This document shows positions 1 to 64,000 of a stretch of DNA of 64,000 nt, one piece after another. Position numbers and translations under genes: made by a program. Origin of the DNA: Nitrospirales bacterium (GTDB lineage: Bacteria > Nitrospirota > Nitrospiria > Nitrospirales > UBA8639); contig OY820905.2 in assembly GCA_963555755.3 (NCBI GenBank), forward strand, positions 1,120,001 to 1,184,000. Reading direction: 5' to 3'. The first letter of the stretch is position 1, and each line of letters starts with the position of its first letter. The notes beneath the pieces are model-generated. The model was given only the letters and a program-made list of their open reading frames with translations. It was not told the DNA's origin and searched no databases.

Positions 1-41
1 ATTGGCAATTTTCCAAACACCTTTGAAAAATCAAAAGATTA

Positions 42-220
42 GGACCTGAGAGCAAATACCTCGGACAATATCGCGCCAAGATTTGGGGCACATTTGGACG
101 GAACGATTGAGAAAAACCCGAGGCCTAGCACAGCTATGGTGAGGGTTTTTCGATTGAGGCCCGTTCAAAGGTGGCCCGAAGATTGGATGCGAGATGTCCA
201 AGTTATTTTCTCTCAGGTCC
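42..220. mobile_element. MITE-like repeat family A, copy 1
   Basis: TIRs GGACCTGAGAG...CTCTCAGGTCC, TTA on both sides; near-identical copies at 12625 and 14064. Confidence 0.85.
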
Positions 221-294
221 TTAGAGTACGAAGGGTCATTCTATGCCTTCGGAAAAAGGCAGGTCAAGGACGCAACATCATGAAATATAAAGGG

Positions 295-2198
295 CAGGGC
301 TATTTCATATTAAAGTGTAACTTTATAGATAATAAGGAATAATCGATTTAGGCTGGCTTTTTCTTTTCGTTTACGGCATACTCTTTTGCATGCCAGACGA
401 ATCGCCAAGCGGACAGCCGGACATTGATCTGAGGCAAGTCGTGGTTCGCCCAATTGTCCGAGACGAAAAGGACGCCTTCAAGACCCTTCTCGACAGACAC
501 CACTACCTCGGTCATGCCCCGCTGATTGGCCAATCGATACAATATCTCGCCTGTGTGCAGGATCGCTGGCTGGCCTTGCTGGTGTTTGCGGCGGCGGCCC
601 TCAAATCGAGACCGCGAGACCACTGGATCGGCTGGCCCCCCTGTTTTCAATGGCAACGACTCCATTTACTGGCCAACAACACCTGGTTTCTCATGCTGCC
701 GGGCTGTTCGCAAAAGAACCTCGCCTCGAAAGTCCTGTCGCTCTGCGCGAAACGGATCTCGGCCGATTGGCAACTGTACCACGGCTACCCCTTGCTCCTC
801 TTAGAGACCTTCGTCGATCCTGCCCGCTTCACCGGGACCTGCTATCGGGCCGCCGGGTGGCACGAGCTCGGTCTGACACGAGGGTTTCGCAAGTCGAACA
901 CGTGTTATGTTCAGCATGAGAGACCGAAGCGCATCCTAGTCGTGCGGCTGCATCCCCAAGCCCGAGAGATCCTTGCACGCCCGATGCTTGATCAGCCCTA
1001 TCAGAAAGGAGAAGCGCCTCAGATGAGATTGAATACAAAACAGACGGACTCCCTCTTTACGTATGTGGTGCAGCTGACCGATCCCCGCCATTTGCAAGGG
1101 CAACGGCACACCCGACGCGCCCTCACGGCGATCATGTTCTGTGCCACCTTGTGCGGCGCGCGCGGCTATGAAGCGATCTCGGACTGGGCCCAGCAGTTAT
1201 CGCAGCCGATGCGCAAGCGGCTAGGCTGTACTCAGCGAGGGGGGCGCTACCTCGTCCCGAGCCGCAGCACTCTTTACCGCTTTATCACGGCCGTCGACCC
1301 CTGTGAAGTCGATACCCTGCTCGGCCGGTGGCTGGACACCTTCGGCGGGGAGGATCAGGGCATTGCCATTGATGGGAAGACCATGCGGGGGACGTCGAAG
1401 GTCCCAAGCGAACAGACCCACGTCCTCAGCGCCGTCACCCATCAAGCCGGGCGCCACCTCACCCAAAAAAAGTTCACTCCAAGACCAATGAGATCCCCTG
1501 CGTGCGGCCCCTGTTAGATGCGCTCGAGATCGCAGGGAAGGTGATCACGGCGGATGCGCTCCTCACCCAGAAAGAGATTGCCGAGTACCTGGTGCACGAA
1601 CGCGGCGCCGACTTCGTCTTCACCGTCAAGGGAAACCAGCCCACCTTGAAGCACGACATTGAGGCCTTAGCGTTGCGAGCACGCCGGTGCGATTATGCCA
1701 CCACCGAGAAAGGCCATGGGCAGATCACGACCCGCAGGATCTGGTGCGATGACTCCCTGAATGCCTATGTCAACTTTCCTCATGTCCAGCAAGTCTTCTG
1801 CATTGAGAGGGAAGTGACGCATCTCAAGCAGGGCCTCACGACCGTCGAAGCGGTCTGCGGTGTCACGAGTCAGTCCAAAGACAAGGCGGGGCCGAAGACC
1901 ATCCTCTCGCAAAACCGAAAGCATTGGAGTGTGGAGAATAAGCAGCATTATGTGTTGGACGTCACCTTTGATGAAGACAGGAGTCAGATACGAAGTCTCA
2001 ATGGCCCAATGGTCATGACCTGTCTGAGACGCTATGCCATCAGTCTCTTACGCCTGAAAGGCTACACCAATATCGCGCAGGCGTGTAGACTGCTCTGGGG
2101 CAAGCCCCATTTAGCCATCCGCATGGCCCTGCCCTGAAAAAGAGCGCACAAAAAACCTCATGGAATCCCTTGCTTATAAAAAGAATGAAATGGCCCTG
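295..2198 (+). mobile_element. ISAs1-family insertion sequence, copy 1 (1904 bp)
   Basis: TIRs CAGGGCTATTTCAT / ATGAAATGGCCCTG; 10-bp TSD ATATAAAGGG (285-294, 2199-2208). Confidence 0.95.
390..2137 (+). CDS. DUF4338-domain + ISAs1 DDE transposase, joined by a -1 frameshift at A_AAA_AAG (1466-1472)
   Basis: ORF1 has HHYLG, NLASKVLS, ETFVDPARFTGTCYRAAGW then DPR and IAIDGKT; the -1 frame gives KTNEIP, ITADAL, VKGNQP, RKHWSVEN, LDVTFDED. Confidence 0.88.
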
Positions 2199-2208
2199 AT
2201 ATAAAGGG

Positions 2209-4112
2209 CAGGGCTATTTCATATTAAAGTGTAACTTTATAGATAATAAGGAATAATCGATTTAGGCTGGCTTTTTCTTTTCGTTTACGGCATACTCTTT
2301 TGCATGCCAGACGAATCGCCAAGCGGACAGCCGGACATTGATCTGAGGCAAGTCGTGGTTCGCCCAATTGTCCGAGACGAAAAGGACGCCTTCAAGACCC
2401 TTCTCGACAGACACCACTACCTCGGTCATGCCCCGCTGATTGGCCAATCGATACAATATCTCGCCTGTGTGCAGGATCGCTGGCTGGCCTTGCTGGTGTT
2501 TGCGGCGGCGGCCCTCAAATCGAGACCGCGAGACCACTGGATCGGCTGGCCCCCCTGTTTTCAATGGCAACGACTCCATTTACTGGCCAACAACACCCGG
2601 TTTCTCATGCTGCCGGGCTGTTCGCAAAAGAACCTCGCCTCGAAAGTCCTGTCGCTCTGCGCGAAACGGATCTCGGCCGATTGGCAACTGTACCACGGCT
2701 ACCCCTTGCTCCTCTTAGAGACCTTCGTCGATCCTGCCCGCTTCACCGGGACCTGCTATCGGGCCGCCGGGTGGCACGAGCTCGGTCTGACACGAGGGTT
2801 TCGCAAGTCGAACACGTGTTATGTTCAGCATGAGAGACCGAAGCGCATCCTAGTCGTGCGGCTGCATCCCCAAGCCCGAGAGATCCTTGCACGCCCGATG
2901 CTTGATCAGCCCTATCAGAAAGGAGAAGCGCCTCAGATGAGATTGAATACAAAACAGACGGACTCCCTCTTTACGTATGTGGTGCAGCTGACCGATCCCC
3001 GCCATTTGCAAGGGCAACGGCACACCCGACGCGCCCTCACGGCGATCATGTTCTGTGCCACCTTGTGCGGCGCGCGCGGCTATGAAGCGATCTCGGACTG
3101 GGCCCAGCAGTTATCGCAGCCGATGCGCAAGCGGCTAGGCTGTACTCAGCGAGGGGGGCGCTACCTCGTCCCGAGCCGCAGCACTCTTTACCGCTTTATC
3201 ACGGCCGTCGACCCCTGTGAAGTCGATACCCTGCTCGGCCGGTGGCTGGACACCTTCGGCGGGGAGGATCAGGGCATTGCCATTGATGGGAAGACCATGC
3301 GGGGGACGTCGAAGGTCCCAAGCGAACAGACCCACGTCCTCAGCGCCGTCACCCATCAAGCCGGGCGCCACCTCACCCAAAAAAAGTTCACTCCAAGACC
3401 AATGAGATCCCCTGCGTGCGGCCCCTGTTAGATGCGCTCGAGATCGCAGGGAAGGTGATCACGGCGGATGCGCTCCTCACCCAGAAAGAGATTGCCGAGT
3501 ACCTGGTGCACGAACGCGGCGCCGACTTCGTCTTCACCGTCAAGGGAAACCAGCCCACCTTGAAGCACGACATTGAGGCCTTAGCGTTGCGAGCACGCCG
3601 GTGCGATTATGCCACCACCGAGAAAGGCCATGGGCAGATCACGACCCGCAGGATCTGGTGCGATGACTCCCTGAATGCCTATGTCAACTTTCCTCATGTC
3701 CAGCAAGTCTTCTGCATTGAGAGGGAAGTGACGCATCTCAAGCAGGGCCTCACGACCGTCGAAGCGGTCTGCGGTGTCACGAGTCAGTCCAAAGACAAGG
3801 CGGGGCCGAAGACCATCCTCTCGCAAAACCGAAAGCATTGGAGTGTGGAGAATAAGCAGCATTATGTGTTGGACGTCACCTTTGATGAAGACAGGAGTCA
3901 GATACGAAGTCTCAATGGCCCAATGGTCATGACCTGTCTGAGACGCTATGCCATCAGTCTCTTACGCCTGAAAGGCTACACCAATATCGCGCAGGCGTGT
4001 AGACTGCTCTGGGGCAAGCCCCATTTAGCCATCCGCATGGCCCTGCCCTGAAAAAGAGGGCACAAAAAACCTCATGGAATCCCTTGCTTATAAAAAGAAT
4101 GAAATGGCCCTG
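2209..4112 (+). mobile_element. ISAs1-family insertion sequence, copy 2 (tandem with copy 1)
   Basis: Same TIRs and length; flanked by GATATAAAGGG (2198-2208, 4113-4123); differs from copy 1 at two positions I could see. Confidence 0.93.
2304..4051 (+). CDS. DUF4338 + ISAs1 transposase (frameshifted), copy 2
   Basis: Same as copy 1 except NNTRFL instead of NNTWFL. Confidence 0.88.
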
Positions 4113-4131
4113 GATATAAAGGGTTACTGTA

Positions 4132-4160
4132 TTGACAGCAGGACCCCTCCTTAGTATTAT
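4132..4160 (+). promoter_or_regulatory. sigma70-like promoter
   Basis: TTGACA-17 bp-TATTAT upstream of the 4444 gene. Confidence 0.6.
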
Positions 4161-4275
4161 GAAGTTTTGTACTCGGAATTAGGGCTCAAAGCTAATCCCG
4201 CCAGAATTTCGCAAGACATCATCAAATTGAAACAAACTCAAGTAAACAACGTATTGACCCGACAGATGTGCCTAA

Positions 4276-4432
4276 GGGCTCGCGCAAAAATAACTTCCCA
4301 TGTTTGGGCGTCGATCCATCCAGTCTGGCAGCGTTGCTCGTCCTTTCCATACGAGGAGTATGCGCAATCCTCGCGCCTTGCCAGACAGGCATCTCAGCGC
4401 TCAAACATGGGAAGTTATTCTTGCGCGAACCC
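4276..4432. mobile_element. MITE-like repeat family B, copy 1
   Basis: ~30-bp TIRs GGG(C/T)TCGCGCAA(A/G)AATAACTTCCC; TAA duplicated on both sides. Confidence 0.85.
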
Positions 4433-4443
4433 TAAGGAGTATA

Positions 4444-4953
4444 ATGATGAAGACGTCTACCCAGAAATTTGACCGAAATTGGCTTGCCTATCTCATGGAT
4501 TCTCTGGTGAATTCTGGTGCCATGCCGAGTTGGGAAGCCACAGACTACTTGACGTCGAATCTTATTGGCGAAGCGCCAAACACCCAACTCCATGAATCCA
4601 AGTCACCCTATGAAACAATCCAACAATTTCTACACCGTGTCTATGGACCAATCGTCGAAGCCGCGTCCCGTTCAGTCTATCTCCCCCAAGAATCCATGAT
4701 CCACATGTTCACCGATATCAGTGTGATGGGAAACTCGGCCGTCTTAGTCGTCTACTTTCCCGGACACAATAAACCTCACCAACTCCTGCTCCTCGATGGC
4801 GTCAAAGCCTGGGATCTGATGTTTCAAGACACTGAAGCATTCAACACCTGGGCCCAGGAACGATACACCTGGATCACCGATGCCTTAAAAGCCGTCAGCA
4901 TCGACTCCATGTTCCAGGAACCCGCCGAAGTGTCCATGGCCTTAAGTTCCTAA
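4444..4953 (+). CDS. hypothetical protein
   Basis: ATG preceded by TAAGGAG; the longer upstream ORF start is MITE sequence. Confidence 0.7.
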   Translation: MMKTSTQKFDRNWLAYLMDSLVNSGAMPSWEATDYLTSNLIGEAPNTQLHESKSPYETIQQFLHRVYGPIVEAASRSVYLPQESMIHMFTDISVMGNSAVLVVYFPGHNKPHQLLLLDGVKAWDLMFQDTEAFNTWAQERYTWITDALKAVSIDSMFQEPAEVSMALSS

Positions 4954-5030
4954 AAACGCCCTGGATTAATCCGACCTCCCCTGAAAAAAAATTTCCAGGG
5001 AAAACTATTCCTGCTTTGGCCTGACGATTA

Positions 5031-8000
5031 TTACAACAAATTGGGCGAAAGCCATCGCTCGACGGTGGAGACATCCATCTGCTTTCGAGTGGCATAGTCT
5101 TTCACTTGATCTTGATCGATCTTGCCAACCGAAAAGTATTTGGCTTGGGGGTGGGCAAAGTATAGGCCGCTGACAGATGCTGCGGGGAACATGGCGAAGG
5201 ATTCGGTGAGTTGAATTCCTGTGGATTTTTCTGCATTGAGAAGGTCAAACAACAATCCTTTTTCAGTATGGTCCGGACAGGCTGGATAGCCTGGGGCTGG
5301 ACGAATTCCGCGATAGCGCTCTTTGATTAAATCTTCATTTGAAAGGGTCTCTTCTTTTCCAAAACCCCATTCTTTTCGCGCTTCTCGGTGCAGCCATTCA
5401 GCAAAGGCTTCGGCTAGACGATCAGCAAGCGCTTTGGCCATAATCGAATTATAATCATCATGGTCTTTTTCGAATCGCTCACACAGCGCGTTGGTGCCAA
5501 TCCCTGCCGTTACCGCAAACCCGCCAATATAGTCCGGCAACCCCGTTGATTTCGGAGCAATGAAATCAGCTAAGGCATAGTTGGCATCACCTTTAGGTTT
5601 TTCCAATTGCTGGCGGAGGGTGTGAAAGGTCGTGAGCACTTCCGAACGCGACTCGTCCTTATACACTTCAATATCGTCTTCCACACTGTTTGCCGGAAAT
5701 ATTCCATAGACGGCTTTGGCCGTGAGTATCTTTTTCTCGATGATTTCTTTCAGTAAGCCTTGAGCATCGTCAAACAATTCTTTCGCCTTGCTCCCAAGGG
5801 TGGGATCGTCGAAAATCTTTGGGTACCGCCCCTTCAGCTCCCACGTATAAAAAAATGGCGACCAATCGATGAGCGGCACCAAATCTTCTAATGGCTGGCT
5901 CTCAATCACCCGCGTTCCTAGAAAACTCGGTTTGGCGATATCTGAGGCTTTCCAATCAATCGCCGTTCGTCGCTTGCGAGCCTCCTGCAAGGGCAACAGT
6001 TTTTTCCTGGTCTTCTTGCTTTCGTAGGCTTCGCGGGATGCGGCTTGTTGCTGTTGAACTTTTTCGACAAACCCGGGCTTTGCTTCTTCGCTCAACAATT
6101 GTCGGACGACATTGACAGCCAGAGAAGCATCCAACACATGCACGACCGGCTCTTTGTAGCCTGGCGCAATTTTGACTGCCGTATGTGCTTTGCTTGTCGT
6201 CGCTCCTCCGATGAGCAGCGGGATATCAAACCCTTCCCGAGCCATCTCTTTGGCGTTATGTACCATCTCATCTAATGATGGTGTGATGAGTCCACTCAAG
6301 CCGATCATATCGACTTTTTCTTCCTTGGCCCTCTGTAAAATCTTATCGCAAGGGACCATGACCCCAAGGTCAATAATTTCGTAGTTGTTACACCCCAAGA
6401 CAACTCCAACAATATTTTTTCCGATGTCGTGCACATCGCCTTTGACCGTCGCCATCAGGATTTTTCCTTGCCTACTGCTACCAGTTTTTTCTTTCTCAGC
6501 ATCCATATACGGAAGCAAGTAGGCCACGGCTTTCTTCATCACACGCGCACTCTTCACGACTTGGGGCAAAAACATTTTTCCGGCACCAAAGAGTTCGCCG
6601 ACTACATTCATTCCCGCCATCAACGGTCCTTCAATAACTTTCAGGGGCCGATCATATTGGTGCCGTGCTTCTTCTACATCTTCATCAATGTATTCCACAA
6701 TGCCTTTCACCAAGGCATGGGACAAACGCTCCTGCACCGTGTCTTTCCGCCAGGCATCATCTTTAACGACCACTTTCCCTTTTTGTGTCACGGTTTCCGC
6801 AAAGTTGACCAATCGCTCGGTGGCATCTGACCGACGGTTCAACAATACGTCTTCCACGAGCTCTAGCAGATCTTTCGGAATTTCTTCGTACACTCCCAAT
6901 TGACCGGCATTGACAATCGCCATATCCAAACCAGCCTGAATCGCGTGATACAAAAAAGCCGAATGCATGGCTTCTCTCACCACGTTATTGCCACGGAAGG
7001 AAAAGGAAATATTGCTCAGGCCTCCACTGACCTTGCAGTGAGGTAATGTGGCTTTAATCTGCCGGGTGGCATCAATAAAGTCGACGGCATAATTATTATG
7101 CTCTTCCATCCCGGTGGCCACTGTCAGAATATTTGGATCGAAAATAATATCTTGTGGAGGCAGCCCAACTTCTTCAGTTAGGATGTTATACGCTCTCGTA
7201 CAAATTTCGACCTTGCGTTCGGCCGTATCGGCCTGCCCGGTTTCATCGAAGGCCATGACGACAACAGCCGCACCATACCGTTTGATCAAGCTTGCGTGTT
7301 CTTTAAACTTCTCTTCGCCTTCCTTGAGGCTGATGGAATTCACCACACCCTTGCCTTGAACGCATTGCAACCCGGCTTCGATCACTGACCACTTCGAACT
7401 ATCAACCATAAGGGGCACACGACAAATATCTGGTTCCGAGGCAATGAGATTCAAAAAATGCACCATGGCTTTTTCCGAATCCAGCATGCCCTCGTCCATA
7501 TTGACATCGATAATCTGCGCACCGCCTTCAACTTGCTGGCGGGCGACTGAAAGGGCTTCCTCAAACTGGCCATTCAGAATCAATTTTGAAAATTTTGGTG
7601 AGCCCGTGACATTGGTTCGTTCACCAATATTGATAAAGTTCAATTCGGGCCGAATGACCAAGGGCTCCAACCCACTCAATCGCGTGGCTGGGATAGTTGG
7701 CACGACACCGTGTGGAGGAACATCACGGACAGCCTGAGCAATGGCATGAATGTGATCCGGGGTGCTTCCGCAGCATCCACCGACAATGTTCAACCAGCCA
7801 TTGGTAGCAAAATCACGAAGATCCTCACCCATGCGCTCGGGCGTTTCATCAAAACCCCCAAAGGCATTAGGCAGGCCGGCGTTGGGATAGCAACTAATAT
7901 AGGTCGGCGCGAGTTTCGACAGTTCCTCAATATAGGGCCGCATTTGCTTCGCACCCAAAGCGCAGTTAATCCCGACGCTAAAGGGATGCGCATCCGCAAT

Positions 8001-8711
8001 GGAATTCCAAAACGCCTCAATGGTTTGACCAGAAAGGGTTCGCCCGCTTAGATCGGTAATCGTGACCGACGCCATCATCGCAATGTCCACGCCATGCTCT
8101 TGACGATATTGATCAATCGCAAAAAATGCGGCCTTGGAATTGAGTGTATCGAAGATTGTTTCAACCAGCAGGAGATCGACTCCCCCATCCATGAGTCCTC
8201 GGACTTGCTCATAATAGGCTTCACGTAATTGATCAAAGGTGACGCCACGAAACGCGGGATTATTCACATCGGGAGACAGACAGGCTGTACGATTGGTGGG
8301 CCCGATGGCACCAGCCACAAATTTTGGCCGTGAGGGGTCTTTGGCCATCACCATCTCCACGGCTTTCCGAGCGGCTTTCGCACCAGCCAAATTGAGATCA
8401 TAAGCCAGGTGTTCCATTTTGTAATCAGCCATGGAAATGGAATTGGAGTTGAACGTATTCGTTTCGATCAGGTCCGCCCCCGCTTCCAGGTATTCTTGAT
8501 GGATCGAGGAAATGAGATCGGGCTTGGTCAGCACCAGCAAGTCATTATTGCCTTTGACATCACAAGAATGATTCGCAAACTGGGTTCCCCGAAAGTCCGC
8601 TTCTTCCAATTTATGCTGTTGGATCATCGTACCCATCGCGCCATCGAGCACAACAATCCGCTGTTTCATTAATTCTTGTAATTGACCAATTCGATCAGAT
8701 GAATGTTTCAC
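5031..8711 (-). CDS. metH: cobalamin-dependent methionine synthase
   Basis: [23 protein letters not shown]12-binding [21 protein letters not shown]; 1226 aa. Confidence 0.98.
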
Positions 8712-8976
8712 GTATTCCTCTTTCTCTACCCATCAACCCTGAAACCTACCCGGTTTCCAAACATCGCACGTTTCCCGACAAAGACAACAACGTCTTCTTG
8801 AAACATTTTAAATTGTGACATGGATGAGTGATTATACCTACTAGCAAGATTAGGGTCAAAAACAACGCTCGAAAAATTAGTTAGGATTTACACACGCTCA
8901 CATCGGCCTTTTTCTTGACGCCCTTTAAGTTGAGGGAATAGGATAAAAAAAGTAGCGTGAGTTTTCATCTTTATCT

Positions 8977-9762
8977 ATGCAAACGTTTCACCCCAAATCA
9001 CACCAAGCTTTCTGGCTACTTTTAGTCGGGCTGATCTTTCTCCCATCCCTTTCCCACGTCCAAGCCAAACCATATTTTGAAGATGGCTATCTGGGGCTGA
9101 CCAAGGCAGAATTGCACGAAACACTCGGCACGCCTCATGCCATCCGTTCCAGAAAAGCCGCCTTGCGTGTGTTCAGTTATTACTCGGCCAAAGATTGGGA
9201 TAAATATTTTCGTAAATTGGTATCGCCGGAATATGGCGAAGATGTCTATACCTACACGCGTGATGACATTCAGGTGCGATATGCTTTTGTCTATACTCCG
9301 GATCTTCGAGAGAATACAGACTTTCCCACCCTCTATATCAAACGCGTTGAAGTCGAATTTACTCCTGCGGTGCCGATCAAAGCCATTCCAAAATTAGTCC
9401 CAGAATTTTCGCCCCCTACGCTGCCCCACACTCCCGTGTTTCGATCGAATCTTTGGGTCCTCATTTTCCCAGGGTCACCGTCTCAGGATGCACTCTTGGT
9501 GGTGACGGAATACAATAAAGAAAAATGGGATTGGTCCCTCGCGTACCAACTTTTTTCCCTGAATGGCATTCCGGACTATATCACGAGCCAGTCGTTAATT
9601 GATCGATTAGAATTCACGGTTCAAAGCCTTCCCCTAATACAGAAGACGCGGCACCATACCCACGAACCCCTTTTGAATCCTTATTCCGTTGAATTTGCCC
9701 AACGCCCTCCCGAGCCGCCAAAGAAGAAAAAGTCCATTCCTGTTCCGGAGTATGCCGATTAA
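8977..9762 (+). CDS. exported hypothetical protein
   Basis: 261-aa ORF with signal peptide ending VQA. Confidence 0.75.
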   Translation: MQTFHPKSHQAFWLLLVGLIFLPSLSHVQAKPYFEDGYLGLTKAELHETLGTPHAIRSRKAALRVFSYYSAKDWDKYFRKLVSPEYGEDVYTYTRDDIQVRYAFVYTPDLRENTDFPTLYIKRVEVEFTPAVPIKAIPKLVPEFSPPTLPHTPVFRSNLWVLIFPGSPSQDALLVVTEYNKEKWDWSLAYQLFSLNGIPDYITSQSLIDRLEFTVQSLPLIQKTRHHTHEPLLNPYSVEFAQRPPEPPKKKKSIPVPEYAD

Positions 9763-9878
9763 GAAAATCGTCGTTCGTATCTCGTCAAACGCATTTCGTC
9801 AATCAGGAAAAAATGCCGTGTAATGAAATACCCAGAACAAGCGACGATTCATGTGTTATCTTGACACGATCTGCTCAA

Positions 9879-10280
9879 TCACTCCACAAATTTGAGATCA
9901 CTGACATCAGAAAGAAGAAGATGGGATTCTCCCCACTGATTCGGACTATCAAGAGACCACTGTTCATCAACTGTCACGGGTTTGAGCCGAATCCCACAGA
10001 CCCCGCCGAACACGAGATACGCGAAACCCGCGCCTGAATCTTCCACGGACTGCGCGAGAGCGGAGCAAAGGGGCTCGCCTTCGTTGTCGGTCCAACCAAT
10101 CACATCACACCATTCCCCTCGGACCGAACGGTCATACAGCCTCACCTGAACTAGAGGTTTGGCGGGACCTTGCTCCTTAAAACGAAGAAACAGGGATCCT
10201 TCAAAATTTTGGCTGCTCTCAACCTCGACAAACACTATTCCTCCACATTGACGGCCTCTATTCCGCCCTGTTAAATTCAA
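9879..10280 (-). CDS. hypothetical protein
   Basis: 133-aa ORF filling the gap between neighbours; start uncertain. Confidence 0.6.
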   Translation of the reverse strand: MNLTGRNRGRQCGGIVFVEVESSQNFEGSLFLRFKEQGPAKPLVQVRLYDRSVRGEWCDVIGWTDNEGEPLCSALAQSVEDSGAGFAYLVFGGVCGIRLKPVTVDEQWSLDSPNQWGESHLLLSDVSDLKFVE

Positions 10281-10291
10281 TACTTATTCTC

Positions 10292-10729
10292 ATGGCACAA
10301 AACGACCCCCTCTCAGCGTCAGCGACCCAAGACACCAAACCGGCCATTGAATCCGAGGCAGAAGCTGGCTTGACACCAACTCCTCAGAATTCAACACTCC
10401 CTTTTCTCTGCCGTAAACCTGTCAGGATCACGCTATACTCCCTTTTGGGAGCCTTTGCGCTGTTTGTGATTCTCTGGGGGTTTTTGCCTGCATTCCTCGA
10501 CCCCACTTTCGAACAACATATTGAGGATAAAGAAGTTATTGCCGGAATGACGCGTGACCAGGCCATGAAGGCTTGGGGATCACCGTACCAAATGAATGTG
10601 ACGTATACCGACCGTGGCCTTCGGAGAGAAGAGTGGGTCTATGAAGATTGGATCGACGCAGGGTCGGTTCAGCACCGATACCTCTATTTCGAAGAAGGCA
10701 TTCTCGTCGGCGGGTGGGATTACAAATAA
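10292..10729 (+). CDS. single-pass membrane protein with SmpA/OmlA-like domain
   Basis: One TM helix followed by GMTRDQAMKAWGSP...EEWVY...YLYFEEG. Confidence 0.7.
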   Translation: MAQNDPLSASATQDTKPAIESEAEAGLTPTPQNSTLPFLCRKPVRITLYSLLGAFALFVILWGFLPAFLDPTFEQHIEDKEVIAGMTRDQAMKAWGSPYQMNVTYTDRGLRREEWVYEDWIDAGSVQHRYLYFEEGILVGGWDYK

Positions 10730-10818
10730 CCCCGACCCCGGCCAAATCCATCACACCCTCCTGACAGTTCGCTAATCTCTGACGGGCTTCTAGGGTCAAT
10801 TGAAACTGGTCACACTCA

Positions 10819-11109
10819 CTACGGCGTTTCTGTGATTTGTGCACGCCGCCCGCTTACGCCCCCGCCACTGATAATTAACACCCGTTTCCATTCCCGGATT
10901 TGATACACAGCCCAGGCATTGGATTCCCCTTTGAAATACGCATCAGGATCTTCACCCTTGGCGCTTAAATATGTGGGTTCAGTAAACCCCTCATCCAACA
11001 CATAATCCAGTAAATTATCCGTGGTGAGCCCTTCTCCCTTCAACGAGACGTCAACTAAAAAATTCAAAATTTGCGCGGGGTCAGCAAGATTGATCGGGGC
11101 CATTGCCAT
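10819..11109 (-). CDS. hypothetical protein
   Basis: 96-aa ORF with GAGGGAG ribosome-binding site. Confidence 0.7.
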   Translation of the reverse strand: MAMAPINLADPAQILNFLVDVSLKGEGLTTDNLLDYVLDEGFTEPTYLSAKGEDPDAYFKGESNAWAVYQIREWKRVLIISGGGVSGRRAQITETP

Positions 11110-11279
11110 ATTGATTCTCCCTCAAGTATGCTAAGATAGATGTAGACATTGTAGTTTCGAGATTTTGGAAAAGGCAAATTTTTCCCAATTAAGCCCAAGC
11201 AACAATATTCTGATAAAGTTGTACCCTCCCACACACTACACAACTGGACACACCTTATCACAGAACCTGAGGGACTTGT

Positions 11280-12029
11280 ATGATTTGGAAGCTCTCGGCT
11301 GACCAGTTTCGCGAACGCCTATTTGACGTCATCAACCGCAAACAACACTGGTCGACTCCATACTTTAATGGAAGCACCACGACCAAGGCGCAACTCAATA
11401 TTCATTTTCGTCAAGAGTATGCCGTCTACATCCGAGACTTTTCCGTTCTTCTCGGTCGGCTGCTTGGCAAAAACCCTCCATGGCAAATGCGGCGTCAACT
11501 GGCCACGACGATCTACGAAAAAGAAACTGGCGGACTCTCTCTCGGAAAACCCCATCAAGAACTCTTTTTACACATGATGTTGGGGCTTGGCTATCCACGC
11601 GCGGAATTTCGTGACGTGGAACTGCTTTCGCGAAGTTTTGCATACCGGGAATGGCTCGATAACATATGTCAAAAAGAGGAGTGGATCATGAGCGCAGCAG
11701 TTTTGACGCTTCTCGTAGAAGGGTCAGCCAAAGATCGGGAAGAGGTCTTCAACCAAAACCCAAAAAAATCCAAAGGCGACATTGAAGACATCGTCTTAAA
11801 ACACCCACTCGTGGTTTACCATGGCCTCGACCCCAACCACATGGATCTTGTGCGTGTCCGGGAAATGACCGAACCGGGCAATCGACGAATCGTTTACGAT
11901 CTCATTGTTAAAGAAGCTATCGCAAGCGGACAGTCGACTCTAGTCTTAGAGCGCTTAGAAGAAGGCTTGAAGTTATGGCTCCAATACCGCGACGGCATTG
12001 CTCGCGCGTGCGGCCTGCGGCAAGTGTAA
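11280..12029 (+). CDS. TenA/PqqC/CADD-like heme-oxygenase-fold protein
   Basis: HFRQEY, YEKETGG...PHQELF, LLVEG pattern. Confidence 0.7.
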   Translation: MIWKLSADQFRERLFDVINRKQHWSTPYFNGSTTTKAQLNIHFRQEYAVYIRDFSVLLGRLLGKNPPWQMRRQLATTIYEKETGGLSLGKPHQELFLHMMLGLGYPRAEFRDVELLSRSFAYREWLDNICQKEEWIMSAAVLTLLVEGSAKDREEVFNQNPKKSKGDIEDIVLKHPLVVYHGLDPNHMDLVRVREMTEPGNRRIVYDLIVKEAIASGQSTLVLERLEEGLKLWLQYRDGIARACGLRQV

Positions 12030-12090
12030 ATCATCCCGCAACACCCCGCCGCCACCTACCTATTGATTCGGGTCAGCATTGTTATAGCTC

Positions 12091-12450
12091 TCACCTAACC
12101 AACACGTAATGCAGTGCCGTATCCGCTAATATCGCTGCCCAGGCCACAGCGTTTACCAAAAAGAGTTTCCGCTGATGTTGCCCCCACGCACGGTACATGG
12201 CCCACACAATACACACCTGGGTGAGAATGGAGAACGGTCGATGAACATGTGCGGACATCCCCCCACTTTCGCTCGCAATCGCCGAGACTGCGGCTAACAG
12301 ATAGAAAATCAACGCTCCAGATTGAATCCACACGGCCTGTCGTCCATGTGCCTGACGGACCACATACACCATGGCCCACGTTAAACACACCACCACGACA
12401 AGAAGTAATAAAGGAAATAAAGGCCAAAGTGTTTTTGCGCTCAGTGCCAA
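12091..12450 (-). CDS. small multi-pass membrane protein
   Basis: Four hydrophobic segments in 119 aa. Confidence 0.7.
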   Translation of the reverse strand: MALSAKTLWPLFPLLLLVVVVCLTWAMVYVVRQAHGRQAVWIQSGALIFYLLAAVSAIASESGGMSAHVHRPFSILTQVCIVWAMYRAWGQHQRKLFLVNAVAWAAILADTALHYVLVR

Positions 12451-12624
12451 GGCGAATTCTGCAGTAATATTGTTAAGGAGGTATACTCCGCAACTTTGTG
12501 CACTCTTCTCAGTGAAAAGTCAATTGATCGCGAGCCCTCAAAGACGTTTCATCGCGCCGGCAATTTTGGTAACCTACTCAACAACGAGCTATGCTTACAC
12601 TCCAACCTACATTCCGCCTGCTTA

Positions 12625-12803
12625 AGACCTGAGAGAAAATAACTTGGATACTATCGCGTCAAGATTTGAGTCGAATTTGGACGGAACGATTGAGGAAAAC
12701 CCGAGGCATAGCACAGCTATGTCGAGGGTTTTTCGATTGAGGCCCGTTCAAAGATGGCCCGAAGATTGGATGCGAGATGTGCAAGTTATTTTCTCTCAGG
12801 TCC
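12625..12803. mobile_element. MITE family A, copy 2
   Basis: Aligns end to end with 42-220; TTA TSD. Confidence 0.88.
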
Positions 12804-13506
12804 TTAGCCTTTGCGCCCTCGTGTACTTGATGAGTAGTTGCTCCTGGACTCCGCGCGTGGAAACCTCGATTTATGAAGGGCCACAAGTTTCGGTCTCGCT
12901 CATCACCGTCTCAGATGAATCCTTTGAGGCGGATCATCCAGTCACGTTACAAACAGATACCTTGGCCCACGTCCTTCGGGGCCTCCAAATTCGACGAAGT
13001 AAGCGTTTACTCCAAAAGATTTTTTCCGGTGAGGCAACCCCCCAACGGGTTTTGACCGAAGAACAGATTGCCATATTGGCCCCTCAATTGCAGAAAGCTT
13101 TTTCGCAAGTGACCCCGGAAGAACACGTCATCTTCCAAACCACGGGCACTCATGAGACAGGGATTCGCGCAATCAAAGGGATCATGTACGTCCATGGCGA
13201 TAATCTTTATGTCACATTGAATTTGGAGACCCACAGTTCACACACCTCCACAAAATCTGGTGGAAAGGGATTACGTGCGGATCAAGAGGGTGGCAGATTG
13301 CCCGTTGTGATCTTTTCTCCTAAGGAGGCCCTTCGTGCGATGAAGCAACCTCATGGACTCCTTGGTGGTGAAAAAACCAATCATATCGTCATTAATGTTC
13401 CACTCCTTGCATCATTCCACAGACAGAACCCCACAAACGCACTTCAAACCGAACAGGAAAGATCCAAAACCCTTCCCACCTCTTCTCCCAATTTTGAAAG
13501 CACCAT

Positions 13507-13627
13507 TAATAAGGAAACGGACAAAGGGGCAGATACAAGTTCGATGCCCCATTCCCCAACATCAGCTAATAAGGAAACGGACAAAGGGGCAGATACAAGT
13601 TCGACGGCCCATTCCCCAACATCAGCT
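13507..13627 (+). repeat. 60-bp tandem duplication (2 units), in frame
   Basis: NKETDKGADTSSxxHSPTSA occurs twice. Confidence 0.9.
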
Positions 13628-13877
13628 CGGATGCCGAAAAACCCAGTCACACAAACATTGATGGAAGAAATCAAGGCACTTCGAAAAGAGCTCGCAGAAC
13701 AAAAAAAGGCGATTGAGCAGTTAAAACAAGAAGAAGGGAGACCCCGTTAAGACGCCTCAAGCTATTGAGGCCTGCCCCGAGTTAAATCGAATGTCCCCCT
13801 TTGGAAAAGGGGGCAAGGGGGATTTTCAAATCAATTGTTCCGCTCAATACTCTGCTGCTTGTGGTGGGGATTCTTTA

Positions 13878-14018
13878 GGGCACCTCTAAAAACCGTCCTT
13901 TTCCGTGTTGGCCGCGTCAGCCGCGTGCTCAAATCCTCATGTATTCGCCCATACACTCCGGTTTTCCGCGCGCGGCTTCCTTGCCCTCACAAAAAATGCC
14001 CGGTTTTTAGAGGTGCCC
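13878..14018. mobile_element. MITE-like repeat family C, copy 1
   Basis: TIRs GGGCACCTCTAAAAACCG; flanked by TTTA on both sides; second copy at 51403. Confidence 0.85.
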
Positions 14019-14063
14019 TTTATTATCAAATTGAACTTTTATTAACGAATTCGTATTAGCTAA

Positions 14064-14243
14064 GGACCTGAGAGAAAATAACTTGAACAATTTCGCGCCA
14101 AGATTTGGGTTGGATTTGGACGGAACGATTGAGAAAAACCCGAGGCATAGCACAGCTATGGTGAGGGTTTTTCGATTGAGGCCCGTTCAAAGATGGCCCG
14201 AAGATTGGATGCGAAATTGTTCAATTTATTTTCTCTCAGGTCC
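14064..14243. mobile_element. MITE family A, copy 3
   Basis: TAA TSD; supplies the stop codon of mutT. Confidence 0.88.
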
Positions 14244-14643
14244 TAACCCCAGCCCGGTCCCGAAGTCGAGCCACCACAGGATCATCAGCGGGCGGGAATG
14301 CAAAGTTCACCAATTCCACAGGAGTCACCCATCGAAAATCGGCGCATCCGAGCGGCTGAACTTCTCCCTGCGAAATCGAGCAGGAGAAAAAATGTAACTC
14401 TACTTCCTTTTCTGGATATTCGTGCTGAATGACCATGAAGGGAGTTGGCTGCGTCACCTCAACCCCTAACTCTTCATGCACCTCTCGAAGTACGCAAGCC
14501 TCCAAACTCTCTCCGGGTTCTCGTTTTCCACCGGGGAACTCCCAAAACCCCGCTAAATGGGTCAGTGGTCTTCGTTGGGTAATGAGGTATCGACCATCAC
14601 ATTCAATCACTGCAGCGGCAACTTGAATAAAATTTTTGGACAT
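14236..14643 (-). CDS. mutT: 8-oxo-dGTP diphosphatase (Nudix)
   Basis: WEFPGGK and Nudix box REVHEELG. Confidence 0.9.
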
Positions 14644-14655
14644 AGGAATAGCCGG

Positions 14656-15369
14656 TTATTTCGTTTCTGCAGGATAGGCTTGGCAAAAATCCCGCATCGG
14701 GCACAACATACATTTTGGATTTCGCGCCGTACACATCACCGCGCCAAAATCCATCAGGGCCTGATTGAAATCATACCCTTTCCCTTTGGGGATCAACTCT
14801 TCCGACATCACCCACAGTCGAGGCTTTCTCGTTTTCGGATCGCCATTCCCCAAAAACACGCGATGCAACACGCGCATGACATTGGTATCTAGAATAGGCG
14901 CATCTTCATTAAAGGCAAAGGAACGCACAGCACCCGCGGTATAACGGCCAATGCCCTTCATCGCCTGAAGCTTCTCGGGATCCTTTGGAATGGTGGCGCC
15001 ATACTGCTCAACGGCCTCGCAGGCGATACTATGCAATCGATAGGGACGAACATTATAGCCAAGGGGATACCAAGTCTTGCGCACATCATCCGGTTTGGCC
15101 GCAGCAAGATCTTTCAGCGTGGGGTACCTTCCTAAAAATTCGTGGTACTTTGGAATCACCCGATCAACCTGCGTTTGTTGCAGCATCACTTCTGACACCA
15201 AAATCTTGTAGGGATCGGACGTTCGCCGCCAGGGTAAGTCCCGCCCAAATTCGTCGTACCACTTCAAAAGTCGATTCTGGAAACGCCGCTTGGGACCACG
15301 GTCAATACTTGGTGCCGACGCTGAGGTTTTCACTGCAGATTTTTTCGGGGACTTCTTCACAGGTGCCAT
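14656..15369 (-). CDS. mutY: A/G-specific adenine glycosylase, short form
   Basis: RDLPWR, SEVMLQQTQV, HhH motif GIGRYTA, 4Fe-4S motif C-x6-C-x2-C-x5-C. Confidence 0.88.
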   Translation of the reverse strand: MAPVKKSPKKSAVKTSASAPSIDRGPKRRFQNRLLKWYDEFGRDLPWRRTSDPYKILVSEVMLQQTQVDRVIPKYHEFLGRYPTLKDLAAAKPDDVRKTWYPLGYNVRPYRLHSIACEAVEQYGATIPKDPEKLQAMKGIGRYTAGAVRSFAFNEDAPILDTNVMRVLHRVFLGNGDPKTRKPRLWVMSEELIPKGKGYDFNQALMDFGAVMCTARNPKCMLCPMRDFCQAYPAETK

Positions 15370-15446
15370 ACGTGGCAGGATTCTAGGGATTGAGGCCAAG
15401 CGAATGCAAGACAAGCAAAAACCCGGGCACCTGTATTCTCCGGTTT

Positions 15447-16355
15447 TTATGACTTGATGGGAGAGGGGTGAACGGAAGTCAATCCAATGTCGTCCGGCTT
15501 TTTAGTAATTATTTGCGCGGCATCAACTACAGTGGGGGGAGTAAGATTCAATTCGGCAAACTGACTCAGTTGCGCATTCACCAGAATATCCAATGCCGAG
15601 AGTAGCTGGCGGGTCTTGGCTTGCGACGAGCCCATGACGGGGCGGCCTTGAATTTTTGTCGGATGCATGTGGTTGGTGACCCCATACTTATTGGTCGCCA
15701 ACGGAATAGAAGTTCCGGAAAACGGAAGAGGCACGGTGATCTTAATAAGCCCGTCTTTCGATATCGGTTTCCAATTTATGTTTTGCAAACTTTTGCCTAA
15801 CGCATGCCCAATTTCATGAAGTGCCACCGAAAACAAATCAATATATGCCCCCTTTGCGAACTCGCCAACCGGTTGAGAATAGACTCTGCTCACCACGATC
15901 TTACCGCCCCCTAAGTCCTGGGTCATTTCTTTGTATGACTGAAATTCTTCATGGAGATGGGGAGTGGCATCCAACCACCACTGAAAATTTCCCGGATTCG
16001 TATTGTTGTTGAACAGGATCGTGCCTACGGTTTCTCGATTGGGCGAACCTCCCTGTTGGTTCAAGGTGTGCAAGCCTCCCCCAACAGGCGCCCATCCGAA
16101 ATTCAGAACCAAGGTGTGATCATCTTGAATGGCATGCTCCCAATAATCGGCAGCAGCGTTAAAAATGGCCTGTAAATTCCCGTTCCCAATCGCCGTCGGC
16201 TGCGGTGTCCCGCCCTGATAATGGCGAATAATGTCGAGTGCCTTGGCTTCTCTGACATTCACAGAGCTAGCAAAAACTACCATCATGAGTCCAAAAAAGA
16301 ACGCTCTCCCCCATCTTCCGGAGGCAATGTATCGAAGTTGATCATTCAGGATCAT
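15447..16355 (-). CDS. secreted zinc metalloprotease-like protein
   Basis: Signal peptide, HEIGHALG motif, GGAGGA ribosome-binding site. Confidence 0.75.
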   Translation of the reverse strand: MILNDQLRYIASGRWGRAFFFGLMMVVFASSVNVREAKALDIIRHYQGGTPQPTAIGNGNLQAIFNAAADYWEHAIQDDHTLVLNFGWAPVGGGLHTLNQQGGSPNRETVGTILFNNNTNPGNFQWWLDATPHLHEEFQSYKEMTQDLGGGKIVVSRVYSQPVGEFAKGAYIDLFSVALHEIGHALGKSLQNINWKPISKDGLIKITVPLPFSGTSIPLATNKYGVTNHMHPTKIQGRPVMGSSQAKTRQLLSALDILVNAQLSQFAELNLTPPTVVDAAQIITKKPDDIGLTSVHPSPIKS

Positions 16356-16451
16356 CAGCTTCCTCCAGGTTTGAGAGTGTAAGTTCCTAATCGTTATGGC
16401 ATATTGACTCCTTGGATCCGCTAACAAGCAGCATCCGTTGCAGGAGATATC

Positions 16452-16467
16452 GCAAGCCGCATGCCAA
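16452..16467 (-). promoter_or_regulatory. sigma54 (-24/-12) promoter
   Basis: TTGGCATGCGGCTTGC about 100 bp upstream of the protease gene. Confidence 0.6.
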
Positions 16468-16898
16468 CCCAGCCTCAAAGCTATAATTCATTCTTGCCTT
16501 CCTATAACTATTTGAATAAGATAGCGATTTCTGCCACCATGCATTTTGCCAAGACAGCCCATCGCTACCAGGATCGCCCTAAGGCCCAACATCAATAGTA
16601 AAAAAACCCGACACGCAGATGCTGTTACGCCGGCACAAAGATAACAAAACTATGAACTTTCAATACGTTGGGAATCGCAAACAGATTGGAAAAAATTCCG
16701 ACAGTAGTGGGGGCAAAATACGTGGAGAACTTTCAGCAGCAGGAACAACTCATTGATCATACATTTGACACCATTGACATTGGAATCGAATAATCAGTGC
16801 GGTTCAGCTTTACAAGTGTTTTCCCAAAAGGATATTTTCTTTAGGGAAGCAGAGGGCAGCGATAAAACTAATATTCACTTAACCAGGAGTAGTACAGT

Positions 16899-17102
16899 AT
16901 GAGTACCGGTACCGTAAAATGGTTCAGTTCAAGCAAAGGTTATGGGTTCATCACTCCAGACGATGGAGGGAAGGATCTGTTCGTACACCACTCTGAAGTC
17001 AAAACCTCTGGCTATGCCACGCTCGATGACGGCCAGAAAGTAGAATACGAAGTCGGAGAGGGCCAGAAGGGCCCATGTGCAAAAAACGTTGTGCCAAGTT
17101 AA
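16899..17102 (+). CDS. cspA: cold-shock protein
   Basis: GTVKWF, KGYGFI, DLFVHHS; 67 aa. Confidence 0.95.
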
Positions 17103-17465
17103 TTGGATGGCCCACAACGTCATAATACAAGAAGGCAAACGGCCAAAAAGGAAAGTGTGGCAAGCATTGTATTGAATATTGACTTTGTGAAACTACACCC
17201 ATAAATCCTCACTCATGGCCTCTGCATTAGGTATTTCCTGGCCCGTCTATGTTCGGGAGGAGGACAGGGATTAACAAGTAGGCAAAGAAAGATTTAACCT
17301 TTCTCCCAAAGACTCACGATAGGAAGCTCTTTCCACTCGGTGAACGGGTCGGGGCAGATCAATTGTCCAACCAACTTGAGGTCAGCCCCGGCCATCAGCC
17401 GACAAGCATTCGCTTTTTCTTCTCCGCCATTGACCCTGAAGACAAACCCCTTCGGTCGAAAGACG

Positions 17466-17562
17466 CGCGCCAAGATTTGGGACCGATTTGGAGGGAACAA
17501 TTGAGAAACACCCGAGGCATAGCACAGCTATGGTGAGGGTGTTTCGATTGAGGCCCGTTCAA
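17466..17562. repeat. truncated MITE family A copy
   Basis: Internal part of family A without TIRs, cut off by family D. Confidence 0.75.
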
Positions 17563-17727
17563 CCTAGAAACAGCAGTTGGGCGCAAAAAAGCCGTGTAAG
17601 ATATTGGGGTGCATGGTGAAATACAAAAAGTCGTGGTCACCTCGGTGGTGATAAGACATTTTTGTATTTTGCCAGATGCGCCAAGAGCTTGCGCGGACTT
17701 TTGTGATCCAACTGCCGTTTCTAGGTT
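17561..17727. mobile_element. MITE-like repeat family D
   Basis: TIRs AACCTAGAAAC(A/G)GCAGTTGG; half copy at 28647-28725. Confidence 0.78.
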
Positions 17728-17824
17728 TAAGCTGGGCCTGTTGAATACCTCACCCCAATATCCAAATAAAAACTCCAGATGAGCCAAGCATCGTCAATTG
17801 AAGGGAATGTTCAAAAAGCATGCC

Positions 17825-19042
<1,218 letters not shown>

Positions 19043-19441
19043 GTCTTTCCGAAGGGTCTATCCAGTCCTGTCCTGAGCAGAGTCGAAGGAAAGGCCGCAG
19101 CCGTTTTGACGCGCGGAGCGTACTCATAGTACGTGAGCACGGCAAAAGGGCGACCTGCCTACGCGAAACCGCTTCGGCAGGCAGGGAACGCCGCTGGCTT
19201 GTCAGCCGTAGCTTTAGCGAAGGCTGGCGGCTTTTTTCAACATTCCCAAGCTGTCTAATTCGTTGACTCTGTGTGGAGGTCAGATCCTGAAGAGTGCCGG
19301 CGGCAATTTCCTCGTAGTGAGGCCTAGACCATTTCAAGGCTCGCTGGATTTCGAACCAGAATCGATTCTGAATGGAAAGAAGTCGTAGGAAAGGAGAAAT
19401 AATAAGGACGCTTCATGCCTGAAGAAAGGCTCATGAGCTAT

Positions 19442-19528
19442 TGGTGCGGGAGACGGGAATTGAACCCGTATGCCCTCGCGGGCGCAGGATTTTAAGTCCT
19501 GTGCGTATACCAATTCCGCCACTCCCGC
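19442..19528 (-). tRNA. tRNA-Leu (anticodon TAA)
   Basis: GCGGGAG/CTCCCGC acceptor stem, anticodon loop CTTAAAA, long variable arm, GGTTCAA T-loop, encoded CCA. Confidence 0.96.
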
Positions 19529-19617
19529 ACAGCGGACGTCACTTTACCATCGTAGCCATGGACAGGCAAGAAGAGAGGATTCGAGATAATCGGGGAAAAG
19601 GGCAATCAACTGTTGAC

Positions 19618-19653
19618 AAAAAAAGAGGCAGCGTGTGGCCACGCTGCCTCTTT
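19618..19653 (-). terminator. intrinsic terminator
   Basis: AAAGAGGCAGCGTG / CACGCTGCCTCTTT hairpin with T-tract after the Pal-like gene. Confidence 0.8.
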
Positions 19654-19678
19654 GTATGCGGAGTAATGCTGCCAGGTA

Positions 19679-20617
19679 TTAGTGATGAAGCTGCAAATGC
19701 CCCCGGCGATTCAACTGATAGCATTGGTCATTATTGCCAAAACAAAATGGGCGTTCTTTGCCGTAGGAAATCACTTGAATCTTGTGATTCTCAACACCTA
19801 GGTCTACGAGGTAGGCTCGCACGGCTCCGGCTCGCTTCTTCCCAAGGACGAGATTGTAATCCCGGCTTCCTCGTTGGTCACAATGGCCCTCTACGGTTAT
19901 GCCGCGACTTTGGTTTTGATCCAACCATTCTGCGTCGTGGGCCAAGGCTTGCCTTCCATTTTGCGAAATTCGCCAGCTATTGAATTCAAAAAACACATCT
20001 TGCAATTCCACTTGCACCCGTGAAAATTGACCACTCTGAGCCCCCCGGTCCATCCCACGAGAAGCAAACGGTTGGGCTTCGGCAATATTGTCATAGTCCT
20101 CTTGAATAAATTCTTCCGCCATAAAGCCACCTTGACCATTGCGATACCCCTGGCCTGATGCCCAGTTGCCTCCATTCCCACCACCATATTCTTGAAGACC
20201 GGCAAGGGGACCGGAATTGGCCCAGGACTCCGAATTGTTTTGATTGTCCCCGAAGTAGGTAAGCCCACTTTGTGCCGAATTTTGTGTGCCGTACTCCCCT
20301 GCTTGTGCAGTGGCTTCACCTTGCTGAGACCAACCAGGTTGCCCTGTGCCTCGCCAAGATCCAAATGGATGGTCTGCACCGCCTTGGTTGTCTGCACCGC
20401 CTTGGTTGTCTGCACCGCCTTGGTTATCTGCACCGCCTTGGTTGTCTGCACCGCCTTGGTTATCTGCACCGCCTTGGTTGTCCGCGTATTGGGCACCCTG
20501 TTCAAATGTCTCTGAATCAGCTGTGACTCGAACCGATTTTTGGCTACAACCTTGCCCGATCAGCAAGGCCAGTGCAGCAAGACCAACAATTTTCAAAATT
20601 TCTCGACCCGTTGCCAT
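19679..20617 (-). CDS. OmpA/Pal-family peptidoglycan-associated lipoprotein with long low-complexity linker
   Basis: Lipobox GQGC; VEGHCDQRGSRDYNLVLGKKRA, SYGKERP. Confidence 0.9.
   Translation of the reverse strand: MATGREILKIVGLAALALLIGQGCSQKSVRVTADSETFEQGAQYADNQGGADNQGGADNQGGADNQGGADNQGGADNQGGADHPFGSWRGTGQPGWSQQGEATAQAGEYGTQNSAQSGLTYFGDNQNNSESWANSGPLAGLQEYGGGNGGNWASGQGYRNGQGGFMAEEFIQEDYDNIAEAQPFASRGMDRGAQSGQFSRVQVELQDVFFEFNSWRISQNGRQALAHDAEWLDQNQSRGITVEGHCDQRGSRDYNLVLGKKRAGAVRAYLVDLGVENHKIQVISYGKERPFCFGNNDQCYQLNRRGHLQLHH
20373..20480 (-). repeat. 18-bp tandem repeat x6 encoding ADNQGG
   Basis: TCTGCACCGCCTTGGTT(G/A) six times. Confidence 0.95.
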
Positions 20618-21074
20618 AATACTTCCTCCTTGTTCTTGACACGAGGCCCTCTCACTGGCCCCTTGTATGGGATGTCGATTCCTTTTTTCTCTGTACTTTT
20701 CTAGTTCCTTCCTGCCCACCAAAATTATTCTAGGGTGTTCTTCTTACTTATTGACTAATCCACGAACATCTGAATTTAGACTAAACAATTGTGAAATGTA
20801 TCGGTACAAATCAAAAAAAACTTGAGTTAACATAAGGAGTTATGAATTGAAAGTGAGGATTGACAATTCGCCTAGTAAGTAGAAAAAACTAGCGGAATGT
20901 TGCCAAAACCACACCAAAGACGAGTACTCGGACCCTGGTGCCAATCTGTCAGGGCAATAAATCCGGTAAAAACCCGTTTCTGGATAAAGACTTCTTAAAG
21001 AGGATAGGGGAAGAGAACTTTGTGGAAAACGGGCCTCACTAAGGTTTCCTGGAGAACCCTGGGAAACCTTGGAA

Positions 21075-21265
21075 GGGAATGTTGAAAAAAGCCGCCAGCG
21101 GCGTTCTCGCCATTTTGCCGTGCTCACGTACTGTGAGTACGCTCCGCTCGTCAAAATGGCTGCGGCCATGCTGGACGAATTTTTTTTGAACATTCCCTCC
21201 CACTGACGATGCGTGGCTCATTGGGAGCTTTTATTGGCTGTTGGAGTGCAATATTCAACAGGCCC
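21075..21265. mobile_element. MITE family E, empty copy (reverse orientation)
   Basis: 5-bp TSD TGGAA; aligns with 39804-39993. Confidence 0.85.
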
Positions 21266-21315
21266 TGGAAGGCGGGCAAATAGATGTGCAATTGGACCAA
21301 TGAAAAAAATGGGGG

Positions 21316-22326
21316 CTATGATTTGGAAAGCACTGCCTGACGATACCACTCCCAGAATTGGCTGACCCCTTCTCCTACAGATAATTTTGGCTCGTATCCT
21401 AATAAATCCACTGCTTTGGTAATATCGGCATAGGTATACGCCACGTCAGCGTCAACCATGGGTGTGGGCACGAGGTTGGCCTTTTTCCCAGCTAACTGTT
21501 CGATAATTTTGACAAAGTCGGCCAACAACACCGGCTCGCCACGACCGAGATTGATAATCTCGTATCCCAAGGGCCGATCGACAGCTCCGACAATCCCTTG
21601 GACAATATCGGTCACAAACGTCCAGTCACGATGCATTTGCCCAGAGTTATACAGGGGTACCTCGCGTCCAGTAAAAATATTGTCCAACACCTTATAAGCC
21701 ATCATGTCCGGACGGCCACGCGGGCCATACACAGTAAAAAATCGTAGCGCGGTAAACGCAAGCCCATACAGGTGGTGGTAGGAATAGCCCAGGAGTTCCC
21801 CGCTACGCTTACTCGCCGCATATGGAGCCAGAGGACGGTCAGACGCATCATGCTCCAAAAACGGAATCTGCTTGGTATTGCCATACGCCGAAGACGTAGA
21901 AGCAAACACAAAGGTCGGCATGGACTTTGGCTTCTCTTTCCCACTCATCCGCCCCACAGCCGCCTCTAAAAGATTTAACGTTCCGGTAACGTTGACGTCA
22001 TAGTAAACATGAGGATTGTCAATGGAAGCCCGAACACCTGCCATAGCCGCAAGATGGACAATGGCGTCAAATGTATGAGAGGCAAATATTTCAGCGACCA
22101 GTTTCTGGTCACGAATATCCCCCTCCACAAAGGTAAAGGCCTCGGCCTGACCGGTTTTCGTGAGGGCAAGCCGAACCTCTTCTAAATTGGCACGCTTTCT
22201 TGCTGGGTCGTAATAGTCATTTAAATTATCCAGGCCAACGACCCGATCGCCTCGAGACACAAGGGTTTGAGCCGTATGACTACCAATAAATCCTGCCGCT
22301 CCCGTCACGAACACTGTTTTACTCAA
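21316..22326 (-). CDS. NAD-dependent epimerase (UDP-glucuronate 4-epimerase-like)
   Basis: GAAGFIG, HLAAMAGVR, YAASK, FFTVYGPRGRPDM. Confidence 0.92.
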   Translation of the reverse strand: MSKTVFVTGAAGFIGSHTAQTLVSRGDRVVGLDNLNDYYDPARKRANLEEVRLALTKTGQAEAFTFVEGDIRDQKLVAEIFASHTFDAIVHLAAMAGVRASIDNPHVYYDVNVTGTLNLLEAAVGRMSGKEKPKSMPTFVFASTSSAYGNTKQIPFLEHDASDRPLAPYAASKRSGELLGYSYHHLYGLAFTALRFFTVYGPRGRPDMMAYKVLDNIFTGREVPLYNSGQMHRDWTFVTDIVQGIVGAVDRPLGYEIINLGRGEPVLLADFVKIIEQLAGKKANLVPTPMVDADVAYTYADITKAVDLLGYEPKLSVGEGVSQFWEWYRQAVLSKS

Positions 22327-22527
22327 GACCCATTTCTCCTTTTATTCAAGCATGCCAACATGAGACTGTGCCTCCGATCGTTGCCAAAAAGCGGTTGCAA
22401 ATTCCCCCTCAATTGCATCCCATCGGTTTATAAAAGTTGCGCCTTAAGCAACAGATCAAAGTCTTTTGGTGTTGATATTGAGCCAGCCGGCTGCCATTGG
22501 TAGAATACGGAATTACGTAATCCCATT

Positions 22528-22824
22528 ATGGCAACACTTCCAAGCACAGAAGTTAAGGACATCACGGAAGAACAGACCGGCCTTGGAACTGACAGGGATT
22601 TTGAGGCTGCAGTCATAGTCTATAATTGCGACTGCCACACGTACCAGCAAGTCATCGATCTATTCTGCAGATTTATCCCTGGCATGAGTTCCTCAAAAGC
22701 CTTTGAACTTGCTTGGCGAATTGATCACCAAGGCAATGCCCAGGTCTACCAAGGCTCTCGAAAGATGGCCGATACGATTGCGGTAAAATTGGCTGCAGGC
22801 GGCTTACGCGTGGAAGTTCGCTAA
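22528..22824 (+). CDS. ClpS-like adaptor protein
   Basis: VIVYNCDCHTYQQV...AWRIDHQGNAQV pattern. Confidence 0.75.
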   Translation: MATLPSTEVKDITEEQTGLGTDRDFEAAVIVYNCDCHTYQQVIDLFCRFIPGMSSSKAFELAWRIDHQGNAQVYQGSRKMADTIAVKLAAGGLRVEVR

Positions 22825-23159
22825 ACCCCTCTTCCAAAATAGAATCCTCCTCACGATTCCATTTCCTCTTCCCTTGAAGGTGGCTTCCGGTTCAAAATTA
22901 TCGACGTTTCGCCTTAACGTAGGTCTTTGGCTTGGGCTTGGGTTTGGGTTTAGCCTTTACCTTAGCACGAGAGGTTGATGCGGATTTAGTTTGAACTTTG
23001 GATTGAGTCTTCGCTTTGGCCTTTGGTTTAGCTTTGATCTTCAGTTTAGCTTTGGCCTTCGGTTTAACTTTGACCTTCGGTGTAACTTTGGCCTTCGGTT
23101 TAACTTTGACCTTCGGTGTAACTTTGGCCTTCGGTTTAACTTTGGCCTTCGGTTTAGCT

Positions 23160-24596
23160 GAGTGTGTGCTAATGTTAGTTGGAATTTGAAGCGGCTCCCC
23201 CACCTGTGGTGAGATGGCGTTCGACAAAGAATCGACATCTCGTCAACAGAACAAAGGAGCCACTTCATGAGCAGTATTGCGGAAATCAAGAGACGAAGCA
23301 AGAAGGCCAAACGCTTGGGATCAGTGCGGGTGATTCGGGCCGAGCAGTATGCGGACTTTGATGTGAACAGCAAGGTGGAATGCATTCAGGCCCTCATCCC
23401 CTTGGGTCTGATGCGGATTCACGAACTCTTAGAGGACGAGGTGTGCACGTTGGCTGGAGCCCGGTATGAACGGAAGGCATCTCGCCTACCGGGCCGCCGG
23501 CATGGGAGCAATCCCGGGAGTGTCCGGCTGGCGGGGCAACGGCATCCGTTCAAGATTCCTCGCGTCCAGCATGTGGCCGGTGGCGAAATCCCCTTAGAGA
23601 GCTTGGCGCACCTCCATGGTACAGGCAAGCTGGATGAGATCCTCCTCAAACGGGTGCGGTATGGGATTTCCTGCCGGCACTATGAGGCCGCAGCGGCCGC
23701 GGTCCCTGGGGCCATTGGCTTGTCAAGTTCTACGGTGTCGCGGAGCTTTACGCACGCCAGTGCCAAACAGCTCAAGGGCCTGCAGGAACGCGACTGGAGC
23801 GAGCTGGATATTCTTGCCATCTTTCTTGATGGGAAGACCTTTGCCGACATGACGATGGTGGTGGCCGTCGGGATCACGCTCACGGGTGAGAAACACGTCC
23901 TAGGATTTGTGGAAACGGGGACGGAGAACGAGGCGGTTCTCACGCCCTTTCTCCAGGAGTTGGAGGAGCGGGGCCTCACCAATTCTCAGGGACTCTTGTT
24001 CATCATTGATGGAGGGAAAGGCCTGCGAGCGGCCGTGCGACAGGCTTTTGGGACTTCCGCCCTGGTTCAGCGATGCCGGTGGCACAAACGGGAGAATGTC
24101 GTCAGGCATTTGCCGAAAGGCGACCAGGCCACCTGGCGCCGACGGCTCCAACGGGCGTATCAGCGTCCAACCTATGCGGAAGCCAGAACCGCGCTCACGC
24201 GCTTGCAGACAGAACTAGAGGACCGCAATCAATCGGCGGCGCGGAGCTTAGCGGAAGGTCTGGAAGAAACGTTGACCTTGCATCGGCTACGAGTCTTTGC
24301 TCTCTTGGGCTTGTCCTTCAAGACCCCGAATTGTCTGGAATCCATCAACGCTTTGGTGGAAGAGCGGTGTGCCAAAGTGGATCGCTGGACGAACTCGAAT
24401 CAGCGACAACGGTGGTTGGCCACGGCGCTGCTGGATATTGAGCCACGGCTGCGGAAGGTCAAAGGGTATCGGCACTTGCCCAAACTCCGTGAGGCGCTGC
24501 GACGAGACTTGAACATTGAGAAGACCGTGCCAAAGAAGGTTGCGTAACATGAACCCCGGAGCCGTGGAGAATTTCAACTAACTTTGGGCTTGACTC
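23160..24596 (+). mobile_element. IS256-family insertion sequence
   Basis: Imperfect TIRs GAGT-N10-GTTAGTTG(G/A)AATT; 8-bp TSD GTTTAGCT. Confidence 0.92.
23267..24547 (+). CDS. IS256/Mutator transposase
   Basis: IFLDG, FIIDGGKGL, QRCRWHK, NCLESIN. Confidence 0.92.
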   Translation: MSSIAEIKRRSKKAKRLGSVRVIRAEQYADFDVNSKVECIQALIPLGLMRIHELLEDEVCTLAGARYERKASRLPGRRHGSNPGSVRLAGQRHPFKIPRVQHVAGGEIPLESLAHLHGTGKLDEILLKRVRYGISCRHYEAAAAAVPGAIGLSSSTVSRSFTHASAKQLKGLQERDWSELDILAIFLDGKTFADMTMVVAVGITLTGEKHVLGFVETGTENEAVLTPFLQELEERGLTNSQGLLFIIDGGKGLRAAVRQAFGTSALVQRCRWHKRENVVRHLPKGDQATWRRRLQRAYQRPTYAEARTALTRLQTELEDRNQSAARSLAEGLEETLTLHRLRVFALLGLSFKTPNCLESINALVEERCAKVDRWTNSNQRQRWLATALLDIEPRLRKVKGYRHLPKLREALRRDLNIEKTVPKKVA

Positions 24597-25282
24597 GTTT
24601 AGCTTTGGCCTTCGGTTTAACTTTGATCTTCAGTTTAGCTTTGACCCTCAGTTTAGCTTTGACCTTCGGTTTAGCTTTGACCTTCGGGATAACTTTTGGC
24701 TTTGGCTTAACCTTGGTCATTTGGGTAGGTTTAGGCTTGGGTTTAGGCTTGGGTTTAGACTTAGGTTTAGCCTGGACTTTGGATTTGGTTTGAGTCTTAG
24801 TTTTTGCCACCTTTTTTATCACGGAATGAGCCGTCTTCGACTTGGGTTTTGGAACCTGAACCTTTTTCGAAACAATAGGCTTCAATGTTGTTGGGGATTT
24901 TGATGGTGCGGGTTCCGGCTTCTGAGCACCCACAGGTAGTGGCTTCCGCTCAGCCTTTTTTGCAGTAGGAAGCGACTCTTTGTGTTTTGGAGAAGTGGGA
25001 CGGGACGGCAATTTCCGGTTTTTCATAAATTTTAGATTATCTCCGCTAAAGACCCGCACCTGATAGAGCTCCATTAACTTGCTCACGGCTTTTTGGTCGC
25101 CCTTCCGAGCCAGCGCAAGCAAATTCCTTCGCTGATTCATTTCCTCTTCTTCAGTATGGGATGTCACTCGCCTCTCCATAGGGGACGTCTCCTGCTCTGG
25201 TCAAAGTTAGCCGGGACAATAGACCCGGTATGAGGTAGCGCCTAGCGTAAAGTACACTTTTAGGAAAATATTTTCCACCGGC

Positions 25283-25468
25283 TTATTTTTTCGCAAACAC
25301 CGTAGCATCACAGGAAAAGTACTTGAGCTGTTTTATAGGGATGATCATCACCTCTTGCGGTGTGTCAATTTCCAAGACTTCCATGTCGTCACTGATGGTA
25401 TGACGAACGGCATTGCTGATCATCACTTCTTGATTATCCGTGAACACGATCTTCACCCAATACTGCAC
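25283..25468 (-). CDS. small hypothetical protein
   Basis: 61 aa, GTG start with AAGGAG ribosome-binding site. Confidence 0.7.
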   Translation of the reverse strand: MQYWVKIVFTDNQEVMISNAVRHTISDDMEVLEIDTPQEVMIIPIKQLKYFSCDATVFAKK

Positions 25469-25585
25469 ACCAAACTCCTTTCATGAATGCTGAAGCACAT
25501 ACCGATCTTCCTCCCCACCATATAGGTGACAAGAAAAAACCTGTCGAACTCGACTTGTCACACCCTTCTGAGAGTTGGCCTGCGG

Positions 25586-26437
25586 TTAGTTTCCCAATCG
25601 ACCCAATTCTCGAGAACGCAGCGTGGCGCTTTGAACGGCATTGATCACCGTTCCACGAAATTTTCCCTCCTCCAAACTATGCAAACCAGCAATCGTGGTT
25701 CCCCCAGGGGAAGCCACACGATCCTTCAACACTCCCGGATGCTCTCCACTTTCAAGCACCATTTTGGCTGCCCCAAATACCGTCTGCGCAGCAAACAACT
25801 GGGCCACCGATCGAGGCAAGCCCATTTTCACTCCACCATCGGCTAACGCCTCAATAAAAACACAGACATAGGCTGGCCCGCCACCACTCAATCCCGTGAT
25901 CGTATCGATATGGGATTCATCAACCACGACCACTTTACCCACAGCCTCAAAAATAGCTTTTCCCATGTCCATTTGCTGAGGAGAAACTCCTGGACCGCCA
26001 GCTAGAGCAGTAGCCCCCTCTAACACAATGCTGGGGGTATTGGGCATAACCCGTATAATGCAAGCTTTAGTATGAAGTCCGGCTTGGATCTTGGCAATGG
26101 GCACACCGGCAGCCACAGAAATTATAAATGGTTTAGACCGCGTTGGTAGCTTTAACCCTGCCATGACCTCATCCAGAACTTGAGGTTTTACAGCCAGAAT
26201 AACGATATCTGCCCATTTGGCCGCTTCGGCATTATTCGATCCGATACGAACCCCGTAACGGCGCTTAAAATGCTGTAGTCGTTGGTCCGAAACATCCGTG
26301 GCAAAGATTTGGGAAGGCCGCACGACTTTACCCATGAGCAATCCCGAAACCAGCGCCTCAGCAATATTTCCTGCCCCAATAATGGCAATGTTTTGATTGT
26401 CCAGCATAATCCCGTGAGTATATCGTGTGCCTTGCAC
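25586..26437 (-). CDS. proC: pyrroline-5-carboxylate reductase
   Basis: IGAGNI, AVKPQ, RVMPNTP, SGGGPAY, VASPGGTT; exact start uncertain. Confidence 0.96.
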   Translation of the reverse strand: MQGTRYTHGIMLDNQNIAIIGAGNIAEALVSGLLMGKVVRPSQIFATDVSDQRLQHFKRRYGVRIGSNNAEAAKWADIVILAVKPQVLDEVMAGLKLPTRSKPFIISVAAGVPIAKIQAGLHTKACIIRVMPNTPSIVLEGATALAGGPGVSPQQMDMGKAIFEAVGKVVVVDESHIDTITGLSGGGPAYVCVFIEALADGGVKMGLPRSVAQLFAAQTVFGAAKMVLESGEHPGVLKDRVASPGGTTIAGLHSLEEGKFRGTVINAVQSATLRSRELGRLGN

Positions 26438-26648
26438 CCGTTCAACCCAATTAATCGCCTCTGTTCTTTGCCCTAGCCGGAAAACCCGTTGTAAAAATTT
26501 CAGCTAGCCTGACAAAAGTTAATGACTCGCCCCAGCCACTATTAACGTTGACCCGGTCGAGAAACCCATCCGCATTGAGATCCGCCGCAGCGAAACGAAC
26601 AGGAGCGCATTGGGTTGGGGAGTGGGCGTTTGCAATGTGGTCAAAAAT

Positions 26649-27659
26649 GGGGTCAGGCATGAGTATTGACTTATTCTTTCAGGATCGCCCGCACCTGCCT
26701 TTCCAAAAAACGAGAAGGCTTCGCCACATAGCCCGCATACAAGCGACTGATCATCGAAGGGTCGCGATGCAAACGACGCCCCACCTCCTTCACGCTTAGG
26801 CCGCTCCATTCCCGTGCACCATACACCAGCAACGCACGTGCCGCCATCGGATCGCGCCGCCGTCCTGCCTGAACTAAACGAGCGATCGAGTGGCCCGTCG
26901 CTTCAGCCACGGCAGGAAGTAACCGGGAAAAGCTCACCTTAGGCCCCTTCACCACCACCTCGTGTTTGGCGTCTGCCTTGTGCTGGAGCGCAGCCAGAAA
27001 CCGCGTGTCCCCCAAGAAGCGTTGATCCACCGTATCATAGTAGCTCGCTTGATGCCCCGCGCTCAGCCCCTCTTGTACAAACCTGCTATATGCCTTTCGC
27101 GCTGGCCCCACCTGCCGATGAAACTGTTCGAGAATGGCCGAGGCCTCGACCTCAACTGGACCCGATTGCCCAAGATACATTCCGTGGCTACTCCAGGGAT
27201 ACCGCAAGGGGTTCTGCGGCTGCCGCAGCCGTGCCGGGTTCAAATGCAGATATCGGACCAACTCCAGCAGATAGGCATCCCGATCACAGAGAATGGCCTT
27301 GTAGCGCCCTTGAAAAAGATGCCCCGTCTTCCGGTAACGACCATTATAATATTGGGTATAGGTGAACTGGAGGGTCTGCATGGTTCGAGAAAGAGGGACC
27401 TCCCCGGTTTCGACCAACAAATGAACGTGGTTGCTCATCAAGACAAACGCATAGCACCGGAGGCTATCCCGCTGACGGTAGCGTTCAAGGCGTTCGAGAT
27501 ACGCGGCATAATCCCCCTCGTCATGAAAGAGGGTCGTACGGCGGTTGCCGCGGACAATTACGTGATAGAATGCGCCAGAAAATTCAAGGCGCGGTTTTCG
27601 AGCCATAACTGGAACCTACAAGAAGAGGGACATATAAGTCAATACTCATGCCTGACCCC
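26649..27659. mobile_element. RAYT gene bracketed by perfect 26-bp inverted repeats
   Basis: GGGGTCAGGCATGAGTATTGACTTAT at 26649-26674 and its reverse complement at 27634-27659. Confidence 0.8.
26671..27606 (-). CDS. REP-associated tyrosine (HUH, Y1) transposase with C-terminal HTH
   Basis: YHVIVRGN, MSNHVHLL, LFQGRY, YLHLNP, YPWSS. Confidence 0.92.
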   Translation of the reverse strand: MARKPRLEFSGAFYHVIVRGNRRTTLFHDEGDYAAYLERLERYRQRDSLRCYAFVLMSNHVHLLVETGEVPLSRTMQTLQFTYTQYYNGRYRKTGHLFQGRYKAILCDRDAYLLELVRYLHLNPARLRQPQNPLRYPWSSHGMYLGQSGPVEVEASAILEQFHRQVGPARKAYSRFVQEGLSAGHQASYYDTVDQRFLGDTRFLAALQHKADAKHEVVVKGPKVSFSRLLPAVAEATGHSIARLVQAGRRRDPMAARALLVYGAREWSGLSVKEVGRRLHRDPSMISRLYAGYVAKPSRFLERQVRAILKE

Positions 27660-27678
27660 GTATTCTGACCCCGTATTC

Positions 27679-27979
27679 GAGACATCGGCCTTCCCCACTT
27701 TCTCAGTGGGTCGGAACTAGGCACATGTTCCCGCAACACGACTTCAATGCAGGCCTTTATTTTCGGGGCTGCAGGCACTTCCTTAGATGTTCAGGCCTCC
27801 GAGTTTGCTCGCCCCTCAGGTCGTTCCAACCGTAGGATGTTTCTTCCACCCCAGCTGGTACGTCCACGCATATCTCGGTTTGTCACCTCCCCGAGCAGTG
27901 GATAGACTGCCCCTCCGAATCGAGCAATTGACGGTAGAGGGACTTCACTCTCCAAGATTGGCGGCCTTGCTGGCCGCTC
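27679..27979 (-). ncRNA. probable 5' fragment of a group II intron
   Basis: Non-coding; begins GAGCGGCCAGCAAGG on the minus strand and resembles domain-I sequence by recall; no RT ORF. Confidence 0.45.
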
Positions 27980-28082
27980 CTAGGAATGGTAAAGGGCCTT
28001 TTGGGCTGGACAGAAAAGTACCAAAGAAGCTGTAGGTGTCGATTTCGCTTATCAGCAGTTTACAAATGGTGGGAGGACGCAG

Positions 28083-28247
28083 CTAACTTTTTCTACTGGT
28101 TTTGGCCATAAAAGTCGCAAACACCCTTTCTATCTTTTGGCTTTTGCAAGAGGGACAGAACGGTGGGCCACTTTCCTGTGCCTTTAACGTTCGAGCAAGA
28201 ACGAAGTCTTTGCCGCACTTCTGACATTTGTAATCATACATAGGCAT
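28083..28247 (-). CDS. FmdB-family zinc-ribbon protein (54 aa; not in ORF track)
   Basis: MPMYDYKCQKCGKDF...CPSCKS...KTSRKS; GGAGGG ribosome-binding site. Confidence 0.88.
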   Translation of the reverse strand: MPMYDYKCQKCGKDFVLARTLKAQESGPPFCPSCKSQKIERVFATFMAKTSRKS

Positions 28248-28486
28248 GGTTCTTCCCTCCTTCGTGACAGGTCGAACTGATAGTCGTGGTGTGGCGGGAG
28301 CGTCGATGATATTTGAGGGAACTTGGCCTGCGGCATCATGTTCTCCTTGGGCCTTGAGGTCAAGTGTTTTCCCAAATATAACTATCCGAATGTTAAAACC
28401 TGACCTGGGCCAATTGAGGAAAATCCCTTCATTTTTCGACTTTGCTTAAGGTAGCCCTGCTACCCTAGAGAATGTCGAAGGGCGTA

Positions 28487-28643
28487 GGGTTCGCGCAAGA
28501 ATAACTTCCCCTGTTTGGGTGCTGAGACACCTGTCTGGCAAGGCGCGAGGGCTGCACATACTCCTCGCATGGAAAGGACGAGCAACGCCGCCAGACGGGA
28601 TGGATCGACGCCCACACAGGGGAAGTTATTTTTGCGCGAGCCC
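28487..28643. mobile_element. MITE family B, copy 2
   Basis: Same TIRs, opposite orientation to the 4276 copy. Confidence 0.85.
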
Positions 28644-28646
28644 TAA

Positions 28647-28725
28647 GGTAACCACGACTTTTTGTATTTCACCATACACACCAATATCTTACACGGCTGT
28701 TTTGCGCCCAACTGCCGTTTCTAGG
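28647..28725. repeat. half copy of MITE family D
   Basis: Reverse complement of ~17563-17641. Confidence 0.75.
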
Positions 28726-28917
28726 GTCACCTGCCATGGGCGGAGTGGACGGGGTTGATGTCATTTTCTGGAGAGGAGTATAGTAAAAGTGTTAGGAAAA
28801 CCGCCTAAAAACTCAGGCGTTGCTCATATGCAACATGCATAATTTCCGACTCGATGCTTGATCCAAGCAGTCACCCATGATGCCATGGTGTTGTCCATGC
28901 CAAAAAGGAGGCTAATT

Positions 28918-30018
28918 ATGAAAACATGGTCATTCTTTATTGGGCTTCTCCTGACTTTGGTTATCCTTCAAGTCCCCGACAGCTTCGCGCGACGCACGCA
29001 CCTCACTCCTGAACAAAAGAGCCAATTAGCACAAGTCCAAACCATACTGGTCACGGTCTTGGCCTTGACTGAAAAGGGCCGCGCTGATCACACCGCCCTG
29101 GAAACGATTGTGACTCAGCGTCTCGAAAAGGTTGGATATACGGTGGTTACCGATCGAACCCAGACTCACGATATTGAGTTGAAGGTCAAATGTGAGGAAC
29201 GAAAGACCTGGGCAGGGACGACTTCTGAAGGCGGTGACGCCGAGCTTGCGGATGCTCCTGTTCGGCTCTGGAAGGGACCAGGCTGTCTATTCACCTACCT
29301 CCTCGGTGGAAGAAATCTGGGGTGGTACAAGGAAGTACGAACGCCGTTTGAAGACTCGATCGCCGCCGCCAAAGCTGCCGGGGCAAACGATTCAGGCGTG
29401 TTTGCCTTGGAACAACTGACCACGCAAGTCTCCAACTATGACTTTCCAGTTATGATCACCGCAGAATGGGGGCAATCCCAGCGTTTACTCAAAGTGTTAG
29501 ATGCCCCTGATACACCCAAGGTCAGGAAACTGAAAATCCTTTCCGCCTTGAAAACCTTGGAAATCCATGGCGCCCTTCCCCAATTGACCGAGATAATGAA
29601 ACAGAAGGACCTGGCCAAGGAAGCCATTGTGGCGCTTAGAGGCGTGGGCGTGGACTCCATCCCCACCTTGATTGATTTATTTCAGAACTCCCAACAACCG
29701 GACATCCAAGCGGCAGCCGCCAAGGCTTTGGGAGATATCGCAGGCGCCAGTGGCAACCCCGCCACCCTTCCTCCCCTTGTGACGTACTTGAAAGCCTCAT
29801 TACAAAATATGAAAACCTCCGAGGACATTAATTATCCGGTCTTAACTCAGGTTGTCTGGGCCCTCGGCAAACTGCGTGATGATAATTCAATGGAGCCGAT
29901 GGAGGAATTGAATCAAAAAGTGTGGCTTATTTATGACAAGTCACAGGCTATGACTCAGCTTCGCGAAGCTACCAATTGGACCTGGAAGCAACTGGATCTT
30001 GATGGACATATCAGTTAA
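28918..30018 (+). CDS. exported HEAT-repeat protein
   Basis: Signal peptide; AAAAKALG and VVWALGKL repeats; AGGAGG ribosome-binding site. Confidence 0.8.
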   Translation: MKTWSFFIGLLLTLVILQVPDSFARRTHLTPEQKSQLAQVQTILVTVLALTEKGRADHTALETIVTQRLEKVGYTVVTDRTQTHDIELKVKCEERKTWAGTTSEGGDAELADAPVRLWKGPGCLFTYLLGGRNLGWYKEVRTPFEDSIAAAKAAGANDSGVFALEQLTTQVSNYDFPVMITAEWGQSQRLLKVLDAPDTPKVRKLKILSALKTLEIHGALPQLTEIMKQKDLAKEAIVALRGVGVDSIPTLIDLFQNSQQPDIQAAAAKALGDIAGASGNPATLPPLVTYLKASLQNMKTSEDINYPVLTQVVWALGKLRDDNSMEPMEELNQKVWLIYDKSQAMTQLREATNWTWKQLDLDGHIS

Positions 30019-30167
30019 CATTCGGCATCTGCCGTCCAGGCAGGATGTTTCCCGGTACGGGAAATGATGACATAACGATCGCGGCCAATAGTCTTGAATA
30101 CCCATTGGCCATTTTTATATTTACCTCGCTATTCTAATAATTGACTCTATCCTACTCAGGAGGCCTC

Positions 30168-31280
30168 ATGATAACGACGAATGGAAAAGCTATGGTGTTT
30201 TGCGCGTGTCTTGTCGTATTCGGACTGGCCACTGACAGTTCGGCTCGACGATCGCACATCTCATCGGAACAACGAGCACAGCTCGAAAAAATTCAAACCG
30301 TGTATCTGAACGTCTTGGCGCTGACGGAAAACGGCAAAATCCCATCCGACGACCTCACATCGCTGATCAAACTCCGGCTTGAAGAACTTGGGTACAACAT
30401 CGTCACGGACCGAAAAGCCAAGGCTGACGTTCAATTCTTGGTCAAATGCGAAGAGCAAAAACGCTGGAAAGGTACCACACGATCAGGAGGCGATGCCGAA
30501 TTAGCCGATGCCCCCTTCCGTCTCTGGAGAGGGCCTGCCTGTTTATTTACCTATCGGTTGGATGGAAAAGATTTAGGCTGGTACAAAGAAACCCGAACAG
30601 ACTTCCAAGATGCCTATGCAGCGGCAAAAAAAGCCAAAGTCAAAAAGTCTGGGCAATACGCGATGAGCCAGCTCATACTCAAACTGCAGGAATTTGATTT
30701 TCCCGTTATGGTGGCCACCGAATGGGGGCACACCGACCGGCTAGCCATCTTGCTTGAGGCACCCGAAACATCCAAGGCCCGAAAGCTTCGCATCCTTGCC
30801 ACACTCTCGAAGATACGAGCCAAAGAAGCCTTCCCTCATCTCATCAAATTAGCTCACGATGAAAACGATGAATACGCAGCAGGAGCCATTATCGCCCTTG
30901 CTGGCCTGGGTCGTACAGCCACCCCCATCTTGACGGAAATCTTCGTGACCCCAAAAAACTCTCGAGTTCAGGCGGCCGCGGCCAAAGGGTTAGGCCTCAT
31001 TGGAGCTCATTCAGGCGATCCGGCCATCACCCCGCCCCTACTCGATTATTTAAATAAGAACCTCGAAGACATGGATGAATCCTCTGACATCGATTTCCCT
31101 GTCCTGACCGAGGTCGTCTGGTCCATTGGCAAACTGCGAAATGACAAGTCCATTGTCCCGATTGAACAACTCAACATGAAAATTTGGTTGATCAGAGATA
31201 GTTCAAAAGAAATGAAAGAACTTCGCGACGCCGCCAATGTCGCCACGAAAATGGTCGATCTGGATTATCAAATTATGTGA
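30168..31280 (+). CDS. exported HEAT-repeat protein, tandem paralog
   Basis: Shares GGDAELADAP.RLW.GP.CLFTY and DFPVM with the previous gene. Confidence 0.8.
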   Translation: MITTNGKAMVFCACLVVFGLATDSSARRSHISSEQRAQLEKIQTVYLNVLALTENGKIPSDDLTSLIKLRLEELGYNIVTDRKAKADVQFLVKCEEQKRWKGTTRSGGDAELADAPFRLWRGPACLFTYRLDGKDLGWYKETRTDFQDAYAAAKKAKVKKSGQYAMSQLILKLQEFDFPVMVATEWGHTDRLAILLEAPETSKARKLRILATLSKIRAKEAFPHLIKLAHDENDEYAAGAIIALAGLGRTATPILTEIFVTPKNSRVQAAAAKGLGLIGAHSGDPAITPPLLDYLNKNLEDMDESSDIDFPVLTEVVWSIGKLRNDKSIVPIEQLNMKIWLIRDSSKEMKELRDAANVATKMVDLDYQIM

Positions 31281-31305
31281 GTGATTTTCAGCCTGGCCTG
31301 ATACG

Positions 31306-31343
31306 AGAACCCTCTTCTTAGAAATAGGAAGAGGGTTCTTTTT
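31306..31343 (+). terminator. intrinsic terminator
   Basis: AGAACCCTCTTC / GAAGAGGGTTCT hairpin followed by Ts. Confidence 0.8.
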
Positions 31344-31405
31344 ACCACGAGACCGAATGGTTCCATGCACTCATTGCAAACTCCTCAATCAGACTGGACT
31401 CCGCA

Positions 31406-31900
31406 TTGTTCATTATTCTACTCATTTTCTGCGTTACATTTTTCACGCCATTATCTCACGCCCAACTCACTGGCGACCAAGCAGAGTTGATGCGTTTACG
31501 TGACAACGCTGAAGAAGCCATGTCGATGGGCGACCCTCAGGGCGCGGCACTGAACAGTGGAAAAGCCGCGCTCATGGCAGGGCTCATGGCAAAACAGGAA
31601 ATCCGTCCTGCGCCTCACGCGCATTTCAAAAGCCTTGAGACGTTGCTTCGTGCACAGGAACATGTGTATCGAGCGATCGCCTTGTTTCAACAAAGTGGAG
31701 AACACATTCCCGCCTCGTCCGGAGTGTGCCGGACTATTTCTCTGGCTTCGACTCATCAAAAAAAGGCTGAAACTTTTTTACCGAGTCCCCTATCCGAAGA
31801 CCCTCTGTTTCAGAATCTGCCAATCGATTTACATGAATGGAAAGAGACTATTGAAGAACTACAAACGGATTTCATGTGCCGGGACGCCACCCGCCGTTAA
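31406..31900 (+). CDS. exported hypothetical protein
   Basis: Signal-like N-terminus ending SHA; start uncertain. Confidence 0.65.
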   Translation: MFIILLIFCVTFFTPLSHAQLTGDQAELMRLRDNAEEAMSMGDPQGAALNSGKAALMAGLMAKQEIRPAPHAHFKSLETLLRAQEHVYRAIALFQQSGEHIPASSGVCRTISLASTHQKKAETFLPSPLSEDPLFQNLPIDLHEWKETIEELQTDFMCRDATRR

Positions 31901-33037
31901 TCAAGACAGATTTGTAAGACAAGGGCTGGAAGGGACTGTAAGGCTTTCGGAGGAATTCCTCGTCAATGAACTGATTATCGAGCTCATCACTTCTTGAGCC
32001 AACGTGGATTGCATCACCACCGACGCCCTCGCTCGTGCTTCACGTGATGTCACATGCCCCTCACGGCCGGATCGACTCACCACACCCACCACCCGTTCCT
32101 GCAATCGGTCGACGATCTGGATATCACCACACCACCGCGCGTACACAAACAACGGGTCAAGAGAATCAATATCCCACACACGGACCATGCCTGTGATGAG
32201 TAAATCCGGAACCTGATTGTTCAACGCTGCTTGAGGTTCAAGCCCTACTCCTGACGATGAGCGATCGGTCATCACCGGCAACCCTTCTTGCCCAAGCTTT
32301 TGAACAATCGCCGATTTCACATCAGGAGATTGCTCCCCTTCGATTCGCACCTCAACCAGAAACTGTTCCGTAACAAACGCATCAAGCTCCTGGACCAACT
32401 CACTCAATCGATACCGGGCAGGAATGCCACTTCCACTTTCTCGAATGACTCGAAGATCCTCATTCACCACCTCTCGCTCATGCCAGACCTGAATGGCATG
32501 CTTCAACTTTCCAATGCGGATAAGTTTACCCGAGCTATTCCGAGACACCTGAAGATCATCGTCAATGGTTTGATCATACGCGTGAATTTTTTCTACTAGA
32601 CCTCGTTCCACCTGTTGCCGATCAAGCCCCGCCAACACATACATTTCCCTGGTGTCAGGGTGGATCCATCGCGCCAAGACCTGCACATTATTCAGAACCT
32701 TGTTGGTCGTCACCTGCGTGGACCGTTCCAACGCCAACTCTCGTCGGGTGTGGGTTGAGCCATCTGCCTCCACTAAGCGAAAAGCCTCGGTATCATGAAC
32801 CCGCGATTGCACATGCGCCGAAAAAATTTTGGCCACTGCAGCATACGCCCGTTCTTCAGCTACTGCTTGAGATGCCCCATGCCCAACCCCAACCAGGTAT
32901 CGGGCAGATGGATACTGCTCGTTTGATCCCATCACCCAAGAAGGGCGTTCCACCGACGAAAATATGGCACACCCACTCATCCCGAGATACAATCCTACTA
33001 CAACAATGAATCTGATATGTTGGGCCATCGAATTCAT
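31901..33037 (-). CDS. LPP20-family lipoprotein
   Basis: Lipobox MSGC, RPSWV, YLVGVG. Confidence 0.75.
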   Translation of the reverse strand: MNSMAQHIRFIVVVGLYLGMSGCAIFSSVERPSWVMGSNEQYPSARYLVGVGHGASQAVAEERAYAAVAKIFSAHVQSRVHDTEAFRLVEADGSTHTRRELALERSTQVTTNKVLNNVQVLARWIHPDTREMYVLAGLDRQQVERGLVEKIHAYDQTIDDDLQVSRNSSGKLIRIGKLKHAIQVWHEREVVNEDLRVIRESGSGIPARYRLSELVQELDAFVTEQFLVEVRIEGEQSPDVKSAIVQKLGQEGLPVMTDRSSSGVGLEPQAALNNQVPDLLITGMVRVWDIDSLDPLFVYARWCGDIQIVDRLQERVVGVVSRSGREGHVTSREARARASVVMQSTLAQEVMSSIISSLTRNSSESLTVPSSPCLTNLS

Positions 33038-33761
33038 TTCTCTATTCCGCCGTGTACACGGTCATAAATCGTGTTTCGCCAGGCTGCACGGTCATGGGAT
33101 ATTCTGTGGAGGCACCTATGGATTCGCCATGCCGACCTCGTGATTGATACGTCAACGTCATTGACCCGGGAGGCACAGAAAATCGAGAGACATGAATTTC
33201 ATCCGGAAGCGTACGCCAACTTCGCTTGTCCGCTTCTTCGGTGGTCATAGCCACAACTTTCAACAATGCCGATACCACCGCCTGGATGAAATTCCTCGTC
33301 TTCTCGTCTTTGGCGGCTGCCCCGGCGCCATAGCCAATGCCCTCAGCCGCTGACATTTTTAATGCCGCCCGGGCCACTGCACGCACGGTCACACTTATCA
33401 GTCGATCTGCAAGATTCTTCTTGGCCGCAGCCGTCACGCTGTTCATCAACTCAGTCTGATGTGTCTCTTGTCTTCCGTCTCGAACCACCCGAACTTGTCC
33501 ATACGCCACACGAGTCTTCTGCGGCACCACCCGAGGAAGAGAGATTCTCACAATTTCCCCTTGGAGTCCATAGAGCACGGCATCCACTCCACCCGCACGT
33601 TGCGGACGGCGCCTTCCCAGTTGTTTGGTCGTCAGCAACAGGGACAAGGCCTCCAAGCTGATCGGCACATCAATAAACCGGTCTTGAAGACGAGGAGCCC
33701 GGCCATGATAGCTAATGACTATGATCTCTGCCTGATCGCTCGTTGATCCTGATTCCCACGA

Positions 33762-34773
33762 TATGCCTTCCCATTTAACTAAGGTTGCTTCAGTTTATTG
33801 AATCCCAAGGGTTTTGAGCTGCTGGTCAGGATTTTCAACAAACTCTGGAAGGTACTCATTGGAGTCTCACGGCGGTTATAGCGAAAGACAAACTCATCAA
33901 GATAGTGTTGCAGGTATTTTGAATCCACTCCATGGTGAATCCCGTTCAGCCAGGTCTGCAGATTGCCGAACGCTCTATGGATGTGTGGAGCGTGCTTCCC
34001 AGCACTTGCTGGGTCACCCTGGGTCCGTCTCAGGTGTTCGTATCCTGCCAAGGCTTTTGCCGAGTATCCCTTCCAACCATCGGACTTGATCTTACTGCCC
34101 TCAGCGACATGGCTATTGAGGAATGCTTTGATCTCGTTCTCTCCAGCGTCTTGAAGAATCGCTAATCGTAAACGCCCTGCTTTCTCTCGAAAGTGATCCC
34201 CTTGTGTGTACGTGACAATTTCTACGGCTCCGGCTATTAACGTCTTGGTTTTCGCTTTCGCGACGCCACGGCCCGTTTTGCCTTTTACCGGTCCACCGAT
34301 ATGGGTTTCATCGGCTTCAACTGTTCCTGCGAGCCGTTCACGGTTCTGTCGTACCATTCCTCGTCGCAATCTGTGGAGCAAATACCAGGCGCTATCCACC
34401 TTCTTGATACTGAGTTGACGCTGCAATTGCACAGCACTGATGCCAGGTGTGTGCGTGGAGACGAAATAGGCAGCCCAAAACCAAAGCCGTAGCGGCAAGT
34501 GCGATCTATGCATCACTGTGCCGCTTAGCGGTGATGTCTGTCTATGACACGACGAACACTCAAACCGGAAATATTTTTTGAGCCACCAACCACCGCGATG
34601 ACCGCAAGCTGGACACATAAACCCGTCTGGCCACCGAATCGCCCGCAAGTACTCGAAGCACGCTTCTTCGGTGTGGAACCTAACAGAAAAATCCAAGATA
34701 TCAGCAGCATACCCTGTGTCCATAGTCCAGCAGACTAGTCTAGGGACTAACCTTAGTCAAATGGGAAGGCATA
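33762..34773 (-). mobile_element. IS1595-family insertion sequence
   Basis: 25-bp TIRs TATGCCTTCCCATTT(A/G)ACTAAGGTT; 8-bp TSD TCCCACGA. Confidence 0.93.
33779..34723 (-). CDS. IS1595 (ISXO2-like) transposase
   Basis: Zinc ribbon CPACG...CSSC, VEADET, SDGW, YLDEFVFRYNRR. Confidence 0.94.
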   Translation of the reverse strand: MDTGYAADILDFSVRFHTEEACFEYLRAIRWPDGFMCPACGHRGGWWLKKYFRFECSSCHRQTSPLSGTVMHRSHLPLRLWFWAAYFVSTHTPGISAVQLQRQLSIKKVDSAWYLLHRLRRGMVRQNRERLAGTVEADETHIGGPVKGKTGRGVAKAKTKTLIAGAVEIVTYTQGDHFREKAGRLRLAILQDAGENEIKAFLNSHVAEGSKIKSDGWKGYSAKALAGYEHLRRTQGDPASAGKHAPHIHRAFGNLQTWLNGIHHGVDSKYLQHYLDEFVFRYNRRETPMSTFQSLLKILTSSSKPLGFNKLKQP

Positions 34774-35590
34774 TCCCACGAAATCTCAGGAAATGCTTGC
34801 TGATATTCAGCATGTTCATTCGAAAGATTCAATCGATGCGTGATCCGCAATAAATCTTGCTTCACTCTTTGGGGAATCGGCACTTCCGACCACGGCTGGG
34901 CACCTTGATACGCTTCATACGCTTTGCGATAGGCCACGAAGGCATTACTCAAATCCCCGCTCGCTTCATATAGAACACCCGTCAAATATCGGGCAAACGG
35001 ATCTTCATGATAATCTTCTTCGTCAACGGTGTCGGTCAAGACATTGAGCCGATGATCAACCTTCCGCGCCTCAACCAGTGCCTCGTCCATGTCCCCTAAC
35101 CGGGCATAGTTCAACGCATTGATCACATTGATCAACACTTGCTCCTACGGATCACCACGAAAGGGGCGCTGGGTATCATTGACTAATAACGACAACGCTT
35201 CATTGCGAAGGCGGCGCGTATACAAATCTTCGACCAACGCATCAGCCAGTTCCAAAAACTCAGTGCTTTCTTCATAGCGACCTGCCAAATGAAGCGTCAT
35301 CCCACGATCCATCAAAAACAACAGCCGGCTTTTTGATCCATAGCCAGCCTCAGCCTTCTCAATGATCGAAACCGCCTTGTTGGAGTTCCGCTGACCCAAG
35401 CTAGCCGATAATGTATCGTAATGGGAAAGGCGCCCCGCACACCCCTCCATCAACAGAAGGGATAGGATCACAAGAAAAAATACGGAGCCTGAAAAATTAA
35501 GAGGAAAGAAAAACGAGGACTGTGGTGGATGGGAAAAGGATCGGGAAAAAGAGCTAGAAGGCGGCTCAGCATGTGACAGGAATTTCACTA

Positions 35591-35881
35591 GGAGGCTGTC
35601 CGACATTAGGGATCGTCGCGAGATTGTGCTGGTTTGAGACAGATTTTTCGATCGTTTGAGGCGAATAGTGGTGACTATTTAACGAAAACGGGGAAGGTTG
35701 AAAAAGGCTGTCCAGCAAGCCCGCAGGGCTTTTGGCGCGCGGAGCGTACACGGAGTACGTGAGCACGCCAAAAGCCCGAGAACGCAGCTGGCGGCCTTTT
35801 TCAACCTTCCCCGAAAACGATCGGAAAAGCTGGCCACCTCCAGCGCAATCACAGTCGATCCGCTCATGTCGGACAGCCTCC
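35591..35881. mobile_element. MITE family F with a nested E-like element (35691-35811)
   Basis: TIRs GGAGGCTGTCCGACAT; inner element flanked by 8-bp direct repeat CGAAAACG; second copy at 56225. Confidence 0.82.
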
Positions 35882-35884
35882 TAA

Positions 35885-36041
35885 GGGTTCGCGCAAGAAT
35901 AACTTCCCCTGTTTGGGTGCTGAGACGCCTGTCTGGCAAGGCGCGAGGACTGCGCATACTCCTCGTATGGAAAGGACGAGCAACGCCGCCAGACGGGATG
36001 GATCGACGCCCAAACAGGGGAAGTTATTCTTGCGCGAACCC
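35885..36041. mobile_element. MITE family B, copy 3
   Basis: Perfect long TIRs; TAA TSD. Confidence 0.87.
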
Positions 36042-36055
36042 TAAACATCAGTCAG

Positions 36056-36670
36056 CTAAAAAAGCGTACGCTTCCGTTCGATGACTTTTTTTATCTTATG
36101 CTGTCCATACCAAGATTTGACGTTATCGGCGAGGCTCACCAATTCTAAATCAACCTGATAGAAAATCGCCTTGGTCCCCTCAGCCTCATCTTGAATGGTC
36201 GAAATCCGACCTTTCATCATATAGTCGGCTCCGATCTCACGCCCTGGAGCCTTTTGAGTATCGTCACGAGAATGGGTAGCCTGGTCGAGACGTTCTTCCC
36301 GAATTTCCTGGCGTTCGGATTTGTCAGCCACAAATGTGACCTTTTGACTGTTCGTCATTTCCCGCTCCAAGTCGGTGATAAACGTTTGCGTATTAATATG
36401 TTCGTGGCTGAGATTTTGGACGGTCCCAACAATCACGACTGGTTGCCGGCTTTCACGCGTGGTGAACTGATTCAACCACGGACGCGATAACATCTCGGTA
36501 ATCATTTTTTCGGCCACTTGTTTGGAGTCGGTGTCATTCCACCGACCACTCAAATCGGTGATCACACCGGTATCGACCCGCGTCACGCGTTTTTCCGTGC
36601 CACAACCGGAAAGAAGGACTGTCAACAACCCTAGCGCGAGAAACCACGAAAACTGTCGAATCATGTTCAT
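36056..36670 (-). CDS. LpoB-like (COG3417) lipoprotein
   Basis: Lipobox LSGC; DLSGRWNDTD, EHINT, GADYMMKG. Confidence 0.8.
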   Translation of the reverse strand: MNMIRQFSWFLALGLLTVLLSGCGTEKRVTRVDTGVITDLSGRWNDTDSKQVAEKMITEMLSRPWLNQFTTRESRQPVVIVGTVQNLSHEHINTQTFITDLEREMTNSQKVTFVADKSERQEIREERLDQATHSRDDTQKAPGREIGADYMMKGRISTIQDEAEGTKAIFYQVDLELVSLADNVKSWYGQHKIKKVIERKRTLF

Positions 36671-36711
36671 AGCAAGTAACCACTCCAATATTATTCGATT
36701 CGCGATAATCC

Positions 36712-37338
36712 TTACTCGGAAGGCGCGCTGACTTGGCGCTTGGCCTCCTCTTGTTCCAATCGATCAAAAATACGTTCCCCGTTTTTCTTGACGAAATTCT
36801 TGACCTCTTTATCAAGTTCATTCGCTTGGGACAACGCCTCCTTCATATCCTTGAAAGACAGCTTGGCCAACACATAGTACATGTTCTTATCTTCATCTTT
36901 ATACCGTTCAATTTGTCGAACGCCGTTGAGAGTGACTGCCGTGAACGTTTTAATCGCACGCTGCACATCCTGTTCCGCAGACACACCTGAGGTTTCCGTG
37001 GTTGCCGTGGTCGCCACATAGTCCCTCATTAAATATGCGGTATAGGTTTCAAAACTTTTGGCTACTTCGGCACGAGCACGGTTTTCGGCAATTTCCCAAG
37101 CAATAGATTCCAGCGGCACTTTTTCAACAGTACCCACGCCGTAAATCGCCTTACTGTCGTCCCGATTCATGACACCTGACCCTTCCTGGACCCAGTCAGG
37201 GGCACCACCACATCCGGAGAGGAGCAAGCCCACCATCAGGCATCCACCCAAAACTAGACCATTCCATTTAGTCAGTGAATTACGTTTCACGGATACCCTC
37301 CTCGATCGTGGGAAGTGGGCGGACGAAAATTGCGGCAC
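36712..37338 (-). CDS. LPP20-family lipoprotein
   Basis: Lipobox LSGC, PDWV, AENRARAEVA; start uncertain. Confidence 0.75.
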   Translation of the reverse strand: MPQFSSAHFPRSRRVSVKRNSLTKWNGLVLGGCLMVGLLLSGCGGAPDWVQEGSGVMNRDDSKAIYGVGTVEKVPLESIAWEIAENRARAEVAKSFETYTAYLMRDYVATTATTETSGVSAEQDVQRAIKTFTAVTLNGVRQIERYKDEDKNMYYVLAKLSFKDMKEALSQANELDKEVKNFVKKNGERIFDRLEQEEAKRQVSAPSE

Positions 37339-37352
37339 CCACCGCTATGCAA

Positions 37353-39256
37353 CAGGGCCATTTCATTCTTTTTATAAGCAAGGGATTCCATGAGGTTTTT
37401 TGTGCGCTCTTTTTCAGGGCAGGGCCATGCGGATGGCTAAATGGGGCTTGCCCCAGAGCAGTCTACACGCCTGCGCGATATTGGTGTAGCCTTTCAGGCG
37501 TAAGAGACTGATGGCATAGCGTCTCAGACAGGTCATGACCATTGGGCCATTGAGACTTCGTATCTGACTCCTGTCTTCATCAAAGGTGACGTCCAACACA
37601 TAATGCTGCTTATTCTCCACACTCCAATGCTTTCGGTTTTGCGAGAGGATGGTCTTCGGCCCCGCCTTGTCTTTGGACTGACTCGTGACACCGCAGACCG
37701 CTTCGACGGTCGTGAGGCCCTGCTTGAGATGCGTCACTTCCCTCTCAATGCAGAAGACTTGCTGGACATGAGGAAAGTTGACATAGGCATTCAGGGAGTC
37801 ATCGCACCAGATCCTGCGGGTCGTGATCTGCCCATGGCCTTTCTCGGTGGTGGCATAATCGCACCGGCGTGCTCGCAACGCTAAGGCCTCAATGTCGTGC
37901 TTCAAGGTGGGCTGGTTTCCCTTGACGGTGAAGACGAAGTCGGCGCCGCGTTCGTGCACCAGGTACTCGGCAATCTCTTTCTGGGTGAGGAGCGCATCCG
38001 CCGTGATCACCTTCCCTGCGATCTCGAGCGCATCTAACAGGGGCCGCACGCAGGGGATCTCATTGGTCTTGGAGTGAACTTTTTTTGGGTGAGGTGGCGC
38101 CCGGCTTGATGGGTGACGGCGCTGAGGACGTGGGTCTGTTCGCTTGGGACCTTCGACGTCCCCCGCATGGTCTTCCCATCAATGGCAATGCCCTGATCCT
38201 CCCCGCCGAAGGTGTCCAGCCACCGGCCGAGCAGGGTATCGACTTCACAGGGGTCGACGGCCGTGATAAAGCGGTAAAGAGTGCTGCGGCTCGGGACGAG
38301 GTAGCGCCCCCCTCGCTGAGTACAGCCTAGCCGCTTGCGCATCGGCTGCGATAACTGCTGGGCCCAGTCCGAGATCGCTTCATAGCCGCGCGCGCCGCAC
38401 AAGGTGGCACAGAACATGATCGCCGTGAGGGCGCGTCGGGTGTGCCGTTGCCCTTGCAAATGGCGGGGATCGGTCAGCTGCACCACATACGTAAAGAGGG
38501 AGTCCGTCTGTTTTGTATTCAATCTCATCTGAGGCGCTTCTCCTTTCTGATAGGGCTGATCAAGCATCGGGCGTGCAAGGATCTCTCGGGCTTGGGGATG
38601 CAGCCGCACGACTAGGATGCGCTTCGGTCTCTCATGCTGAACATAACACGTGTTCGACTTGCGAAACCCTCGTGTCAGACCGAGCTCGTGCCACCCGGCG
38701 GCCCGATAGCAGGTCCCGGTGAAGCGGGCAGGATCGACGAAGGTCTCTAAGAGGAGCAAGGGGTAGCCGTGGTACAGTTGCCAATCGGCCGAGATCCGTT
38801 TCGCGCAGAGCGACAGGACTTTCGAGGCGAGGTTCTTTTGCGAACAGCCCGGCAGCATGAGAAACCAGGTGTTGTTGGCCAGTAAATGGAGTCGTTGCCA
38901 TTGAAAACAGGGGGGCCAGCCGATCCAGTGGTCTCGCGGTCTCGATTTGAGGGCCGCCGCCGCAAACACCAGCAAGGCCAGCCAGCGATCCTGCACACAG
39001 GCGAGATATTGTATCGATTGGCCAATCAGCGGGGCATGACCGAGGTAGTGGTGTCTGTCGAGAAGGGTCTTGAAGGCGTCCTTTTCGTCTCGGACAATTG
39101 GGCGAACCACGACTTGCCTCAGATCAATGTCCGGCTGTCCGCTTGGCGATTCGTCTGGCATGCAAAAGAGTATGCCGTAAACGAAAAGAAAAAGCCAGCC
39201 TAAATCGATTATTCCTTATTATCTATAAAGTTACACTTTAATATGAAATAGCCCTG
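37353..39256 (-). mobile_element. ISAs1-family insertion sequence, copy 3
   Basis: 1904 bp, same TIRs; 9-bp TSD GCTATGCAA. Confidence 0.95.
37414..39161 (-). CDS. DUF4338 + ISAs1 transposase (frameshifted), copy 3
   Basis: Same proteins as copy 1. Confidence 0.88.
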
Positions 39257-39293
39257 GCTATGCAAACAGACATTAGAGAAAACCTATGAAAAA

Positions 39294-39322
39294 ATGCTAA
39301 CATGGACCCCCTACCCTGTCAA
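39294..39322 (-). promoter_or_regulatory. sigma70-like promoter facing the lipoprotein operon
   Basis: TTGACA-17 bp-TAGCAT on the minus strand. Confidence 0.55.
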
Positions 39323-39420
39323 GAAAATCAAAAATGAAAAGCCTCGTCATTACAGAGGATTACGAGGAATGTAAACAAGAAAGGCCAAAGGCGTGGCCTG
39401 AAGCTAAAGGAGGACGTATC

Positions 39421-39585
39421 GTGGCTGAAGTGAAAATTGACGATGGAATTATTAAAGTTGTGGGCTTAGAAATTCAAGATCCCAAGGTCGCAAAAATTTT
39501 GGCAGAATATCCTGAAAATCGGTGGTGTGAAATTACCAGACGGGCAGTCAAAATCGGCTTGGGCTTCTTAAAAGGCGGCGCATAA
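39421..39585 (+). CDS. small hypothetical protein
   Basis: GTG start with AAGGAGG ribosome-binding site; 54 aa. Confidence 0.65.
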   Translation: MAEVKIDDGIIKVVGLEIQDPKVAKILAEYPENRWCEITRRAVKIGLGFLKGGA

Positions 39586-39803
39586 GATTAACTCTAGTGG
39601 TTCCATCAACAGACTGCCTACCCAAAGGCTGGTGAAAAGAATGGTCATGGGAAAGCGATTATGTATTTTATGAATTTTTCCTGGTAAAGCACTCGTGTTC
39701 TGTTAGGCTTCTGTTTTAAAGCCTGCCCTAAAAAATGACGACATGGTGGAAGTAGAAACTCCCCTTCATTTATGTTGCCCCCTGTTTAGGAAAAATGGAA
39801 AAT

Positions 39804-39993
39804 GGGCCTGTTGAATATTTCACTCCAACAGCAAGTAAAAGCTCCACACGAGCCACGCATAGTCAGGGGGAGGGAATGTTCAAAAAAGTTCGTCCAGCAA
39901 GGCCGCAGCCCTTTTGACGCGCGGAGCGTACTCATAGTACGTGAGCACGACAAAAGGGCGAGAACGCCGCTGGCGGCTTTTTTCAACATTCCC
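39804..39993. mobile_element. MITE family E, empty copy
   Basis: 5-bp TSD AAAAT. Confidence 0.85.
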
Positions 39994-40025
39994 AAAATAT
40001 GAATTCGGCATGCAGGATTGATGAC

Positions 40026-41549
40026 ATGCTCACTCAACACGATCGGGACTACCTGGTAGCCAGAGGCACATCTGTTGAAACCGTAAAACACCAACTCGCC
40101 ATTTTCCAACGCGGCATTCCGTTTACCACCATTTCAAAACCATGCATAGTCAATGACGGGATCCAACACATTGCCGAAACCGATCTTGCAACACTCAAAC
40201 GAACATTTAGCCACGCCATGACTGCGGGACGGGTCACGAAATTTGTCCCAGCCTCAGGCGCAGCCTCCCGAATGTTTAAAGGGCTTTTGGCTTGCTGCAC
40301 GGATGAGGCCACCGCACCATCAGACAACGCCAGTTTACAGTCCTTTTTAGACCACCTTTCGGATTTTGCTTTTTTTGAAGACTTATCCAATACACTCACC
40401 AAGCAGGGACATCAGCTAGAGGACATCCACACCCGTGGACAATACCAACCAATCCTAGAAGCGTTGCTCCACCCAGCAGGACTCAATTATGCCAAACGAC
40501 CCAAAGGCCTCCTGAAGTTTCACCGATACCCTGACCACATACGAACCCCGATTGAAGAACATTTAATGGAAGCGGCGGTCTACGCCAAAAATATGAGCAA
40601 TCAAGCCCATCTACATTTCACGATTTCACCCGAACATCAAGAGGCTGTTCAAGAACATATTGAATCAGCCCGTCAACGATTCAAGCACGATGACCTCGAT
40701 TGGGTTGTCACATGCTCCCTACAAAAATCTTCAAGCGATACGATTGCCGTTGACATGAAAAACCAGCCTTTTCGCGACCACGAGGGCAATCTCCTCTTCC
40801 GTCCAGCTGGCCATGGTGCCCTCCTTTCAAATGTGAATGAACTGCAGGGGGACATTGTCTTCATTAAAAATATCGACAACGTCGTTCCCGACCATCTCAA
40901 GGAAGAAACCTACACGTATAAACGCGCCTTGGGTGGTTGTCTCATTACAATCCAAGAGACACTCTTTGCGTATCTCCGGCAGCTCGAAACGGAAACCATC
41001 ACGGCAATACACATTGACGACATAGCCCAATGGACACAATCAGCCTTGTATTGGACAAGCCCTCCACAGTGGGAAAATTGGGACCTCACACAGCGCATCA
41101 CATGTCTCCGACAATTTTGCAACCGCCCGATTCGAGTCTGTGGCATGGTCAAGAATACGGGCGACCCTGGTGGCGGACCGTTTTGGGTCAAACATGAAGA
41201 CGGCTCAACGTCCCTTCAAATAGTTGAATCCTCACAAGTGGACCCGCAATCCTCGGAACAACAACACATCTTTGCCTCTTCAACACACTTCAATCCTGTG
41301 GATATGGTTTGCGGAGTTCGCGACTACCAAGGAAACCCTTTTGACCTGAGTCAGTTTGTTGATCCCGATGCAGGGTTTATTTCACAGAAGTCCTACGAAG
41401 GTCGTGAGTTGAAAGCACTCGAACTTCCGGGCCTCTGGAATGGAGCCATGGCCAAGTGGCACACCATTTTCGTGGAGGTCCCACGGCCCACCTTTAACCC
41501 AGTCAAAACTGTCCTCGACCTCCTCTTGCCCGCTCATCAGCCACAATGA
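40026..41549 (+). CDS. DUF4301-family protein
   Basis: KFVPASGAASRMFK, FRPAGHGALL, FIKNIDNV, GGGPFW, THFNPVD, ELPGLWNGAM. Confidence 0.88.
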   Translation: MLTQHDRDYLVARGTSVETVKHQLAIFQRGIPFTTISKPCIVNDGIQHIAETDLATLKRTFSHAMTAGRVTKFVPASGAASRMFKGLLACCTDEATAPSDNASLQSFLDHLSDFAFFEDLSNTLTKQGHQLEDIHTRGQYQPILEALLHPAGLNYAKRPKGLLKFHRYPDHIRTPIEEHLMEAAVYAKNMSNQAHLHFTISPEHQEAVQEHIESARQRFKHDDLDWVVTCSLQKSSSDTIAVDMKNQPFRDHEGNLLFRPAGHGALLSNVNELQGDIVFIKNIDNVVPDHLKEETYTYKRALGGCLITIQETLFAYLRQLETETITAIHIDDIAQWTQSALYWTSPPQWENWDLTQRITCLRQFCNRPIRVCGMVKNTGDPGGGPFWVKHEDGSTSLQIVESSQVDPQSSEQQHIFASSTHFNPVDMVCGVRDYQGNPFDLSQFVDPDAGFISQKSYEGRELKALELPGLWNGAMAKWHTIFVEVPRPTFNPVKTVLDLLLPAHQPQ

Positions 41550-41685
41550 TGTGGTGCCAAGAAATTCTCTTGCAGGAAGACAAGAACCGCATCATAATAA
41601 AACCGATCAATCAGGGCCGTTTCTGATTCAGCGATATCGACAAATCCCAACGGCAAAATATCTTTACATTCAAGAGGACTCACCC

Positions 41686-43569
41686 ATGGCAGAAAAAATT
41701 GAAACTCTTTTAAAAAGCTCCACGGTCCACCACCCGACAGCCAAAACGCTGCAGGAAGCGTATATCAAAGATTACGACGCCGCGTATAAAGAATCGATTG
41801 CTGATCCGGAGAAATTTTGGGAGGGCGTGGCCAAGGAATTGGAGTGGTTTTCTCCATGGAAACAAGTTCTGGAGTGGAAGTACCCTTGGGCCAAATGGTT
41901 TCTCGATGCCAAGTGCAATATTTCGTATAACTGTTTAGACCGTCATGTAAACTCGTGGCGCAAGAACAAAGTCGCAGTCATTTGGGTTGGGGAAAAAGGC
42001 GAAGAACGCATCTTCACCTACGCCGAACTCTATCGCCAGGTGAATCGTTGTGCCAATGCGCTGAAATCTCTCGGTCTCAAAAAAGGCGATGTCGTTACTA
42101 TTTATCTACCCAAAATTCCAGAACAAATTGTCGCCATGCTCGCCTGTGCGCGGATCGGGGTCATCCATTCCGTCATCTACTCTGGATTTAGCGCACCAGC
42201 GCTCGAAGCTCGGATTAAAGATGCCGAAGCAAAACTCATCATCACGGCGGATTACGGATACGATCGTGGCAAAAGTATCGACCTGAAAAAAGTCGTGGAC
42301 CAAGCCGTGGCGAATTGTCCGGGCATTGAAAAGTCCATCGTCGTGCGGCGAGAAAAACCTGGCATTACCCTGACGGACAACGAACTCGATTGGGAAGAAT
42401 TGCTGGCAGGTCAATCCACGAAATGTGAAGCCGAACAACTGGATGCCGAAACGCCACTGTACTTCCTCTACACCTCGGGGACAACTGGCAAACCCAAAGG
42501 CGTCGTGCATGTGCATGGCGGATACATGGTCGGCACCTACATCACCACAAAATATGTCTTCGACCTCAAGGATGAAGATGTATTCTTTTGCGTCGCGGAT
42601 CCAGGCTGGGTGACCGGACACAGTTACATTGTCTACGGCCCGCTGCTCAATGGCGCCACTATCCTTACTGCGGAAGGCAAACCCGACTACCCCAATCCTG
42701 GTCGCTGGTGGGATCTCATCTCGAAATATGGCGTGTCGATTTTTTATACCACGCCAACAGCCATTCGCCTACTCATGAAGTACGGCGAAGACTGGCCCAA
42801 GAAATATGATCTCTCGACATTGCGTATTCTAGGATCAGTGGGCGAGCCCATAAACCCCGAAGCGTGGGAATGGTTCTATCGCGTAACCGGCGGCGATAAA
42901 CCCATAATGGACACGTGGTGGCAAACCGAAACCGGATCGATCCTGGTGACTCCGCTTCCCTGCGTGCCACTAAAACCCGGATCAGCCACGCGACCATTTT
43001 TAGGAATCGAAGCCGATGTAGTGGACAGGGAAGGCAACAGCATCGGCACCGGTGGTGGATTCGCCGTCATTAAAAAACCATGGCCATCCATGATGCGCAC
43101 GATTCACAAAGACCCAGACCGATACCTCAGCTACTGGAACCTTATTCCAGGATGCTACACCGCTGGTGACGTGTGTCATAAAGATGAAGATGGGTACTTT
43201 TGGTTCATGGGCCGCGCAGATGACGTTGTCAAAGTCGCAGGGAACCGTATCGGTACTGCCGAAGTAGAAAGCGCGTTGGTCAGTCACGATGCCGTAGTCG
43301 AAGCCGCGGTGATCGGCAAACCTCACAAAACCGCCGGCGAGATGATCAAAGCCTTTGTGATTCTCAAACAAGGCCAAGAGGAAAGTTCAGACTTGATCAA
43401 GAGCCTTAAAGCACATGTCCAAACTGAACTCGGGAAAATCGCGGTTCCCAGAGAGGTCGAAATCGTCACATCGCTCCCCAAAACCCGCTCAGGCAAAATC
43501 ATGCGCCGCGTACTAAAAGCCAAAGAACTAGGCCAAGACCCCGGCGATATTTCCACGTTGGAAGAATAA
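41686..43569 (+). CDS. acs: acetyl-CoA synthetase
   Basis: [31 protein letters not shown]. Confidence 0.96.
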   Translation: MAEKIETLLKSSTVHHPTAKTLQEAYIKDYDAAYKESIADPEKFWEGVAKELEWFSPWKQVLEWKYPWAKWFLDAKCNISYNCLDRHVNSWRKNKVAVIWVGEKGEERIFTYAELYRQVNRCANALKSLGLKKGDVVTIYLPKIPEQIVAMLACARIGVIHSVIYSGFSAPALEARIKDAEAKLIITADYGYDRGKSIDLKKVVDQAVANCPGIEKSIVVRREKPGITLTDNELDWEELLAGQSTKCEAEQLDAETPLYFLYTSGTTGKPKGVVHVHGGYMVGTYITTKYVFDLKDEDVFFCVADPGWVTGHSYIVYGPLLNGATILTAEGKPDYPNPGRWWDLISKYGVSIFYTTPTAIRLLMKYGEDWPKKYDLSTLRILGSVGEPINPEAWEWFYRVTGGDKPIMDTWWQTETGSILVTPLPCVPLKPGSATRPFLGIEADVVDREGNSIGTGGGFAVIKKPWPSMMRTIHKDPDRYLSYWNLIPGCYTAGDVCHKDEDGYFWFMGRADDVVKVAGNRIGTAEVESALVSHDAVVEAAVIGKPHKTAGEMIKAFVILKQGQEESSDLIKSLKAHVQTELGKIAVPREVEIVTSLPKTRSGKIMRRVLKAKELGQDPGDISTLEE

Positions 43570-43581
43570 ACTCTCACAAAA

Positions 43582-43630
43582 AAGGGCGAGTGGCGTTCCC
43601 CCAACGCCACTCGCCTCTCTTTTTATTTTT
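43582..43630 (+). terminator. intrinsic terminator after acs
   Basis: GGCGAGTGGCGTT / AACGCCACTCGCC hairpin and T-rich tail. Confidence 0.8.
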
Positions 43631-43789
43631 ACACCCTCTCCTTAAGATCCGATCGTCATCCCAAAGACAAGCATTCTTCAATGCCATAATCCTAGGCTAA
43701 TAAAACGTCATCGCAAGGCCTCAATTTACCCCCATTCTTTCCTCACATGAAGACTAACAAAAAGAGCCCTTTTTCTTGGGTAGTAGAAC

Positions 43790-45037
43790 TCATGTAGACT
43801 CCCAAAGTCTGCGCAAGGGAACCGCATACATCCCCTCACCAAAACTGGCACTGGTCTCGCCATCATACAGGACCACCCCGCCAGCAAAGCGCGATCCTGC
43901 GGCCTGCTTAAGTTTACGCATCCCGCGGAAATCCGCCGGAGTCACCGTGGCTCCAGCCTTCACTTCCACGCCAGCAAGCCTGCGTGTGCCGCATTCAATG
44001 ACCAGGTCTACTTCGACGCCATCCTTATCGCGGAAATGAAAAAATTGCAGCGACTCATGGTACCAGCTCGCCTGACGTCGAAGCTCTTGATACACAAATG
44101 TTTCAAGGATCTGACCCAACAGAGGCCGATCCGCCGCCAACGCAGCCGCGTTGACCCCAAGCAAGGCTGTGGCCAGCCCAGTATCCCCCAAATGCAATTT
44201 GGGTGTCTTGATGAGTCGACTCAGACGATTGCTGTGCCAAGGCGGCAGAGTCTCCAGAAGGAACACCCGATCCAACAACGTGACATAGTCACGGATAGTC
44301 GGGCGGCTCAGATGAAACGGTGCCGCCAAGTCGGATACGTTCAACAGCCGGGCCGTCTGCGTTGCCGCTAAGGTGAGGAGCCGGGGCAGGGCGTCGAGCA
44401 TACTGATGCGTGACAGATCACGCACGTCGCGCTGAACAAGCGCGTCCAGATAGTCCCGGTACCAAGCAGCGCGTCGTCGCTCGGCTGGTCGAGCCAACGC
44501 CGCTGGATAGCCGCCCGCCACAATTCGTTTGATGAGTTCGCCAGCCAACCGTTCGCTGGTCCGAGTTTTGAAGCCACCAGTGAACAGCATGTCTAGAAAT
44601 CTTGGCTTGCGACGCCCCAGCTCACACTGGGCGAGCGGATGCAGCCGAAGCATCTCCAGCCGGCCAGCCAGCGAATCCACCAGTCGGGGAACCAACAAGA
44701 CATTAGCCGAACCCGTTAAAATAAATCGGCCTGGACTTCGCTTACGATCGATGGCCGTCTTGAGCGCGGCAAAGAGGGTAGGGACTCGTTGCACCTCATC
44801 CAGAATTGCCCGGTTCGGAAGATCACCCACGAAACCTATTGGGTCAGCCTGGGCAGCCGCGCGCGCCACGTCATCATCAAAGTTGAAATAGACATAACCC
44901 ATGCGCTCACCCACTCGTTGAGCCAGCGTGGTCTTGCCGCACTGACGCGGACCATAAATCAGCACTGCTGGGGAATCGGCAAGGGATTCAACCAGCTGTG
45001 GCTCCGCATAACGTGGGTAAAGGAGGAAAGGAGTCAT
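43790..45037 (-). CDS. AAA_14 / DUF4143 ATPase
   Basis: GPRQCGKTT, LDEVQR, LTGSA, GGYP, EVDLVIE...VEVK. Confidence 0.9.
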   Translation of the reverse strand: MTPFLLYPRYAEPQLVESLADSPAVLIYGPRQCGKTTLAQRVGERMGYVYFNFDDDVARAAAQADPIGFVGDLPNRAILDEVQRVPTLFAALKTAIDRKRSPGRFILTGSANVLLVPRLVDSLAGRLEMLRLHPLAQCELGRRKPRFLDMLFTGGFKTRTSERLAGELIKRIVAGGYPAALARPAERRRAAWYRDYLDALVQRDVRDLSRISMLDALPRLLTLAATQTARLLNVSDLAAPFHLSRPTIRDYVTLLDRVFLLETLPPWHSNRLSRLIKTPKLHLGDTGLATALLGVNAAALAADRPLLGQILETFVYQELRRQASWYHESLQFFHFRDKDGVEVDLVIECGTRRLAGVEVKAGATVTPADFRGMRKLKQAAGSRFAGGVVLYDGETSASFGEGMYAVPLRRLWEST

Positions 45038-45258
45038 CGGCTGATCATAAGCTTGAGATTCGGCTAATTGCAAGGTTCAATGTCGTCTAATTGCAAGGTT
45101 TAATATCGGCCAATTAAAAGTTTAGCTAGCGACATTGCCCCACGGACGAACAACTTATTGCGATAGGACTCCACATGTTACCCTACTGAGCAAAGGGTAT
45201 TGAGATGGGAGTGTGTGAGATTGCGCCATGCCCTGTGGTTGCCCTCGGATTGGGTGAC

Positions 45259-45686
45259 TATTTCTGGTTCATGGGCCGCGCAGATGACGTTGTCAAAGTC
45301 GCAGGGAACCGTATCGGTACTGCCGAAGTAGAAAGCGCGTTGGTCAGTCACGATGCCGTAGTCGAAGCCGCGGTGATCGGCAAACCTCACAAAACCGCCG
45401 GCGAGATGATCAAAGCCTTTGTGATTCTCAAACAAGGCCAAGAGGAAAGTTCAGACTTGATCAAGAGCCTTAAAGCACATGTCCAAACCGAACTCGGGAA
45501 AATCGCGGTTCCCAGAGAGGTCGAAATCGTCACATCGCTCCCCAAAACCCGCTCCGGCAAAATCATGCGCCGCGTCCTAAAAGCCAAAGAACTAGGCCAA
45601 GACCCCGGCGACATCTCGACCTTGGAAGAATAAACTCTCACAATAAAGAGCGAGTGGCGTTTGGGAATGCCACTCGCTCTTTTTTT
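45259..45686 (+). pseudogene. duplicated 3' end of acs plus its terminator
   Basis: Near-identical to 43195-43625 at an offset of 2064 bp. Confidence 0.92.
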
Positions 45687-45849
45687 AACTCAAAACTGCC
45701 ACTCCAATATCTAGCCATCATTCTCACGTAAATCAATCCCACTGTGGACGAAAGCATATATCCATTGGCGGCGTTCGCCGTTGCCCCTAAAATACATCAT
45801 TGCAAAACCAGATAACTTCCTCGAGGATTAGCGAATTTTCCAGTCATTG

Positions 45850-46110
45850 TTATCTCAGCAATTTGTCATATGCCGAGTGGCTCCCAATCCAGAACCACTG
45901 AACCCCATTTGTCACTGGAATACCGAGAGCACGGTAGTGGAGGCCAACCCGAACGCTGCGATAACGCCCTCCGCACACTAACTTGAAATGCAACGAAGGA
46001 TGCGCAGAATTCTGCTTGAGAAGTGCATAATTGAGACGGGCAAGATTTTGAATATCAGCAGGTAGTACCTCGAAGCACTTCCAGAACCTGCTAGAAGCAA
46101 AATGTTTCAA
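45850..46110 (-). CDS. RelE/ParE-like toxin
   Basis: FWKCFEVLP...HPSLHFK...SVRVGLHYRA...WIGSH. Confidence 0.8.
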   Translation of the reverse strand: MKHFASSRFWKCFEVLPADIQNLARLNYALLKQNSAHPSLHFKLVCGGRYRSVRVGLHYRALGIPVTNGVQWFWIGSHSAYDKLLR

Positions 46111-46307
46111 ATCTCGCGTGCTTTCCCGGCATTGAATTCGGTCAGAGCCTCGGAAGCTAGCGAATCAAGTTTTCCAGCAGCAGCATCAGCTTCAATTTGC
46201 ACATCCCAGGTTGCACCATCGAACTCTGCGAACCATTGGCGAAATTGGATGAGTTCTTCGGGCGAAAGTTTTGCTATCTCACGTTCAATGGATTCGACAA
46301 TCGTCAT
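46107..46307 (-). CDS. cognate antitoxin (putative)
   Basis: 66-aa acidic protein overlapping the toxin start. Confidence 0.7.
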   Translation of the reverse strand: MTIVESIEREIAKLSPEELIQFRQWFAEFDGATWDVQIEADAAAGKLDSLASEALTEFNAGKAREI

Positions 46308-46454
46308 GGCAAACTCCTATTTTGAGCATTGATTTGATATGTTGGACCTTACGGGGTTATCACCCAGACAGATGAGCGCGAAAAGGCCTCTCCAGCGGAT
46401 GGTTAGCGACGGACCACCCGATCCCGCTAAAACATGACTGAGGGTGTTAATGGC

Positions 46455-46523
46455 AACTTCATAGAACTCCACCGATTCCCGCATCTCCGCCCGTGCTTCC
46501 GGGTGGAAAATCGCTTCCTTCAC
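46455..46523 (-). pseudogene. truncated ParE/RelE toxin
   Basis: MKEAIFHPEARAEMRESVEFYE then unrelated sequence; compare 63352. Confidence 0.6.
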
Positions 46524-46777
46524 GAATGTTCTGACCTCAGCTCGGCAAACACCTCATGGGCCGGGATTCCTTGTACAGTACCAGTTTGGAGCTCCTGAAA
46601 ACGCCGTTCGGCTTCAGCGATCCACAGTTTTTCGATCTCCTCTGGCGACTCCGCGCTTTCCTCCAAGCTGGCCAGCAATTGCAGGGCAAGCCGTGCACGG
46701 TCCTCAGGGGAAAGTCGTAAAGCTTGGTCACCGATCTCAGCTAGAAAATACGCTATATCGTTCGTCTCCTCTCTCAC
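46520..46777 (-). CDS. addiction-module antitoxin component
   Basis: ALRLSPEDRARLA...W..EAERR...GIP pattern. Confidence 0.75.
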   Translation of the reverse strand: MREETNDIAYFLAEIGDQALRLSPEDRARLALQLLASLEESAESPEEIEKLWIAEAERRFQELQTGTVQGIPAHEVFAELRSEHS

Positions 46778-46899
46778 AAATGTATCATGGGATTTTAAAT
46801 CTCGCTAACAAAGTTCGCAACTGGGCTGGAGCCGAAGACGCGTCCGAGCAATTAGGGCAAAGCGGCCAAACCATAGTGCCGCAAGACCACTTAAGCGAG

Positions 46900-47082
46900 T
46901 TATTTGCCAGTGCGACGAAAATATAGAAGCGTCAGCAGACCTTGAACAACCAGAATAATAGATGCCAGCCATCGGTAAGGTTCGACGTCTTCTGATAGCG
47001 CGACGTGTATGGCGTGGGCCACGCCCAAAATGATCAGAAACACAGCCCCAAAGGATACAGCAGTCTTAAGCTTCTGAGTCAT
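46900..47082 (-). CDS. small two-TM membrane protein (cassette-like)
   Basis: 60 aa, GAGGA ribosome-binding site. Confidence 0.65.
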   Translation of the reverse strand: MTQKLKTAVSFGAVFLIILGVAHAIHVALSEDVEPYRWLASIILVVQGLLTLLYFRRTGK

Positions 47083-47138
47083 TACCGTTCCTCATCTTAA
47101 TGAATCAACCACAAACATGTTCCACGGCCCCGCTTTTG

Positions 47139-47522
47139 TTAGCCAGGTTTGTTTGCGGCATCACCCGAAACCCAATTCTTTGCTTGTTCCAACTCTTGAT
47201 AAGAAAATAGTTTGATTTCTGCATTCACAAAGTGACTAGCAACCGCTTCAGCGAAATTGCCAACCATCGAATCCGTTGAAATGGCCACACGGGATATCTT
47301 TCTATGATGTTCCTTAACAAATCGGAGGTGTGAAAATAATGCCGCAAATGAATCCCAACCCGGAAAGGACTTTGTATGAATAATAAGCCCATTCAACCGA
47401 CCAGCTTTATTAATGTAAGGATCAATGATCTTCGCAGCCAACTCGAAGTCGTGTTTCGATAAAGGCCCATCAGGCTCAAGAATCGCGATACCATTGACCT
47501 CATCAATTTCTACCGAAAGCAT
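47139..47522 (-). CDS. STAS/SEC14 (SpoIIAA-like) protein
   Basis: PDGPLSKHDF, FPGWDSFAAL, HHRKISRVA. Confidence 0.8.
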   Translation of the reverse strand: MLSVEIDEVNGIAILEPDGPLSKHDFELAAKIIDPYINKAGRLNGLIIHTKSFPGWDSFAALFSHLRFVKEHHRKISRVAISTDSMVGNFAEAVASHFVNAEIKLFSYQELEQAKNWVSGDAANKPG

Positions 47523-47547
47523 ATTTCCTAACTCCAAAATTTTCTTT

Positions 47548-47629
47548 AATTAACATTTCGGGTAAGTGGCCGAGCAATTACCGAGGGGAAAGCGACCAAC
47601 GAGAGCGAAACTTGACCCACTTGTTAGGC
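47548..47629 (-). other. integron attC site
   Basis: GCCTAAC-AAGT-GGGTCAAG...CTTACCC-GAAAT-GTTAATT; overlaps the upstream stop codon. Confidence 0.7.
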
Positions 47630-48381
47630 TTCCGAAATTGGCAATACAACACTTGTTTGAACCCTTTCAGGATTCCACCATATTCCGCCTCCGAGTTTGT
47701 AGTGCTCAGTGATTGTTTTCAGTTGCTCTGTATGTGTTTCAAATATTGTAAACCTAAATTCTTTTGAAATGCTTGCAAAGTCCTTGGAAGTCGTTACATT
47801 GACATTCATTAGATATTCACCTGACTGCCAAATAAATTTTGAATTAAAGAACTCAAATGCCCGAGATACCAATTCTTTAGGATGTTCGAGCGAGTTCCCT
47901 CTTTTGTTTCCAGTTCCTTTGCCTTTGCTCTATAGTCTGCAATCATATCTCCCTCAATATCTTGATATTTTTTTTCATCTACTCGATCAAATAAATTAAG
48001 AAAGTTTGCTATATGTGCCCATTCTTGATTCGGGACTAAAGAAAAAGTAGTAAACAATAAAGTGTTTTGGTCATTTTGATTTTGCAAATAATTTTGCGCG
48101 GGCAGTAAAAATAATACTTTCCCGTCTCGTGAGAGAGAAACGCAAATATCTTTGATTCGTATATTACGGCCACCTATATTAGTAATTATAAGATGTAACA
48201 TTAAATTAGGATTACCAACTTTATGTGTAATAGAAATTTTTGAATAAACCTCTAGGTCGAGTTTTGCCTTTTTAACTAACTCCTTAATTGGAGGAATTTG
48301 CGATAAAAGGACAGCAATGAAGGCCACAATGACAGCCCAAAATGACCAATCAAGATATAACGGAATTTCAGTTCCTTGCAT
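47624..48381 (-). pseudogene. AT-rich cassette gene with a frameshift near 47895
   Basis: Two overlapping ORFs; GTTAGAC core site at 48406-48412 just before the ribosome-binding site. Confidence 0.65.
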
Positions 48382-48650
48382 AATCGTAATTTCCTCTACT
48401 TGATAGTCTAACCAAAGATTATCTGGTTCTGTGTAAGATCCCACTTCATTGGTTCTGAAGTATAAGCCCTTTGAAGTTGTCAAACAATTAAAAGGATCAC
48501 CCATTGTTCCAGAAATTCTTTGTAGTCTTATCACACGTACTCCGTTATTTTTGACGATCTAATAGGGTTCACCCTGCAGTCTCATAGCAACCGACCAGAT
48601 CCTTCGTTCCACTCAGGATGACAAACAAAGGTGAAACAGGAAGGCTAAAG

Positions 48651-48853
48651 ATTTTCTCTCGCCTTCGGGCGCGGCTGAGCTTCCGTACCGAATCGACTTC
48701 TCGGCGAGGGCTGTTTGAGCGCAGCGAGTTCCCGAGCCATCTTGATTCGGGACGGGGGCAAAGGGACCCCAAAAGGGGCCGCGCACGGGCGAAAATGGTT
48801 TTGGGTCCTTTTGCCGAAACAAAGGGATCTCGTCGCACGGGGACGAAACCCCG
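48651..48853. repeat. structured repeat family G, copy 1
   Basis: ~200 bp, several hairpins, no TIRs; second copy at 62765. Confidence 0.8.
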
Positions 48854-49245
48854 TAAAAAAGTAACTAGCGGGCGGCACCCACCCTGCAAATTTTTGAAAG
48901 GGAAATTTCGGAAAAAAGGAAGGTCTGCCAGTAAGAGGGTTCTAATAAAGATCCCCGCCGCAAGCAACGGAGTATTTTATGGAAACCGAATGTTTAGAAA
49001 ATCCCCCTAACCCCCTTTTCCAAAGGGGGGACTTCAATGGCAACCCCGTCACAAAGCACCGGAGAATAACGAGATTCACAGTCATCAGATTCGTAATCCG
49101 GAAGAGCGGAAAAGGTGGCGGGCACTTTATCGATAATGTTTTTCGGTCATCGAGTCCTGTGGGAACAGCTTAATGACATCGGCAACAATCGACTGTTTGC
49201 AATGTAGCGATTCGTAGCAGAATGATATCCACTTCGATCGGGGTG

Positions 49246-49671
49246 TTAACCGTCAATTTCCAAGCCTTGATCTTGACACCATTGTCGAAGGGCTTCCTTT
49301 CCAGCACGTTCATCGTATTCAAACCACTCCTTCAACAACCCGCGAGAGTCGAGTAAGTCCTTAAATCGGGAGTACGCGCCGCGTCGCCTGAATATATCCT
49401 GCACATCCGCCAAGTCGTCTGGCATACATTCAGATACGAATTGTAAGACAAGCTGCTTGCCTAAGCCTAGGTCATTTTTATGCGGAAGCGATAGGTACTT
49501 TCCTGGTTCATCGATATCCTCAGGAAGCGGTTCGGTATCGCCGTATTCACTGTGAAAATGGATTTCACCCGTCTCTAAGGAGAGGAAAGCCTCCAGTTCC
49601 ATCGGCGCTCCAAAACTTACAAAATTAAAACCGTCTTCGATATCGTCAAACTTAAATGATCGTCCGCTCAT
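49246..49671 (-). CDS. UPF0158-family protein
   Basis: FLSLETGEI, FRRRGAYSRFKD, W...W pattern. Confidence 0.75.
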   Translation of the reverse strand: MSGRSFKFDDIEDGFNFVSFGAPMELEAFLSLETGEIHFHSEYGDTEPLPEDIDEPGKYLSLPHKNDLGLGKQLVLQFVSECMPDDLADVQDIFRRRGAYSRFKDLLDSRGLLKEWFEYDERAGKEALRQWCQDQGLEIDG

Positions 49672-49746
49672 TATTAATAACTCACAGCGTCCGCGATTGA
49701 ACTGTCAAACGAAGCCTCGATTCCCCAAACGGTGGCCTCAACCACG

Positions 49747-50031
49747 TTAACCGGCGCGGGCCACTTTGGCGCGGGTCCGGGTTGAGCGTGAAGTTCGAGG
49801 TTGTGAATGATGCTCCACATACGCGTCGAGCAACCGCCGGATCATGCGCTGATACTGAGTATTATGTTTCCGGGCCTCACCCTTGAAAAACTCGACGCTT
49901 CTCTTGCTCAACGCAATGGTGACTTTGACTCCTTCATCTCGATAGACGAGTTCCTCTGGACGAGGAAGGAAGTCAGGAACGACCTTGAGGTTTCCGAGAG
50001 GTTCGTCTGTGTATTTGATTTTCCCGCTCAT
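49747..50031 (-). CDS. BrnA/CopG-like antitoxin
   Basis: DFLPRPEEL, KVTIALS, YQRMIRRLLD. Confidence 0.78.
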   Translation of the reverse strand: MSGKIKYTDEPLGNLKVVPDFLPRPEELVYRDEGVKVTIALSKRSVEFFKGEARKHNTQYQRMIRRLLDAYVEHHSQPRTSRSTRTRAKVARAG

Positions 50032-50293
50032 ATATTTGCCTCCCTTTTCGCCAGTAACCGGCTCCGAAAATCCGAATGATATTATTGCGAAACGTAAAGC
50101 GCACGGTCAGGACACCCCCCTCGACCCAGCCAAAGCAATATTGCCGCTTTTCGCTTGAGCTATGAGACATGTCTGCCGCCAGCACACGGCGTTGATCAGC
50201 AAAAGCCAACTGGGCCTTGGCGAAAGAGATTCCATGTTTCTCTTGGTTGTCCTGATCTTTTTTCGCATTCCACTCGAATCGAGCCTTTCCCAT
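49973..50293 (-). CDS. BrnT-family toxin
   Basis: FEWN..K...N.EKHGISF, IRIFGA. Confidence 0.85.
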   Translation of the reverse strand: MGKARFEWNAKKDQDNQEKHGISFAKAQLAFADQRRVLAADMSHSSSEKRQYCFGWVEGGVLTVRFTFRNNIIRIFGAGYWRKGRQIYERENQIHRRTSRKPQGRS

Positions 50294-50549
50294 TGGTAAA
50301 GATTAACACGAGGACACTAGAATAGCCATACATTTATATGGGTATTTGAGAGGCGCATGGGATTCTCTAAAAATATCTACAGCTGAGCTGGGAACCGAAG
50401 GCTCGTGGATTCTTGCTGGGAGTTCGCCCCTCACAGGGGCTGGAGAGTAGCCTGCGCGCAAACCTTTTTGAGCCGGCGTCCCTTTTTGCTTTATTCAAAC
50501 AGGGAGAGAGACTCTTTGAGGTAACGTGGGATTAGCCAAAAGAAAGATT

Positions 50550-51371
50550 CTACTCAACGTCGTCAGATTCGTAATCCGAATCCACATCTTGCAAAATACC
50601 TTTTCCAAGCTCGACCACTTCAGGATCCGAATCATTCAAGGCATTTTGCAAAATCGCATGGGCAGCCTCTTCATCACGAGAGGCTAGTACCACAATGGCT
50701 TCCATGCGTTGTTCGGGGTTGGGATCGTTGGTGATAATTTTCGCAATTTGATCGACAGGAATGGGGCCTTCGGCCTCGCCTAATAATTCCAACGCCAGTC
50801 CCCGCACTTCGGGACTGCGATCTTGCAAGGCTTGCACTATGGTGGATATGGCCTTTTCTTCATCTTCGCTACTCAGTAACTCCAGGGCCAAGGAACGCGC
50901 CTCAGGGTCTTCACCATCGATGGCTTGATGCTGAAGTTCTTCATCTGACAACTCTTCCTGTTCTACTGGTTCGCTTGAGGGAACCGCTTGTCGACGTTCG
51001 CGCCATTCGCCATCATTCGATGACTCACCACGTGCCCACACATAGAGGTCTCGATCGGTCAATACATAATTGGTGTTGGCCAGTAATCGGTCCAGCCCCT
51101 GACGTACCGGGACCTCTTTGACCGTCAGTGTCACAAGCGTGCCTTCAAAACCCGGAGCCACATGACTCGTCAGGAACAAGGCTTGGGCAACCTGCTCAAC
51201 CACATCGACCAAAGGCGCATCGTGAAGCCGCAGAGTCATTTGATCATGATCGACAGCAATCTGAAGATCAGGCGCGCCGGCATGAACCAGGGAAATTTGG
51301 TTTCCTTGCCCCCAAACCACCACGAGGGTCAACAGGATAAGAATGATCAACTGGCCTGACCTTTTTTTCAC
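50550..51371 (-). CDS. exported HEAT-repeat protein
   Basis: Signal peptide, secretin-N-like segment, ALQDRSPEVR and ALNDSDPEV repeats. Confidence 0.75.
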   Translation of the reverse strand: MKKRSGQLIILILLTLVVVWGQGNQISLVHAGAPDLQIAVDHDQMTLRLHDAPLVDVVEQVAQALFLTSHVAPGFEGTLVTLTVKEVPVRQGLDRLLANTNYVLTDRDLYVWARGESSNDGEWRERRQAVPSSEPVEQEELSDEELQHQAIDGEDPEARSLALELLSSEDEEKAISTIVQALQDRSPEVRGLALELLGEAEGPIPVDQIAKIITNDPNPEQRMEAIVVLASRDEEAAHAILQNALNDSDPEVVELGKGILQDVDSDYESDDVE

Positions 51372-51402
51372 TGGCTTCTCTTCTTCCCGGATTAACTCTA
51401 AA

Positions 51403-51543
51403 GGGCACCTCTAAAAACCGTCCTTTTCCGCGATGGCGGCGTCAGCCGCGTGCTCAAAGCCTCATGTATTCGCCCATACACTCCGGTTTTCCGCGCGCGG
51501 CTTCCTTGCCCTCACAAAAAATGCCGGGTTTTTAGAGGTGCCC
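51403..51543. mobile_element. MITE family C, copy 2
   Basis: Same TIRs; flanked by TAAA on both sides. Confidence 0.85.
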
Positions 51544-51753
51544 TAAATTATTCAGGCGCAGTAAAGAAACACCACTTCCTCCCAACAACCAAATTCTACC
51601 ATTTGATGGACTCACTCTTCACCCCCCTCACTAGAGAGGAAGCGATCTATGACGTAGTGAAGGGGCATGTTGAATATTTCAGGTTCATGGCCCATAAATT
51701 CTCTGGAAAAGACCGCGTGCACCAATGGGAGGAAATGTTCAAAAAAGCATGCC

Positions 51754-52971
<1,218 letters not shown>

Positions 52972-53304
52972 GTCTTTCCGAAGGGTCCGTCCAGCAAAGC
53001 AGCAGCCATTTTGACGCGCGGAGCGTACTCTTAGTACCTGAGCACGGCAAAAGGGCGACCTACCTACGCGAAGCCGCTTCAGCAGGCATGGAACCGCTGG
53101 CTTGTCAGCCGTAGCCTTGGCGAAGGTTGGCGGCTTTTTTCAACATTCCCTGAAGGAAAAAGAGTCCGTGGTCCGGATAAACGCTACCCAAGACAATGAG
53201 GTTCAAAAAGATCCAGGGAGTCAGCCGCACGATTGGACTGGGGGAAAGGAATCATCAAGAAAGATTTCGCACATCCGTATGAAATAACTGGAAGAAAATT
53301 TCCG

Positions 53305-53517
53305 CTAGGGATTTTTCTCCATGGGATAATAATACCTTTTGGGAGGTTCCGGTATCTTCCCCTTGACGTGCGACGGCTTTACCATAGGCTCGCAGGTCAC
53401 TAAGGTCGCACAACTCCATTCGTAGAATTGCACGATGAGCCAAAGCCCGAGAGGAATAACCACCGCGACAGACATCGCAAAAAATAAGGCACGCATTGGA
53501 ACCGAAAGTTTTATCAT
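53305..53517 (-). CDS. small membrane protein
   Basis: 70 aa with one TM segment. Confidence 0.55.
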   Translation of the reverse strand: MIKLSVPMRALFFAMSVAVVIPLGLWLIVQFYEWSCATLVTCEPMVKPSHVKGKIPEPPKRYYYPMEKNP

Positions 53518-53607
53518 GACTAGCTTTTCAAGTTAGGAGGGAATTTCAAGAATTCCGCAGTTTAGTTTTTTGCATGGAAGATTTATCAATCAACTCACTA
53601 GTCCCCA

Positions 53608-53724
53608 AGATGTTCAAAAAATCCACCCAGCAAGGCCGCAGAAACTTTGGTGCCCGGAGCGTACATCGGTACGTGAGGACAACAAAGTTCCGAGAACGCC
53701 GCTGGTGGGTTTTTTCAACATCCC
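53608..53724. repeat. diverged short E-like palindromic repeat
   Basis: GATGTTCAAAAAA...TTTTTTCAACATC with GGAGCGTAC..GTACGTGAG core. Confidence 0.75.
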
Positions 53725-53725
53725 G

Positions 53726-54382
53726 TTAAAGCAACCCTCGCTTCTGCAAATAGTCCCGGTCAATAACTGGGGCCGGTGGTTTGGCTAGCTGCCCGGCATT
53801 TTGCATGAGTCGTTCCACGTACTTGCCAATCAAGTCCGATTCTATATTCACCGAATCGCCAGGTTGCTTTAGGCCCAACGTCGTCACCTTAGCGGTGTGG
53901 GGTATAACCACGACTGACACGGTTTTATCCGACACATGATTTATCGTGAGACTCACACCATCCACTGTGATGGATCCTTTTTGAATGCAATATCGAAGAA
54001 TTGATTCAGGAACCTCAAAAGTCAGAATTATGGAATTGCCATCTTGTTGCCGTTCGCGCAATATGCCCACTCCATCAACGTGTCCGGACACCAAATGCCC
54101 CCCGATTCGCTCATTCAACTTCATGGCACGTTCGAGATTCACCGCCGCCCCCGCGGCAAGCCCTCCGAGATTCGTCACATTCAACGTCTCCACAGACACA
54201 TCAACCACGAAATCGCGGTCATTAATATCCGCAGCGGTCAGACACACACCAGATACGCTGACGCTTTCCCCCAGATTCAGATCGTCTAACGTGACATCCG
54301 CAAAAATGGAAAGCCGGGCGCCACTGAGGTTTCGTTCAAAGGTTTTGACCACCCCCAGTTCCTCGACGATCCCGCTAAACAT
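53726..54382 (-). CDS. ribE: riboflavin synthase (alpha chain)
   Basis: MFSGIV, GVCLT, VNLERA, GGHLVSGHVDG, KGSITVDGVSLT. Confidence 0.96.
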   Translation of the reverse strand: MFSGIVEELGVVKTFERNLSGARLSIFADVTLDDLNLGESVSVSGVCLTAADINDRDFVVDVSVETLNVTNLGGLAAGAAVNLERAMKLNERIGGHLVSGHVDGVGILRERQQDGNSIILTFEVPESILRYCIQKGSITVDGVSLTINHVSDKTVSVVVIPHTAKVTTLGLKQPGDSVNIESDLIGKYVERLMQNAGQLAKPPAPVIDRDYLQKRGLL

Positions 54383-54509
54383 CCTTGTCATCCTTCTTTT
54401 CAAGAAACACCATTCGTACCACCCAAATGAAGACCACCACTAACACCACCACCCCGACTGTCGCGAGCGCAGCAATCACCATATTGGCTGTGGTCATACC
54501 GTCTTCCAT
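54375..54509 (-). CDS. 44-aa single-TM small protein (not in ORF track)
   Basis: MEDGMTTANMVIAALATVGVVVLVVVFIWVVRMVFLEKKDDKDV; stop overlaps the ribE start. Confidence 0.6.
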   Translation of the reverse strand: MEDGMTTANMVIAALATVGVVVLVVVFIWVVRMVFLEKKDDKDV

Positions 54510-54544
54510 CTATCCCAAGCACTTCTTCATGATGAGCGACCTTA

Positions 54545-54701
54545 GGGTTCGCGCCAGAATAACTTCCCCTGTTTGGGCGTCGATCCATCCCGTCTGTCGG
54601 CGTTGCTCGTCCTTTCCATACGAGGAGTATGCGCAGTCCTCGCGCCTTGTCAGACAGGTGTCTCAGCACCCAAACAGGGGAAGTTATTCTGGCGCGAACC
54701 C
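54545..54701. mobile_element. MITE family B, copy 4
   Basis: Perfect TIRs; abuts the MFS stop codon. Confidence 0.85.
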
Positions 54702-55892
54702 TCAACTCGGCTGAATTGCGGTTTGCCGAAATGTGATCATCCCAAATCCCAAAGCTGCCAGGAACTGAAGAGCCCCGATGAGCATGAAGGCTCCAGTATA
54801 ACTGATTGCGGCCACCAGCACACCCGCGAGTATTGGACCACTGGCATGGCCAATGTCCATAATGGTTCCACGCAATCCCATCCCCGCGCCAATATTTTCC
54901 GGTGCCGCCAGATCCGCGATTAACGCCGCGGATGACGAGGTAATTACGGCCTCCCCAAATCCAAACCCTGCAGCCAGAAATAACAGAGGCAGGAATTCCG
55001 TGGCATGGGGTATGCCCATGATCGTCGCCCCACAAATGACCAGACCAAGAGTGATGAGCGGTTGTCGCCCAACCTGATCCGAAATTCGACCCATGACAGG
55101 TTTGGACACAAATGACGTCAGGCCTTGAATCCCAAACAACAGGCCGCTTTCTGCCAGGCTCAAACCAAGAGACAGGGCATACAGGGGCAAGAACGCCATG
55201 AGTGTGCCATTGGCCATCATCTTGGCGGCTTCTGCCCCGCTGGTGGCCAGCATTTGTGTATTCCCAATGACGGTTTTCAACCCTTGTCGCAAATTGACCC
55301 AAACTTCCCGAGCGTCAATTCTGGTGGTCGGCGTTCCTTCCGGGTGCACAAACAAAATGGTCACATACAGGACCAACGCCAGCAGACCAAACACTCCCCC
55401 GGCGAGAAATGTCTGAGCAAACCCCACCGTATCCACGAGCCATCCACCAAGCATTGGCCCTAATAGCGCGCCTCCCTGTGCCGCCGAGGTATACCAGCCC
55501 AATGCCGCTCCACGATTCACGGGATACATCGAAGCTACAGAGGCGAGGACCAAAGGCGTAAACACCGCCGTGGCCAACCCATGGACCACCCGCAATCCAG
55601 CCAGCACATCGAGGTCGGTCACCAAAGGATACGCAAACGGCGGCAGCGCAAACGCCAACACGCCAAACAACATCAGCCGACGACGGCTCAGAATATCCGA
55701 AAGAGCACCCATCGGCAATTTGAGGAAGACTCCGGTCATTGTCGATGCCGCGACAATAAAACCCACTGCCACTGGGCCTGCGCCCAAGGTTTCGGCAAAC
55801 GGTGCCAATGCCGGCATGCGGACAAGGTTGTAACTCATGAATGAGCAAAACCCAACTCCACATAGAATGAGAAAGACAGGAGTGGGACTCAT
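54702..55892 (-). CDS. MFS transporter
   Basis: ~12 TM segments; GALSDILSRR and GRISDQVGR motifs. Confidence 0.92.
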   Translation of the reverse strand: MSPTPVFLILCGVGFCSFMSYNLVRMPALAPFAETLGAGPVAVGFIVAASTMTGVFLKLPMGALSDILSRRRLMLFGVLAFALPPFAYPLVTDLDVLAGLRVVHGLATAVFTPLVLASVASMYPVNRGAALGWYTSAAQGGALLGPMLGGWLVDTVGFAQTFLAGGVFGLLALVLYVTILFVHPEGTPTTRIDAREVWVNLRQGLKTVIGNTQMLATSGAEAAKMMANGTLMAFLPLYALSLGLSLAESGLLFGIQGLTSFVSKPVMGRISDQVGRQPLITLGLVICGATIMGIPHATEFLPLLFLAAGFGFGEAVITSSSAALIADLAAPENIGAGMGLRGTIMDIGHASGPILAGVLVAAISYTGAFMLIGALQFLAALGFGMITFRQTAIQPS

Positions 55893-56224
55893 CCTCGACG
55901 TCCTGACTTCAGCTCTCCTCGCAAACCCACGATAATGTATCTAATCATTCTATTCACAAAAAAGGTAATACCTGAAATTGAGTCGAGAGAACCAAGCAAG
56001 TTCTAGGAGCCTGCCCGAAATGAGGGGCAACACGGCATGACGCTTTGATCAGGCGGAATGAAATCTTCTGATAGGACGCTAGCACTAGGCTCAAAAACCT
56101 GTCAAACTCTTGTCCATCCTACGATTCGGTCTCACACACCTCACCATGAAACGTCCAACAGCACTCTTCATCCTCTTAGGCAGTGTGATCCCAACACTAA
56201 TTTTGCCAGACTCCAAATCGCCTA

Positions 56225-56531
56225 GGAGCCTGTCCGAGATTAGCGATCGTCACGAGGATGTGCGGGTTTGAGTCAGATGTTTCGATCGTGTGAGGCGAAT
56301 AGTGGGACTATTCAACGAAAACAGGGAAGGTTGAAAACGGCCGTCCAGCAAGGCCGCAGGGCTTTTGGCGCGCGGAGCGTACACGGAGTACGTGAGCACG
56401 CCAAAAGCCCGAGAACGCAGCTGGCGGCCTTTTTCAACCTTCCCCGAATTCAACCTTCCCCGAAAAGGATCGGAAGATCTGGCCACATCCAGCGCCTCCG
56501 CAGTAGATCCGTCTAATCTTGGACAGGCTCC
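56225..56531. mobile_element. MITE family F with nested E-like element, copy 2
   Basis: TIRs GGAGCCTGTCC / GGACAGGCTCC; inner end TTCAACCTTCCCCGAA duplicated. Confidence 0.8.
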
Positions 56532-57037
56532 TAACATCACGATTGACTCGGGTAAAGAAATCGAACAGGCAACATGGTCACCGGCCCAGAGGTATACGAC
56601 CCTACTTCACAAGCTCAGAAATGGTTTCAAAGCCGACAAACACACTCCTGAATAGCCCCCTCGATCGCCTCTACCCAAAAAATCGATCTACAAAATATGG
56701 AATGTTCAACATAGTCGAACACCACCGGTTGAGAAAACCAAGAAAAAAACACTTCAAAACATCAACACCCTACCTTTATCTCAGCATTTTTATCTTGACA
56801 AAATTTAGGACTTACAAGATCATTCAATTTTCTGTAGCGGACAATCCTTTCATTTCGATGCCTGGTGTATTTTTATGCTGACCGTCTTTATCCCTACTCA
56901 TCATTCACGTGTGACAAACCCCGCGAGGGTTCCGATGAACACATATCGGTATCACCATCAGTTCTCGTGGATTGGGGGGTCTGTCATGACGTTAGAGCTG
57001 TCAATGAGTACTAAGACTGACCAAGGAGGGTCGCAGC

Positions 57038-58018
57038 ATGGAAACAGCTTTCAGCAGAAATGGACAGGTGTGGTCGATTATTCTGGCAGGAGGCGAAGGG
57101 ACGCGCCTCACGCCGATGGTCAAAAAATGGTTGGGGCAAGCCCTACCTAAACAGTACTGTGCCTTTGTTGGAACACGCAGCATGTTCCAACATACACTCG
57201 ACCGGGCACAGCAAGTGTCCTTTCCGGATCATACCGTGACCGTCATTGCACGATCGCATGGGGAATATGCACTTCCTCAATTCGGCCATCGTGCCTCCGG
57301 CACCGTTCTCATTCAACCTGAAAACCGTGATACCGCAGCAGGGATTTTCCTTCCTCTCACCTACATCCGCACCCGATCGCCCCATGCCATTGTGTCGATT
57401 TATCCTTCGGATCACTTCATTTATCCGGAAGCCCCGTTTGTTGACGCAGTCCACCAAGCCACGTGGACCGTCCAACGATTCCCTGATCGCCTGATCCTGC
57501 TTGGCATCGCGCCAGATCACACCGAATTGCAATATGGCTGGATCCAACCGGCTGAAGAACTGGAACATGTGGCTGGATATTCTGTCCGAGCGGTGGAGTC
57601 GTTTTTGGAGAAACCCACTCGCACAGAAGCTTTGGCTGCCCAGAATTCAGGAGCCCTCTGGAACACCTTTGTCATGGCCGTCAAGGCCAGTACGCTATGG
57701 GAATTGGGCTGGCGTTGCGTGCCGGAAATCATGCCGTTGTTCGACAAGCTGAGTCGGGCTATTGGCACCTCACAAGAAGGGCACATTCTTGACATGATTT
57801 ATCAGCAAATGCCCAAGAAGAATTTTTCATTTGATCTTCTACAAAAAATCCCAAACCGTATTGCAGTCATCGAAGTCAAGGGCGTGCTGTGGAGTGATTG
57901 GGGGCACCCGGAACGCGTAGTCTCTACACTTCGGAAAATTGGGAAAGCTCCAAGATTTCCAGAACATTTGGTTGGGGTTGGCGAGTCCACCCAAGCCGTG
58001 CATGAACTTAGCGGATAG
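57038..58018 (+). CDS. sugar-phosphate nucleotidyltransferase (mannose-1-phosphate guanylyltransferase-like)
   Basis: ILAGGEGTRL, PKQY, PSDH, FLEKP, WSDWG. Confidence 0.88.
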   Translation: METAFSRNGQVWSIILAGGEGTRLTPMVKKWLGQALPKQYCAFVGTRSMFQHTLDRAQQVSFPDHTVTVIARSHGEYALPQFGHRASGTVLIQPENRDTAAGIFLPLTYIRTRSPHAIVSIYPSDHFIYPEAPFVDAVHQATWTVQRFPDRLILLGIAPDHTELQYGWIQPAEELEHVAGYSVRAVESFLEKPTRTEALAAQNSGALWNTFVMAVKASTLWELGWRCVPEIMPLFDKLSRAIGTSQEGHILDMIYQQMPKKNFSFDLLQKIPNRIAVIEVKGVLWSDWGHPERVVSTLRKIGKAPRFPEHLVGVGESTQAVHELSG

Positions 58019-58051
58019 GGATTTGTGGAAATATCGAATGTAGAGATTTAG

Positions 58052-58390
58052 TTAGGCCACAGCAGATTCAAAGGCCTCTTCCTCGGTGCCGTAGATCGGA
58101 ATCATGGATGGAATATCTAAACTGTCGAGGAGGGTTTTCACATGCCCACGCGACGTCACCCAACTCATTCGCCGATGGAGCCCCGTAAACTGGACGTAGG
58201 CTAAGACCAAGAAACCTAGCCCTGCGCTATCGATATACGATAGGGATTGGAGATTAATCACAAGATGGTCTTGTTCATTCAGGCAACATTGATTCATGAT
58301 CGCTTTGAAGTTCCATCGAGCCGAAGAATCTAACCGACCGTGAAGATCCACGATCGTCGCCCCTTTGTGTCCTCTCACCACTACTTCCAT
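58052..58390 (-). CDS. STAS anti-sigma-factor antagonist
   Basis: GRLD, LSYIDSAGLG. Confidence 0.88.
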   Translation of the reverse strand: MEVVVRGHKGATIVDLHGRLDSSARWNFKAIMNQCCLNEQDHLVINLQSLSYIDSAGLGFLVLAYVQFTGLHRRMSWVTSRGHVKTLLDSLDIPSMIPIYGTEEEAFESAVA

Positions 58391-58578
58391 CAAGTGACAC
58401 CCTCCCCCCTTGGGGTATTTTGTCGGTCAATTACCTAGGGAACTTGATTAGGAAATTTACCCTAGTAGTTAAAACGTATTATTAATCTAACTCCGCGTAT
58501 CCGTTTGAAGATTTGTTCGTATTTTAGGAATCTATCTTTGTACTTCCTGTTGGATCTTGGTAAACTTTTTCTCGATTC

Positions 58579-60438
58579 ATGCCTCCTGCTATACACCCAG
58601 TCGACCTCATTCAAGTTCTTCGGTACAAACACCTCACGCCAGCTATTGTCTTTCTCACGTCCCGGCGCGCCTGCGACGAAGCTATAGACAGTTTCGACCA
58701 TCGCCATGTGCCCATCCCGCCCAAACGGACCGCTGCCATCCAACAGGTCTTGGCGCCCATCATTACGGAATACCCTAGTATTGCCCAACACCCCCTGATT
58801 CCAACCGTGGAACAATATGGAGTTGCGGCACATCACGCTGGGCACTTGCCCTCCTGGAAAATTGCCGTTGAAGAACTGATGCGCAAAGGCTGCCTTGATG
58901 CCGTCTTCGCCACCACAACCTTGGCCGCGGGCGTGGACTTTCCCGCACGAACCGTCGTCATTACACAATCGAGTGTACGCAAGGCTCGAGATTTTATGGA
59001 TTTAACTGTCAGTGAAATTCAACAACTCGCGGGACGCGGTGGACGACGAGGAAAAGACTTCGTGGGTTTTGTCGTCGTCACCCCATCACCGTACATCGAT
59101 ATCAACCACATTGCCAAAGGCTTAACGGGAAACCCCGAGCCGATCGACAGTCAATTCGTGATCTCATATCCCATGGTATTAAATTTATTGAAAGCCCACA
59201 CGATCGATCATATTCAACCAATTTTGGAAAAAAGTTTTGCCCAATACCAGCTCAACCAACGGGCCGATCATTTCGAGACCAAACTTGATGGGGTAGAGCA
59301 ACAGTTAACAGTCTATGGCCAACGAGAATGCGCTGACTGGATTACACAATGGCAATCATTTGAACTCGCAAAACGGCACCGGTCGCATCGTCACGTCAAG
59401 GTCCAACAGGAATCACCTGAAGTCCAAGCCCGCCTGGCCTTTCTGACGCCGGGACGAGTTGTAGGACTGTCACGCGAAAAAGGCATCGTGCTTCGGCAAT
59501 ACCGAAGTCGCGGCCAGGCCCATGCCATGTTGACAATCATCCGTAGCCGGGGACGCATTGTCGAATACCCAGCCGGGTCGGTGACGGAGGTGTTTGATCA
59601 AGTCATCGATATCGTGGAAACCCGATCATTCCCTTGGTGTACTGCAGAGTGTTTGGATCATGCCATTCAAGTGCTGGACGACCTACCCACACGAATGCGG
59701 CATTTGCCCATCCGAGTCGAGAGTGACACCACGGAGAATCCAATCCTCACCGAAACATTGAGCGATGAATTCCCTTGCCCCGCATGCCCCTCACGCCATG
59801 CATGCCGAAAAGACCATCCCCAAGCCTTACGCCTTCGGCAAGAAAGTCATCGCCTCACGAAATCCATTCACACGCTTCGCACTGAATTATGGCACCGCTT
59901 TCAACAACACATCGAAGTGTTGCAAAAGTTTGGGTACTTGACCGCCACCTCCCAACTCACGGCCGATGGCGACTGGGCACGCCTTATTCGGATCAACCAC
60001 TCGTTGCTGATCACGGAACTCATTCGCATGGATGCCTTCAATGGCATTGAGCCCGCACTGCTAACCGGAGTATTGGCAAGCATCGCGATTGATGATGATC
60101 GTCCAGGAGCTTTCCCACGGCGAAGTTCTGGACTGGGCTCGGTCTTGCGACAAGTGCGAACAGTGGCACATTCCCTTGCGACATACGAAGATCCTCCGCT
60201 TCTGCGTTCCGACATTGCCGCGGTGGCGGAACTGTGGGTGGGCGAACCAAACCTACCCTGGAGCAATTTGATTCGCATGACGTCCATGGCCGAAGGGGAT
60301 ATTTATCGCCTACTCGCTCGTACGCTGGAATATCTTTCCCAAGTGTACAGTCTGAAAGCCACACACCCCGGCCTCGCGAACATTGCCGATCAAGCCATGA
60401 ATCTCATGCGACGAGATATCTTGGAGGAATTGCCGTGA
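58579..60438 (+). CDS. Ski2/HelY-like helicase, C-terminal half
   Basis: Motifs IV-VI: IVFLTSRRAC, HHAG, ATTTLAAGVDFPAR, QLAGRGGRRG; C-terminal EGDIYR. Confidence 0.85.
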   Translation: MPPAIHPVDLIQVLRYKHLTPAIVFLTSRRACDEAIDSFDHRHVPIPPKRTAAIQQVLAPIITEYPSIAQHPLIPTVEQYGVAAHHAGHLPSWKIAVEELMRKGCLDAVFATTTLAAGVDFPARTVVITQSSVRKARDFMDLTVSEIQQLAGRGGRRGKDFVGFVVVTPSPYIDINHIAKGLTGNPEPIDSQFVISYPMVLNLLKAHTIDHIQPILEKSFAQYQLNQRADHFETKLDGVEQQLTVYGQRECADWITQWQSFELAKRHRSHRHVKVQQESPEVQARLAFLTPGRVVGLSREKGIVLRQYRSRGQAHAMLTIIRSRGRIVEYPAGSVTEVFDQVIDIVETRSFPWCTAECLDHAIQVLDDLPTRMRHLPIRVESDTTENPILTETLSDEFPCPACPSRHACRKDHPQALRLRQESHRLTKSIHTLRTELWHRFQQHIEVLQKFGYLTATSQLTADGDWARLIRINHSLLITELIRMDAFNGIEPALLTGVLASIAIDDDRPGAFPRRSSGLGSVLRQVRTVAHSLATYEDPPLLRSDIAAVAELWVGEPNLPWSNLIRMTSMAEGDIYRLLARTLEYLSQVYSLKATHPGLANIADQAMNLMRRDILEELP

Positions 60439-60532
60439 GTGTAAATGAACGATTACCTCATGTAGATAAGGATAAGGACAAGGACTCTGTAACCTCCCTC
60501 GCCCATTTGGAAAGAAGTAACACATTGCGATC

Positions 60533-61600
60533 ATGACAAACGACGAACTCTTGCAACATCTCAACGATCAATCAGTGAGACTTCTCCATCGATTAGCCAA
60601 AGGACGGGTGCCTCGCTATTTTCGAATGGGCAAACACCGCCTCATCCAAACATTGCTCGAACTCACCCCGGACCACCGGGCCCAACTTGTTATCGACATG
60701 GAAGAGTTAATCCACGCAGCCGCTCAAACAAAACCGACTGGGAAACGACCGGCAGAATCAAAACCGCAAGAACCCCCCACACAACCAAAATTGCCTGCCA
60801 CCTCAAAACATCGTTCGACCGAACATCCACCAGAACCAGCAATCACCATCAGCGCCTTTCTCCAAGGCATTGGCGTCCCGACAACCCAAACATTTACGCC
60901 TGATCAATGGCAAGAAGAAGCCATTGACCATTTAGCCACCTGCGATGTTATTGTCAGTGTGCCAACCGGCAGTGGAAAAACTTATGTGGCCATCGAAGCC
61001 ATGCGCCGGGCTATGGAATCTGATCGAACCGTCATCTATACCTCACCGCTCAAAGCGTTATCCAACACCAAGCTCACCGAGTTTTCACAGATTTTTGGTG
61101 CTGATCAAGTCGGCATTCTTACTGGCGATCGTCGTTACAACCCGCACGCTCCAATCCTGATCATGACGACGGAGATTCTTCGAAATTTGCTATACGACGC
61201 AGCAAGTGGCGAGATCGACCTTCGCCTGGATACGTTAGGCTTGGTCATCTTGGACGAATCGCAGTTTATCGCTGATCCCGAACGCGGCGTGGTATGGGAA
61301 GAGACGATCATCTTTTGTCCATCGCAATCACGGCTGCTCCTACTCTCGGCCTCAATCGGCAACCCCGATGAAATCGCCACGTGGATCAGTTCAATTCGAT
61401 CGACACCCTGCCAGGTCATCCACCATCGCAATCGATCCGTCCCTCTTCGCGCAGCCTACCTCGATCCAGTCGGCAAACTCTCCCCACTCTTCCGCACCAG
61501 AGACATCACCCACGGCAAAGGATTCACCCTCCACCCCGAAACCAAACGCCTCTTCACCGACTACGAAAACCAAACTCTCGGGCCGCGCTATCGGCGATAA
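60533..61600 (+). CDS. Ski2/HelY-like helicase, N-terminal half
   Basis: PTGSGKT, TSPLKALSN, MTTEILRN, DESQ, LSAS. Confidence 0.87.
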   Translation: MTNDELLQHLNDQSVRLLHRLAKGRVPRYFRMGKHRLIQTLLELTPDHRAQLVIDMEELIHAAAQTKPTGKRPAESKPQEPPTQPKLPATSKHRSTEHPPEPAITISAFLQGIGVPTTQTFTPDQWQEEAIDHLATCDVIVSVPTGSGKTYVAIEAMRRAMESDRTVIYTSPLKALSNTKLTEFSQIFGADQVGILTGDRRYNPHAPILIMTTEILRNLLYDAASGEIDLRLDTLGLVILDESQFIADPERGVVWEETIIFCPSQSRLLLLSASIGNPDEIATWISSIRSTPCQVIHHRNRSVPLRAAYLDPVGKLSPLFRTRDITHGKGFTLHPETKRLFTDYENQTLGPRYRR

Positions 61601-61674
61601 TATATTCCTAAGGCATACGGTCTTCTATAAATGAATTCTACCGTTCACAAAATAAAGTTATTTTCACCAGGCAA

Positions 61675-62742
61675 ATGTCAACAACCAACCAAGATCGAGT
61701 CAACGGATTGAACAACGAATCGATCAAAGATATTTACTTAGATGAAGAACTTCGAACTTCAATCAGATTGATTGAGTTAGGGTTTGGCGAATTACAAAAT
61801 TTAGATATGGCAAATGATTTTCATTTTCTGCCTTTTCAATTGCTTTCAAGTGGATTTGAACGTCTAATGAAATGCCATATTTGCTTAGGACATTTCGAGG
61901 CACACAGCGCATATCCTAAGACTAAGGAATTAAAGAGTTATGGTCATAACCTAACCGTGCTTAAAAATTCGATTTTAGCTTCGTTTTTTTCGGTACATGA
62001 TATACCTGCATTGCAGGAGGACATGGAGCTTCTAAAGCAGAACAATGAACTGGACCAATTGATCTCCTTGTTATCTGATTTTGGGGTAAATGCCAGATAT
62101 CATAATTTAGACCTTATTACGGAAAATAAAAAACCAAGCCAAGATGTAAAAAGGCGATGGGAGGAGTTTGAAAGCGACCTTCTAAATTCGCATCCTCATC
62201 TACTAGACAAATTAGGAAATACCGAAACTGCGCCCGAAGTCTTGGGTTTCATTACCCGGGCAATTATCATCAAATTAGAGAGATTCACCAGAGCACTTTG
62301 CAGACAATTCACAATGGGAAAACTTGGAAAGAAAGCTCTTCAATATTCATCCACTTTACATCAGTTCATATTGCTCGAAGACAGTAAACTAGGCAAGCGA
62401 GACTACAGAAAAGAGACAACCAATTTTCAAGCAAAAGAAAATCGTGTTCATTCACGAACCATTCTTGATGAGCTCCAAAGAAGAACAAATCCAAATTACA
62501 AACATGCAGTAATAACAAAAGAGGATTTCGCTGGAGAATGGCCATTTTACCATGAAGAAGTCATTATCGAATGCAGAGAAAAACATTGGTGTGTCATCAC
62601 TATAGATAATAAAGACTATGCCTTGAATGGAAGTGCCCATGGCAGATACAAGCTAGAATTTCCTAGGGAAGCAGGAATGTCAATTCCAGGAATATCAATT
62701 AACCCATTCATTGATATGGCATTAAAGCTGAAAAAAAATTGA
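61675..62742 (+). CDS. AT-rich hypothetical protein
   Basis: 355-aa ORF, visibly lower GC than neighbours. Confidence 0.75.
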   Translation: MSTTNQDRVNGLNNESIKDIYLDEELRTSIRLIELGFGELQNLDMANDFHFLPFQLLSSGFERLMKCHICLGHFEAHSAYPKTKELKSYGHNLTVLKNSILASFFSVHDIPALQEDMELLKQNNELDQLISLLSDFGVNARYHNLDLITENKKPSQDVKRRWEEFESDLLNSHPHLLDKLGNTETAPEVLGFITRAIIIKLERFTRALCRQFTMGKLGKKALQYSSTLHQFILLEDSKLGKRDYRKETTNFQAKENRVHSRTILDELQRRTNPNYKHAVITKEDFAGEWPFYHEEVIIECREKHWCVITIDNKDYALNGSAHGRYKLEFPREAGMSIPGISINPFIDMALKLKKN

Positions 62743-62764
62743 TTAGGATATTAAATAGTTGAAA

Positions 62765-62968
62765 ATTTTCATCTCGCCGTCCCACGCGTTGGGTGCGGCG
62801 GAGCCTCCGCCCCGAATCGGCTTCTCGGCGAGGGCTGTTTGAGCAGAGCGAGTTCCCGAGCCATCTTGGTTCGGGGCGGAGGCACCCGTAGGGCCGCGCA
62901 CGGGCGAAAATGGTTTTGGGTCCTTTTGCCGAAACAAAAGGGCCTCGTCTGCAGGGGCGAAACCCTGC
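62765..62968. repeat. structured repeat family G, copy 2
   Basis: Aligns with 48651-48853. Confidence 0.8.
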
Positions 62969-63115
62969 TAAGATTAAGTCTTAGCCCCCCCCACTTCGCA
63001 AGTGCCATATAATTTTGAGTAATTAGCAATCCAGGAAAATGTTCCTGCCACCTTATAACTTTTCTCGGCCTGTTCCGTTATTTCACTTAGGGTGGTAACG
63101 TGCTATAATTTCCTT

Positions 63116-63355
63116 ATGAGCAACGTAACCCGGCTTGAAAAAGAAATATTGGCCCTCCCACCGGAAGAACGGGAACGTCTCGCTTTGGCGGCATGGGAGA
63201 GTTTGGAAACCCAATCCGACAACCCCGATACCTTGCCCGACCAAGAAGGAATCACTCTCGCCCAACAACGCGACACTGAGTTGCAATCCGGTTCCGTCCA
63301 GCCTCTTACCCATTCAGAATTCTTACGACGCACAAATCCCGACGCGGCTGAATGA
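63116..63355 (+). CDS. addiction-module antitoxin component
   Basis: ILALPPEERERLA...WESL. Confidence 0.78.
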   Translation: MSNVTRLEKEILALPPEERERLALAAWESLETQSDNPDTLPDQEGITLAQQRDTELQSGSVQPLTHSEFLRRTNPDAAE

Positions 63356-63645
63356 ACCTCGAATTTCATCCGCTCACTGCCTCCGATCTTAACCACGCGA
63401 AAACACACTACAACCAGAAACAACCAGGATTGGGTGATGAGTTTCGAGCCGAGGTTTATGCTGCTATTGACCGCATCGTCCGTCATCCACGCCAGTACCA
63501 TATCATGGAACGAAACATTCGGCGTTGCCTAGTACACCGCTTTCCCTACTCGATCTATTTCCGAATCGTTGACATGGAAACGGTCAGAATTTTAGTTATT
63601 CGTCATCATAAACGTCACCCAGAATTTGGTTTAGGCCGAGGATAG
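63352..63645 (+). CDS. ParE/RelE toxin
   Basis: FHPLTASDL, GLGDEF, RFPYSIYF, IRHHKR. Confidence 0.85.
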   Translation: MNLEFHPLTASDLNHAKTHYNQKQPGLGDEFRAEVYAAIDRIVRHPRQYHIMERNIRRCLVHRFPYSIYFRIVDMETVRILVIRHHKRHPEFGLGRG

Positions 63646-63821
63646 CGGAAGAAAAGCAAGAAAACAGCCTCTGGCTACTCTCTTACCTTTCAACATGATA
63701 CCCTTGGAAAAAAGTGGGATGGTTTGCAGAAACTAAGGATTAAACCTTGAGTCCTGCGACAGCCTCAGGACGAACGGATATTGTTTATGGAAAATTGGGA
63801 AAAGAAAAAACTAAAGATACT

Positions 63822-64000
63822 TTACATCAAACGGCGTGAGGATAGTTTCTTTTTCGACTCTGGCTCTTTATTCGGCTCACAAATATCGCATTGGCACATC
63901 TTTCGAAGATTGCCAAAGGTGTACAGTCCAGTATCGTGTCCATCGCTCCAGATAAACCGCAGGGCATAGTTACCGACTTGTTCGATGTCTTTGAGCATCA
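63822..64000 (-). CDS. DUF971 / GBBH-like N-terminal domain protein (3' part only)
   Basis: IEQVGNYALRFIWSDGHDTGLYTF. Confidence 0.8.
   Translation of the reverse strand, partial: MLKDIEQVGNYALRFIWSDGHDTGLYTFGNLRKMCQCDICEPNKEPESKKKLSSRRLM

Follow-up and report, generated by a model that had tools for sequence, protein, structure and literature searches.

The window analysed here, 64,000 nucleotides of a contig from a Nitrospirales bacterium (OY820905.2, positions 1,120,001 to 1,184,000), carries near its start two tandem copies of an insertion sequence that differ from each other at 2 positions (Table 1). The element has a DDE transposase match, terminal inverted repeats and a target duplication, and belongs to the ISAs1 family (NCBIfam NF033564; Pfam PF13808 with PF01609). 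A first-pass annotation had read ORF A as an ISAs1 transposase fused to a DUF4338/Mom-like domain. Pfam and NCBIfam matches confirm the fusion, and the motifs HHYLG, NLASKVL and TFVDPARFTGTCYRAAGW on which the reading was based are all found in this 375-aa frame, where the Pfam DruA/DUF4338 match spans amino acids 14-167 (E 1.3e-26). The transposase call holds only in part, as ORF A includes the first catalytic Asp and no other. On ORF A, NF033564 matches amino acids 247-363 (model 3-118) with 56 bits, alone below the cut-off of 70, and on the next frame (1502-2137) it matches model positions 129-314 with 136 bits (E 1.2e-39). The DDE_Tnp_1_assoc region of ORF A likely binds the element ends. 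ORF A is likely the main product of the element.

Table 1. Features of the two tandem ISAs1 copies and their target in the window.
Feature	Position	Strand	Remark
Target-site duplication, 10 bp, left copy	285..294	+	recurs at 2199-2208 and 4114-4123
ISAs1 element copy 1, 1,904 bp	295..2198	+	ends common to 39 near-full genome copies
Left terminal inverted repeat, 14 bp	295..308	+	13/14 positions pair with the right repeat
ORF A, 375 aa: Mom-like GNAT, ISAs1 N-terminal domain, first catalytic Asp	390..1517	+	
Mom-like GNAT domain, aa 14-196 (Pfam DruA/DUF4338)	429..977	+	structural match to Mom 8BV8
Codon 99	684..686	+	Trp in copy 1, Arg in copy 2 (2598-2600)
DDE_Tnp_1_assoc, aa 225-315 (Pfam, E 2.7e-17)	1062..1334	+	transposase N-terminal region
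First catalytic Asp, D328, IDGK motif	1371..1373	+	the same in all 112 aligned proteins
A_AAA_AAG slippery heptamer, predicted programmed -1 frameshift	1466..1472	+	in 39/39 copies
ORF B, -1 frame, second Asp (1553) and Glu (1934)	1466..2137	+	
Right terminal inverted repeat	2185..2198	+	pairs with 295..308
Target duplication separating the two copies	2199..2208	+	
ISAs1 element copy 2	2209..4112	+	Arg99; ORF A 2304-3431
11-bp duplication of 2198-2208	4113..4123	+	
Sigma-70-like promoter TTGACA-17-TATTAT, 11/12 consensus matches	4132..4160	+	starts 19 nt past right end

The genome holds 39 near-full copies of the element, 32 of them at 99.5% identity or above and 7 at 85-96%. An exact target duplication of 9-11 bp flanks 27 of the 36 copies that have both ends; in one further copy the duplication is offset by one base, and 8 have none. 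The element is recently active, intact and multi-copy, and copy 2 is likely the later insertion, into the target already used by copy 1. Public RNA-library contigs, which are not in themselves proof of transcription, cover the element end to end with no indels; such contigs drop rare variants and are uninformative on level, strand and slippage. Beside the element, window positions 6-221 form a palindromic stretch with inverted arms of 27 bp and 22 bp, and miniature repeats of 100-300 bp number in the hundreds in the genome. Behind the target promoter, positions 4300-4953 hold a 217-aa ORF with no Pfam, NCBIfam or PADLOC match.

The ISAs1 family typically has one uninterrupted transposase ORF. 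In the present element the heptamer A_AAA_AAG sits in frame shortly ahead of the ORF A stop, and a -1 slip at this site is predicted to yield a transposase of ~582 aa with all three catalytic residues. The same arrangement recurs in a survey of 79 related loci from species genomes (from the best 80 of 523 matches, some of them from the same genome): the C-terminal part lies in the -1 frame in 58 of the 73 loci having both parts, and A_AAA_AAG occupies the equivalent site in 57 of the 79, from many taxa and several phyla. The other loci were scored as having a TmCn run (10), a different site (2) or an in-frame arrangement (2), or were broken or unscored (8), with two loci misfiled by the site-scoring rule (L073 is an in-frame readthrough and L049 has a T5C5 site). 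The TmCn run is located ~104 codons past the first Asp and requires a +1 shift, which fits T5C5 transcriptional slippage. According to the accessible text of PMC5009743, slippage of this kind occurs in Roseiflexus IS630, and A_AAA_AAG is the shift site of E. coli dnaX. A further clade, seen at the protein level only, stops ~8 codons past the first Asp at a Lys run. All slip sites seen precede the catalytic Glu and follow the N-terminal domain, and a conserved 3' hairpin was absent by a rough shuffle (median z 0.2 in 56 loci, 2 of them below -2). The frameshift as a GNAT-specific device is ruled out by GNAT-less ISAzs22, which is split as well, at a T4C6 site, and by multi-copy in-frame fusions, among them a 611-aa GNAT-ISAs1 fusion with 13 copies in one genome. 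An unsplit ISAs1 was found in 1 of the 201 genomes of a phylum-wide sample.

The N-terminal domain was modelled with AlphaFold2 from the Arg99 copy (copy 2) and 112 sequences; mean pLDDT was 76.5, mostly 75-95 across amino acids 11-200 and low after amino acid 320. When the model was compared with 48,161 chains, Mom of phage Mu (8BV8) ranked first (Z 14.2, rmsd 3.2, 161 residues aligned), with the next GNAT at Z 12.6, a margin of 1.6, and Foldseek likewise placed Mom first (E 7.6e-8), followed by the tRNA acetyltransferase TmcA (E 2.4e-6). Most viral matches had no name; a named Mom ranked 9th. The GNAT fold and the resemblance to Mom that had been proposed from the letters are thus borne out, in that two structure searches with a predicted model rank Mom first among solved structures and the residue pattern of Mom is recovered in the domain by alignment. 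DUF4338 has already been described as a GNAT (PMC10853773, in the text available).

Mom (PF25680, phage Mu) places glycine on N6 of SAS adenines in a Gly-tRNA-dependent reaction and thereby blocks restriction. The available portion of PMC13219725 states that its activity needs H58, Y59, R111, S124, D149, R151 and Y159, and an HTH-like insertion is described there and in the excerpt of bioRxiv 861617 as essential for activity. Aligned pairs between Mom and the domain are H58/H38, Y59/Y39, N121/N110, S124/S113, D149/D143 and Y159/Y152, the last three of the S, D and Y type being found in a profile comparison as well. Conservation at these positions across 338 related domains is high (H38 in 335, Y39 in 322, S113 in 335, D/E143 in 332 and Y152 in 336). 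R99, present in 336 of the 338, was left unaligned by MAFFT and matches R111 of Mom by spacing and strand position only, and it is likely the equivalent of this catalytic residue; R146 (285 of 338) lies one place off R151. The domain has the Mom-type N-x-x-S where the usual GNAT loop is G-x-G. The HTH-like insertion (175-209 in Mom) is absent, the alignment showing gaps and the model a short beta-hairpin at amino acids 166-175.

At the sequence level the two proteins are far apart, with an identity of 14%, a profile comparison probability of 3% and an E of 3.8 for the family HMM against Mom, and a family-profile sequence search of solved structures returned 2 chance matches only. Neither window copy reaches the Pfam Mom cut-off of 27.1 bits; relatives score 25.3-25.5 bits and one in-frame ISAs1 fusion 28.1. 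The ESM Atlas clusters are all DruA-named, and one has Mom in 11% of its members. In eight comparisons dN/dS was 0.17-0.28 for the domain and 0.09-0.23 for the transposase parts; the domain is under purifying selection, like the transposase. So the domain would work, if at all, like Mom; it is not a formal member of the Mom family, nor is it a Druantia DruA.

Searches with a 190-aa query, clustered at 50% identity, gave 6,518 clusters at E <=0.001 and 3,287 at E <=1e-10. Each of the 120 listed relatives that exceed 657 aa (120 of 271) has a transposase domain, of the IS50/Tn5 type (78), other DDE_Tnp_1 (33), IS701 (5), IS66 (2) and ISAs1 (2); the IS-type labels were checked with NCBIfam for 27 of the listed relatives. 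The domain is a minority trait, matched in 2 plasmid records against 850 for the transposase and in no phage record. Five domain-bearing IS kinds occur in this genome, namely the flagged element, a second ISAs1 (1 copy), an 806-codon IS4-type fusion (~12), an IS50-type fusion (2) and an IS66 (14). In ISAs1, IS4, IS50 and IS701 the domain is fused ahead of the transposase; the IS66 of this genome has it as a separate gene upstream, and other IS66 elements have it at the C-terminus. On a quick tree of the 89 domains (of 338) that remained after redundancy filtering, IS types cluster (11 label changes vs 44.9 shuffled), which indicates that the links between domain and IS type are old; two rows whose ISAs1 label comes from the locus number (L018_p0_0 and L073_m1_0) are probably neighbouring elements.

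Several of these carriers have features of their own. The IS4-type element (C1:3276802-3279382 and ~11 other copies; 2,581 bp, 7-bp duplication) encodes a 110-aa N-terminal region without a Pfam family, followed by the GNAT and finally the transposase, and often lies inside GC-rich miniature repeats. The IS66 element (C1:996882-999294 and 13 other copies; 2,413 bp, 8-bp duplication) sits in AT-rich targets, with no separate TnpA/TnpB ORF of at least 120 codons seen, and its order of domain gene and transposase is the same at locus L088. Two ~300-aa IS-type GNAT proteins (loci L084 and L086, genomes G047 and G052), with no transposase recognised in their 3.5-kb loci, are possible stand-alone or domesticated forms. 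A 620-aa protein (P0272) joins the GNAT and an ISAs1 N-terminal domain to a D12-class adenine methyltransferase, possibly by read-through into a neighbour. A GNAT-less ISAs1 of this genome (L111:1399-2754; C1:85527-86450) is a single gene in one frame with ~80 extra N-terminal residues, next to a gene that by resemblance we take to be an IS1595-like transposase.

Copy 1, the copy first flagged, has Trp at the near-invariant position 99. This R99W change is found in 9 of the 39 copies, 8 of the 9 being identical, and these occupy nine separate sites, each with an exact 9-10-bp duplication; the Trp99 allele is present in a public RNA-library contig as well. It follows that a copy can jump without activity of its own domain, or else that the 30 other copies provide this activity. 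Two further nonsynonymous variants have likewise reached 9 copies, which suggests that short-term selection is weak here and that the weight of R99W is modest. The natural Arg99/Trp99 pairs in the genome offer a ready control for function.

The domain probably modifies DNA in some way. We would put at about even the chances of a more specific reading, the leading one here, in which it is a Mom-like passenger, made mainly as the short product, that acylates DNA adenines and shields element-bearing DNA from restriction. Most ribosomes would stop at 1517 to give a 375-aa GNAT plus DNA-binding protein, and a -1 slip at A_AAA_AAG would add a small amount of the 582-aa transposase. The GNAT would transfer an acyl group, possibly donated by a charged tRNA as in the Mom reaction, to adenines in DNA, with the fused DNA-binding part replacing the helix-turn-helix insertion of Mom that is missing from the domain. 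The resulting mark would protect the DNA carrying the element from restriction enzymes and would be common to all copies in the cell, so that R99W copies could still spread; target choice and frameshifting would belong to the ISAs1 part and not to the GNAT. The R99W lineage, in nearly a quarter of the copies (9/39), counts against this reading. Against an anti-restriction role stands the scarcity of the domain in collections that favour other taxa, where 2 of 72,556 plasmid records (ISAs1 transposase in 850) and 0 of 50,697 phage records have it; a control scan of viral contigs gave 0 loci.

A domain that is fused ahead of the transposase in four IS types, is kept joined to the DNA-binding part in the short product by the position of the slip sites and is without Mom's own DNA-binding insertion could also act in cis, marking adenines at the ends or promoter of its own element for transposition control or target immunity. 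We regard this as unlikely. The first-pass annotation had likewise raised action on the element's own ends, and a need for it is weakened by the nine R99W copies with intact duplications at different sites, and further by the IS66 elements, in which the domain is a separate upstream gene or C-terminal. Moreover, one genome holds >20 full-length copies of ISAs1 elements without the GNAT. Target immunity is contradicted by Arg99 copies that stand in tandem (C1:89417/91331 and 987418/989331). As wild-type copies could complement the R99W ones in trans, action in cis is weakened rather than refuted.

Slightly less likely still is a substrate other than DNA, with the domain acylating tRNA or a host protein and serving as a mild toxin, an addiction factor or a counter to an anti-transposon factor. 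Fold alone cannot reveal the substrate, as the authors of the Mom work state; TmcA and protein acetyltransferases come close behind Mom in both structure searches, and the spread of R99 loss in the genome would fit relief from a cost. However, the residue pattern is that of Mom, including N-x-x-S where GNATs usually have the G-x-G loop, and the element is filled by its two frames.

The Pfam match and the description of DUF4338 GNAT domains fused to DndF defence proteins (PMC10853773, in the portion available) could instead point to a mobile anti-phage gene like Druantia DruA, and a mark on host DNA could serve self/non-self discrimination. This reading is improbable. The annotation's match to DUF4338/DruA stands, and the defence role of the Druantia kind that came with it is weakened. 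The domain covers positions 50-221 of the 297 in PF14236, whereas four DruA-type proteins of the same phylum run from 2 or 3 to 295 or 297, lack HHY, N-x-A-S and E-T-F-V-D and match the IS-domain profile at E 0.002 or worse. PADLOC gave no match for the three proteins tested, and the element holds transposase frames only, with no partner nuclease or helicase of Druantia type I. As Druantia-type DruA lacks the Mom-type residues, the Pfam label misleads. PF14236 matches occur in 14 of 151 genomes of the phylum of the window, 4 of which have a full-length DruA, and this genome gave 77 'DruA' candidates at first look, of which every family opened proved to be an IS. Pfam 'DruA' matches in such genomes are mostly insertion sequences rather than Druantia defence systems.

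The promoter to the right of copy 2 is likely the anchor of the insertion. Counted with the target duplication included, a TTG starts 18-19 nt past the right end in 12 of the 35 distinct flanks of the element (other offsets have a mean of 1.0 and a maximum of 3; p ~2e-10), and at least 7 of 9 consensus -35/-10 positions are matched in 9 of the 35 right flanks vs 1.3% in shifted windows; a TTG box is found in 6 of 39 left flanks. A shared anchor explains the tandem arrangement, copy 2 having likely re-used it with an 11-bp duplication. Four GNAT-bearing ISAs1 relatives have the box in 7/12, 10/16, 12/26 (left end) and 11/25 (right end) flanks, and the in-frame 611-aa element in 2/12 at 18-19 nt with 4 more at 17; these counts cover subsets of copies, with flanks from this genome (G000) and genomes G181-G184, G599 and G708, and the preferred end differs between elements. 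Two plasmid records hold too few copies for the comparison.

Such a pattern could suggest that the GNAT steers insertion to promoters, since a TTG -35-like box lies 18-19 nt from the insertions of the flagged element and of four other GNAT-bearing ISAs1. GNAT-less ISAs1, however, have the box too (9/20 and 5/5 right flanks), and it is absent beside the IS4 (10 copies) and the IS66 (12 copies) that carry the GNAT in this genome. A targeting role for the domain, very improbable in our judgement, is ruled out by the GNAT-less controls, and the targeting is a trait of ISAs1. Insertion at a fixed distance ahead of -35-like boxes appears general in this family; it is not stated for ISAs1 in the literature searched. 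IS1548, inserted 9 bp ahead of the lmb promoter (available text of PMC2875397), fits this preference. Insertion of ISAs1 upstream of promoters predicts effects on the expression of neighbouring genes.

That the fusion is a chance product, a pseudogene or an assembly artefact, as the interrupted frame and the substitution at a near-invariant residue of copy 1 might suggest, has a negligible probability and is refuted by the identical break in 39/39 copies and in 57/79 loci from many taxa, by independent public runs that contain the element without indels and by a dN/dS of ~0.2.

In 2009 Iyer et al. (Cell Cycle) reportedly linked Mom-like proteins to diverse bacterial transposases, and the supplements of that work and of Iyer et al. 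2013 may list ISAs1 fusions. The fusions are already annotated in databases, and the accessible text of the literature searched under DUF4338, DruA, Mom and ISAs1 contained no study of GNAT-transposase fusions. The IS-borne GNAT fusion is real and unstudied, and the Mom-transposase link itself was reportedly predicted earlier. We tentatively suggest, with a little less than even confidence, that a large family of putative Mom-like enzymes (3,287 clusters), long kept on at least five unrelated transposase types, writes an undescribed base modification on the chromosomes of bacteria, and that frameshifting makes the modifier rather than the transposase the main product. Should the domain indeed modify DNA, it would follow that the simplest mobile elements bring along an enzyme that marks DNA, and that a non-methyl mark on adenine, so far not looked for, is present in many environmental genomes.

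The element can be set beside several known systems. With the ISAs1 family it shares a DDE transposase, short inverted repeats starting with CAGGG and a 9-10-bp target duplication, but an extra N-terminal GNAT of 200 aa brings it to 1.9 kb, compared with 1.3-1.5 kb, and its transposase is split by the slip site, while the typical members found are single ORFs of 371-389 aa. IS with programmed recoding have the same motifs (dnaX-type A_AAA_AAG, T5C5) in the correct frames; the present family differs in that it draws on both mechanisms and on four or more alternative sites, with no conserved 3' hairpin. Promoters are targeted by ISLre2/TnGBS too (PMC3942029, in the text available). These elements and ISKra4 have unrelated Mutator-like transposases, and the distance here is 18-19 nt with a variable preferred end. 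Druantia type I DruA (PF14236, formerly DUF4338) is of the same Pfam family and shares the RDxWIGW region, yet it is ~400 aa long, covers the whole profile and is missing the Mom-type residues. Mom of phage Mu (PDB 8BV8) has the same GNAT fold, the H-Y, N-x-x-S, D and Y motifs and likely the same catalytic Arg; in contrast to Mom, the domain described here has no HTH-like insertion, has diverged to 14% identity and is fused to or placed beside a transposase, with an extra conserved R-D-x-W-I-G-W segment.
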